Of a stretch of 64,000 nucleotides of DNA, positions 1-64,000 are shown in pieces. The translations under genes were made by a program, and so were the position numbers. Every line of letters starts with the position of its first letter. The stretch's first letter is position 1. Under the pieces are notes generated by a model that did no database searches, was not told where the DNA came from, and saw nothing but the letters and a program-made list of their open reading frames with translations. The stretch comes from Eledone cirrhosa (lineage: Eukaryota), in assembly GCA_964016885.1 (NCBI GenBank), contig OZ024740.1:139314001-139378000 (forward strand). The letters are read 5' to 3'.

Positions 1-403
1 CGATGTTTATATATATTCATCACCTCACAAATCACAAGTCCTGTATATTTTATTAAATCGCTTACGTGACCCTGAGCCAATCCTCTGCGAAGCGCCCGTA
101 ACAGGTCGATACACACAAAAAAAAAACTAACTACATGTAAAAAAAATTCATTGTTTTTCTTAATATATGTGTATAGTCACAGTTGTATACATTTTTCTCC
201 ATATATGCCCGTGTCTCCCAATCCTTTCACTACCAAGGACCTTTTTATTTAAATGAATTTTTCCTCGCCAGATTATTATATATTGAGAAGAATGAATATC
301 CAGTACTCTGTGTATATTAATGTGTTTAACAAAGTGGTAGATATTTTGAAATTACTCGCAGGACCCCAGTACTATGTTAACGCACGCCGGCGTGGGAACC
401 AGT
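1..403 (+). mobile_element. Possible 3' end of a non-autonomous Helitron
   Basis: GC-rich hairpin CGCACGCCGGCGTGGG (381-396) followed by AACCAGT, i.e. CCAG in place of the canonical CTAG; the 5' end is outside the window. Confidence 0.3.
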
Positions 404-549
404 AACGTATAATAACAAAATACAATATATCCCATACCATTTTTTTTTACTTGGAAAATGGGTGTTAAACTGATTTTTCTTTTAATGTTACTTCACTCGT
501 ATATTTCTAACTTGCATTGTAATGACGTTCCCAACACAACTTCTACCAA

Positions 550-571
550 CACACACACCCGCGCGCACGCA

Positions 572-668
<97 letters not shown>

Positions 669-723
669 GTGTATGTATGTGTGTGTGTGTAAGAAGTACT
701 ATGCAACATGGAAAAAGGACTTT

Positions 724-787
<64 letters not shown>

Positions 788-790
788 TAG
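550..790. repeat. Compound (GCAC)n/(CA)n/(TA)n/(TG)n microsatellite
   Basis: Seen directly; source of the spurious HT/VC/YI ORFs. Confidence 0.95.
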
Positions 791-1414
791 TTTGCATGTG
801 TGTATAATTGCATGTTTTTCTATCTGTATGTCTGTGAGTGATTGTATGAATTACTTTTAGTATATTTACTGTTTGTACTTGAATGACTTAGAAAGTATTA
901 TTGTTTCCACAAATGGAATGTATTACTAAAATAAAGCCATTTAATCAAACTTGCAAACTTAATTTTCAATGTTTACTCGTGATTGGGAGCATTATAATAA
1001 TAAATGAAAGCGCGTGAGTTAGTGGTTAGCGATTTGAATTCTCAGGTTGCGAGTTCGACCTCAAGACCGGGTGATGCGCAAGACATTTTATTTCCCGTTG
1101 CTCTTTCTGTCAGAAGTTGTGACCATTAGATTGAATCAGCAATGAAAAGACCACTAGAATCGTTGTTTCCTTCGTCCGATATGACGAGTTCCACCCCATT
1201 AAGTAAGCAAATTCTTAATATTTTTTGATATTATAATTATAGATTATGAAGAGGCAAGGCTGTGTAATGAAAGTGTTGGCATCACAACCACAAAGTTGTG
1301 GGTTCAGTCTCGCTGCGCTAAACCGTCGGCAATTGTTTTTGTTTTTATTATAGTCTCTATTTCACCAATGTCATATAAGTGGAATTTGGTATACAGAAAC
1401 TGCAGAATCCCGTC

Positions 1415-1454
<40 letters not shown>

Positions 1455-1617
1455 CAGTTCATGTTTATTTTCATCTCCTTTTTTCCGCTAACTCCCCCCT
1501 CACTCTCCTGATGAATCACTTATGCCCGAAATGTCGCACCCACCCCCACTCTCACTAAGCGTGAATACTATTTGTAACTTGTACGCCTGCGTTGTTGTTT
1601 TTAGTATTCCGATATAA

Positions 1618-1677
<60 letters not shown>

Positions 1678-1878
1678 GTATGTGTTGCAGAAGACAAGTT
1701 GCTAATACGTAATTGTTACTTCTTGATGATAACAGGTTCGAGCAATCCAAAAGCACTTCACATCTGTAGTTTATCCCAGCTAAGAGTGGGTTAGGGTTAG
1801 GAGTGACGGAGTATTCATTTATCAAATAAGAGTAGAACAATTATGGTGGAATAATCCCTTCTTAACTACTCCTATTTG

Positions 1879-1941
<63 letters not shown>

Positions 1942-2025
1942 AAGAGAGAGAGAGAGAGATAGAGAGGGATATATATATACATAAAGATATATATATATAT
2001 ATATATATACATGAGAGAGAGAGAG

Positions 2026-2072
<47 letters not shown>

Positions 2073-3259
2073 TAAATGTATGGGCTGTGTGTCATAGTCT
2101 AAGTTTATGACTCTTTATATACCGTAAATTAGCTGTTCAACAAAAACGATACCGATAACATACGTACCAAACTTGGAAAATTAGTACTGGTGTCGATATC
2201 ACCGACTAAATCAAAGTGGTGTTTAGCATGGCCTTAGTCTAAACACAGTAAAGTAGTAAATGTATAAAATATTTACTAGTATTTACTGTATAGGGAACAA
2301 ATAGATTTGAAAGAAAGACATTTGACAACTGTAATTTACTATAGAAACCTTAGATTGATTGAACCTATTGCTTGAAACACTTTGTATTTTCGGGTGTGGA
2401 GGTATTTGTTAGCAACTGTTTTTTATAATACTAATAATACTGATTTCTTTATTTATATTTTCTAATTTAGGCACAAGACCAGCAATTTGTAGGCGAGGAA
2501 ATCGATTACATAGACCCCGATTCTTGACTTGTATTTTATTCTATCTATCTACGCCAGAATGTGACTGTAGCGGAATGTGAACTCAGCGTTCTTTTTTTTC
2601 GAAGTTCTCACGATTCTGCCAGTTTCTCTTAGTTGTATATTTTATTTTCTTAACTTCACGGAAATCTGAGATAAGTACTGACCTCATGGAATCGTGCAAT
2701 TCGTAAAAGTGAGTGTTTGTGGGGCGGGGAGGGGGGTGAGAGAAAGAGAGAGAGAGTAAGAAAGAAAGAGAGAGAGAGTGTGTGTATGTGTGAGTGTGAT
2801 TTAGTCAATAAAAGAGATCCTTGTTTCACAAATGTTCTATACAGCTTCTATACCTGATTAATGTAAGTAATACGACGTAAACCCTGAAGTAGTGGTGCGT
2901 ATAAAAGTTGAAGTGGGAAATACAATGGAGTGGTTTTAAGTTGCCATTATCAATAATAGCCTCGGAGAAGAGAAATTTGCCAGGGCTCTAGAAGCGAACG
3001 AAACAGCCGTCAATTACAGAGAAAACCCCCTACAGACAGTTAACAATATATCTTTACGGTGCCTATTTACAGCTACCGCTGTGATTAGGTCTTCAGTTTC
3101 CTCTACTGTAACATAGAAAATTTACAACTTCCTCAGATAATATTTATTACACTTTAAATGGTTAAAATGATTATTATCTTTAGAGTATGTTTTCAATCTT
3201 GAAAAAATATATCCTCCTTTTTCACATAGTAATATGAATGAGGAATAATGGTTATAGAG

Positions 3260-3540
3260 CAGTGAAGGCACGTGACTTCGTGATTACTGTAGTCGCTTCA
3301 CGATCGTATGGTCGTGAGTTCAATTCATGGTGATATTTATGTCCTTGAACAATATTTTTTTTTATTTCATGTTCCTCCAATGCGTTCAGTTGGAAACATT
3401 TAATTATATCAGTAATTGAAAGAGCCGATCTTGCTACACACTGTATCACGTTAAATCTCCCTGAGAAATACGTTAAGGATATACGTGTTTGTAGAATGTT
3501 CAGCCACTTGCACGTTAATTTCTCAAGACAGAAAGAGGGA
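3260..3540 (+). mobile_element. tRNA-derived SINE, second family (related pieces near 1008-1100, 23480-23800(-), 30048-30230, 30320-30530(-), 32330-32445(-))
   Basis: tRNA-like head (GGCACGTGACTTCGTG...GAGTTCAATTC); body segments such as AATCTCCCTGAGAA recur inverted at ~30345. Confidence 0.6.
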
Positions 3541-3887
3541 AGAAATAGCAAATCTATGAGGTAGAGTTTGTAAAATGTTGCTCAGTGAATATTTTCTAAT
3601 CAGTGATATGATGTCTTTTTTATGCAGTCTAGAATAATTGTGTGTACCAATAGGATTAACAACCCTCATATATAAGCTGTGCCCCTAAGTAGAGATTATT
3701 AAAGGTGGCTATGATTTCGAAGTTTCGGATGTAATGAGTCTCCTCATACAGCCCTATCCCCATTTCCCTCTCTTTCTTTCCTTTTGTATATATATTTATA
3801 TATATACATATGGTATATATATATACAAATCAGGGGAGTACTCTATGCATGAGAAGAAACAGAGGGTAAAGAAGAAGGTCAGGTTTT

Positions 3888-3969
<82 letters not shown>

Positions 3970-3974
<5 letters not shown>

Positions 3975-4409
3975 GATGGCACCCCCTCGTTATCGAGTAT
4001 GGCCCTTGCACGATATACCAATATTAGTAATTATTAATTAATTCTATCGTGCGATAGGGGGGTGGATTGGCGGTAGAGGGTCGGACGCCATGCTTTCCAG
4101 CATAGTTACGTCCCTTTACGATCTGAGTTCAAATCCCGCCGAGGTTGACTTTGCCTTTCATCCTTACAGGGTCGATAAAATAAAGTACCAGTAATGCACT
4201 GGGTAATTGCTGGCCTTGTGCCAAAAGTAGAAACAATTAATTAATTCTATCGTGCAATGCCTGTGATGAAGATATTTTTTAAAGTGAGGAAAGACTGTGC
4301 ACTGAGCCAATCCCACTCTCTGAGCGACAGTAGCTATAACCCGAAAAGAAGAAAAGATCAACATCATCGGTAACTACTGAGCCGCAAGTTTTATATCGGA
4401 GTTATCCCA

Positions 4410-4410
<1 letters not shown>
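3970..4410 (-). mobile_element. RTE-tail SINE-like element interrupted by a tRNA-SINE
   Basis: 3970-4053 and 4237-4410 are the reverse complement of 9467-9695; a SINE at ~4058-4236 sits between them, flanked by duplicated ATTAATTAATTCTATCGTGC. Confidence 0.7.
4058..4236 (+). mobile_element. tRNA-derived SINE with Deu/Nin-like central domain (other copies ~2466-2630(-), 5020-5115, 8603-8740, 10160-10330, 15625-15840, 16160-16350, 17830-17995, 18430-18515(-), 26450-26625(-), 31320-31460, 48690-48810(-))
   Basis: B-box GAGTTCAAATCC followed by the recurrent GCCTTTCATCCTT..GGGTCGATAAAATAAAGTACCAG segment, seen in >10 dispersed copies; the domain name is from recollection, not alignment. Confidence 0.8.
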
Positions 4411-4492
<82 letters not shown>

Positions 4493-4617
4493 GTATGGTA
4501 CGAGAGATCACCGCAAAAATTATGATGACAATCTGCAACTAATTAAAAAGCTCCAAACAAAGATTTCACTATGTACTTCAAACAAGAATCTATTAATACT
4601 TAGGATTAGTATTTTAT

Positions 4618-4651
<34 letters not shown>

Positions 4652-6022
4652 TCTTCTAAATTGGAGATAAGAAGTGCTACAAATCATGTTTAGACAACTT
4701 CACAACTTCATTAATGTTAAGTGGTGAATTTACGAAACTAGAAGATTACTGTTAAGTATAAAATCCTATATTAATTTTCCAACCCAGCTTTCTAACTAGG
4801 CGGCGTAATTTCTGAAGCCTTAGAGCATAGAACAGTGTTTCTGAAAGTGGGGTATAGCAATATTCTGGCGAGGCGTGGACTTCAGAAGGGGGTGTGTATA
4901 TTATAGTATATACTATGCTATATACTAAATTTATCCGATCATTCTAGGTGGTGGGATTTTGTGGAGTTGGGGCAGTGGAAGTGTAGCATGAAATGTGAAA
5001 GGTTGAGAAACTCTGCTGTAGAACAAAATGCCTTGCTTTCGGTACTTTGATCTGATGTTCAAATCCCACAGAGGTCAAATTTGCCTTTCAAACTTTTCAT
5101 GCTCTGATAAATTGAATTTTATTAATTCCTTCATTGAGCAGAATTGGTATCGGTTGGGTTCCCTCATATGTATGTCTATACTTGTGTATAAATATATATA
5201 TATATCTTCAATTAATTTGTTAATTACTCCCCTATGGTAAATTTGGCTGAATCGGACTGCTTTTTGTAGCAGTCCGTTACTTGCCATGTCCACCTACCAC
5301 TACCCTTCTATTGACCGTTAATCACGTGATAAATTTTCCATTCGAAATTATCGCCGGCAGCGGATAACTCGGAAGAATTTTTCTTCATTGAGAAGTTTCC
5401 TGATGAGCTGAGACTTCTCACAGTACTAAACAAAACTACGATTACTCAATGTAACTGCAGCAGTCAGAACATCAAAGTAAATGGGTAAAAAAACTTTTTC
5501 TTATCTTGTTTACTTTTCCCAAATATAATTTTATTATGCTCTGATTAATTGATTTTTATTAATTCCTTCACTGAGCAAAACTGGTATTAGTTGAACGCCC
5601 TCATATGTATACTTGTGTATACATATATATATATCTTTAATTAATTTATATATATATATTCATATATATATATATATGTTCGCGACAAAAACAATTTCCT
5701 TCTTTCTTACATTGGATTCATCTTGAAAGGTCTATTTTCTACGCGCTCATATATTCACCCAGCTTATGCTGATAGAATAACTATGTAGCTTGTGCCTCTT
5801 CCTATCTACGGTTAGCTTTTCTCTTTGTTGTTTACTTGTCTCACTCGCTTTACGCGTTTTAATTGTCCTAATAACTTAATTTAGTTATTATTGCACCAAC
5901 ATGAGGTATATGATTTTTAATGCAATGAAATATCTATGATCGTTGGCAAATCACTGATGAGGGACTCATTTTTATAACATGTTATCCATGTGCAACCTGC
6001 AGTATTCTTCTCCCCATTTTTT

Positions 6023-6083
<61 letters not shown>

Positions 6084-6248
6084 ATACACGGGGAGAGAGT
6101 GGGGGTGCGTACAGTTAGACATAGTGATGGATAGATAGATGTGAGATTGTGAATGAAGCGAGATCAAAATGTTTGCTGAGCCGGTAAAAGGGTCTTTTTC
6201 CTTTTCTTTTTAATATAAATAAAATCAGTTAATCTCTAACAGCTGTTT

Positions 6249-6312
<64 letters not shown>

Positions 6313-7097
6313 TCATGGACACACACAAGCAAAATCAAAACATCTGCATACGATATGTATATGTATAGAAAAAAAATAGACAGAACTTTAGACTGCGAAA
6401 AATGTGAATTATTGGTTGTCCATTTTGTTTGTAAGCAAAGTAATTTATTTACCCAGGTCTAAATGACACTGCTGGTTCACTAAATGAAATATGGATATTT
6501 ATACAAACAAGTAAGGAGTAAAAGGAAAATATTTCAAAATGCGGTACCTGTTGGTTTTAACGTGAGATATTTCAACCCTTTTGCATTTACATTACTCTAT
6601 ATATACACCTATATATACACCTTTGTATTTTCACGGTAAAGGCTTTATCTCACATAATATCTCACATAATATCTCACATAATATCAAATTTATGAGATTC
6701 TAATATGATTTATTTTGAGAACAATACCGTAACGTCACACAAAATGTATTCGTTCGGGATATCTGCACCCCAAGTTCAAATTTTGCTTAGATCAACATGA
6801 GCAGCCGGTTACAGCCGGTTTGAACAGAAAGAGGTGAGAGAATTCTGGCCGGATATGGGTGGTTTAAATGCTAAAGGGTTAAACCGAACTCACAAATATT
6901 CTGAAAGCAGTAAAAATAAGCAGAATGTTAGAGAAGTTGGTAAAAATTAAAACTCACAATAAAAAGAAAAAGTTTTCAATATTTCCATTTACTTCTCACT
7001 TAGTTTATATATACATACGTGTGTAATGATCAGCAGCTGGTGATAGAGTTCTATGATATTTAAATCGGAAGATTACAGCTCAGTTGCAGAGACATTA

Positions 7098-8204
7098 TCT
7101 ATATATATAAAACTGAGGCTGTCTGTGTGTGTGTGAGTTTGAATCTCTAAAACTCGAGAAGCACCCAACCGACTGTTTTCAAACTTTACACATGAAATAC
7201 TTGTTTCAGGGAGTGTTCTAAGCAAAACCAATTTCAAATTTTCAATGCCCTAGGGACCGCATTAGGCGATTTAGCGATCTCTCTCTATAATTCTTAGTCT
7301 TTCTCTTTTTAGATAATACATACGTATAACGTCGCGCCCTTATAATATCTGTATGTCTGGGTGTATGCATTAAGTCACTTCCCACAATTACGTCTGCGTC
7401 CAGAACGCGCCCTTATAATATATGTCTGTTTGTCTGGCTGTCTGCTGCCTCCGGTTTTTCCGCCACCCTTACTCAAGACAAATCTCACACTCGTTCCTCA
7501 AACAGTTGGTAAGTGCACACAACTTCTACCCTTACTTCTTTGCCAGCCGTGGTTGTGGCAATACTAAGCTTAACTAAGGCGGTTATATATTTCACACAGC
7601 ACTAAAAATTAAAGCCGGTAAAGAAAAACATCGCTATAATAGCTTCAGTTTTCACAGTGTTACTTACGTGCCTTTACGAGAACAGAAGTTACTCAGGGAG
7701 TGTTATGCACATAAAAAATTCAACTTTTTGATCCCCATTAGGTGAAAAACTGCGTTTTTTCAGCTTTTTAGGGGTATTTTGAGGCGTTACGTCAGACCGA
7801 TTTCCTTGAAATTGTAACTATGTATTAGTCAGTCTCTTCTTCATACCGTGAGCAAAGAAAATCCAACTTTTTTTTGGGGCCTAGGGCCCAGGTGGAAGAC
7901 TTCATTTTTTCAGCTTTTTAAGGCTTTTTTTTTAGGCGTTACGTCTATCCGATTTTTAAGAAATTTCAAGGTATATTATGCACATAAAAAATTCCTTTTC
8001 TTGATGCCCTAGGGCCCGCATTAGGTGAAAACCTGCATTTTTCCTGCTTCATCGAGGAAAATCTTCAAGATTATTCAGTCATCAGAGTATTCGGTTTATT
8101 TTCTTTACATATTGTCGAAGCATGCAGTTTTTCCACGATTAGGTCTGTTGGTGGCCTGCGTTCCAAAATACTCTCTCCCGTGCAACGTCGGGTACCACTG
8201 CTAG
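7098..8204 (+). mobile_element. Non-autonomous Helitron
   Basis: 5' TCTATATATATAAAACTG; 3' hairpin CCCGTGCAACGTCGGG then CTAG; inserted between A7097 and T8205; both ends shared with the 24901-25854 element. Confidence 0.85.
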
Positions 8205-8735
8205 TTTCCAATACAACAATCTATATAAAATATGAATCTAGTCAGTAGCCGACAAAATGTTGCGAATAACTTTAATACGTAACGTTATTATGTAACTATA
8301 TATATATATATATATATAGAGGGGGGGGGGGCAGGAGACAGAAAGAAATAGATAGATAGAAATATTCTACTGTTTTTTCTTTCTTCCTCTCTACTTTCTT
8401 TTCTATCCCCAGCCCATTTTCTTTCCCAACTCACCCCATATCTTTCTCCTTGTCTATCTGTCATTGTTTATCAAATCATCCTTCGTCTATAGGGAATCCG
8501 CTTCAAACAACACAATTATGTTGTAACGTAATAATTCTACTGCTGTTCATCAACAAAGAATATCACTGAGAATATAAACCGCAAACTCAAACTTTCCTCG
8601 AAGCGGCAGAGTTGTTAGAACGTCGCACAAAATGAATTCGTTCCGGCTATTTGCACCTCAAGTTCAAATTTTGCTATGGTCAACTTTGCGTTTCTTCATT
8701 TCCAAACAGATAAAGTACCGTCTCGTTTGTGGTGT

Positions 8736-8780
<45 letters not shown>

Positions 8781-9149
8781 ATTGTTCTTCCTTACTCCTT
8801 CTCTCTGGAAGAAATTGGATGTGTATTAACACGGGCAGGGATGGGGTGCGCCAAATTTTACCGTGAAGCTGCCCTTACGACTCCAACAGGAGTTAAGGAT
8901 TAAAGAAAGAGAAATCACAAACAATGGATTTCCCGAGCTAAACTAAGATACGACATCCAATGTCAAATGGTATACATCGTTGTTTTACTATGAGTCTGGT
9001 TTCGTATACATGTGTGTGTGTGTACGTACTCGCTTGTGTTCCCGTATCCATGTAAATTGTTGTCTGTCTGTCTGTCTGTATGTATGAATCTTTTAGTCAT
9101 TGTGTATGTATGTATGTATGTATGTATGTATGTATGTATGTATGTATGT

Positions 9150-9420
9150 ATGCAGTGCCTTTGCTCACTATAAAAGCTTCAAGGCACAGGCATTGCTTTA
9201 TATCTGGATATCTCTCTGCACTTGTCGTCACATGGTACCATGGGTCCAGCACTGTGTCAATAATTGTCAAAAGTGTAGTGTTTGTACCAGAGTTTTCAAG
9301 TCGCTGGCTGGACTAAAAAGTCACACTCGTTCAGCGCATCGGTAGGAGTTCTCCTACATGGATATAAAGTAGTGGCCGTACTCAAAAACAAGTTGGCAGC
9401 CACCATGTATGTATGTATGC
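9150..9420 (+). mobile_element. 3' fragment of an RTE-like LINE with C2H2 finger and (ATGT)n tail
   Basis: Encodes CSVCTRVFKSLAGLKSHTRSAHR-stop, then GGCCGTACTC...GGCAGCCACC(ATGT)n. Confidence 0.7.
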
Positions 9421-9800
9421 CCTAGCCTTTATCAAAGCATTCTTCTAGGAGAAGGCAACTCAGGAAACTGGGATAACTCCGATATAAAACCTGCGGCTTA
9501 GTAGTTACCGATGGTGTTGATCTTTTCTTCTTTTCGGGTCATAGCTACTGTCGCTCAGAGAGTGGGATTGGCTCAGTGCACAGTCTTTCCTCACTTAAAA
9601 AAACTCTTCACGCACAGGCATTGCACGATAGAATTAATTAATAATGGTATATCGTGCAATGGCCATACTCGATAACGAGGGGGCAGCCATCATGTATGTA
9701 TGTATGTATGTATGTATGTATGTATTTATGTATGTATGTATGTATATGTATGTATATATGTATGTATGTATGTATGTGTGTATGTATGTATGTATGTTAT
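9421..9800 (+). mobile_element. SINE-like element sharing the RTE 3' tail
   Basis: Ends in ATGGCCATACTCGATAACGAGGGGGCAGCCATC(ATGT)n; the same tail is inverted at 18993-19033 and 3970-4010. Confidence 0.7.
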
Positions 9801-10938
9801 GTATGAACAAGTGTTTTTGCAGAGTGTTGTGTCTTATTTTTCTTATATAGTGTGCATCAGTGAAGTATTTGCGAGGTCAATCAGTGTATGCTTTCTTTGT
9901 TTTTGTTTCTTTGTTGTTAGTTATTTATTTTGCTTCATTTTCCCTAACGTGAAGTCATATAGGGAAGGGCCGTGTCCATGACCGTTCTTGGGGTCTCCTC
10001 GCCCTGTGGGAAGGGGGAGAGCAGGTGTTCTCAAACCTGAAACCTGGTCTGAATGCTAACAAAGTGATAAGTGTGTATGTTTGTGATTTTAATGTATGTA
10101 GAAAGAGAGTGTATATCCCATGTTGGTGTGTGTGAGTGTCAGATAATATACCATTGAGGTATTTGTTCTGGCTCTTTACATTCTCATTTCAAGTCCTGCC
10201 ATCTTCGACTTTGCCTTTCATCTTTCCGATATCGATAACATAAAGTACCAGTCAAATACTGGGTTTGATTTAATCAACTTTGCCATTCTCCCAAATGTGG
10301 TGGCTTTGTGTCTAAAATAGAAATTAGTGTGGGTATTTGTGGATTTAAATACCGGAAGAAATTCCTTCAGGCATTTTCCCGACGTTCTGACCATTCTGCT
10401 CATCTATCGTTAGAAGAAGAAGAAGAAGAAGAAGAAGAAGAAGAGCAGCGTCGATGACGTCAGCAACAACAATAATAAGGGCCTGGGTTTTTTTATTTTT
10501 ATCTTTTCATGTTCGTACAGTTACAAAAACATAGATTATTTTGAAAACAAAGTCAGCAAATATGGAAGCAAGGGTTTATTCACAATTCTATATGTAAATC
10601 TTCCTATTATCCTTCTTTCTCTCCCCTCATGCTCACATTCACCGACCAGGCACATACACAGATATGCATACATAGATAGCTCTGCGAAGTAAATGTGCGG
10701 AATATTTTTTTCTTTAAAAAACAGCACATTGTCGACCCGATCAAAAGAGATGGTGTGAGCCATCGACAGTAAATAGTAACCTGTTAGATATGAGGAAGTT
10801 GAATTGGTAAGACTTTAGGGGGATGTTGACTGTTGTTATATCGGGTGGAACATGCAACCATATGACCCGTCATATGTTGAATACATTAAGGAAATCGAGA
10901 GAAACTAATACACTGCGTAGATGTGTTTGCGAACGTGC

Positions 10939-10939
<1 letters not shown>

Positions 10940-10975
<36 letters not shown>

Positions 10976-11375
10976 TATATATATGTGTGTGTGTATGCAA
11001 GTATGTATATATGTAAACACATACATACTTACACACACACACATATATATATATATACATACATACATATATACAAACATACATACATACATACACACAC
11101 AGATATATATATATATATATGTACATACCTACATACACACATACATACATACACACAAACTCGCATACATACATACATACATACATAGGGTGTATAATAT
11201 ATTCGGAATGAGAGTGTTTGTTCAGGCTATAGAAACAGTTTACTGTAAAAGGTACCCGGCTGGAACATTGCTTTCCGTTTTTACATTTCTTTTCTTTCTT
11301 TCCCCAATTCTTTTCTCTGCGTGCTGTATGTAGGGGAGTGCATTCTTTGTGTTTAGTTTACACACACACACACAA

Positions 11376-11419
<44 letters not shown>

Positions 11420-11442
11420 ATGTATGCATAATATATATACAC

Positions 11443-11490
<48 letters not shown>

Positions 11491-11491
11491 A

Positions 11492-11583
<92 letters not shown>

Positions 11584-11673
11584 TATACATATATATATAT
11601 ATACATATATATATATTATATATATATATATAATATATATATACATATATATATATATACATATATATATATG

Positions 11674-11705
<32 letters not shown>

Positions 11706-11757
11706 AATGTGTGTGTATCTTTGCATAATATATATACATATATATATATATATATGC

Positions 11758-11798
<41 letters not shown>

Positions 11799-11928
11799 GT
11801 ATATATATATGTATATATATATATATATGCATAATATATATGTATATATATCTATATATATATATATATATTATGCATATATATATATATATATATACAT
11901 ATATATACATATACATATATATACATAT

Positions 11929-11973
<45 letters not shown>

Positions 11974-12160
11974 CATATATATATACATACATATATATAT
12001 ATATATATATACATACATATATATATATATATATATACATACATATATATATATATATATATACATACATATATATATATATACATACATATATATATAT
12101 ATATATACATACATATATATATATACATATATATATATATACATACATATATATATATAT

Positions 12161-12201
<41 letters not shown>

Positions 12202-12262
12202 CATATATATATATACATACATATATATATATATATATACATACATATATATATATATATAT

Positions 12263-12301
<39 letters not shown>

Positions 12302-12305
12302 CATA

Positions 12306-12339
<34 letters not shown>

Positions 12340-12362
12340 CATACATATATATATATATATAT

Positions 12363-12400
<38 letters not shown>

Positions 12401-12466
12401 CATATATATATATATATATAATACATATATATATATATATATACATACATACATATATATATATAC

Positions 12467-12499
<33 letters not shown>

Positions 12500-12522
12500 C
12501 ATACATATATATATATATATAT

Positions 12523-12573
<51 letters not shown>

Positions 12574-12712
12574 CATATATATATATATATATATAATACA
12601 TATATATATATATACATACATATATATATATACATACATATATATATATACATACATATATATATATACATACATATATATATATATATACATACATATA
12701 TATATATACATA
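10940..12712. repeat. Long degenerate (TA)n/(TACA)n microsatellite
   Basis: Seen directly; short unique interruption at ~11190-11350. Confidence 0.95.
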
Positions 12713-13009
12713 CAATTCAGTCTTCTAAGATTTTTAGATCGCTAATTTTTACACCTACTGATGAGCAGAGAGTTGGTGATGCCTTCGCTTAATATAATTT
12801 CGCGGAACAGTTTCTATAATTGTCTAGGGGTTTTCAGGCAGTTGCCTATATATAGATTTGTTATTCTTTTTCTTGATTTACTACTTTAAATTAAGTCTGG
12901 CAAACCATATTGTTAGAGTTAGTATTTTTTCACCCTAGCAAACCTGGTCCTTTACAATTCGAACACATGTACACATGTTTATATTTGTGTTTATCTCTCT
13001 TGTATGTTC

Positions 13010-13052
<43 letters not shown>

Positions 13053-13093
13053 CGAAACATAAGTCAATTGCATGGACTCATAATCCTTTATTT

Positions 13094-13149
13094 ACTGCTA
13101 TATATATTTCGATGATAGCCATTGAATGGCTATGACCACATCAGGCAGT
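13094..13149 (-). ncRNA. Type I hammerhead ribozyme, A9U variant core
   Basis: Minus strand: ACUGC-CUGAUGU-GGUCAUAGCCAU UCA AUGGCUAUCAUC-GAAA-UAUAUA-UA-GCAGU. Confidence 0.7.
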
Positions 13150-14136
13150 TAGTCAGTTCTTAGATATGCCAGCTCTGTCTTTATAGTGTTGATGGTATCA
13201 GAGCCTTGTGACATATTGAAATATAGGGAGAAAAAGACGATTATTAGGAAGAAAAATATATTTTTTTCCTTTTTATTGTTTTCTCTTTTTTTCTGGGTTC
13301 GAAAATGTTTAAAACAAAATATTTTACTTTGTGTGAAGTGTTAAGGTATTAGTTAATTTATTTATTAATTAACAATGGCATTTATTTATTTATTTATATA
13401 TTTAATAATTGTCTATTACCGGTTTCGGCATTTTATGCATTATCAAAGGGGGGAATTTGTGTTTGTGTAAAATGTTGGTGATGTTGAACATGTTAAGGAA
13501 ATGGTGAAGAAAGAATAATGTTATTTACAAACAAGGTTTTTGAAGTGAAAAGAAAAAAGAAAAAAAAAGGGGGGCAATGTGGAACATGATAAGGTAATAA
13601 GAAAGAAAAAATAATATTATTTACAGGCATAGTTCTTGAAGATAAGCAGATCAAAATGTGTTATTATGGCAAGAGTGCTTAGTTGATCCATGATGGAGGC
13701 AAATGGTAGTCTGGGGTCTGTTATGATTTCCCTTTTTAGAGAGTTAATATGCAGGGGGAGGTAATTCAGGGTGGTCAGGTAGGGGAGAGAGAAATGAGAG
13801 GGGGTAATTCATTTATATAAGAAAAAGGATTAGGTAGGGTGTGAGGGAGGTAACTCTTTAGAGAACATAGGAATTTGGTTTTGGTTCATTGTTCGTTCCA
13901 GTTTTAGTTTAGTCCGAAGTTTAGTCCATTATATATATATATATATACTGATCAGCCAGATTTGCATATTAGCAGACTGGCCAGTCAGTTTTCTGTATAC
14001 GAGCGATCAATCTGAGTTTATCGAATATTCGAAAAACTCAGATTACATTTATTGTATTCAGCCATGTAGAGCGAAAATCTTTTTCTTTTTATTTAACCTA
14101 GTAAAGCCGGCCATTGATCGCTCGTATACAGCAAAC

Positions 14137-14189
<53 letters not shown>

Positions 14190-14202
<13 letters not shown>

Positions 14203-15025
14203 TGTATCCCTGTCTGTTTGTTTGTTTGTTTGTTCACGAACTACTCCTATGGTTTTGGAGATTGATCCCCATAACCACATATATTCTGAAACTGCATTGT
14301 CCATGGTACTTGGATAAGTATATTTCATTTTAATCAAAGGGTTCCCAGGGGGCAGAAACCCCCGCTGAAAATGTTTTCCCTTCGATTTATATGAAATTTA
14401 AACCATAGGTAAATGATAAGATATGATGCCTTTTCACAAAATTTCAGCAAATTCCAATAATATTAAGACACCCTAATGGGGGTTAAACCCCCTTTAGTGA
14501 AAGTTTTGGCCAATAAATGGAACAAGATTTCACGAACTCCCCCTATGGTTTTGTTCACGAACTACTCCTATGGTTTTGGAGATTGACCCCCATAACCATA
14601 TATATTCTGAAACTACATTGCCAGAGTACTTGGTTAAGTATATTTCATTTTAATCCAAGGGTTCCCGGGGGCACAAACCCCCGCTGAAAATTCTTTCCTT
14701 TCAATTTATATGAAATTTAAACCATAGGTAAATGACAAGATATGATGCCTATTCACAAAAGTTTTGAATTGATATTTAAAAAAAAAATATTTACAAGAAA
14801 CAAAATAAGAATAAGATTTAATAATGTAATTTTGATTTGATATATTACAAAAAAAATGTTTTCCAATTTTTCATGCATTATATTTTACATTGAGTAATAT
14901 TGAATTGCAGAGTTTTTCACCTTAAATTATATCACTGATTTAAAATCAATCACCATTTTCTTAGAAAAAAAAAAAAAAAAAATGTTAAATGTGCGAAACG
15001 CGGCATGGCGCGAGTAATTCGGCTA

Positions 15026-15026
<1 letters not shown>
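14190..15026 (+). mobile_element. Non-autonomous Helitron with internal ~320-bp duplication
   Basis: Starts in a TA run followed by (GTTT)n; 14230-14440 is repeated at 14550-14760; 3' CGCGGCATGGCGCG hairpin then CTAG|T. Confidence 0.7.
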
Positions 15027-15067
<41 letters not shown>

Positions 15068-15206
15068 TCACGAACACATATATTCATTTATTATGGCTAA
15101 GTAGTGAGTCTTGATACTCTGGAGTTGTACTTGCGCACTCGTAGGATCATCAAATACGAGTCTTGACTGATGATCCTTGAGTGATAATCCTGCGATGTAC
15201 GGATAT

Positions 15207-15286
<80 letters not shown>

Positions 15287-17637
15287 CCCCCACCCCCCAC
15301 ACACGCACAAATACATACATACATATATATGTGTGTGTGTGTGTCTGTGTGTGTGTGCGTGTGTGTGTAGGGTGGAAGAGTATGTGTGTGTGTGTACACA
15401 AATTTATGAGGTGGTTAAAGCCAATTTGATCGACTTCCGTACACAAACATTAGAGATACCTGCCTCATCTTCCTCAAATGACACCATAATGTCTTTAATT
15501 AAGAAGGATGCATTGAATAATGTAGTCTCTGGTATAGCTTTTTAAATGAATTGTCATGAATGGAGTGCGTTTGATCACATGTCTTGTCTCCTCAATTATG
15601 ACTGACATGAGGCTAAATAACAACGGTGGATTGGCAGTATCAGTAGAGCGTTTGACACCATGCTTTGCAGCATAGAGTTACGGCTCTTTACGTTCTGATT
15701 TCAAATCCCGCCAAGGTCAGCTTTGCCTGCCATCCTTACGGGGTCGATAAAATAATGTACCAGTCATACACTGGCGTCGATTTAATCGACTTACCCCTCC
15801 CCCAAAATTGCTGGTATTTTGCCTATTGTAGAAACAATTATTTTGAATGGTGTTACTGTTTACTTCATTCTTATATGTTCCTCTTCTATGTCTCACCCAA
15901 GATATGAAAGTTACTACTCAGGTCACCGGACAAACATGAATTTGCATATCAAAAAATCTATAATCCTTACAAAACTGAGATCTCTCATATACAGCACGTG
16001 TAAGTTGCATGAATTCGATTGGCTAATATGACTATGCTAGTTTGCGCATGTCAACACCTCTCCGACCTAATAGTTACACACAAGAGTCTCGCTCCATTTC
16101 CTTTCCTTTGAAAACGAGTTGCTTACCGTCGAAATATAAAATATTATTTTACTTTCTTTATGGTGGATTGGCAGCATCGGTAGAGGATCGGACGCCATGC
16201 TTTGAAGCATAGAGTTACGGCCCTTGCTATTCTGAGTTCAAATCCCACCGAGATTAACTTTGCCTTTCATCCTTACGGGGGTCGATAAAATAAAGTACAA
16301 GTAATACACTGGTAATTGCTGGCCTTGTGCCAAAGAGTAGAAACAATTATTTTACTTTCTTTATTCTAGCTTCCAATTCTATATTTAAAATTTGCATTGT
16401 ACTGGCTTTTCCAAAACGATCATAACTATATATTTCACAATGATTCATATGAAATCACAGTTTATTTTATTTTGATTGTACATTACAATTATATCTGTTC
16501 AGTTTAGTGGAGAATTGGCAGAGTTATTAGAGCGTCGAATGTCTTGGTATTTGTTCCAATAAATAAAGTACTAGTCCATGGGTTAAGTATTGACAGAATT
16601 GTTAAGGGTCGGACGAAAGATTTTGCAGTATCTCATCCGGTCCTTATGTGTTCCGATTTCCAGCACCGTTTCCTTTTGTCAGATGTTACGAACGGTAGAT
16701 AGTATTTGCAATGGAAAGAAAGACCAACGGAAACCTAGTTTCCTTGTTCCGATATGACGACCGGATATCCATCCATGTTGTCCAGTAATTTTCCATGTCT
16801 CTATATTATCGTTCCTACATTTTTTTCTCTGCAACTTTCCTCATTATATATTTTTTCTATCGTATCCATTATATAATGTCTCAGAATTTCAAGTGAAGAT
16901 ATCCTGTGTCGATATCCAGTTGCTTACTGTTTGGCTGTATATACTCTATTAAATGTGGGATTTTCCTTACCTACATATTCCTAGGTGCTTGTATATTCCA
17001 TGGGTTTTAAATTCTCTTAATGCCCAAGTATTCCAGAGTGGTTTAAATAGTTTCTTTTAAAACATTTATTTAATATTATTTTCTCAATATTTATTATATT
17101 TTTCATCTTAATTTTCATTCCTATATCTTTACCAAACATTGTGACTCTATGGAATAGTAATTCTATATGGCTGCAGCTTAAATTAGCAAACATCACCTTC
17201 AAGTCATGCCTATATAATGTGATTTAGTATGCCTCCTTTCATTTGTATCCACGTTTTCTCTACATTATTGTTGGAAGAAAAAAGCTTATTTTTTCGAATT
17301 ATCCCCCCACGCACACGGTGATTTGTATTCTATTTTTCTACATTATTTTCCGAAAAGTACAGTATGTTTATCGTGTTTACCATTCATGTTAAACTACGTT
17401 AAACTACATTCATGTTAAACTACATTACTTTTTCAGTAATGTTAACGATCAAATTTATTTTCTTTTGCAGTGACTGTGTTTTGGTGTGACTTTCCTCACG
17501 GGAGTTCCATTGCCTATTACAAGCATCACACCCGCCACTCAGGCGTCTACATATAATTATTACAAAATATTGTACCAATCAAGTACTGGGGTCAATTGAT
17601 CTCCCCTTCCACCAAATAACTGGCCTTGTTCCTAAAT

Positions 17638-17657
17638 TCTTCTTCTTCTTCTTCTTC

Positions 17658-17704
<47 letters not shown>

Positions 17705-17830
17705 TGTTGTTGTTGTAGTAGTTATAGTAGTTGTTGTTGTTGTAGTAGTTATAGTAGTTGTTGTTGTTGTAGTAGTTATAGTAGTTGTTGTTGTTGTAGT
17801 AGTTATAGTAGTAGTAGTAGTAGTAGTAGT
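17638..17830. repeat. (TTC)n/(GTA)n/(GTT)n trinucleotide repeat with a 27-bp higher-order unit
   Basis: TAGTTGTTGTTGTTGTAGTAGTTATAG repeated ~4 times. Confidence 0.9.
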
Positions 17831-19059
17831 AAACGGGGTCGTTAAAGCATCGAGAAAAAATTCTTTGCGTCATTTACCGAGGTCAACTTTGCCTTTTATT
17901 CTTCCAGGGTCGATAAATAAAGTACTGAGATCGATATAATCGACTTTCAACTTTACCCCAGAATTGTTGACCTTGTACTTTAATTAAACGCCATTATTAT
18001 AATTAATGAAATATGGGTGAGGGAGTGAAAATATTTCAGTTCTTTTTATTTTCGTTCTTTACGATGATATGAGGAGGAGATAATGAGAACGAAGAAGAGA
18101 AGACGGAGGAGGTGGAGGAGGAGGAGGAGAAGGAGAAAGTAGTGGTGGTGGGGCAAGAGGGGGCTATTGTTTTTTATGTTTTTGATGTTCATAATTTTGA
18201 TGATGAGCATGAGGATATTGTTAATGATGAGAACGATAGCGATGATTATAAAAATAATGATATCACTCACTATAACGATGATATTTTTGATGATGATGAT
18301 GGGGATGGCGATGATAATGATACTATTGACGATAATGATAATTATATTGATGATGTTGATGAGAAAGGTGGGTGAGGGATGGTGATAATGAGAATGCTTG
18401 TGCTGGTGTTAATTATGATTGTTTCTACGTTAGGCACAAGGCCAGCAAATACCCAGTACATTACTGGTACTTTATTTTATCGACCCCGTAAGGATGAAAG
18501 GCAAAGTTAACCTAATTATGATGAAATAAAGTATTAGAATGGTGACGGGGAATAGGAGGAAGGTTCGGAGATACTGATGAGGATGACAGTGATGATAAGA
18601 ATTATGGTGAGAAGAATAACTAGGAAGAAGCGGAGAAGGAGGGAGAGGAGAAGAGGAAGGGGAGAGAATGACACAGCTGTTCTTACAGCCGGTGATATTC
18701 ATATGGGCTTAGTAAAACAGCGAAAACATAAAACTTAAAGTGCCAACGACAATAACAAAGATGATTTCTAAAATGTATATTTGTGGGATGAGACAGGAAG
18801 AAATGATGGTGGTGTGGTTGACAACACCCCGCACCGCCGGCTGAATAGGGAGCACGAAAGAGATTGAAGAGATAGTTAATTTTCATAAATGAGTCATAGA
18901 TTGGCAGGAAGGAAGGTATAGATTGTTAGACAAATACATACATACATACATACATACATACATACATACATACATACATACATACATACATACATGATGG
19001 CTGCCCCCTCGTTATCGAGTATGGCCATTGCACAATAAAAAAAAAAAAAAAAAAAAATA

Positions 19060-19099
<40 letters not shown>

Positions 19100-19178
19100 G
19101 CAATAATAATAATAACGACAACAACAATAATAATATACATATTCATATATATATACACACACACGCACGCACACAAGC

Positions 19179-19204
<26 letters not shown>

Positions 19205-19216
<12 letters not shown>

Positions 19217-19440
19217 GATAGCAACTAACAGTGCTGCGATCGAATGTGGCTTTTTAGCCCAGCCAATGATCCAAAATGTCTTGCACAGAGTCGGCAACCA
19301 AAACATTTACTGGGAATAGTCGGCTGTGGTTGGAGTTCGTGTACTTTTGCATGTCGCTTGAGTCCTCCTGCTGATTTACATTCTCTACCACATGTTTGGC
19401 AAGCATGATGAGTAGCATCTCCAACAGCAGCCTGGTAGTC
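19205..19440 (-). mobile_element. 3' fragment of an RTE-like LINE (two C2H2 fingers)
   Basis: HACQTCGRECKSAGGLKRHAKVH...CRLCARHFGSLAGLKSHIRSQH; homologous to 9241-9345 and ~20920-21090(-). Confidence 0.7.
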
Positions 19441-19479
19441 ATACATACATACATACATACATACATACATACATACATA

Positions 19480-19790
19480 CATTAGGAAATTACAAGTACA
19501 ATCCATTAATGGAACAGTAAAAATATGTAAAACATTCCAAAAATGTTGCATCAAATAACTGCATATACACATGTACAGATGCAAAGTATATACACATGCA
19601 CACATACAACTCAAAACTTCCACATCCACACACACAATAACATCCATATCAACACATGCATGCAGACATACATATCTACCTAATTGATGTGTACATTCCA
19701 ATGAGAGAGTCTTGTGTCTATGTTAGAAACCGACTCTGTCTCTATTGGCAACATTTTGTGAAATTATAAAACCAGAAGAACATACATACA
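19480..19790 (+). mobile_element. 3' UTR of an RLE-type LINE (inverted copy of 39320-39620)
   Basis: Reverse-complement match over ~300 bp, ending in (CATA)n. Confidence 0.7.
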
Positions 19791-19943
19791 TACATACATG
19801 ATGGCTGCAAACTCTGCTAAGAGTATTGCAATTGCTTGTCAGATTACAGAAAATGGTGCACTTTTAGGCTATGGCCAGCCACACGAACCTGTAACAGATC
19901 CTGAACAAGCAATGCCTGTGCTTTGAGGGTTTTTATTAACATA

Positions 19944-20804
19944 CGAGATGTGTCAGAAAAGTTCCAGGACTGATGTCACAAAAGATTTATTTCAAACCCA
20001 AACTTCACACTAAGAGTTTTCGCCTTCAAAATAATCCCCCTGGAGTCTAATGCACTTTTCCATCCTTTTCTGCCACGTTTGCATGCACTCCTGGAAGGAT
20101 TCTTCCGGGATCCTCCGCAGTTCCGTCATCACGGCCTTTTGATGTCGTCCACGTCTTCAAAACGGGTCCCCTCCGGGTCGTACTCGAAGATCCATGACTC
20201 ATCACCGGTGATGACTGTCCCTAGCAAGTCTGGTTCGGTTTCAAGACGCTCGAGGATGTCCTGGCACACTTGCATGCATCGACCCTTCTGGTCATCGTTC
20301 AGCAGTTTTGGCACCATCTTCATGCAGACTTTCCGCATGTCCAAATCTTCAGTGAGAATCTTCCAGACACTGTCCCGATTCATGCCCAGCTCATTTGCCA
20401 TCAGTCTAAAAGTCAGCCGACGATCGCTACGCACCATCTGCCTGACGCGCTCAACATTGACCTCAGTCCTGGTTGTTGACGGCCTTCCGCTCCTGGGGTC
20501 ATTTTGCACCACTCAAAAACACGTGAGCGTGACATCGTCTCATCTCCATACACTTGCTGCAGAAATCCCAGTGCTTCTGACGGAGTTTCCCCCAACCGTA
20601 CCAGAAACTTCAAGTTTGTTCGTTGCTCTGTGCTCATTGCTTGACGACCTGAAACAGAGGACATGTATATAAAATTATGAAGAAAACGTTTGATCGCTGC
20701 AGAGAGCAAAGATTACAGTTACATACTCCAAGGGGATTACTTTGAAGGAGAAAACTCTTAGTGTGAAGTTTGGGTTTGAAATAAATCTTTTCTGACACAC
20801 CTCG
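19944..20804 (-). mobile_element. Internally deleted mariner (Tc1/mariner) transposon
   Basis: TA target duplications; ~100-bp terminal inverted repeats starting CGAG(A/G)TGTGTCAGAAAAG; frameshifted transposase with MSTEQRTNLKF..., DPRSGRP, MVPKLL and ITGDESWIFEYDPE, after which the rest of the catalytic domain is deleted. Confidence 0.92.
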
Positions 20805-20869
20805 TACATACACACATACGTACGTACGTACATGCATACATGTATGCGTGCATACATACATACACAGAT

Positions 20870-21310
20870 GAGGGCATCCACCCAGTGATCGAGTATGGCT
20901 ATCAAACGACATCAACACGAGTCATGTTGGTGTTGCGAACGAATGTGGCTTTTTAGACCTGCAAGTGACTCACAGTGTTTACCACAGAACTGGCAGGTGT
21001 AAAATGCAGTCGAAAGCTCATTATGCACTTTAATGTGCCTTTTGAGCCGCCAGTTGAGCTGCATTCTTTGCCACTGCTACTACATTTTATGTTGTATTTC
21101 CTGTCATGGCAATTTGGTAATCGACAGGAGCTTTTTATTCATGACAGTAAAGATGGCATTTCTTACCAACTTTGCTGGAGCAGAATCTGTTATGGATTTC
21201 GGATGTTAAATCATGGATATCCCCATTTTGTTAAGGTAATTCGACAGCAAGAAACATTTTTGATATTCCTTAAAATTTGATCATGCTTTACCCGAGAAAG
21301 GGAACCCCAT
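20870..21310 (-). mobile_element. Degenerate 3' part of an RTE-like LINE
   Basis: Inverted tail GATAGCCATACTCGATCACTGGGTGGATGCCCTCAT; zinc-finger remnant (SLAGLKSHIRSQH-like). Confidence 0.55.
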
Positions 21311-21347
21311 CGAACATACATACAGACAAACAGGGAAACAGGGAGAC

Positions 21348-21379
<32 letters not shown>

Positions 21380-21433
21380 TGGCAGACATAGTTACGTTGA
21401 AAGATAGATAGGTATATATATATATATATATAA

Positions 21434-21824
21434 AATTCACAAGAATCAAATCTATGTTCAAAGCATTTATTCACTTACAATTGTTTCATCCAAACCTAGG
21501 CTCGGTGTCTTCGGAGCATTTTTCAATGTTTGCACATATAATTGACCTCCTTTCCGACGCAAGAGACATACAGATACACATATATATAATGATATACAGT
21601 GGAGTGACATATATTATACTATACTATTTTTGTACAGCAATTCAAAATCAAAATCAAAATTAAAATTCATTCGGCAGATAACACAGATAATGCAGGATAG
21701 TTTGATAATCAGATCAGATCTTACTGGTAATAAGGTAGTAATAAATTACTGACCTTCACTGTTTAAGGTTTAAAATATACATAACTATAAAAGTTTAATA
21801 TATACATAACCATAAATAGTATCC

Positions 21825-21830
<6 letters not shown>
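21434..21830 (-). mobile_element. Non-autonomous PLE-like element with HHR-like motif (21470-21520)
   Basis: Flanked by TA runs; homologous to 33205-33743; minus strand UGCU-CCGAAGA-stem II-GAAA-CAAUUG-UA-AGUG. Confidence 0.6.
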
Positions 21831-21896
<66 letters not shown>

Positions 21897-21904
21897 TTAT
21901 ATAG

Positions 21905-23023
21905 AGCAAAGTGCCTTCCTGCGGTCTAGGTTTTCATTGACTTTAGGAAGCCCTTTGACTCTGTGGACTGTCACTGCCTGATGAAGATCTTACAGGCTTA
22001 TGGAATCCCCAAGAAGATAGTGGACCTGATATCACTGCTCTACACCAACACCAAAGCCCAAGTCATTACACCTGATGGGATGACAGAGTTCTTTGAGATA
22101 CTGGCTGGAGTGCTCCAGGGAGATACATTGGCTCCCTACCTTTTTATCATCGTAGTGGACTATTGTATGCGCCTTGCACTGGAGAAACACCAGGACTCTG
22201 GCTTTACTGTAGCTCCGAATCAGAGCAGGAGAGTTAAGGCGAAAAAGATATCGGATGCTGAATTTGCCGACGACATAGTTTTGGTGACAAATACAGTGAA
22301 GGAGGCAGAGGATTTGATGCAGGAGGTTGAGACAGTGTGTCGATGAGTGTGGGGCTGAGAATGAACGAGACTAAAACAAAATATCTGGTAGAGAATGTTG
22401 AGAAGCCAGAGAGGATCACTAATGTAGGCGGGAAGCCGCTAGAATTGATTGAGGACTTCCTGTATTTGGGAGCAAAGATTGGGAATACGGAAGATGATGT
22501 GGTTGAGAGGAAGAACAAAGTCTGGGCGGCGTGCCACAGCTTGAGATCGGTGTGGAAGTCGGACCTTCGTAAAGACCTGAAAATCCGCCTCTTCATTGCT
22601 GTAGTGGAGTCTGTGCTGCTGTACGGGTCTGAGACTTGGACACTGACCAAGAAACTCACTCAGATGATGGATGGGTGCTACACGAGAATGCTGAGAATGG
22701 CTCTGAACATTAATCAGTATACACTGAGGATGAAAAACTCAGAGCTGTACGGGAGCCTCCCAAATGTCAGCTCAAAAGTGACACAGACAAGACTGAGGTT
22801 AGCTGGACATGCTCACCGACATCCAGAGTTGACATTGCACTCAGTGCTCCTGTGGGAGCCCCTACATGGACACACTGGAAGAGGAAGACCAAGGTTAACG
22901 TATGTTGATGCCCTAAGAACAGACACTGGTCTGTTGGAGACTCAGGACATTGCAGCGATAATGAGGGACAGAGACCGCTGGAGGGAACTCGTCCATGGAT
23001 CTCGGGAATTTTACCCGCCCTAG
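21905..23023 (+). pseudogene. 5'-truncated non-LTR retrotransposon RT (RTE-like), one frameshift near 22340
   Basis: FIDFRKPFDSV, GVLQGDTLAPYLF, FADDIVL, FLYLGAKI, VLLYGSETWTLT, GRGRPRLTYVD. Confidence 0.9.
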
Positions 23024-23032
23024 AAATATATA

Positions 23033-23210
23033 TTCTTCCTCACTTTCTGTTGCTTCACCATTTTGTTTGTTTACCCTCGCGTCCCCTTTATTTACGTGTC
23101 CCAACGTCTTTTTTTAGCCGTTGCTCGCACCAACCGGAGGTATATGGTCTTTAAAGCGATGAAATGCCTATGATCACTGGAAGATCACTGATGAAGGACA
23201 AACTTTTTTC

Positions 23211-23215
<5 letters not shown>
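23033..23215. mobile_element. Dispersed repeat family (also 50896-51030 inverted, 51081-51290, diverged 5850-6000)
   Basis: Near-identical ~180-bp matches visible by eye. Confidence 0.8.
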
Positions 23216-23249
<34 letters not shown>

Positions 23250-24403
23250 CTATCATCATCTTTACCATCATAGTAATCATCACAAACTTCGACACCATAA
23301 ATGTCCTCCATCACTTCACTTTCATCATAATAATCCCCATGCCATTACGGCTAACTTCACCATATCACTACTATCACCATCCGTACGATTTTCTCTAGCC
23401 CAGCGATATTAAACGAGAGACCCTTGTCTCCGAAGGGAAGAATTTCAAATCCCGGGAAAGAAATACCAATATACCTAACTAGAAGTACAGACATGATTTA
23501 AAAGAGTAAAGTTCCTCTTTGGTCACGAATCACCGGGGGTTTTGCACCTAAAAAATTGCCCCGTGAGACATAAATCCGCAAAAGGTGAGTTTGTTTCTTA
23601 ATACCAGCGATCGCCCGATACATTCAAATCCCTTCTCTCCATGCTACTGATGTTATTACTTCTCCAGCTGAGTGAATTTCAGCAAAGTGAAATAATGTTT
23701 TTTACTCAAGGAGACAAGGCACCACCCGGTCCAGAAATCGAACTCACAACTTCAAGATTGTGAACCTAACGCTCTAACCACTAAGCCACGTGTCCTCACG
23801 AATTAACAGTTTAAAAAAATGGGACTTAACAATTATTGAGATTTGGAAAGCTTGCTCGTGTTAATATGGTGCTCTGGGGAAAAATTACAAGGTAAATATT
23901 TTAAAAGAGGAGGAATTGAGGAAACGCGAGAATGCAAGGAATGAAAACCGATCTATGTTTCTGAGAACCATGGTGTCAACAAGAACATACTATAACTACC
24001 AAAATCACCAGTATCACCACTCTATCATCTCATTTTTTTACCACCAACAACCGTATCATCACAAACGTCATCATCATCACCTGTCTATGTAAGTATGATC
24101 TAGTTGAATTCATTAATTCCTCTGGCATACACACACACACACACACTTATACACATTTCTAATCCCCCCAAACATCACTTCCCCGTGGTAGGGACTCCCT
24201 TATAAAATAACCATACTCTTTATTACAAAAGTTACATCTGCAGGTTTTCTTCTCCACTGATGAAACTGTCAATCATTTGGTTAAGGATTGTAGGGGTAGT
24301 GTCGGTAGTAATGGTGATGGTGGTGTGCTGGGGGTAGTGATCGTGGTAGTGGTGATGGGGAGGGATCGGTAGATGTTGCAGCACTAGTGATGATCGTGGC
24401 CAT

Positions 24404-24462
<59 letters not shown>

Positions 24463-24900
24463 AGGTAAATGACAAGAACAGCAGCAGTATGATGGGGGTC
24501 GCCTGTTCTGAGTTGAGTTAATATGTGTAATAATTAGCTGAAAAACGAAGGACAGAAAACATGTCGAGATGTCAGCAACAATATATTTGACAACATCATA
24601 TGATACTCCAACACACACACTCTCCTATCCACTAGATGAAACATCCTGTCCTTGTTACCGCAATCCAACTCACACAATTCATGTCACTGTACACAAACTC
24701 ATACATTCCATGCCACGACACTCTAACATATACGTTAGATATAGTGGTATGGATTATATGTTAGAGTGTCGTGGCATGGAATGTATGAGTTTGTGTACAG
24801 ATATATATATATATATATATAGTGACGAAACATAAGACAATTGCATGAACTCATAATCCTTTATTTACTGCTATATATATATTTCGATGATAGCCATTCA

Positions 24901-25854
24901 TCTATCTATATATATAAAACTGTGGTTGTCTGTCTGTCTATCGATTTTTGGCACACATCTCCTCTTAGAATCTCTCACGGAATTGCACCGAAATTGCTAT
25001 ACTTGTACATTGAGCCCTAGCGAAGACATCGGAAAAAAAAAATTTCAAATTGACCCACCCTATGTGACGAAATCGAATATAATGTATCGATTTTTGAGCG
25101 TAAGTGATCAGTTATTTCCCTTTGTTCTGTTTACATTGAGCGTCTTACGTAAAAAATTACAATACACGAACAGTTGTCGAGCCAGCAAAATATTGACCTG
25201 CAAAATTCATCAGTTCGAACACTAAGCTTCCGTTTTGCTTCATTTCCATTTAAAAGCATTTTAAAACAATATTTTTACTTGAAAACAAGTCTATTTAAAG
25301 ACTACGTAAAACAAGCAAATATTTCGTCGTTAGGCGTGCAGACAGACAGTCGTGCAGACAGACAGTCGTGCAGAGAGGTGATATACGCGTGCAGACAGAT
25401 AGTCGTGCAGAGAGGTGATATAGGCGTGCAGACAGACAGTCGTGCAGAGAGGTGATATAGGCGTGCAGACAGACAGTCGTGCAGAGAGGTGATATAGGCG
25501 TGCAGACAGACAGTCGTGCAGAGAGGTGATATAGGCGTGCAGTCAGACATAACTGATAATTTGGTTACGCTAATGTTTTTCTCTGCGTTGCAGTGTTTAC
25601 ATTTTCGATCTTTGTTAATAAATAACCAGTGCCGTTTCTATCCCCAGCATCCTCTTTTGTTATAACATTCGGGTTATCGTTATGTTTTCTTAACTTCATA
25701 AGGCATATTGTTGGATGAGGGAATATTAATCAAAAACACCACATGCAAGTCTGCACAGTAGACACTACAGTTTTTAAGCCAAGAAAGAAACTTAACATTG
25801 TAACTTTAACACAGCTACTGAGCGACCCCGAGCAACGCCGGGCTTTACTGCTAG
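24901..25854 (+). mobile_element. Non-autonomous Helitron carrying a 37-bp minisatellite
   Basis: 5' TCTATCTATATATATAAAACTG; 3' CCCGAGCAACGCCGGG hairpin + CTAG; A|T insertion site. Confidence 0.85.
25332..25548. repeat. 37-bp minisatellite
   Basis: GTGCAGACAGACAGTCGTGCAGAGAGGTGATATAGGC repeated ~5 times with partial units. Confidence 0.9.
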
Positions 25855-26639
25855 TATTACATATAGCAGTAAATAAAGGATTATGAGTTCAGACAATTGA
25901 CTTATGTTTCGTCACTATTATAACTCCGGAACTTATATCTTCGTTGAGTGCTCCCTATCCGCATACTGAAGTACTGGATTTTACCAATACTTACTTTCTT
26001 GCTATATATATATATATATAATCCTGACTGGAGCATTTGAAGCAACAATATTCGCGATACAGAGACAGGCCATCTCCATCCACTAAATAGATTGAAAGGA
26101 ATATTCCAAAGTTGTTTTCTCTATAGCTTCATCAAATATGGAAAGTTATGTCCACGACCTTTAAAAAGACCTTCTAGACTGGCAGGATGGAAAGTGAATG
26201 ATATCTTCAAATTAGAAATCTTGTCCGAATATATCCAACGGAGAGGACACACCTAAAGCATCCCGAAATATTAAGCTTACAACTGTAACAGGCAACAGTG
26301 GGATTTGAACTCAGAATGGATAACCCTAAACAAACAACATAATATATCCCAACAATCCCTTAGCGATTCCTCCACTCCACTGTCTACATATGATGAATGG
26401 CTTAGTTGACCTCAGAGGGATTTGAACTTAATATATCTGATATCTGATTTACACATAAGGCCAACAACTTAAGGGATGGGTAAATTTGATTATATCGACC
26501 CAAGTAATTAACTGTTACTTTATTATCGATTTCGGAAAGATGAACGGCAGAGTTGACCTCGGCGGAATTTGAACTCAGAACGTAAAGTGTGACGCCCTAA
26601 CTACTCTGTGACAATCCACTGCCCTCACATTTGAACTCT

Positions 26640-27225
26640 TTATATATAACAATTTGCATCTTTGATGTAGTTTCTGAAACAAAAATACCACATAGAATCA
26701 ATATGACCGTCACTAACTCCAACAACATGTACTTGGAGACACAGTAACCTATCAAAGCTGGTATACATGTGCATTGTCACTCAATTTAAACTACTGAAAA
26801 AAAAATCTTTGTTATAATAATATGAACTTTCATCTGACTTAGAAAAGGACAATAAAGAAAAACTATGTAACTTTATCATAAAGACCACCACATATCACAT
26901 AATAAGCCTGACATAATTTACCCAGAAAAAGTTTACAATTGGGTACTAATTATCCACATAGAAATACCAGACGACTCTAATGCTGAAAAGAAATAAGCTG
27001 AAAAGCTATGGAATTACACTGACTTAGCTGCTAAATTAAAACGATTATGACAGTCAAGGAATGTGTACATCATTCTATTAGTATTTGGTACAACTGGAAC
27101 ATTACATAACCAGTTTTGTTAAGACATTGACAGGTTACATATGAGGATAGACACGACACATTTCAGAACATAGCAATTCTAGAATCTGTAAGTATTGTCA
27201 GGGCCTTCTTATTTGAAGCTTGGGA
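26640..27225 (+). pseudogene. Degenerate restriction-like endonuclease (RLE) domain of an R2/R4/NeSL-type LINE
   Basis: HNKPDII...IHIEIPDDSN...DLAAKLKRL...VFGTTG across frameshifts. Confidence 0.6.
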
Positions 27226-27339
27226 ATATTGAGCACTTCTTTATATGTGTACGTTTTTGTGACAATTGATTGAATATTTTTATACATGTATTTAATTCTT
27301 GTTTAAAGAAAGGAGACTAAACCATGAAAGATAATAATA

Positions 27340-29720
27340 ATAATAATTTCTTTATTGGCCACTAGTGCTGAAACTTAAAGGACAATACAAAAACAGGGAC
27401 AACGGAGATTTATATAAAACATGTAAAAAACGATAACAGGTAACAATAACGTTTCAAAATAGGGGAGTACAACCCACGGGTAACTTAGTATCTCCACAGA
27501 CCTTAAGCCACCCTAATCTGCAAGAGCACCATCGGAATGTGCCCCTCACTTCACAAAACTCTCCAGCCTACTGGTGCATGATCGGAGTAGACCCATTCAC
27601 TCAGGCGTTCATCGCTACATTCAGCCACTTTTTACAAATGTATTGGAGAAAACCACTTCTTTTTCCACCCTCACCCTCCTTTCCAAGTAGAACTTGGAAA
27701 GGTTGATGAAAGTTTAACCGAAGAGGAACGTCTCTTTCAGTCTTTTCAGATCACTGACCGCATTGTCTGACTGGAAAAAGGTTGTTAGCACTTGACAACA
27801 GTTTGGGAATATCTGGAACTACCGTAGCCTCAGGGCATGTTTGCGAATCATCAACCACGGCATGACCAGTCTTCCGCGTAGAGGGTATTGGCCGCAGGTA
27901 GACTGCCTCGTCAGTGGAACCAGTCCTTTCTACAAAAAGTTGAAGAGCAGGCGCTCCAATTTGGCGAGGTGTGAACGGGGACAAAGCACGACGGTCAAGC
28001 GATAATAAATGACGGATGTGATGTATGCCTTCGCCATCTCTACCCGACCTTTCAGAGATAGTTTCCTCTCGGCCAATTCCTTGGTGAGAGTAGCCACCCT
28101 GCTCGTTATCTCGTCCCAATTTTTATCCACCTAGAAGTCTGAACAAAAGCAGACCCCGAGCTACTCCATCAGTCCGTCCAGCGTCCGAACACGCTGTTGA
28201 ACGGGATGAATTTGCCTCTTCAGGTGTCGAGCTACAAACTAACTGACGTTTCTGGGTTAATCTTTCAGATTCCTCTAAGAAGTTGCCGACCACCTCAAAT
28301 CCTGAGGTGTTCGACACTATCACGGTGATGTCATCCGCATATGCTGACGCAGCCCTTCCACATCCTAGTTCGGGCGGGATGCACTGCAACAGCTCCAGCT
28401 TCCGCAGTAGTGGGTTGAGAGTCTACGTACCGATTGAAGGAGTCAGGGTATCCTTGACGGGCCGAGCGTGTCATCTGGAATGGTTCCGATAGGTGGTTAT
28501 TTACTTTGACCACTGAGCAGATGCTCCTGTGCGTTGCAGAGATCAAGCCTGTGAAGACGGAATCGAATCCGGCTGACTTGAGGACAGCCTTCAGGTATCG
28601 ATGGTCGACCCTATCAAAACAGAGCCCCCCGAGGTCAGGTTTGCTCACTACGTTCTTTATGATGTATTGCATGAAGTGGAGGTTGTCGTGTATGGATATG
28701 GTCCTGATTGCGTATGTAAGCGCCTCCCCTACCAGTTTTGACGACAAGCGCCGAACTCTTCGCTTACACCTTGGCCAAAATCTTAAATTCTGTGTTTAGC
28801 AGCGATATGGGCCGGAAATTATCTATAACGTCCCCCTTGTTCTCATATTTTTTCTGAACTGGAATTTTTAACGTTCTGTTGCCAGTTGCAGCAGACGGCT
28901 TCAAGTACATCAGAGAACAAATCTGTAATGTCTACGCAAAGGTCATAGGGCACACCATCCAAACCGAGCGATTTGCACATCGTACAGCGGGCAGGGCTCC
29001 CTGCATCCCAGCTGCTGTTATCGGCTTTTCGTAGCACACCGCATCAGTCGCCGAGAGTCGCGACAAGCCGTCTAGGTAGGAACTGTATTCTGCCACTGTT
29101 TCCGATTCTATTCTAATCACTCATTCGAGAGCGCCCCATCACCTGTTGTTGACGACTGCTCCTGTCAACTGGTGTTTAACTAATCTGTTAATCAGGTCGC
29201 TGTAAATTTTACGCAACGGGAACCTCGCGGTAAGCTATGTCCCTGTCTACGAGTTCTATGTACGCCGATCATGCAGGTTATGAATTTGTGGTCTGAATAG
29301 GTGACAGTTTGAAATTATGGACACCCTATGCTATCCCTATCTAAATACGATCTAGATGATTCCAGTCAATTGCTCCAGGTCCACACTGGCGCATTCGGGA
29401 AATCTAGTTGGTACCTGGCAGTCAGTTGGAATTGCCTGATCAGGTTCAGCTTTTTCACACCCCACCTCTATCAGCTACCCCAACACAGTCCCAGCGTGTG
29501 TCTAAGGTGCCATTCCAGTTCGCCGTTAACACTAAAAAGTGAAACTTTCCTAGAAAATCTTCTAGACGCCTGAAGAAATCCAGCTACCCTAACCAAGTCG
29601 GCTGCAAGACTAAAAGCACTACCTTTGCTATTGCTCACATCCAGGACCACAAATGTACCGTTCGGGCCCAGGAAGATCGTCTGTTTCTCGAAATCCAGGC
29701 CTTTCTAAACAGTGCTGCAA
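27340..29720 (-). mobile_element. Degenerate L1/Tx1-like LINE (RT fragments, probable APE remnant upstream)
   Basis: GLDGVPY, SIHDNLH, FDRVDHRYL, SARQG, SAYADDITV, KLSLKGRVE; AATAAA and (TTA)n at the 3' end (~27345). Confidence 0.85.
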
Positions 29721-32700
29721 GGACTACAATCGTTCCAATCTCTTCCGCCGCTATAATCAGTACCACTATTATTTCTATTACCACCACTGTATGGAACACA
29801 AATTGCAATTAGAGTCTGGTTTTATATCATTATGCAAACCATCACCGTACCAACACAAAATACATTGGTTTTCTCTGGGAGTAGAGACAGAAGATGTTTG
29901 TCATTCTTTTGACAATGTAGTCAGTAGATAACTTGCTTCCTGGTATCCAGGTGACAGCATGAGTGAAGTAAAAAAACGATAACAGAAAAAAAGAAAAAAG
30001 TAAATATATATTTAGTTATTTATTTATGTATTTTCCGGTTAGTATGACGGTGCACGGTTTAGTGCTTAAAGTATTCGGCTCACAAGCCTAAGGTTGTGAC
30101 TTCGATTCTTGGTGAGTCTTTGAGTAAAACACTATATTTCATGCTGCTCCAATTCACTCACTGAGTTCGGCTTGTAATCTAAAGGGCCAGTCTTGTCACA
30201 GTCAGTTTTAATCACCTTATAAGGTTTAGACTTTTGTCGATTCAAACGACAAATATTCCAGCAGCTCGATCAATACAACAAACCCGGTCGTGAAATTATT
30301 GTGCCATTGGCGGAGCAATCCACAGACACATATATCTTTAAAGTAGTTCTCAGGGAGATTCAGCGTGATGTAATAGATGACAAGGCTGGTCCTTTGAAAT
30401 AGAATGGCAACTGAGTGAACTGGAGCAACGTGAAATAAATTGCCTTGCTCAAGAATACAACGTGTCGCGGAGAATTGACCTCATCGTCGTGAGCCGAATA
30501 CCTAACCAGTAAGCCACATGCCTTCACCGGAAAATGAAGTTATTTTCTGATTATTTGTATGTAATTTCCCGGCTCAGAATGCCGAAAGAATTTTTGTGGG
30601 AAACGTATTTTACTTGGAAAGGCGGAGATAAAAATGTGAGATGTAGCGGAATGCTAGCAAGTAAATTTAAACAAAATGGCGTCTCACTTGCTATAATTGG
30701 GTAAATGCGTTTGTAGTTGTTCTGGTTGTGGCTGAGGTTGTGTTGAATTGTGGTTATGGGAAATCTGTGGTAAAAGTGGTGGTATTAGTGGTAGTTTCTC
30801 TGCTAGCTGCTGGGTAATGGTGGTAGTGCTGATGGTGTTGTGGGTAATTCTTTTGGATGTCGTTATGCAGTTTGATTCCAGGTGCGAGCATGTGAGGTAT
30901 ACGGAAACAGAAGGGAGACAGATTATTTATTTATTTAATTATTTATTTTTTAGCAGGTGGCCTGCCCCATTGTTGTGTGGTTAAATGCTTGGGAACCACT
31001 TTTTTGAATTAAGACTTAACATGTAAACGGGAATGTATAAATAAAATATATGCCAGCTCTATTTTTTTCTACTTGAAATCATCTCAAGAAAACCCATAGA
31101 CTGCTTTTAGATTAGCGGAAAGGGCATTGTATTCTTGTAACCTCCTATGGAAGTGTGAAATAATGTTGATAATCAATCTAATAGTGTGACAAAAATCAAC
31201 TTGCAAATCCCATTAATAGGATGACACATTTTTGTTTTGTTTTTGTTTAGAGAAGTTGTTTCTGTTGTTGTGTAGCAATAGGCAATCCCTGGTTGAGCAG
31301 TCAATCATTGATCAATCTGGGAGTGAATTAGCAAAGTCGTTAGAGCGTGGGACAAAAAGTCATGCATTAATTGTATCTCCCTATACTCTGAATTCAAATT
31401 TCACAAACATCCATATTTTCCTTCATATTTTCGAGTTCGAAAAAATAAAGTACAAGTAGAATTGTTAGATCGCTGGACGAGTTGTCTTGCAGCATATGCC
31501 CGGACTCTTTGCGTTCCTAGTTTTCTTGACAACTCTTCAGGTTGTTGTTATTGTTGTTATTGTTCTTCTTTAGTCCTCCGTTAGCCGTGAATATTTTCTT
31601 TCTAAATGTGAGATTTGGCTGTTATTTCTAACAAGTCGAGTTACTAGGTAGAAGCTCCTTTTTTGGCTTATTTGGTGGAGCTGTTATTGTTTTGTCTGAA
31701 TTTAACCCTAACTGCACACACATATCGTCAAAAATATTTTAATCGAGCCCACTCGACGATTTAGATATACAAGAAGCACAGTACCACATTATCCAATGTG
31801 TTCCTACAAAAAGAACTAAAAAGATGACAGGGTGTGATTTGAGAATGGTTTAGCAGCTATTTCTTGCTGATTTAAAAACTACGTTGATTTTCTTCTGTCG
31901 GCAAAAAGTTTAAGAAAGATGAATTTCAGATAAAATACCTCCAAATGAAATTTACTACGAAAATAGCAGAATGACATATATTTCGCCACCACCGTCACAT
32001 GAAGTGTTTGGGTTGCTACGGTTACGGTTCACATCCAACTTACCATATTTCATTATCATTGCGTAGTATGAGACTTCAGGATCACGTAGACCTACATAGC
32101 GGTGATAGTGAGAAGTTGTGGTGCTGAAATTGCAAACGGGGATGTGAATGTACACGTATCTCACTCTAAAACGACGCGATGGTTGAATATCTCTGCACAG
32201 TCAGTAACAAAAATGAAATGAAATTTACAGCTAACATCTATGTAGGTTTAACTGACCTCCTACGAGGTTGTATCTCTAAGACGTTTATTGGCTGTTTTAA
32301 TTATAGGTCTTTAGTCTTATCATAAAAAACAACTACGTGAACTGAAGTAACATGCTTAAGAACATAACGCACCACCTGGTCCAGGAATCGAAACCAAAAG
32401 TCTATTATGATCTATGACACTCTAACCACTAAACCACGTGTCTTTACTGTCAGGACTAACCAGGGGCTAAACAACAATAAGAAACATAAACAATATGGAG
32501 ATGGTTATTTTAACTGTCTAACCGTTGTCAATCGTGTGAAAAAAATGTCTCCCCTTGTAAATTTTAACACCGTTGATTGAAACATAGTAATCAGTCATGT
32601 CAGCCAATTGGTATAATGACATACAGCATGCACATGGTATAAAAGCAACGTTCTCTCTCTTTTGACACTTCACACAAATAAACGTAAACACATGTAACAG

Positions 32701-32881
32701 CGTATAGACATATATGCACGCATGAATAGGAAGTGATATTACAAAAGACACTGAAAATATCCCCTCCCCCCACATGTATAGACACTTGTACTTCAACACT
32801 CTAGTTTCATGCTTTTAACATCTATGTATGCACTCTTTTCTTCCTTTATTCCTTTGGTGACCTATGTATATATACACACAC

Positions 32882-32921
<40 letters not shown>

Positions 32922-33072
32922 GTGTGTGTATATATACATACGTTTGTTCGAATTCATATGAATCCAGTTCCTCAGAGGAATAACAACCCAACCAGGAGCT
33001 GGACATATCGGAGTATTGATGGAGTAAAACACTTCAACAACATGTGTACCTGTCTCTACCACACCAATTCGG

Positions 33073-33127
33073 ACTGCCTAAAAAGGTCACAGCCAATGAT
33101 GGCTGTCACCGAAATATATATAGCAGT
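33073..33127 (+). ncRNA. Decayed type I hammerhead ribozyme related to 13094-13149
   Basis: ACUGC-CUAAAAA(G5A,G8A)-GGUCACAGCCA AUGA UGGCUGUCACC-GAAA-UAUAUA-UA-GCAGU. Confidence 0.6.
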
Positions 33128-33204
33128 ACATCTTTAATAAACGAAGCCAAATTTTAAATATTTGACTTAATTATTTTATATATATATATATATATAATAT
33201 TAAT

Positions 33205-33742
33205 GATACTATTTATGGTTATGTATATATTAAAACTTTTTATAGTTATGTATATTTTAAACCCTAAAAAGTGAAGGTCAGTAATTTATTACTACCTTAT
33301 TACCAGTAAGATAAATAGCTCAATGTAATAACCTCAGTTGTTCTACAGAGCAGTTATATAGAATTCACAAGAATCAAAGCTATGTTCAAAGCATTTATTC
33401 ACTTACAATTGTTTCATCCAAACCTAGGCTTGGATTCTTCGGAGTATTTTTCAATGTTTGTACACATAATTGACCTCCTTTCCAACGCAAGAGACATACA
33501 GATACATATATATATATTGATGTACAATGGAGTGACATATATTATACTATACTATTTTTGTACAGCAATTCAAATTCAAAATCAAAATAAAAATTAAAAT
33601 AAAATTCATGTCTCTTGCGTTGGAAAGGAGGTCAATTATGTGTACAAACATTGAAAAATGCTCCGAAGACTCCAAGCCTAGGTTTGGATGAAACATTGTA
33701 AGTGAATAAATGCTTTGAACATAGCTTTGATTCTTGTGAATT

Positions 33743-33743
<1 letters not shown>
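33205..33743. mobile_element. PLE-like non-autonomous element in inverted/direct/inverted arrangement with two HHR-like motifs (33398-33448 minus, 33657-33706 plus)
   Basis: 33205-33312 is the reverse complement of 21718-21830; 33362-33608 matches 21434-21670; 33609-33743 is the reverse complement of 33362-33495. Confidence 0.7.
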
Positions 33744-38027
<4,284 letters not shown>

Positions 38028-38468
38028 AGACAACTGAATTCATTCGCCTAAGATAAGTGTTGCCTCCCTTGCTGAACTCCACGTGGGATCAGTAATAGTC
38101 ACACTTATGTATAGCATTTTGACCAAAAACCCGTTGATAACACGGCTGCCTTGTTCAATCATCTTACCAGAAGCCTAACATTCTTTATGTAGGCGGACAG
38201 TACCTGATTTATGGAGTCGCAGAAACCCAAATACTGGATTTTACCAACCACCCAGGGGTCCGGGTAAATTTTCAATCACATATTTTTATTGTTTGACCCG
38301 AATTACTTGGTCGTTTATTTTGGCAGTGCGGATGATTTGTTTAACCACCATCTCAGCGTGTTTGGCCCTTAACGTATGTTGTAGCTCTGATTCATATGAA
38401 TCATCGAGCGCTTGCCACACATCTCGGAAGTTGATTTTCGTTAATTCCTGAGCCGAAGTACGATTCTC

Positions 38469-38504
<36 letters not shown>

Positions 38505-38662
38505 TCAGCGAGAATCGTATTTCGGCTGGTAGAAAAAGCGAAACGAAACGCAAAATCGTAGAAATGCTGGCAAGTGTTCCAAACTAGAAGAAAACTAGAG
38601 CTAAACAATATGTTTAGCTCTAGTTTATATATATATATATATATAAACTAGAGCTAAACATA

Positions 38663-38721
<59 letters not shown>

Positions 38722-38725
<4 letters not shown>

Positions 38726-38865
38726 CACTGGAAGGTAATATCCATAGTGGTAGAGCACTCAGTCCATGGGACGAGTTAGGTAGAAGTGGTAACACAACAG
38801 TTAGTTCACCATATCGAGAACAATTATACATATATATATATAAAATAGTTTACCATATCGAGAAC

Positions 38866-38870
<5 letters not shown>
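38722..38870. mobile_element. Short dispersed element in TA microsatellite (fold-back copy at 51804-51935)
   Basis: ACTGGAAGGTAATAT...GAGCACTCAGTCCATGGGACGAGTTAGGTAGAAGTGG...ACAACAGTTAGTTCACCAT is inverted at 51848-51935. Confidence 0.75.
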
Positions 38871-38940
<70 letters not shown>

Positions 38941-38984
38941 GTGTATAAACAAAATTAGAATTTTATTTCTCGCCCTAGCATACT

Positions 38985-39046
<62 letters not shown>

Positions 39047-39319
39047 AGAACTCTCTTTAGTAGAACCTTAATCGTAACTTCCATAACAAAGGTGTCGAAC
39101 TGACGACCTGCCGAAATAACAATTTACCTAGCAAAACGCGCCCATTCGACAGATGAAAATGTTGTGAATTTAACTAAATTTTGTATATCCCTCGGACTGA
39201 GTGCTTTGCCAACTTTGGATTTATGTTTTTTTTTACGAAATTACCTACACTGCACAGCTGCATCAGTGGTTTAAATACCATAATACGTAAAATGTTTACA
39301 TAAATATTTATGTATGTAT

Positions 39320-39995
39320 GTATGTTCTTCTGGTTTTATAATTTCACAAATTTTTGCCAATAGAGAGAGTCGGTTTCTAACATAGACACAATATCTCACA
39401 TTTGAGTTTACACAACATCAACTAGGTAGATATGTATGCATGTCTGCATGCATGTGTAGATATGGATGTTATTGTATGTGTGGATGTGGATGATGTGAGT
39501 TGTATGTGTATATGCTTAGTATTTGTACATGTGTATATGCAGTTATTAGATGCAAAATTTTTGGAATGTTTTACATATTTTTACTGTTCCGTTAATGGAT
39601 TGTACTTGTAATTTCTTAACTAGTTGTGTTCTTTTGTTCCTGTGAAGCCCAGCTTCTCAAGATTTGTATTGAGGCAATTACTAACATATCACCGTGCCCC
39701 AATAATCACAGGCATAAATCTGAAGGTGTAATCAGGGTGGAATATCTGCAGATTTCTCATAAGTTCTGCATAAATATTCTCCTTTTCGCTAATCTTTGAT
39801 ATTATATTGGCATCTGCTGGCAGCTAACTTCCACTACTGTGCATGCTTTCTTCTCCCTGTCCCATATCATAATATCTGGTCTGTTATGCCTGCATTTTAT
39901 TGGGGTTTTTACTGGAACATTCCACCAGTACTCTTTCATATTATATATATGTATGTCTTCCACAATGCTGTAGCTTTTAATGTGTTTATTATCGG
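39320..39995 (-). mobile_element. 3' fragment of an RLE-type non-LTR retrotransposon
   Basis: EYWWNVPVKTPIKCRHNRPDIMIWDREKKACTVVEVSC (PD..(D/E) nuclease motif); 3' UTR shared with 19480-19790. Confidence 0.8.
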
Positions 39996-40026
39996 GGCTA
40001 CATACACACATACATACACACATATA

Positions 40027-40072
<46 letters not shown>

Positions 40073-40437
40073 CATACATACATACATACATACATACGTA
40101 CACACATACATATAATTAAGAGCGAGTGTGAGTGTCTGAGTATGTATAGTCAATGTCTCCATTTTACACAAATATTCATCCTTAAAAAAATAACAAGCCC
40201 CTTCAATATATGTATAAATCTTTCTATCTACCTCACAGTTCCACTGCACTCTCCAGACTGTGACTATCTAGATTACATTTTCACGCCATAGGGGTGCTAG
40301 TTTAACTAAGTTCACCCTTCATGTTAATAGCCTTGGCCAGTAAGGAAACACTAAATTTACTAGAGGGTACAAGTGTGTTTATGTTAGTTTGAAATTATAT
40401 TATAGAAGAATATACAAACACACACACACACACACAC

Positions 40438-40488
<51 letters not shown>

Positions 40489-40517
40489 TGTGTGCGTGTG
40501 TGTATTTGCATACAGAG

Positions 40518-40881
40518 CGTACATTCATATATACATCGCTATTTCAGAGCACCAACACAATTTTCGAATTGATGCTGGGCTGGCAACTGCTCTGTATGTA
40601 AATGAGTTTCAACAGATCATAAACATAATTGGATTTCTATAAGAATCCAGCTTCTATAGCTTACAAAAATGCGAAGGGATATATAGCGTTGACAATCACA
40701 AAAAGTAAGAAAAATATGCGTCGGTTATTTCCCTTTGTTTTTGCTGACTGAAGCTAGGTATGTGACGTAAGTGACTACCTTAAATTCACAGCGAAAGGCA
40801 TTCAAAATGTTTTTAAATAAACATACAGTATATTACTAAATATACAATACGTACATTGATATATACATCGCTATTTCAGAG
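40518..40881 (+). mobile_element. Decayed 332-bp relative of the 310-bp ribozyme repeat (one unit plus ~32-bp terminal redundancy)
   Basis: CGTACATT(C/G)ATATATACATCGCTATTTCAGAG at 40518 and 40850; shares ATCGCTATTTCAGAGC, GGCAAC(T/C)GCTCT and CAAAATGTTT..AAACATACAG with the array. Confidence 0.7.
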
Positions 40882-41429
40882 TATATATATATATATACCA
40901 CCACCAGTCCACTCTCAAGAGCGTGAAATTAATAAACATTCGTTGTACTGCCTCTCTGTTTTGTTCCTGTTCATATTTTCCATTGTATATATATATATAT
41001 ATATATATATCCAGGGAGTGTAACTTGGATTTACTGTAGGTTCACCCGGGTGAGCACTCGATATTTAGGTTCAGTTCGGTGTCGAGATGTAGAGCTAAAC
41101 AGAGTGTATTATAGTGAAAAGAGATAACAAGGACGATTGGTTACTCTTTCATTACGTTATTGGTTGGTGACGCGCGTTTCACCACTGATTAGCTCAAGGT
41201 TCGATCTGTATCGAATTGACTCGATGTATATTGCACTTTTCCATTACCATTACAAGGGGGGTCTTACGAGCCGCGGGATTACAGAGTCAGGTCAGAGCGA
41301 GACAGATCGATACAGATCGAGAGCCTTGAGCTGTTAGCCGGGGCTCAAACAATTGTTGAGGTTGGTTGGTGATTAGTTCGCGGAGGGGGTGAAGATGGCT
41401 AGTGGGTGATCTTATTTAGTATTTAGATA

Positions 41430-43289
<1,860 letters not shown>

Positions 43290-45482
43290 TTCAGAGCATT
43301 TATTCCAATTTCTAATTTCTGCCGGACCGGCAACCGCTCTTTCAAACCAGTTCCTGTACACAGCTAAGTATTCTATAAGTCTCTAGCTGTGTCATTCTCG
43401 ATAGAAGCACTGGATATGTAGTCCTGAAGATTTCTAATAAGAATGAAAACGCGTAGATTACTTCCCTTGCTTTTATCGAGAATCTAATTGTAATACGTGA
43501 CGTATTCTATTCTATAGCGATTAGGTCCTCAAAATGTTTATTATAAACATACAGAATATTTTCGAATATTCTATGTCTATATTCACATATATATCGCTAT
43601 TTCAGAGCATTTATTCCAATTTCTAATTTCTGCCGGACCGGCAACCGCTCTTTCAAACCAGTTCCTGTACACAGCTAAGTATTCTATAAGTCTCTAGCTG
43701 TGTCATTCTCGATAGAAGCACTGGATATGTAGTCCTGAAGATTTCTAATAAGAATGAAACGCGTAGATTACTTCCCTTGCTTTTATCGAGAATCTAATTG
43801 TAATACGTGACGTATTCTATTCTATAGCGATTAGGTCCTCAAAATGTTTATTATAAACATACAGAATATTTTCGAATATTCTATGTCTATATTCACATAT
43901 ATATCGCTATTTCAGAGCATTTATTCCAATTTCTAATTTCTGCCGGACCGGCAACCGCTCTTTCAAACCAGTTCCTGTACACAGCTAAGTATTCTATAAG
44001 TCTCTAGCTGTGTCATTCTCGATAGAAGCACTGGATATGTAGTCCTGAAGATTTCTAATAAGAATGAAACGCGTAGATTACTTCCCTTGCTTTTATCGAG
44101 AATCTAATTGTAATACGTGACGTATTCTATTCTATAGCGATTAGGTCCTCAAAATGTTTATTATAAACATACAGAATATTTTCGAATATTCTATGTCTAT
44201 ATTCACATATATATCGCTATTTCAGAGCATTTATTCCAATTTCTAATTTCTGCCGGACCGGCAACCGCTCTTTCAAACCAGTTCCTGTACACAGCTAAGT
44301 ATTCTATAAGTCTCTAGCTGTGTCATTCTCGATAGAAGCACTGGATATGTAGTCCTGAAGATTTCTAATAAGAATGAAACGCGTAGATTACTTCCCTTGC
44401 TTTTATCGAGAATCTAATTGTAATACGTGACGTATTCTATTCTATAGCGATTAGGTCCTCAAAATGTTTATTATAAACATACAGAATATTTTCGAATATC
44501 CTATGTCTATATTCACATATATATCGCTATTTCAGAGCATTTATTCCAATTTCTAATTTCTGCCGGACCGGCAACCGCTCTTTCAAACCAGTTCCTGTAC
44601 ACAGCTAAGTATTCTATAAGTCTCTAGCTGTGTCATTCTCGATAGAAGCACTGGATATGTAGTCCTGAAGATTTCTAATAAGAATGAAACGCGTAGATTA
44701 CTTCCCTTGCTTTTATCGAGAATCTAATTGTAATACGTGACGTATTCTATTCTATAGCGATTAGGTCCTCAAAATGTTTATTATAAACATACAGAATATT
44801 TTCGAATATTCTATGTCTATATTCACATATATATCGCTATTTCAGAGCATTTATTCCAATTTCTAATTTCTGCCGAACCGGCAACCGCTCTTTCAAACCA
44901 GTTCCTGTACACAGCTAAGTATTCTATAAGTCTCTAGCTGTGTCATTCTCGATAGAAGCACTGGATATGTAGTCCTGAAGATTTCTAATAAGAATGAAAC
45001 GCGTAGATTACTTCCCTTGCTTTTATCGAGAATCTAATTGTAATACGTGACGTATTCTATTCTATAGCGATTAGGTCCTCAAAATGTTTATTATAAACAT
45101 ACAGAATATTTTCGAATATTCTATGTCTATATTCACATATATATCGCTATTTCAGAGCATTTATTCCAATTTCTAATTTCTGCCGGACCGGCAACCGCTC
45201 TTTCAAACCAGTTCCTGTACACAGCTAAGTATTCTATAAGTCTCTAGCTGTGTCATTCTCGATAGAAGCACTGGATATGTAGTCCTGAAGATTTCTAATA
45301 AGAATGAAACGCGTAGATTACTTCCCTTGCTTTTATCGAGAATCTAATTGTAATACGTGACGTATTCTATTCTATAGCGATTAGGTCCTCAAAATGTTTA
45401 TTATAAACATACAGAATATTTTCGAATATTCTATGTCTATATTCACATATATATCGCTATTTCAGAGCATTTATTCCAATTT
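43290..45482 (+). mobile_element. Tandem array of 7 x 310 bp (+22 bp) hammerhead-containing units; retrozyme-like
   Basis: TTCAGAGCAT recurs at 43290, 43601, 43911, 44221, 44531, 44841, 45151, 45461; only three differences noticed among copies; no ORF. Confidence 0.9.
43729..43771 (+). ncRNA. Minimal type I hammerhead ribozyme (also 43418-43461 with an extra A, 44039-44081, 44349-44391, 44659-44701, 44969-45011, 45279-45321)
   Basis: GUAGUC-CUGAAGA-UUUCU AAUA AGAAU-GAAA-CGCG-UA^GAUUAC; 6-bp stem I with one G-U; palindromic ACGCGU stem III; predicted cleavage after A43765. Confidence 0.88.
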
Positions 45483-46539
<1,057 letters not shown>

Positions 46540-46606
46540 AGACAAAAAATAAATTGGTGAGAAAAAACACTCGTGCGTATTCATTCGGCCATCTGAATTC
46601 AATATA

Positions 46607-46638
<32 letters not shown>

Positions 46639-47009
46639 AGTGTATATATATATATATATATATATAGATAGATATATGGGTGTGTCAATATGTCAATATC
46701 TGGAAGGTGTATATGTGTGTGTGTTTACAAGTCTATGTGTGTGACGCCTTGTCATTACAACAGGTGTTCACATTTGTTGTGTAAATTTTACCAGGTTGTT
46801 TAAAAATGGCGGTTGGTTATGTTTTGTCATTCCAACTTCCGCTTAGTCTTTTGAGCATAACACATATTCGCCCACATAAATGTTAACACATATACATATA
46901 TAAACACAATTACCAACAATAACACACATGGATACAGACATACACATATATACATACATACATACATATATACATATATACACATATACATATATACATG
47001 AGGGAGGAT

Positions 47010-47240
47010 GAAGTGGTCAAAACACTATACAATTCAATCCCTAGAAAAGATAACCCCGGCAATAGACATATCAAAGTTACAGCAATGTGGAGAGCATACA
47101 CATACATAATATGAAAGAGTACTTTTGGAATATTCCAGCCAAAACCCCAATAAAATGCAAGGATAAGAGACCCTATATAATGATGTAGGACAGAGAAAGC
47201 AAGGCATACAGAATAGTGGAAGTCAGCTACCCACTCCCTG
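47010..47240 (+). mobile_element. Degenerate RLE-type LINE fragment homologous to 39830-39995
   Basis: ATAATATGAAAGAGTACTTTTGGAATATTCCAGCCAAAACCCCAATAAAATGCA matches the reverse complement of ~39890-39945. Confidence 0.65.
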
Positions 47241-47244
47241 AACA

Positions 47245-47580
47245 TTGATTGCATTTATCCAAAAAGTAGAACTGGTCTACATCATTGGATGCAAACGAAG
47301 TCGCAGGTTTTATATCTGTGTGACCTGCTCTTAGAGAGATGTCTTAATGAAGACTAGAAGTCTCTGCCAACAAAACATAAAAATCTTTATTGGATGGCCG
47401 TTGACTCTCCTGAGTTCCTCTGCCCTTTGATGGGTCTTGTTTTTCCTCCCACCGGGTGTCCAACATCACCCTCCTCACCAAGCAAGCTTGGTGGGGTTGC
47501 CGGTTTAGTCACCGGCTTCCCGACCATGCACAGGTTGCGCTAGGTTACATATCACCAGTAGTGCTGAAGAGCGACATGAT
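47245..47580 (-). mobile_element. Probable 5' region of the RTE-related SINE/LINE family
   Basis: Minus strand contains GATATAAAACCTGCG and AACTCAGGA, as in 9457-9497. Confidence 0.45.
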
Positions 47581-47655
47581 ATACATGCATACATGCAGTA
47601 CATACAAACATACATACTCATACACTCGCGCACGCACACATACATACACACACAT

Positions 47656-47765
<110 letters not shown>

Positions 47766-47980
47766 GGGATACAAATTATTGTTATAGGTACTCCAGTTAG
47801 ATATAGTACAGTTAGGGTACTCCGAGTAGTAGATAGTACTAACGCTTGGCTAAGTTTGACTCAACAAGACGTTTCCATAGTGATGCTGCAAGTACGCGGT
47901 GATTTCTATGTACTTTACACTTGGAGTAATAAAAAATCAAGAAAGAAGAGTCACATGGTTTGCTATACAATAAGGGTTTT

Positions 47981-48106
47981 ATTCACATTGCTGACAATTG
48001 TTTCTCTGAACTGGTAGGTCTAGAGATCGCTATCCGCCTGTTTTTGCGTCAATAAATCACCAATACTTTGTTATAAACCAGTCTATTCATCAGAGCATGC
48101 GAGAAT
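47981..48106 (-). ncRNA. Type I hammerhead ribozyme with extended stem II, intact core
   Basis: Minus strand: AUUCUCGCAUGCU-CUGAUGA-AUAGACUGGU...ACCAGUUCAGA-GAAA-CAAUUG-UC^AGCAAUGUGAAU. Confidence 0.8.
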
Positions 48107-49870
48107 GAAGGATATACACAGGCATGGTTTCTATATATAGTAGTGTCATTAAATCAGAACAATAATAACAATACTCAAATAAATTAGCTAGATAGTAAAT
48201 AGTTAAAACAATCACAACATCAATCTAAGTAAGAAATAGAGTATACTGATGACTTTAGCATGTAAAACGAGTTGATACGAAACAGATGTGTATATATATA
48301 TATAGGAAAAAGTATGACCCCGACGGCAGAGCTCAAGCCGTTTCGATGGCTATTTCAGTCCAGAAATAGCCGTCGGAACGGCTTGAGCTCTGCCGTCGGG
48401 GTCATACTATGGCTATGGTCCATCTGGTTCCTTACCACAATTCCTTCGTTATATATATATATATATATATATAGGAAAAGTCAATAAGAAAAGAAAAACG
48501 CGTGAGAACACTACAATGCCGCATAACCAACCTTCCGTCTTCACATAGAAGAAAAAGCCACCTGCAACTTGGTAACGTGAATCATGCTTTTGCTAATGGT
48601 TTCGAGTGTCGCACACATATCCTCTTGGCAATCCCATATCTATGATAGGACAGCTCCAGGTAGAGAAGAAGACAGAGCAGTACTAGGAAGTTAGTTTCTT
48701 AATCGACCCGAAATTATAACTGACAAATTTAACCTGGATGTATTTTGACTTCAGAGTGCACAGAACCTGCGTAAACACCACAATCTATTCTATCCGACAC
48801 TCTAACGATACTATCGATTGATCACATACATGCACATGCATGTTCACAAAACATGTTTCGATTGATCTGTGTTCTGGTTACTGATTATCGGCGAGTTCTA
48901 TTACGACCAAAGCATATCAGGGATTTTAATCATTCTTCTTCTTCGCCCACTTATTCCTATGAGGGTCGTGAGGACATCCTCAAACATGAGGTCTCGGACA
49001 CGCAACATTTGTGTGTCCATCCGACACCTCCCAGGACAGGTTGCAAGTCCATCACCTGTTTCTGCGGCATGAAATTGAGACTGCAATATATTTTTCGAAC
49101 AGGCCCCTCTACGTAAATATGTGGTTATTATGTGTATATTATGTTACTTACATGCAGACACACATATGCATACATACAAACATCCATACACATACATACA
49201 CAAAAAAAAAAAACACATACACATATACAAACGCCTATATATGACCGTTTTATATACATATCTGTGTGTTATATACATATATAAATCGTTCATATTTCAG
49301 TTAATGATAAGTTTAAATTTAAATAAGGCATTTATACACGAGAAAATACGACGGGGTAAAAGTGACCACTGCGTACAGTATCGAACCGTGTATGTCTGTG
49401 TGTGCGTGCATGTCTCTGTATACATATGTGTCTGCGTTGATGCTGTCTTTGGATCTGTGCGTTGTTGAGATTAAAATGCAAACAGAGAGAGCATAGTGAA
49501 AGCGTAAGCTAGTCTGTGGGAAACTCAAAAAGACAGACAGGGATAAACAGAGATAGTCAGATTGACGGACAGAAATAATACAGAGAAAGATATGACGCCG
49601 AGATATGCATACTCAGGATATACAATGAATTAGCAAGGAACAGATTAACAGTTAGCTTGCTAACTCAAGCAGCGTGCATAGATATCAAGCAACAAACGTT
49701 ATGCTGTGTCCTTGTAGCATATATATAAGCATATATGTATGTCTGTATACGCTATACGCACATACACATATATGTGCATAAATAAATAAATGCACATACA
49801 CATACACACACACACACATGCACACATATATATATTATATATATGTATAAATATATATATATATATGTAT

Positions 49871-49927
<57 letters not shown>

Positions 49928-49932
<5 letters not shown>

Positions 49933-50752
49933 CCAAAATTAAGATAAATTAAATGAATTCAATCTAAATCGAAATTGTGGGTGTCACGCCTTAACGGTGT
50001 GCGCCATATCGCCCGGAAAATAAGCTCAAACACTTTGTAGGTGCGAGCAAATGTATCTATTTTTGAAGTTCTAGTTAACTTTATTTATTTGTTACCTACT
50101 AGCCATGCGTGGTTACAAGCTTGTAAAAATTATCTCCTGTGATTATTCATGTTTATATTTTTTTATATATATGTTGATCAATTTATAGTTATTAAATGCT
50201 CGCACCTACAAAGTGTTTGAGCTTATTTTCCGGGCGATATGGCGCACACCGTTAAGGCGTGACACCCACTATTTCGATTTAGATTGAATTCATTTAATTT
50301 ATCTTAATTTTGGATATAGATATATAAATACGGCTCCTTGATTGTAGAGCTAACTCTGTTGAAGGGAATTGACTGCTATTTCTAGTTGTCGAATACCTAT
50401 TCACGCCACTGAGACGAAGCCGCTGTGATGTGTTAAAACAACACGTGGTAGCGGCCAGTTAAAGATTTTGACTCGAAGTGTAAACACGAATTGCTGAATA
50501 TTGTTCTTCCTTGTTGATAATCCAATAATATCCACTTTCTGTGTCTTACCATCTGATTAATTGGTGAAATATATTTCTTTAATGAAATATATTCAGGGAA
50601 GATTAATCATTAAAAGGTATCTATTTTTGAAGTTCTAGTTAACTTTATTTATTTGTTACCTACTAGCCATGCGTGGTTACAAGCTTGTAAACATTATCTC
50701 CTGTGATTATTCATGTTCATATTTTTTTATATATATGTTGATCAATTTATAG

Positions 50753-50757
<5 letters not shown>
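49928..50757 (+). mobile_element. PLE-like non-autonomous element: 564-bp unit with ~140-bp direct repeat, inverted 5' segment and HHR-like motif at 50544-50602
   Basis: 50053-50192 matches 50617-50756; 49928-50049 is the reverse complement of 50197-50318; UCUUACCAU-CUGAUUA-stem II-GAAA-UAUAU-UC-AGGGAAGA. Confidence 0.7.
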
Positions 50758-50842
<85 letters not shown>

Positions 50843-50864
50843 TTATAATATAATATAATATATA

Positions 50865-50899
<35 letters not shown>

Positions 50900-51756
50900 A
50901 AAGTTTGTCTTTCATCAGTGATCTTCCAACCATCATAGGCATTTCATCGCTTTAAAGACCATATACCTCCGGTTGGTGCGAGCAACGGCTAAAAAAAGTC
51001 GTTGGGACACGTAAATAAATGGGACACGAGTCCCAAATTTCTATGAATTTTAAATTCATAGAAATTTGGGACTTGTCTCCTTCTTCCTCACTTTCTGTTG
51101 CTTCACCATTTTGTTTGTTTACACTCGCGTCCCATTTATTTACGTGTCCCAACGACTTTTTTTAGCCGTTGCTCGCACCAACCAGAGGTATATGGTCTTT
51201 AAAGCAATGAAATGCCTATGATGGTTGGAAGATCACTGATGAAGGACAATTTTTTTCATATGTAACCCATTTGCAACTCCGCAGCGCCCTTATTATTATA
51301 TATATATATATATATAGTGAGAGGCGTCTGATTTATTTGCAGCAGTAACATCCCTGTTGTTCACTTGTGATACACAATTGTTTTACGGGGATTTCTTGTT
51401 AGTGGAACAAGATGTATGTGATGTGGGAAAAGGTTAGTTCACTCTCAAAAATAAGAGGGACGACGGAAGACAACTGGCAGGTGCGGGTGAAGGAGAATAA
51501 GAGAGGGAGAGCGAGAGTGGGAGAGTGAGGGAGAGAAAGTGAGAGTAAAAATGGAACATATGGTACTCTAGATAGAGTGTGGAGATAAGAGAGGGGTGGG
51601 AGCCCCGTGGTTATCCACAGATAGAGAAGCGGGGACGAACCAAAAAATTGCGAGAAAATACAAAGTATTTCTCTGATATATACATATACCCATATATATA
51701 TATATAGATACATGTGTATACGAATATATAATACACGCACACACACATATACATAC

Positions 51757-51807
<51 letters not shown>

Positions 51808-51941
51808 TGGTTACACAACAGTTAGTTCATCATACCGAGAACAATTCTATGGTGAACTAACTGTTGTGTAACCACTTCTACCTAACTCGTCCCATGGACT
51901 GAGTGCTCTACCACTACATATATTACCTTCCAGTTTTCTAC

Positions 51942-51984
<43 letters not shown>

Positions 51985-52169
51985 GATAAATCTACCAAGA
52001 GTTTACGGTAGTGTCCAATCCGTATGAAGAACTCAATGTATTCCGGATATCATGGAAAGAAGAGATGTAATGAAAAATCACTTTCGGTGAAAGATAAACG
52101 GTATACAGAGTCAAGATAAAATATTAAACAAATAATGAATAAACAATTCCTTATATTAAACAAAAAAAG

Positions 52170-52323
52170 TTCATTATTTAACGATCGTTTCTAGGATATA
52201 TATGTGTTAGAGTTGGCATGCATATTCAACAGATCTATGTACAAAATTATACAAAATTATACAAACTATCAAGATTAAATATACATACCAACACATATAT
52301 ACGCCGTCTTCAGAAATAATGAA
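52170..52323 (-). ncRNA. Type I hammerhead ribozyme with ~115-nt stem II region (PLE pseudo-LTR)
   Basis: UUCAUUAUUU-CUGAAGA-CGGCGUAUAUAUGUGUUGG...CUAACACAUAUAUAUCCUA-GAAA-CGAUCG-UU^AAAUAAUGAA; perfect 10-bp stem I. Confidence 0.82.
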
Positions 52324-52960
52324 ATATATTTATTGATAATAACAACAATTCAAACTTTCAGGTCCGTTTGGGAACAAAATTGACCAATGAAAATACAAAA
52401 GGTTTAATGCAGTTCGGTGTGTGTATATACATGTAACAACCCTTACACATATTTTACAAAAATGTATGCACAACCTGTATACGCATATAAAAAGGATGGA
52501 TGCAAATACAAAATTTCAAGGTTAATGTCTCTGTAAGTTTATAATGCACAGATAAGATGCGTATAGATACATAAATATGAAATAAGTGTATACACATATT
52601 TTCATATTAACACATATCCGTACAATCACACATACACGCGCGTATATGCATAAACATACACATAAACTACGAACATACAAACACACACACACCCCCACTC
52701 ACATATATATATGTGGATATAAAATCCTAAGCACATGGATATTAATTCACTCACATAAACACTGGCACACACATTTAGATAAAGATACAGAAATTAGGTG
52801 GGAGGGGGGGGGAGAGGTCAGTATTCAACGGTTTGGGCTGACTGCTTAATATAGATGTATCTATAAACTAAGAAAATAAAAAATAATAAATAATAAATAA
52901 ACATTAAAAAGGAAAGAAAAGAAAAAGAAAAAAGAAGAAAGAAAAAAGAAATATATCAAG

Positions 52961-53004
<44 letters not shown>

Positions 53005-53156
53005 CACACACACACACACATATATATACACATACACATATACAAACACATACATACATATACACACATCCACACTTAGAGCATACATACACACACATAT
53101 ATAAACATATACATATACACACATACATACATATACACACATACATATAAATACAC

Positions 53157-53205
<49 letters not shown>

Positions 53206-53489
53206 CACTCATACATACACATATAATCACACATACTATATAGACACACATATATATACACACATACACAACCATATACATACACTTACATACATATATA
53301 CATACAGATATACACATACATACCTATATATACACACAAATACATACAGACATATATACATACATACAGACAAATACTTACGCATCTATATATCGGTATA
53401 TACATACAAACACCACTACACTCTCACACAACTCAGACATACAAAGAAAAAGGTATATACCCATACACATATACATATACAAATAGAGA

Positions 53490-53577
<88 letters not shown>

Positions 53578-53793
53578 CACACATACACACATACACATAC
53601 ATATACATACATACATGTACACACACATAGATATATATACACACATACACACATACACATACATATATAGTCATACACACACATACACCTACACGAACAT
53701 ACACATACACATATACAAAGATATATATACACACACACACACACATACACACACACACATATATATAAAAAAAATAAAGGTATATATATAAAA

Positions 53794-53836
<43 letters not shown>

Positions 53837-54169
53837 CATACACATACATACACACATACATAGACATATATGTACATACATACATATACATAGATACATA
53901 CACACACATACATACATATATATATATACACACATAGACATATACATACATACACACACAACATACATACACACATATATACTCATACATAGAATTAGAT
54001 ATATAATCATACATACATACGCACTTACATATACTCATATATACAAATACAAACGCATCCATATATGCGTATATACATAGAAACACCACTACACCCTCAC
54101 CCAACTCAGACATACAAAGAAAAAGGCATATACATATACATATATACACGCATTAATAGAGATATATAT

Positions 54170-54209
<40 letters not shown>

Positions 54210-54436
54210 ACTTATATACATATACCCACACACACATACAACCATAAATACACATACAAACACCCACATATATATATATATATACACATATATATATATA
54301 TATACACACACATAAAAAACAGACATGCACATATATATATTTTTTTACACATATATATACATATACACACCCTCACATATACACACATACACATAAGTTA
54401 TATTATAATAATAAATAATATATACATACACATACA

Positions 54437-54492
<56 letters not shown>

Positions 54493-54755
54493 CGAATATA
54501 GACATATATACACACATAGATATATATACATATATATATACACATACATATACACACACACACATATACACATTCACATATATATGTGTGTGCACACACA
54601 CATATATATATACATACACACATATACACATAAACACATATATGTGTATACATGCACACACACACATATATCCACATAGATACGAAGATAGACATATAAA
54701 TAGAGAGACATACATATATAAACACACACACATATACATACATACATACACACAC

Positions 54756-54814
<59 letters not shown>

Positions 54815-56143
54815 TACACACATACAGACATACACATACACATACATATACACATGCATATATACACATATACACATACATACACACATATATATATACA
54901 CACACAATCTTACATTCTTATTTGCATGCGCATATATGTATTTTTATATTCAGATATAAATACGCAAATATATATACACCTACCTACATATATATTCATA
55001 CATACACGCTTACAAACACAGATGATAATAGTATGGGGGAAAGGGGGGGGGGGTGGAGAAGGGGATTATAGTAAATATATGTTTCAAGAAACATAGAATA
55101 TTAACCGTATCTAGATCCAATGTATGTTTTTACATAGTATCAGTGTTAGGAAATACAATAAACAAGAAATAAGGCAAAATCTATGCATCTCAAAATAAAT
55201 AAGTATACCATTAATTATATGTTAACTAAACTAAAGATAGTTAACATATTGATTTCTAAGGTGTAAATTAGTTAGTTTTATAATATTTGAAGCAGAGTTT
55301 TGAAGTTAAATAGTAGTAGAGTATTAATTATAGTATAACTAAATTAAAGTTAATAACTTTATGGTATCAATATTAGGAAATGAATTTAGTAATAGGGAAA
55401 AAACAAATAAAGTATTACATCGGTAGTAGAATATAAATTATAGGTTAATTAAATTAAAAATTATATATTTATTTCTATAGTATATGTTAATTAGGTATAT
55501 AATAAATAAAACAGATATTGTATTTTATCAATAGCAGAATATAATTATATGCAAATAGAAATCAAAATTAATACATATACATATACATATACATACACAT
55601 ATATATATACATATATATACATATATATACACATATATACACATATATATACGCACACACATACACATACACATATACATATACATATTTTTTCAAAAAT
55701 TGCAAAGAATATATTAGCTAGGTATAAATCCAAAACACATCCCATTCTATGATTACATGACATTCTGCAATTCGTCTGTATAAGGATATTAATTTTAAGC
55801 CAATTAAATTAAATTTTTAGGTTGATTAAAATTAAAACCAAATTATAAATATATTTCTAAAATGTATATTAATTAGGTCTATAATACTAAAAATTATTTC
55901 TCTGTCATTGGATACACGATATTTTGTTATATTTTATCTGTAAAAGAATTATAATAAACGGTTTAAATAAATTAAAATTAATCTATAAATTAAATTACTA
56001 AGTATATATTAGTAATATTTAAAGGTTTTACACAATTTATGATTACATAATATTTTATATTCTCATCTGTAATAGAATTTTAATTAAATTAAATTTATAG
56101 GTTAACTAACATTTAAATTAAATTAATTTCTAAAATAATGTTA

Positions 56144-58585
56144 TTAATTAGGTTTATAATATTTAAATGTTTTTTTTAGTTTATGATTACACGATATAAT
56201 TAATTCCTGTCGTTTATTTAATAGGATATCCCTAGATTTCATTATTTCAAATAGTTCTTGGGAACATAATCTACATTCATTTCTATTATTTTGATAAGGG
56301 GTGGCTCTTTTGAGCACACTCCAGGTCAAATCATATTCTATATTCTTATTTTTATAACTATTGATTTTTTCTGCTAGAGATGTTGTATTAGCCAGTGCGG
56401 CATTTTTAAAACTATGCTTGTGGGTATTAAACCTTGTCTTAAAATTGTTAGAGGTAGCTCCTATATATGAGCAAATAGAATCTTTAGTTTTAACATTACA
56501 TTTATAGACTATGTTGTTAACAAGACAATTCCCTTTTAATGGGCAGTTTGCTTTGTTTCTACAGTTACAACCTTTCGTTAATTCTGTATTTGAGGAGATA
56601 TTATGGTTAATTTGATGTACTAGTGGTATACTTATGGTTTTCTTACATTTATATGCATTATAGGCACTTATATTTTGTTTTATGTTATTTGTTGTAGAGT
56701 ATGAGAATTTAACTGTAGACCTATTTAAGATTTGATGGTATTTGTGGTTTGGCGGGAAGTTTTTCTCTAGGATATAAAAAATTTTTTTAGCAATATTATC
56801 CTTAATTTGTAAATTAAATGGAGCATTATACCAAGTAACCCGTCTATTACGGTTTCTATGTTGTTTATTATTTTTATTATTTTTATAGGTTGTATCGTGA
56901 TTTTTACTAGGAGGATTAATGTTAATGATCTCACCACAACCATTTTTAGTTATATTTGTAGATTTAGGTGTTTTATCCTTTTTATTAGGAGTTTTATTAT
57001 TAATATTTATTAGAGTTGTATGATAAGTAGTTTTTTGAGAGTTACTATACTTTATATTAGAAGATTTGGTATTTTGGGGTATAGTGTGGGTGGCATTTAG
57101 GTGTGTACTTTTCATTTGGTGTTTGTTGGTAATATTAGGTTGTATGCTTTCAGTATTTTTAGTAGAAGGTATATATTCTAATCTATTTTTGTGGCCACTT
57201 CTATCTAGAGCTTCGTTATAGAAGGTCGCATTTTTATCAAATACATCTTGGTTAGAAGAAAGGTTAGAAATTCTAAGTGATATATTATATGCAAGGTTTT
57301 TAAGGATAGATTTAGGGTGATTAGATTGTGAGTGTATGTAATGTAAGTTTTGGTTTGGTTTATGGTAAGGTTGGTAGATACCCGTAGCTAAATCTAAAGT
57401 TATATCTAGGAAATTTACTACTTTACTTGTTTTTTCAAAAGTAATATTAAGATTATAATAGTCTTTAAGGAAAGTTCTAATATGTTTTTTGTTTTTTTCA
57501 ATTTCTGAAAGGCTAAGGTTGTTAGAAAGAAGAAGACAGTCATCACGATATAAACCACCTTTGAGGTGGGGAAAGGAGGCATTTATGTTGAAAAGGAGAA
57601 AGAGGCCCACAAGATCAGTAATTTGGGCGGAATCGCTTGAACCCATAGTAATATCAAAAAGATTACTATATGTGTTTCTGGTCCAGTATTCATTCTGAAA
57701 TTCAATAAGTGTTAGTCTAGCATGTGTAATAATATTAATGTCATCCAAAGTTAAGTTAGATCTATTTTTAGCAAATATCAATGCTTTGTTCAGGAGTATA
57801 GGTGATATAGAAGAATAGTAATTATCTATATCAAATTGTAGAAATGAAGCAGAAGATTTACATCTAATATTTTTAAACCAGTTAATTACCTGGGAGGTGT
57901 TTTCCCAGAGTGGTAAAATAACGTGTTTTCTTATTTGTGGGATGACTCTATCCAAAATTTTTTTGCTAATTATTCCAATATCTGATTTGGAGGGACATAT
58001 AAGTCTAATAGAAGGATTTGAGTTAAAGTTTGATTTATGATCCTTCAGGTTGAAGTGTGGTCTTTTCAATGCCAAAGGTTCAGTTCTATCTTCAATGTTT
58101 AGTTTTTTTACTATGTTGTGTGTTTTGTTGTTGATGTTGGTGAGTGACGCATTATTAGATTTTTTATAATTTTTTCTGAGTTCTTTATATATGAACTCAT
58201 TATAATGTTTAATATCCATATGATACAAGTTACCAGTTTTGTCCGAGTGGACATGGATTTTTTTAGACTTTTTTAGGTCCAATAGGGTAGAATCAAGGTC
58301 CTTTTGAAAGACGGATTTATACTTTTTAAATTTGAGGTGTTTAATTAAATTAAAAAGGTCTTTCTCGAAGTCTTCAAGTAAAAAGTTGTGTGGTGGATTC
58401 TTGTAAGTATTGAAATCATACATATATTTCCGATCTGCTTGTTTAGATTTTCTATCGAAATGGTAGGCTCTCCATCTAACCCTTCTGATAAAATTATTAG
58501 TTTTTTGAATCATAAGGAGTAAGAAGTCATCCTTAGAAGGTATTGGTATGTTTTTTAAAGAGGTTCCTAAATATTGTTTTTCCAT
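56144..58585 (-). CDS. Penelope-like element reverse transcriptase + C-terminal GIY-YIG endonuclease (~813 aa from the first ATG)
   Basis: SDKTG, RT motifs LQFDIDNYYSSI, ITMGSSDS, GLYRDD, VNFLDITL; linker CNCRNKANCPLKGNC; IVYKC...YIGAT..FKTRFNTH...CRLC; no stops. Confidence 0.93.
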   Translation of the reverse strand: MEKQYLGTSLKNIPIPSKDDFLLLMIQKTNNFIRRVRWRAYHFDRKSKQADRKYMYDFNTYKNPPHNFLLEDFEKDLFNLIKHLKFKKYKSVFQKDLDSTLLDLKKSKKIHVHSDKTGNLYHMDIKHYNEFIYKELRKNYKKSNNASLTNINNKTHNIVKKLNIEDRTEPLALKRPHFNLKDHKSNFNSNPSIRLICPSKSDIGIISKKILDRVIPQIRKHVILPLWENTSQVINWFKNIRCKSSASFLQFDIDNYYSSISPILLNKALIFAKNRSNLTLDDINIITHARLTLIEFQNEYWTRNTYSNLFDITMGSSDSAQITDLVGLFLLFNINASFPHLKGGLYRDDCLLLSNNLSLSEIEKNKKHIRTFLKDYYNLNITFEKTSKVVNFLDITLDLATGIYQPYHKPNQNLHYIHSQSNHPKSILKNLAYNISLRISNLSSNQDVFDKNATFYNEALDRSGHKNRLEYIPSTKNTESIQPNITNKHQMKSTHLNATHTIPQNTKSSNIKYSNSQKTTYHTTLININNKTPNKKDKTPKSTNITKNGCGEIININPPSKNHDTTYKNNKNNKQHRNRNRRVTWYNAPFNLQIKDNIAKKIFYILEKNFPPNHKYHQILNRSTVKFSYSTTNNIKQNISAYNAYKCKKTISIPLVHQINHNISSNTELTKGCNCRNKANCPLKGNCLVNNIVYKCNVKTKDSICSYIGATSNNFKTRFNTHKHSFKNAALANTTSLAEKINSYKNKNIEYDLTWSVLKRATPYQNNRNECRLCSQELFEIMKSRDILLNKRQELIISCNHKLKKTFKYYKPN

Positions 58586-58926
58586 TGTGATATGGATGAT
58601 GGACAATTGAAAGAGCTCAACTAAATGTATATGGGTTTATAAAATCATACATATATATGTATATACATAAATATAAAATTAATACACACATACAGTACAA
58701 AAATACGAATATTTCCGTGAAAATAGGAGCAAAATTATGTAGATAAATCTACCAAGAGTTTACGGTAGTGTCCAATCCGTATGAAGAACTCAATGTAATC
58801 CGGATATCATGGAAAGAAGAGATGCAATGAAAAATCACTTTCGGTGAAAGATAAACGGTATACAGAGTCAAGATAAAATATTAAACAAATAATGAATAAA
58901 CAATTCCTTATATTAAACAAAAAAAG

Positions 58927-59080
58927 TTCATTATTTAACGATCGTTTCTAGGATATATATGTGTTAGAGTTGGCATGCATATTCAACAGATCTATGTACA
59001 AAATTATACAAAATTATACAAACTATCAAGATTAAATATACATACCAACACATATATACGCCGTCTTCAGAAATAATGAA
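58927..59080 (-). ncRNA. Type I hammerhead ribozyme, second copy, ~350 nt upstream of the copy-1 ATG
   Basis: Identical to 52170-52323; predicted cleavage between 58937 and 58936. Confidence 0.82.
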
Positions 59081-59715
59081 ATATATTTATTGATAATAAC
59101 AACAATTCAAACTTTCAGGTCCGTTTGGGAACAAAATTGACCAATGAAAATACAAAAGGTTTAATGCAGTTCGGTGTGTGTATATACATGTAACAACCCT
59201 TACACATATTTTACAAAAATGTATGCACAACCTGTATACGCATATAAAAAGGATGGATGCAAATACAAAATTTCAAGGTTAATGTCTCTGTAAGTTTATA
59301 ATGCACAGATAAGATGCGTATAGATACATAAATATGAAATAAGTGTATACACATATTTTCATATTAACACATATCCGTACAATCACACATACACGCGCGT
59401 ATATGCATAAACATACACATAAACTACGAACATACAAACACACACACACCCCCACTCACATATATATATGTGGATATAAAATCCTAAGCACATGGATATT
59501 AATTCACTCACATAAACACTGGCACACACATTTAGATAAAGATACAGAAATTAGGTGGGAGGGGGGGAGAGGTCAGTATTCAACGGTTTGGGCTGACTGC
59601 TTAATATAGATGTATCTATAAACTAAGAAAATAAAAAATAATAAATAATAAATAAACATTAAAAAGGAAAGAAAAGAAAAAGAAAAAAGAAGAAAGAAAA
59701 AAGAAATATATCAAG

Positions 59716-59763
<48 letters not shown>

Positions 59764-59917
59764 CACACACACACACACACATATATATACACATACACAT
59801 ATACAAACACATACATACATATACACACATCCACACTTAGAGCATACATACACACACATATATAAACATATACATATACACACATACATACATATACACA
59901 CATACATATAAATACAC

Positions 59918-59974
<57 letters not shown>

Positions 59975-60261
59975 CACTCATACATACACATATAATCACA
60001 CATACTATATAGACACACATATATATACACACATACACAACCATATACATACACTTACATACATATATACATACAGATATACACATACATACCTATATAT
60101 ATACACAAATACATACAGACATATATACATACATACAGACAAATACTTACGCATCTATATATCGGTATATACATACAAACACCACTACACTCTCACACAA
60201 CTCAGACATACAAAGAAAAAGGTATATACCCATACACATATACATATACAAATAGAGAAAC

Positions 60262-60338
<77 letters not shown>

Positions 60339-60554
60339 CACACATACACACATACACATACATATACATACATACATGTACACACACATAGATATATATA
60401 CACACATACACACATACACATACATATATAGTCATACACACACATACACCTACACGAACATACACATACACATATACAAAGATATATATACACACACACA
60501 CACACATACACACACACACATATATATAAAAAAAATAAAGATATATATATAAAA

Positions 60555-60619
<65 letters not shown>

Positions 60620-60948
60620 CACATACATACACACATACATAGACATATATGTACATACATACATATACATAGATACATACACACACATACATACATATAT
60701 ATATATACACACATAGACATATACATACATACACACACAACATACATACACACATATATACTCATACATAGAATTAGATATATAATCATACATACATACG
60801 CACTTACATATACTCATATATACAAATACAAACGCATCCATATATGCGTATATACATAGAAACACCACTACACCCTCACCCAACTCAGACATACAAAGAA
60901 AAAGGCATATACATATACATATATACACGCATTAATAGAGATATATAT

Positions 60949-60988
<40 letters not shown>

Positions 60989-61227
60989 ACTTATATACAT
61001 ATACCCACACACACATACAACCATAAATACACATACAAACACCCACATATATATATATATATACACATATATATATATATATACACACACATAAAAAACA
61101 GACATGCACATATATATATTTTTTTACACATATATATACACATATATATACATATACACACCCTCACATATACACACATACACATAAGTTATATTATAAT
61201 AATAAATAATATATATATACACATACA

Positions 61228-61282
<55 letters not shown>

Positions 61283-61544
61283 GAATATAGACATATATAC
61301 ACACACAGATATATATACATATATATATACACATACATATACACACACACACATATACACATTCACATATATATGTGTTTGCACACACACATATATATAT
61401 ACATACACACATATACACATAAACACATATATGTGTATACATGCACACACACACATATATCCACATAGATACGAAGATAGACATATAAATAGAGAGACAT
61501 ACATATATAAACACACACACATATACATACATACATACACACAC

Positions 61545-61615
<71 letters not shown>

Positions 61616-62942
61616 TACACACATACAGACATACACATACACATACATATACACATGCATATATACACATATACACATACATACACACATATATATATAC
61701 ACACACAATCTTACATTCTTATTTGCATGCGCATATATGTATTTTTATATTCAGATATAAATACGCAAATATATATACACCTACCTACATATATATTCAT
61801 ACATACACGCTTACAAACACAGATGATAATAGTATGGGGGAAAGGGGGGGGTTGGAGAAGGGGATTATAGTAAATATATGTTTCAAGAAACATAGAATAT
61901 TAACCGTATCTAGATCCAATGTATGTTTTTACATAGTATCAGTGTTAGGAAATACAATAAACAAGAAATAAGGCAAAATCTATGCATCTCAAAATAAATA
62001 AGTATACCATTAATTATATGTTAACTAAACTAAAGATAGTTAACATATTGATTTCTAAGGTGTAAATTAGTTAGTTTTATAATATTTGAAGCAGAGTTTT
62101 GAAGTTAAATAGTAGTAGAGTATTAATTATAGTATAACTAAATTAAAGTTAATAACTTTATGGTATCAATATTAGGAAATGAATTTAGTAATAGGGAAAA
62201 AACAAATAAAGTATTACATCGGTAGTAGAATATAAATTATAGGTTAATTAAATTAAAAATTATATATTTATTTCTATAGTATATGTTAATTAGGTATATA
62301 ATAAATAAAACAGATATTGTATTTTATCAATAGCAGAATATAATTATATGCAAATAGAAATCAAAATTAATACATATACATATACATATACATACACATA
62401 TATATATACATATATATACATATATATACACATATATACACATATATATACGCACACACATACACATACACATATATATATACATATTTTTTCAAAAATT
62501 GCAAAGAATATATTAACTAGGTATAAATCCAAAACACATCCCATTCTATGATTACATGACATTCTGCAATTCGTCTGTATAAGGATATTAATTTTAAGCC
62601 AATTAAATTAAATTTTTAGGTTGATTAAAATTAAAACCAAATTATAAATATATTTCTAAAATGTATATTAATTAGGTCTATAATACTAAAAATTATTTCT
62701 CTGTCATTGGATACACGATATTTTGTTATATTTTATCTGTAAAAGAATTATAATAAAAGGTTTAAATAAATTAAAATTAATCTATAAATTAAATTACTAA
62801 GTATATATTAGTAATATTTAAAGGTTTTACACAATTTATGATTACATAATATTTTATATTCTCATCTGTAATAGAATTTTAATTAAATTAAATTTATAGG
62901 TTAACTAACATTTAAATTAAATTAATTTCTAAAATAATGTTA

Positions 62943-64000
62943 TTAATTAGGTTTATAATATTTAAATGTTTTTTTTAGTTTATGATTACACGATATAATT
63001 AATTCCTGTCGTTTATTTAATAGGATATCCCTAGATTTCATTATTTCAAATAGTTCTTGGGAACATAATCTACATTCATTTCTATTATTTTGATAAGGGG
63101 TGGCTCTTTTGAGCACACTCCAGGTCAAATCATATTCTATATTCTTATTTTTATAACTATTGATTTTTTCTGCTAGAGATGTTGTATTAGCCAGTGCGGC
63201 ATTTTTAAAACTATGCTTGTGGGTATTAAACCTTGTCTTAAAATTGTTAGAGGTAGCTCCTATATATGAGCAAATAGAATCTTTAGTTTTAACATTACAT
63301 TTATAGACTATGTTGTTAACAAGACAATTCCCTTTTAATGGGCAGTTTGCTTTGTTTCTACAGTTACAACCTTTCGTTAATTCTGTATTTGAGGAGATAT
63401 TATGGTTAATTTGATGTACTAGTGGTATACTTATGGTTTTCTTACATTTATATGCATTATAGGCACTTATATTTTGTTTTATGTTATTTGTTGTAGAGTA
63501 TGAGAATTTAACTGTAGACCTATTTAAGATTTGATGGTATTTGTGGTTTGGCGGGAAGTTTTTCTCTAGGATATAAAAAATTTTTTTAGCAATATTATCC
63601 TTAATTTGTAAATTAAATGGAGCATTATACCAAGTAACCCGTCTATTACGGTTTCTATGTTGTTTATTATTTTTATTATTTTTATAGGTTGTATCGTGAT
63701 TTTTACTAGGAGGATTAATGTTAATGATCTCACCACAACCATTTTTAGTTATATTTGTAGATTTAGGTGTTTTATCCTTTTTATTAGGAGTTTTATTATT
63801 AATATTTATTAGAGTTGTATGATAAGTAGTTTTTTGAGAGTTACTATACTTTATATTAGAAGATTTGGTATTTTGGGGTATAGTGTGGGTGGCATTTAGG
63901 TGTGTACTTTTCATTTGGTGTTTGTTGGTAATATTAGGTTGTATGCTTTCAGTATTTTTAGTAGAAGGTATATATTCTAATCTATTTTTGTGGCCACTTC
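62943..64000 (-). CDS. PLE RT/GIY-YIG protein, copy 2, C-terminal part (5' end outside the window)
   Basis: The 323-aa ORF track entry is identical to the C-terminus of the 56144 ORF, and the frame stays open to the window edge. Confidence 0.9.
   Translation of the reverse strand, partial: SGHKNRLEYIPSTKNTESIQPNITNKHQMKSTHLNATHTIPQNTKSSNIKYSNSQKTTYHTTLININNKTPNKKDKTPKSTNITKNGCGEIININPPSKNHDTTYKNNKNNKQHRNRNRRVTWYNAPFNLQIKDNIAKKIFYILEKNFPPNHKYHQILNRSTVKFSYSTTNNIKQNISAYNAYKCKKTISIPLVHQINHNISSNTELTKGCNCRNKANCPLKGNCLVNNIVYKCNVKTKDSICSYIGATSNNFKTRFNTHKHSFKNAALANTTSLAEKINSYKNKNIEYDLTWSVLKRATPYQNNRNECRLCSQELFEIMKSRDILLNKRQELIISCNHKLKKTFKYYKPN

What the first reader, a model, noticed from the sequence alone, without database searches (positions are those of the whole stretch)
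51979..64000. Young, intact tandem Penelope-like element with an unusually large ~6.76-kb unit
Two head-to-tail copies have an uninterrupted ORF, identical over the shared C-terminal part, and a handful of SNPs, so the element is potentially active. The ORF is 2.4 kb but the non-coding part is ~4.3 kb. The DKT motif, YRDD, CxCx5C linker and TA target resemble my recollection of the Hydra clade of C-terminal-EN PLEs; the clade assignment is unverified. Consecutive HHRs would release a unit-length RNA starting ~350 nt before the ATG.
Basis: partly seen in the sequence, partly recalled or inferred. Interest (0 to 1): 0.7.

Follow-up and report, generated by a model that had tools for sequence, protein, structure and literature searches.

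The report
Long-tailed Penelope retrotransposon, two RNA templates
This is one recent insertion of an abundant jumping gene of a known kind (Hydra-type Penelope) with an unusually long, repeat-filled tail, and the places where its copies stop suggest that short copies are likely made from a linear RNA and long tandem copies from a ribozyme-closed RNA circle, a route proposed before and now testable.

Summary
The tandem is real: 6,757-nt period, 14 SNPs. Only copy 1 is intact. Beyond the window, copy 2 is 5'-truncated (lacks aa 1-169) and joins a 1.3-kb inverted arm, the normal Penelope-like layout. The motifs fit the Hydra clade (no tree with reference clades was run). The long non-coding part is intrinsic: arrays elsewhere repeat at 6.05-6.9 kb, and the 3' UTR rises from 0.72 kb (older subfamily) to 3.1-4.1 kb (young). 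Thousands of insertions end in (TA)n at two fixed sites 137 nt apart. New here: copies rarely stop at the ribozyme cut site (about 0.6%) but stop often 141 nt upstream, at an initiator-like site. Arrays are near-clones of one local haplotype. Likely reading: short copies come from a linear transcript, long arrays from a unit-length RNA circle. No RNA data were found. Earlier scan notes on other DNA of this genome already reported two-ended priming and long microsatellite UTRs. Verdict: new variant of a known kind, with a testable mechanism.

The parts
51945..51981 (.). (TA)18 target tract at the left end; no unique target-site duplication could be discerned
51979..51982 (-). 3' end type A (unit position 1); the terminal TAT merges with the TA tract
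   Evidence: 5,939 exact (TA)n+A-end matches in the genome; loose (TA)n ends at the equivalent place 58736 in 554, 491 and 643 reads of three RAD runs
51979..52115 (-). 137-nt 'tail' between the two fixed 3' ends (30-40 bp in the literature read)
   Evidence: PMC8557442 section 6
52081..52093 (-). Small hairpin 23-35 nt beyond end B on the RNA. A like motif lies at 58712-58722, beyond end A, but RNAfold preferred another fold there
52116..52116 (-). 3' end type B (unit position 138); internal here, used by the inverted arm beyond the window
   Evidence: 1,885 exact matches
52170..52323 (-). Type I hammerhead: 10-bp stem I, CUGAAGA core, long stem II, short palindromic stem III, predicted cut between 52180 and 52179
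   Evidence: fold z = -5.9; stem I kept across 18 copies, with G-U changes and one both-sided change; no hammerhead family among the 150 of 180 Rfam rows shown
52320..52320 (-). '+1' site (unit position 342): fixed 5' end of many copies, in a TCA(+1)TT initiator-like context inside the 5' arm of stem I; inferred transcription start
52321..56143 (-). 3,823-nt 3' UTR
52964..54904 (.). Degenerate TA/CA microsatellite cargo (a second patch at 55571-55688); 13 (TA)>=6 tracts per unit; markers of a 670-nt internal duplication at about 53408-53453 and 54081-54126
56144..58585 (-). Single ORF, 813 aa: telomerase-like RT, about 95-aa disordered N/T/K-rich insert (477-572), CxCx5C linker, C-terminal GIY-YIG-type endonuclease
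58586..58738 (-). Unit 5' UTR between the tandem junction and the ATG; from +1 at 59077 the leader would be 492 nt with 10 short upstream ORFs
58739..64000 (-). Copy 2, a 5'-truncated pseudo-LTR that supplies the hammerhead (59080->58927, cut 58937|58936) and +1 (59077) upstream of ORF 1; it runs 878 nt beyond the window, then joins an inverted arm

Best explanation
This is one 14.2-kb insertion of a young, multi-thousand-copy Hydra-type Penelope-like retrotransposon (one intact 6.76-kb unit, a truncated upstream copy and an inverted arm, inside a TA tract), likely made by its own enzyme priming two DNA copies from the two ends of a cut and likely using two RNA forms as template. Inferred steps: (1) Transcription starts at +1 (59077) in the upstream pseudo-LTR. 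(2) The endonuclease cuts (TA)n, and each DNA end primes at site A or B with about 3 nt of TA microhomology. (3) On a linear RNA whose 5' hammerhead is uncut, copying runs off at +1 after 342 or 205 nt. This leaves ~0.55-kb foldbacks, or a free end that can jump to another RNA (SINE pieces joined at +1). (4) Read-through RNA with two hammerheads is cut to unit length and closed into a circle; copying the circle gives tandem arrays with no stop at +1 or at the cut site. (5) The 3' UTR grew stepwise by microsatellite expansion and internal duplication and is tolerated cargo. Confidence: about 0.93 for identity and intrinsic unit, about 0.5 for the two-template mechanism.
For: Ends: 19 of 26 B ends have a facing A end within 45 kb, 0 of 26 a facing B end, and 0 of 100 A ends a facing A end. 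+1 stop: 3,105 of 9,634 genomic matches do not continue; of the first 30, 24 are true breaks with varied junctions and 6 are SINE joins. Cut site: 607 of 8,907 differ, but 93 of the 100 listed are a T variant, and 23 of 27 inspected read through, so about 0.6% are true breaks. First pass 20 of 46 arms stop within 4 nt of +1, second pass 0 of 28, Fisher p = 1.9e-5; a DNA-structure or nicking cause should act on every pass. Arrays: within-region median 0.09% (56 pairs) against 1.24% between regions (679 pairs, minimum 0.31%); the largest is 41.5 kb with over five units. SINE pieces at +1 differ in length, carry 3-18-nt duplications, and differ between the two arms of one insertion (L140/L141). 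UTR ladder: 0.72 kb with no microsatellite at 84% ORF identity, 1.1 kb at 86-90%, 2.3-2.6 kb at 92-95%, 3.1-4.1 kb at 97-100%. An RT tree with 52-56% identical in-genome outgroups puts the short-UTR group basal, support 90. The circle route was proposed in PMC4209133, which also notes that short palindromic helix III favours dimeric cleavage.
Against: No RNA evidence of any kind; start site, cleavage and circles are all inferred. In vitro, a Poseidon PLE did not need ribozyme cleavage and used unprocessed RNA (PMC11167929). Arrays are not purely star-like: in C6, units B2/B4 and B3/B5 share alleles; in C1b the two first units share three alleles against the inner ones. A single monomer circle does not predict this without template switches, a dimer circle or later conversion. 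One old-subfamily copy has a SINE at a second-pass +1 (L214). First- and second-pass samples differ in selection: the latter are long, processive events of subfamilies that match a 28-mer, and some first-pass arms come from the same insertion. The SINE inserts at TAAT genome-wide (39 of 39 contexts TAAT or TAAC), so part of its affinity for +1 is sequence. A tree with distant outgroups rooted among long-UTR copies (partial and noisy rows), and sister Hydra families here also seem to have UTRs of 2 kb or more. There is no downstream promoter element at the usual distance (by eye; position recalled).
Confidence: 0.6

Rival explanations
1. No circle: long arms are copied from linear read-through RNA of multi-unit source arrays, or by repeated strand transfer across the terminal redundancy; arrays are then lengthened and homogenised in place by unequal crossing-over and gene conversion.
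For: Mosaic haplotypes within arrays; SINE joins show that copying can resume after +1; ribozyme cleavage dispensable in vitro for a Poseidon element.
Against: Copying cannot exceed the source length, yet arrays are rebuilt from different local haplotypes in at least nine regions. Transfer fails on 20 of 46 first passes but 0 of 28 later ones. The inverted arm carries the same private haplotype as the forward units.
Confidence: 0.3
2. The +1 boundary is not a transcription start but a cut or stall: the element's endonuclease cuts its own new DNA at ATT in stem I, or the new DNA folds back there.
For: A Poseidon endonuclease prefers 5'-ATT-3' and can nick its own pseudo-LTR; the site lies in a 10-bp self-complementary stem.
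Against: The stop is absent on second passes (0 of 28). It lies at the exit side of the structure. Some junctions show repeated re-copying up to exactly the same base (L144).
Confidence: 0.12
3. The microsatellite UTR is adaptive because it sows new (TA)n landing sites for the family.
For: Each unit carries 13 (TA)>=6 tracts; the youngest subfamilies have the longest UTRs.
Against: Tract density in the unit (1.9/kb) is below the flanks (3.7/kb) and the rest of the window (7.5/kb); 0 of 70 sampled ends lie inside the element's own UTR.
Confidence: 0.07
4. The tandem is an assembly artefact or a local duplication of host flank.
For: The window holds a 200-N gap and multi-kb TA runs elsewhere.
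Against: 14 SNPs and 10 indels between copies; the same UTR in arrays on four contigs; 302 exact tandem junctions; orderly A and B ends.
Confidence: 0.02

Closest known systems
Hydra clade of C-terminal EN+ Penelope-like elements (Craig et al. 2021, PMC8557442; sections 6 and 11 read whole, passages, supplement part 2 and search hits), e.g. Hydra-1_Obim
   Same: Single ORF, RT plus C-terminal GIY-YIG; RW[K/R], DKT, CxCx5C, CxxC and CxH around E and N; canonical hammerhead; (TA)n target; partial tandem with inverted truncated copy; tail at one end. By eye, colinear motif blocks with the printed N-terminal part of Hydra-1_Obim.
   Different: Unit 6.76 kb against 2.08-2.73 kb for complete families; 3.8-kb microsatellite-rich UTR; 137-nt tail; insert region of 130 aa against 32-43 in 66 of 72 homologues; hammerhead with a much longer stem II and a different sequence from Hydra-1_Obim, so a different family.
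Poseidon_Ac (PAc) of Anolis (Frangieh et al. 2024, PMC11167929; parts 1-2 of 4 read)
   Same: Two internal reverse-transcription start sites that define the tail; both strands cut and extended; template uncut at the ribozyme at priming.
   Different: Start sites here lie in the leader upstream of the ATG, not in the ORF; they are 137 nt apart; they share TA microhomology with the target; one A and one B end per insertion.
Penelope of Drosophila virilis (Schostak et al. 2008, PMC2377424; passages read)
   Same: Internal, initiator-type promoter within the pseudo-LTR; needs a more-than-unit copy to be transcribed.
   Different: Start site here is inferred from genomic 5' ends only; no intron or downstream promoter element shown.
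Metazoan non-LTR retrozymes (PMC7229834, passages; bioRxiv 10.64898/2026.07.22.740005, part 1 of 5) and the PLE circle hypothesis (PMC4209133, passages)
   Same: Type I hammerhead once per tandem unit; arrays proposed to come from circular RNA.
   Different: This element is autonomous and about 20 times longer; circles are shown for retrozymes but only proposed for PLEs in what I read.

Membership tests
Penelope-like elements (EN+) | Telomerase-like RT and GIY-YIG endonuclease in one ORF | tested here: met
   AlphaFold2 pLDDT 84.9; top five Foldseek hits are TERT structures; IVY 692-694 / YIG 707-709, R718, H722, E777, N790. Pfam gave no significant hit.
Penelope-like elements (EN+) | Partial tandem (pseudo-LTR), inverted 5'-truncated copy, tail at one end | tested here: met
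   definition
Hydra clade | RWK motif and DKG changed to DKT | tested here: met
   RWR 37-39 (conservative variant; RW[KR] in 55 of 73 rows) and DKT 115-117 (66 of 73)
Hydra clade | CxCX5C linker; CxxC and CxH flanking E and N | tested here: met
   C673-C675-C681; C771xxC774; C799xH801
Hydra clade | CCHH motif absent from the endonuclease | tested here: met
   No CxxC inside the GIY-YIG core; two cysteines lie there, widely spaced, and are not conserved in the alignment
Hydra clade | Canonical hammerhead; insertion into (TA)n | tested here: met
Hydra clade | Generally short (<3 kb) | tested here: not met
   6.76 kb; even the oldest subfamily seen has a 3.7-kb unit (L214). The paper gives this as descriptive ('generally'), not diagnostic.
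Hydra clade | Groups with Hydra references in an RT phylogeny | not tested
Naiad/Chlamys | N-terminal endonuclease, DKA, no canonical hammerhead | tested here: not met
   Endonuclease is C-terminal, DKT, hammerhead present
Penelope/Poseidon, Neptune, Nematis | DKG motif and CCHH in the endonuclease | tested here: not met
Active hammerhead ribozyme / circular RNA intermediate | Self-cleavage and circle formation | not testable with these tools
   No run on record as RNA was listed

The most novel reading that the evidence does not exclude
The insertions of this autonomous Penelope-like family record its replication cycle. Priming occurs on a capped linear RNA and gives a strong-stop product ending at the start site, where foreign RNAs (a SINE) can be captured. 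Multi-unit arrays of up to 41 kb are rolled from a ribozyme-cut, re-closed 6.7-kb protein-coding circle. This would be genomic evidence for the circular intermediate proposed for PLEs in 2014 and would give the hammerhead a role: making the template for tandem, transcription-competent copies.
Probability: 0.4. Interest if true: 0.75.

Novelty: new variant of a known kind. Interest (0 to 1): 0.52.

Why it matters
What the hammerhead does in Penelope-like elements, and how their tandems arise, is stated to be unclear (PMC8557442); an in vitro study found cleavage dispensable. This family has thousands of young insertions whose ends can be counted, and they give base-level predictions: a capped end at +1, a cut 141 nt downstream, a 6.7-kb circle, and two priming sites. 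It also shows a retrotransposon UTR growing fivefold by microsatellite gain while the family stays intact and spreading. The element class itself is known.

Tried and rejected
Pfam: no significant family. Rfam: only microsatellite-driven miRNA-type hits far below cut-off among the rows shown. Repeat finder swamped by simple repeats. Sequencing runs: no RNA holder listed, so expression, splicing of the UTR, start site and circles were not tested. RAD reads confirm the A end, but their begin/end peaks at 58974-58977 look like restriction sites, and the +1 site was not among the rows shown. Insertion polymorphism at this locus was not tested. Target seeding rejected. The idea that the ~0.55-kb foldbacks are one amplified MITE was rejected because junctions and subfamily variants differ among copies. 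My first model, one linear terminally redundant RNA for all products, was rejected by 0 of 28 second-pass stops. Of those 40 loci, 12 were not counted: 3 fetched on the wrong side, 1 with a deletion over the ribozyme, 8 ending earlier (one at 198, near the cut site). Two rows with long distances but little microsatellite (5,214 and 4,436 nt) were left out of the tree as probably interrupted, without checking. The first rooted tree was noisy and disagreed; it was redone. No daughter of this locus's haplotype was seen among the loci held. Literature searches found no report of a first-pass-only 5' stop or of a Hydra family this long; the library lacks most subscription papers and Repbase/Dfam were not searched. 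Supplements of the bioRxiv retrozyme preprint are closed and could list long PLEs.
Full report
Observation. The repeat has a period of 6,757 nt, with 14 substitutions in 5,207 columns and 10 indels in simple repeats. The ORF runs 58585->56144 on the minus strand, 813 aa. The window is G000:C1:139314001-139378000. The neighbouring stretch shows that copy 2 ends at unit position 6101 and joins an inverted arm (unit 1436->138) ending in (TA)n. Copy 2 lacks residues 1-169; its other 644 aa equal copy 1. The locus is therefore one intact unit, a pseudo-LTR and an inverted arm, 14.2 kb in all, the layout drawn for PLEs in PMC8557442.

Protein. A search gave 117 homologues, the best at 39% over the full length, none named. 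The alignment of 73 rows shows RWR, DKT, YRDD, CxCx5C, a GIY-YIG core without CxxC, and C-terminal CxxC and CxH. These are the Hydra diagnostics in section 11 of PMC8557442. The model has pLDDT 84.9 with a disordered insert at 477-572, and its top matches are telomerase RTs. By eye, motif blocks are colinear with the printed Hydra-1_Obim protein, but the ribozyme differs. No tree with named reference clades was run. dN/dS against four relatives is 0.10-0.23, and 11 of 14 ORFs found by an exact start anchor are full length.

The family. Forty scored hits to the ORF are 99-100% identical, from 3,982 candidates. Exact patterns give 5,939 A ends and 1,885 B ends in (TA)n and 302 tandem junctions, with reversed controls at 0. 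On C1 up to 80.8 Mb, 19 of 26 B ends face an A end, none faces a B end, and none of 100 A ends faces an A end. Three RAD runs show loose (TA)n ends at the A site. Contig pieces with few differences occur in runs of other coded organisms. Arrays repeat at 6.05-6.9 kb with nearly constant period in most arrays; the largest spans 41.5 kb. The long non-coding part is thus intrinsic.

The UTR. Distance from stop codon to +1 tracks ORF identity to this copy: 0.69-0.72 kb and no microsatellite at 84%; 1.1 kb at 86-90%; 2.3-2.6 kb at 92-95%; 3.1-4.1 kb with 1.1-1.9 kb microsatellite at 97-100%, apart from one internally deleted 2.8-kb unit. Two outlying rows were dropped from the tree unchecked. The short-UTR copies differ from the query copy by 4-8%, so they spread earlier; one has a full unit of 3.7 kb. 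An RT tree with in-genome outgroups places them basal with support 90; an earlier noisy tree with distant outgroups disagreed. Growth is therefore likely, not certain. A 670-nt internal duplication is visible. The cargo does not enrich targets: 1.9 TA tracts per kb against 3.7-7.5 in host DNA, and 0 of 70 ends lie in the element's own UTR.

Ribozyme and 5' ends. The hammerhead folds with z = -5.9 and keeps stem I across 18 copies, with few both-sided changes. If cut linear RNA were the template, copies should end at the cut site. They rarely do: 607 of 8,907 matches differ there, 93 of the 100 listed are a T variant, and 23 of 27 inspected read through, about 0.6% true breaks by my estimate. 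At unit position 342 (52320/59077), 3,105 of 9,634 matches do not continue; 24 of the first 30 are true breaks with varied joins and 6 are SINE joins. The site reads TCA(+1)TT, like an initiator (consensus recalled); Penelope of D. virilis has an internal initiator-type promoter. I infer a transcription start.

First versus later passes. Of young arms reaching +1 straight from an A or B end, 20 of 46 stop within 4 nt; after a full unit, 0 of 28 do (p = 1.9e-5; 12 of 40 loci not counted). A cut or stall caused by the sequence should act on every pass, and a linear +1-initiated monomer should stop on the second. Long products therefore likely come from a template with no end at +1. Units within a region differ by a median 0.09% against 1.24% between regions, and inverted arms share the local haplotype, so arrays are rebuilt from one haplotype at or near each insertion. 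A unit-length circle closed at the cut site explains both, as proposed in PMC4209133. Against a single monomer circle: shared allele splits in C6 (B2/B4, B3/B5), C1b and C1f, and one old copy with a SINE at a second-pass +1. Multi-unit read-through with later homogenisation remains a serious rival, the more so as a Poseidon element did not need cleavage in vitro.

SINE joins. In older subfamilies a SINE-like piece (tRNA-type head judged by eye, not searched) sits exactly at +1, after which the element resumes, with duplications of 3-18 nt in seven cases where the resumption point was found. The two arms of one insertion carry the same variant cut differently, and some copies carry two in a row. 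This suggests a free cDNA end at +1 that can jump, though the SINE favours TAAT everywhere.

Comparison and verdict. The element works like, and on motifs belongs to, the Hydra clade; it fails only the descriptive size range. Two internal start sites and a tail are known from PAc. Earlier notes of this scan on other DNA of this genome reported two-ended priming, twin hairpins, long microsatellite UTRs and circle-like retrozyme arrays; none retrieved mentions the first-pass-only stop, the UTR ladder or the SINE joins, and none lies near this window or matched its sequence. Literature searches did not show them either; the octopus repeat paper gave only class counts in the passages read. No RNA run was listed, so every RNA step is inferred. 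New variant of a known kind; interest 0.52.

Noticed in passing
L108, L109, L111, L135, L139, L202, L205, L210, L211, L214, L219, L224, L227 at the +1 site; L012: A SINE-like piece is joined exactly at +1 in many older copies, sometimes twice in a row; in L012 it follows the hammerhead core of what looks like another family. It may be captured during PLE reverse transcription.
   Followed up: partly
window 50895-51260: A foldback element with a hammerhead-core motif near each end, starting in a TA tract; probably the mini form of another PLE family.
   Followed up: no
window 51807-51945 and L011 from about 3207 onward: Both flanks of the insertion are other small inverted-repeat elements abutting the same TA tract; a relative of the right-hand one also flanks the C1:278.64 Mb insertion.
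   Followed up: no
window 47993-48093 (minus) and 48246-48292 (plus): Two further hammerhead-like motifs of other families, the second ending at a TA tract.
   Followed up: no
window about 34000-38000, 41700-43000, 45400-46500; N gap 35935-36134: Multi-kb almost pure AT microsatellite fields, one containing a 200-N assembly gap.
   Followed up: no
L263-L276: At least four other Hydra-like families (52-56% RT identity) with long ORFs; one has its hammerhead 2.0-2.3 kb after the stop in three copies, so long UTRs may be common in this genome.
   Followed up: partly
L095, L180, L295 and C1:278643436; unit position about 189-190: A minor stop or slip site at the U-tract just 3' of the ribozyme stem; arms also end repeatedly at unit positions about 49-71.
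   Followed up: no
L015-L018 and L176 (C6 array): Alternating haplotypes (units 2 and 4 alike, 3 and 5 alike) could reflect a dimer circle, two alternating templates or a later block duplication.
   Followed up: partly
window 56870-57157 (aa 477-572): Disordered N/T/K-rich insert between thumb and linker, about 95 aa longer than in most homologues.
   Followed up: partly
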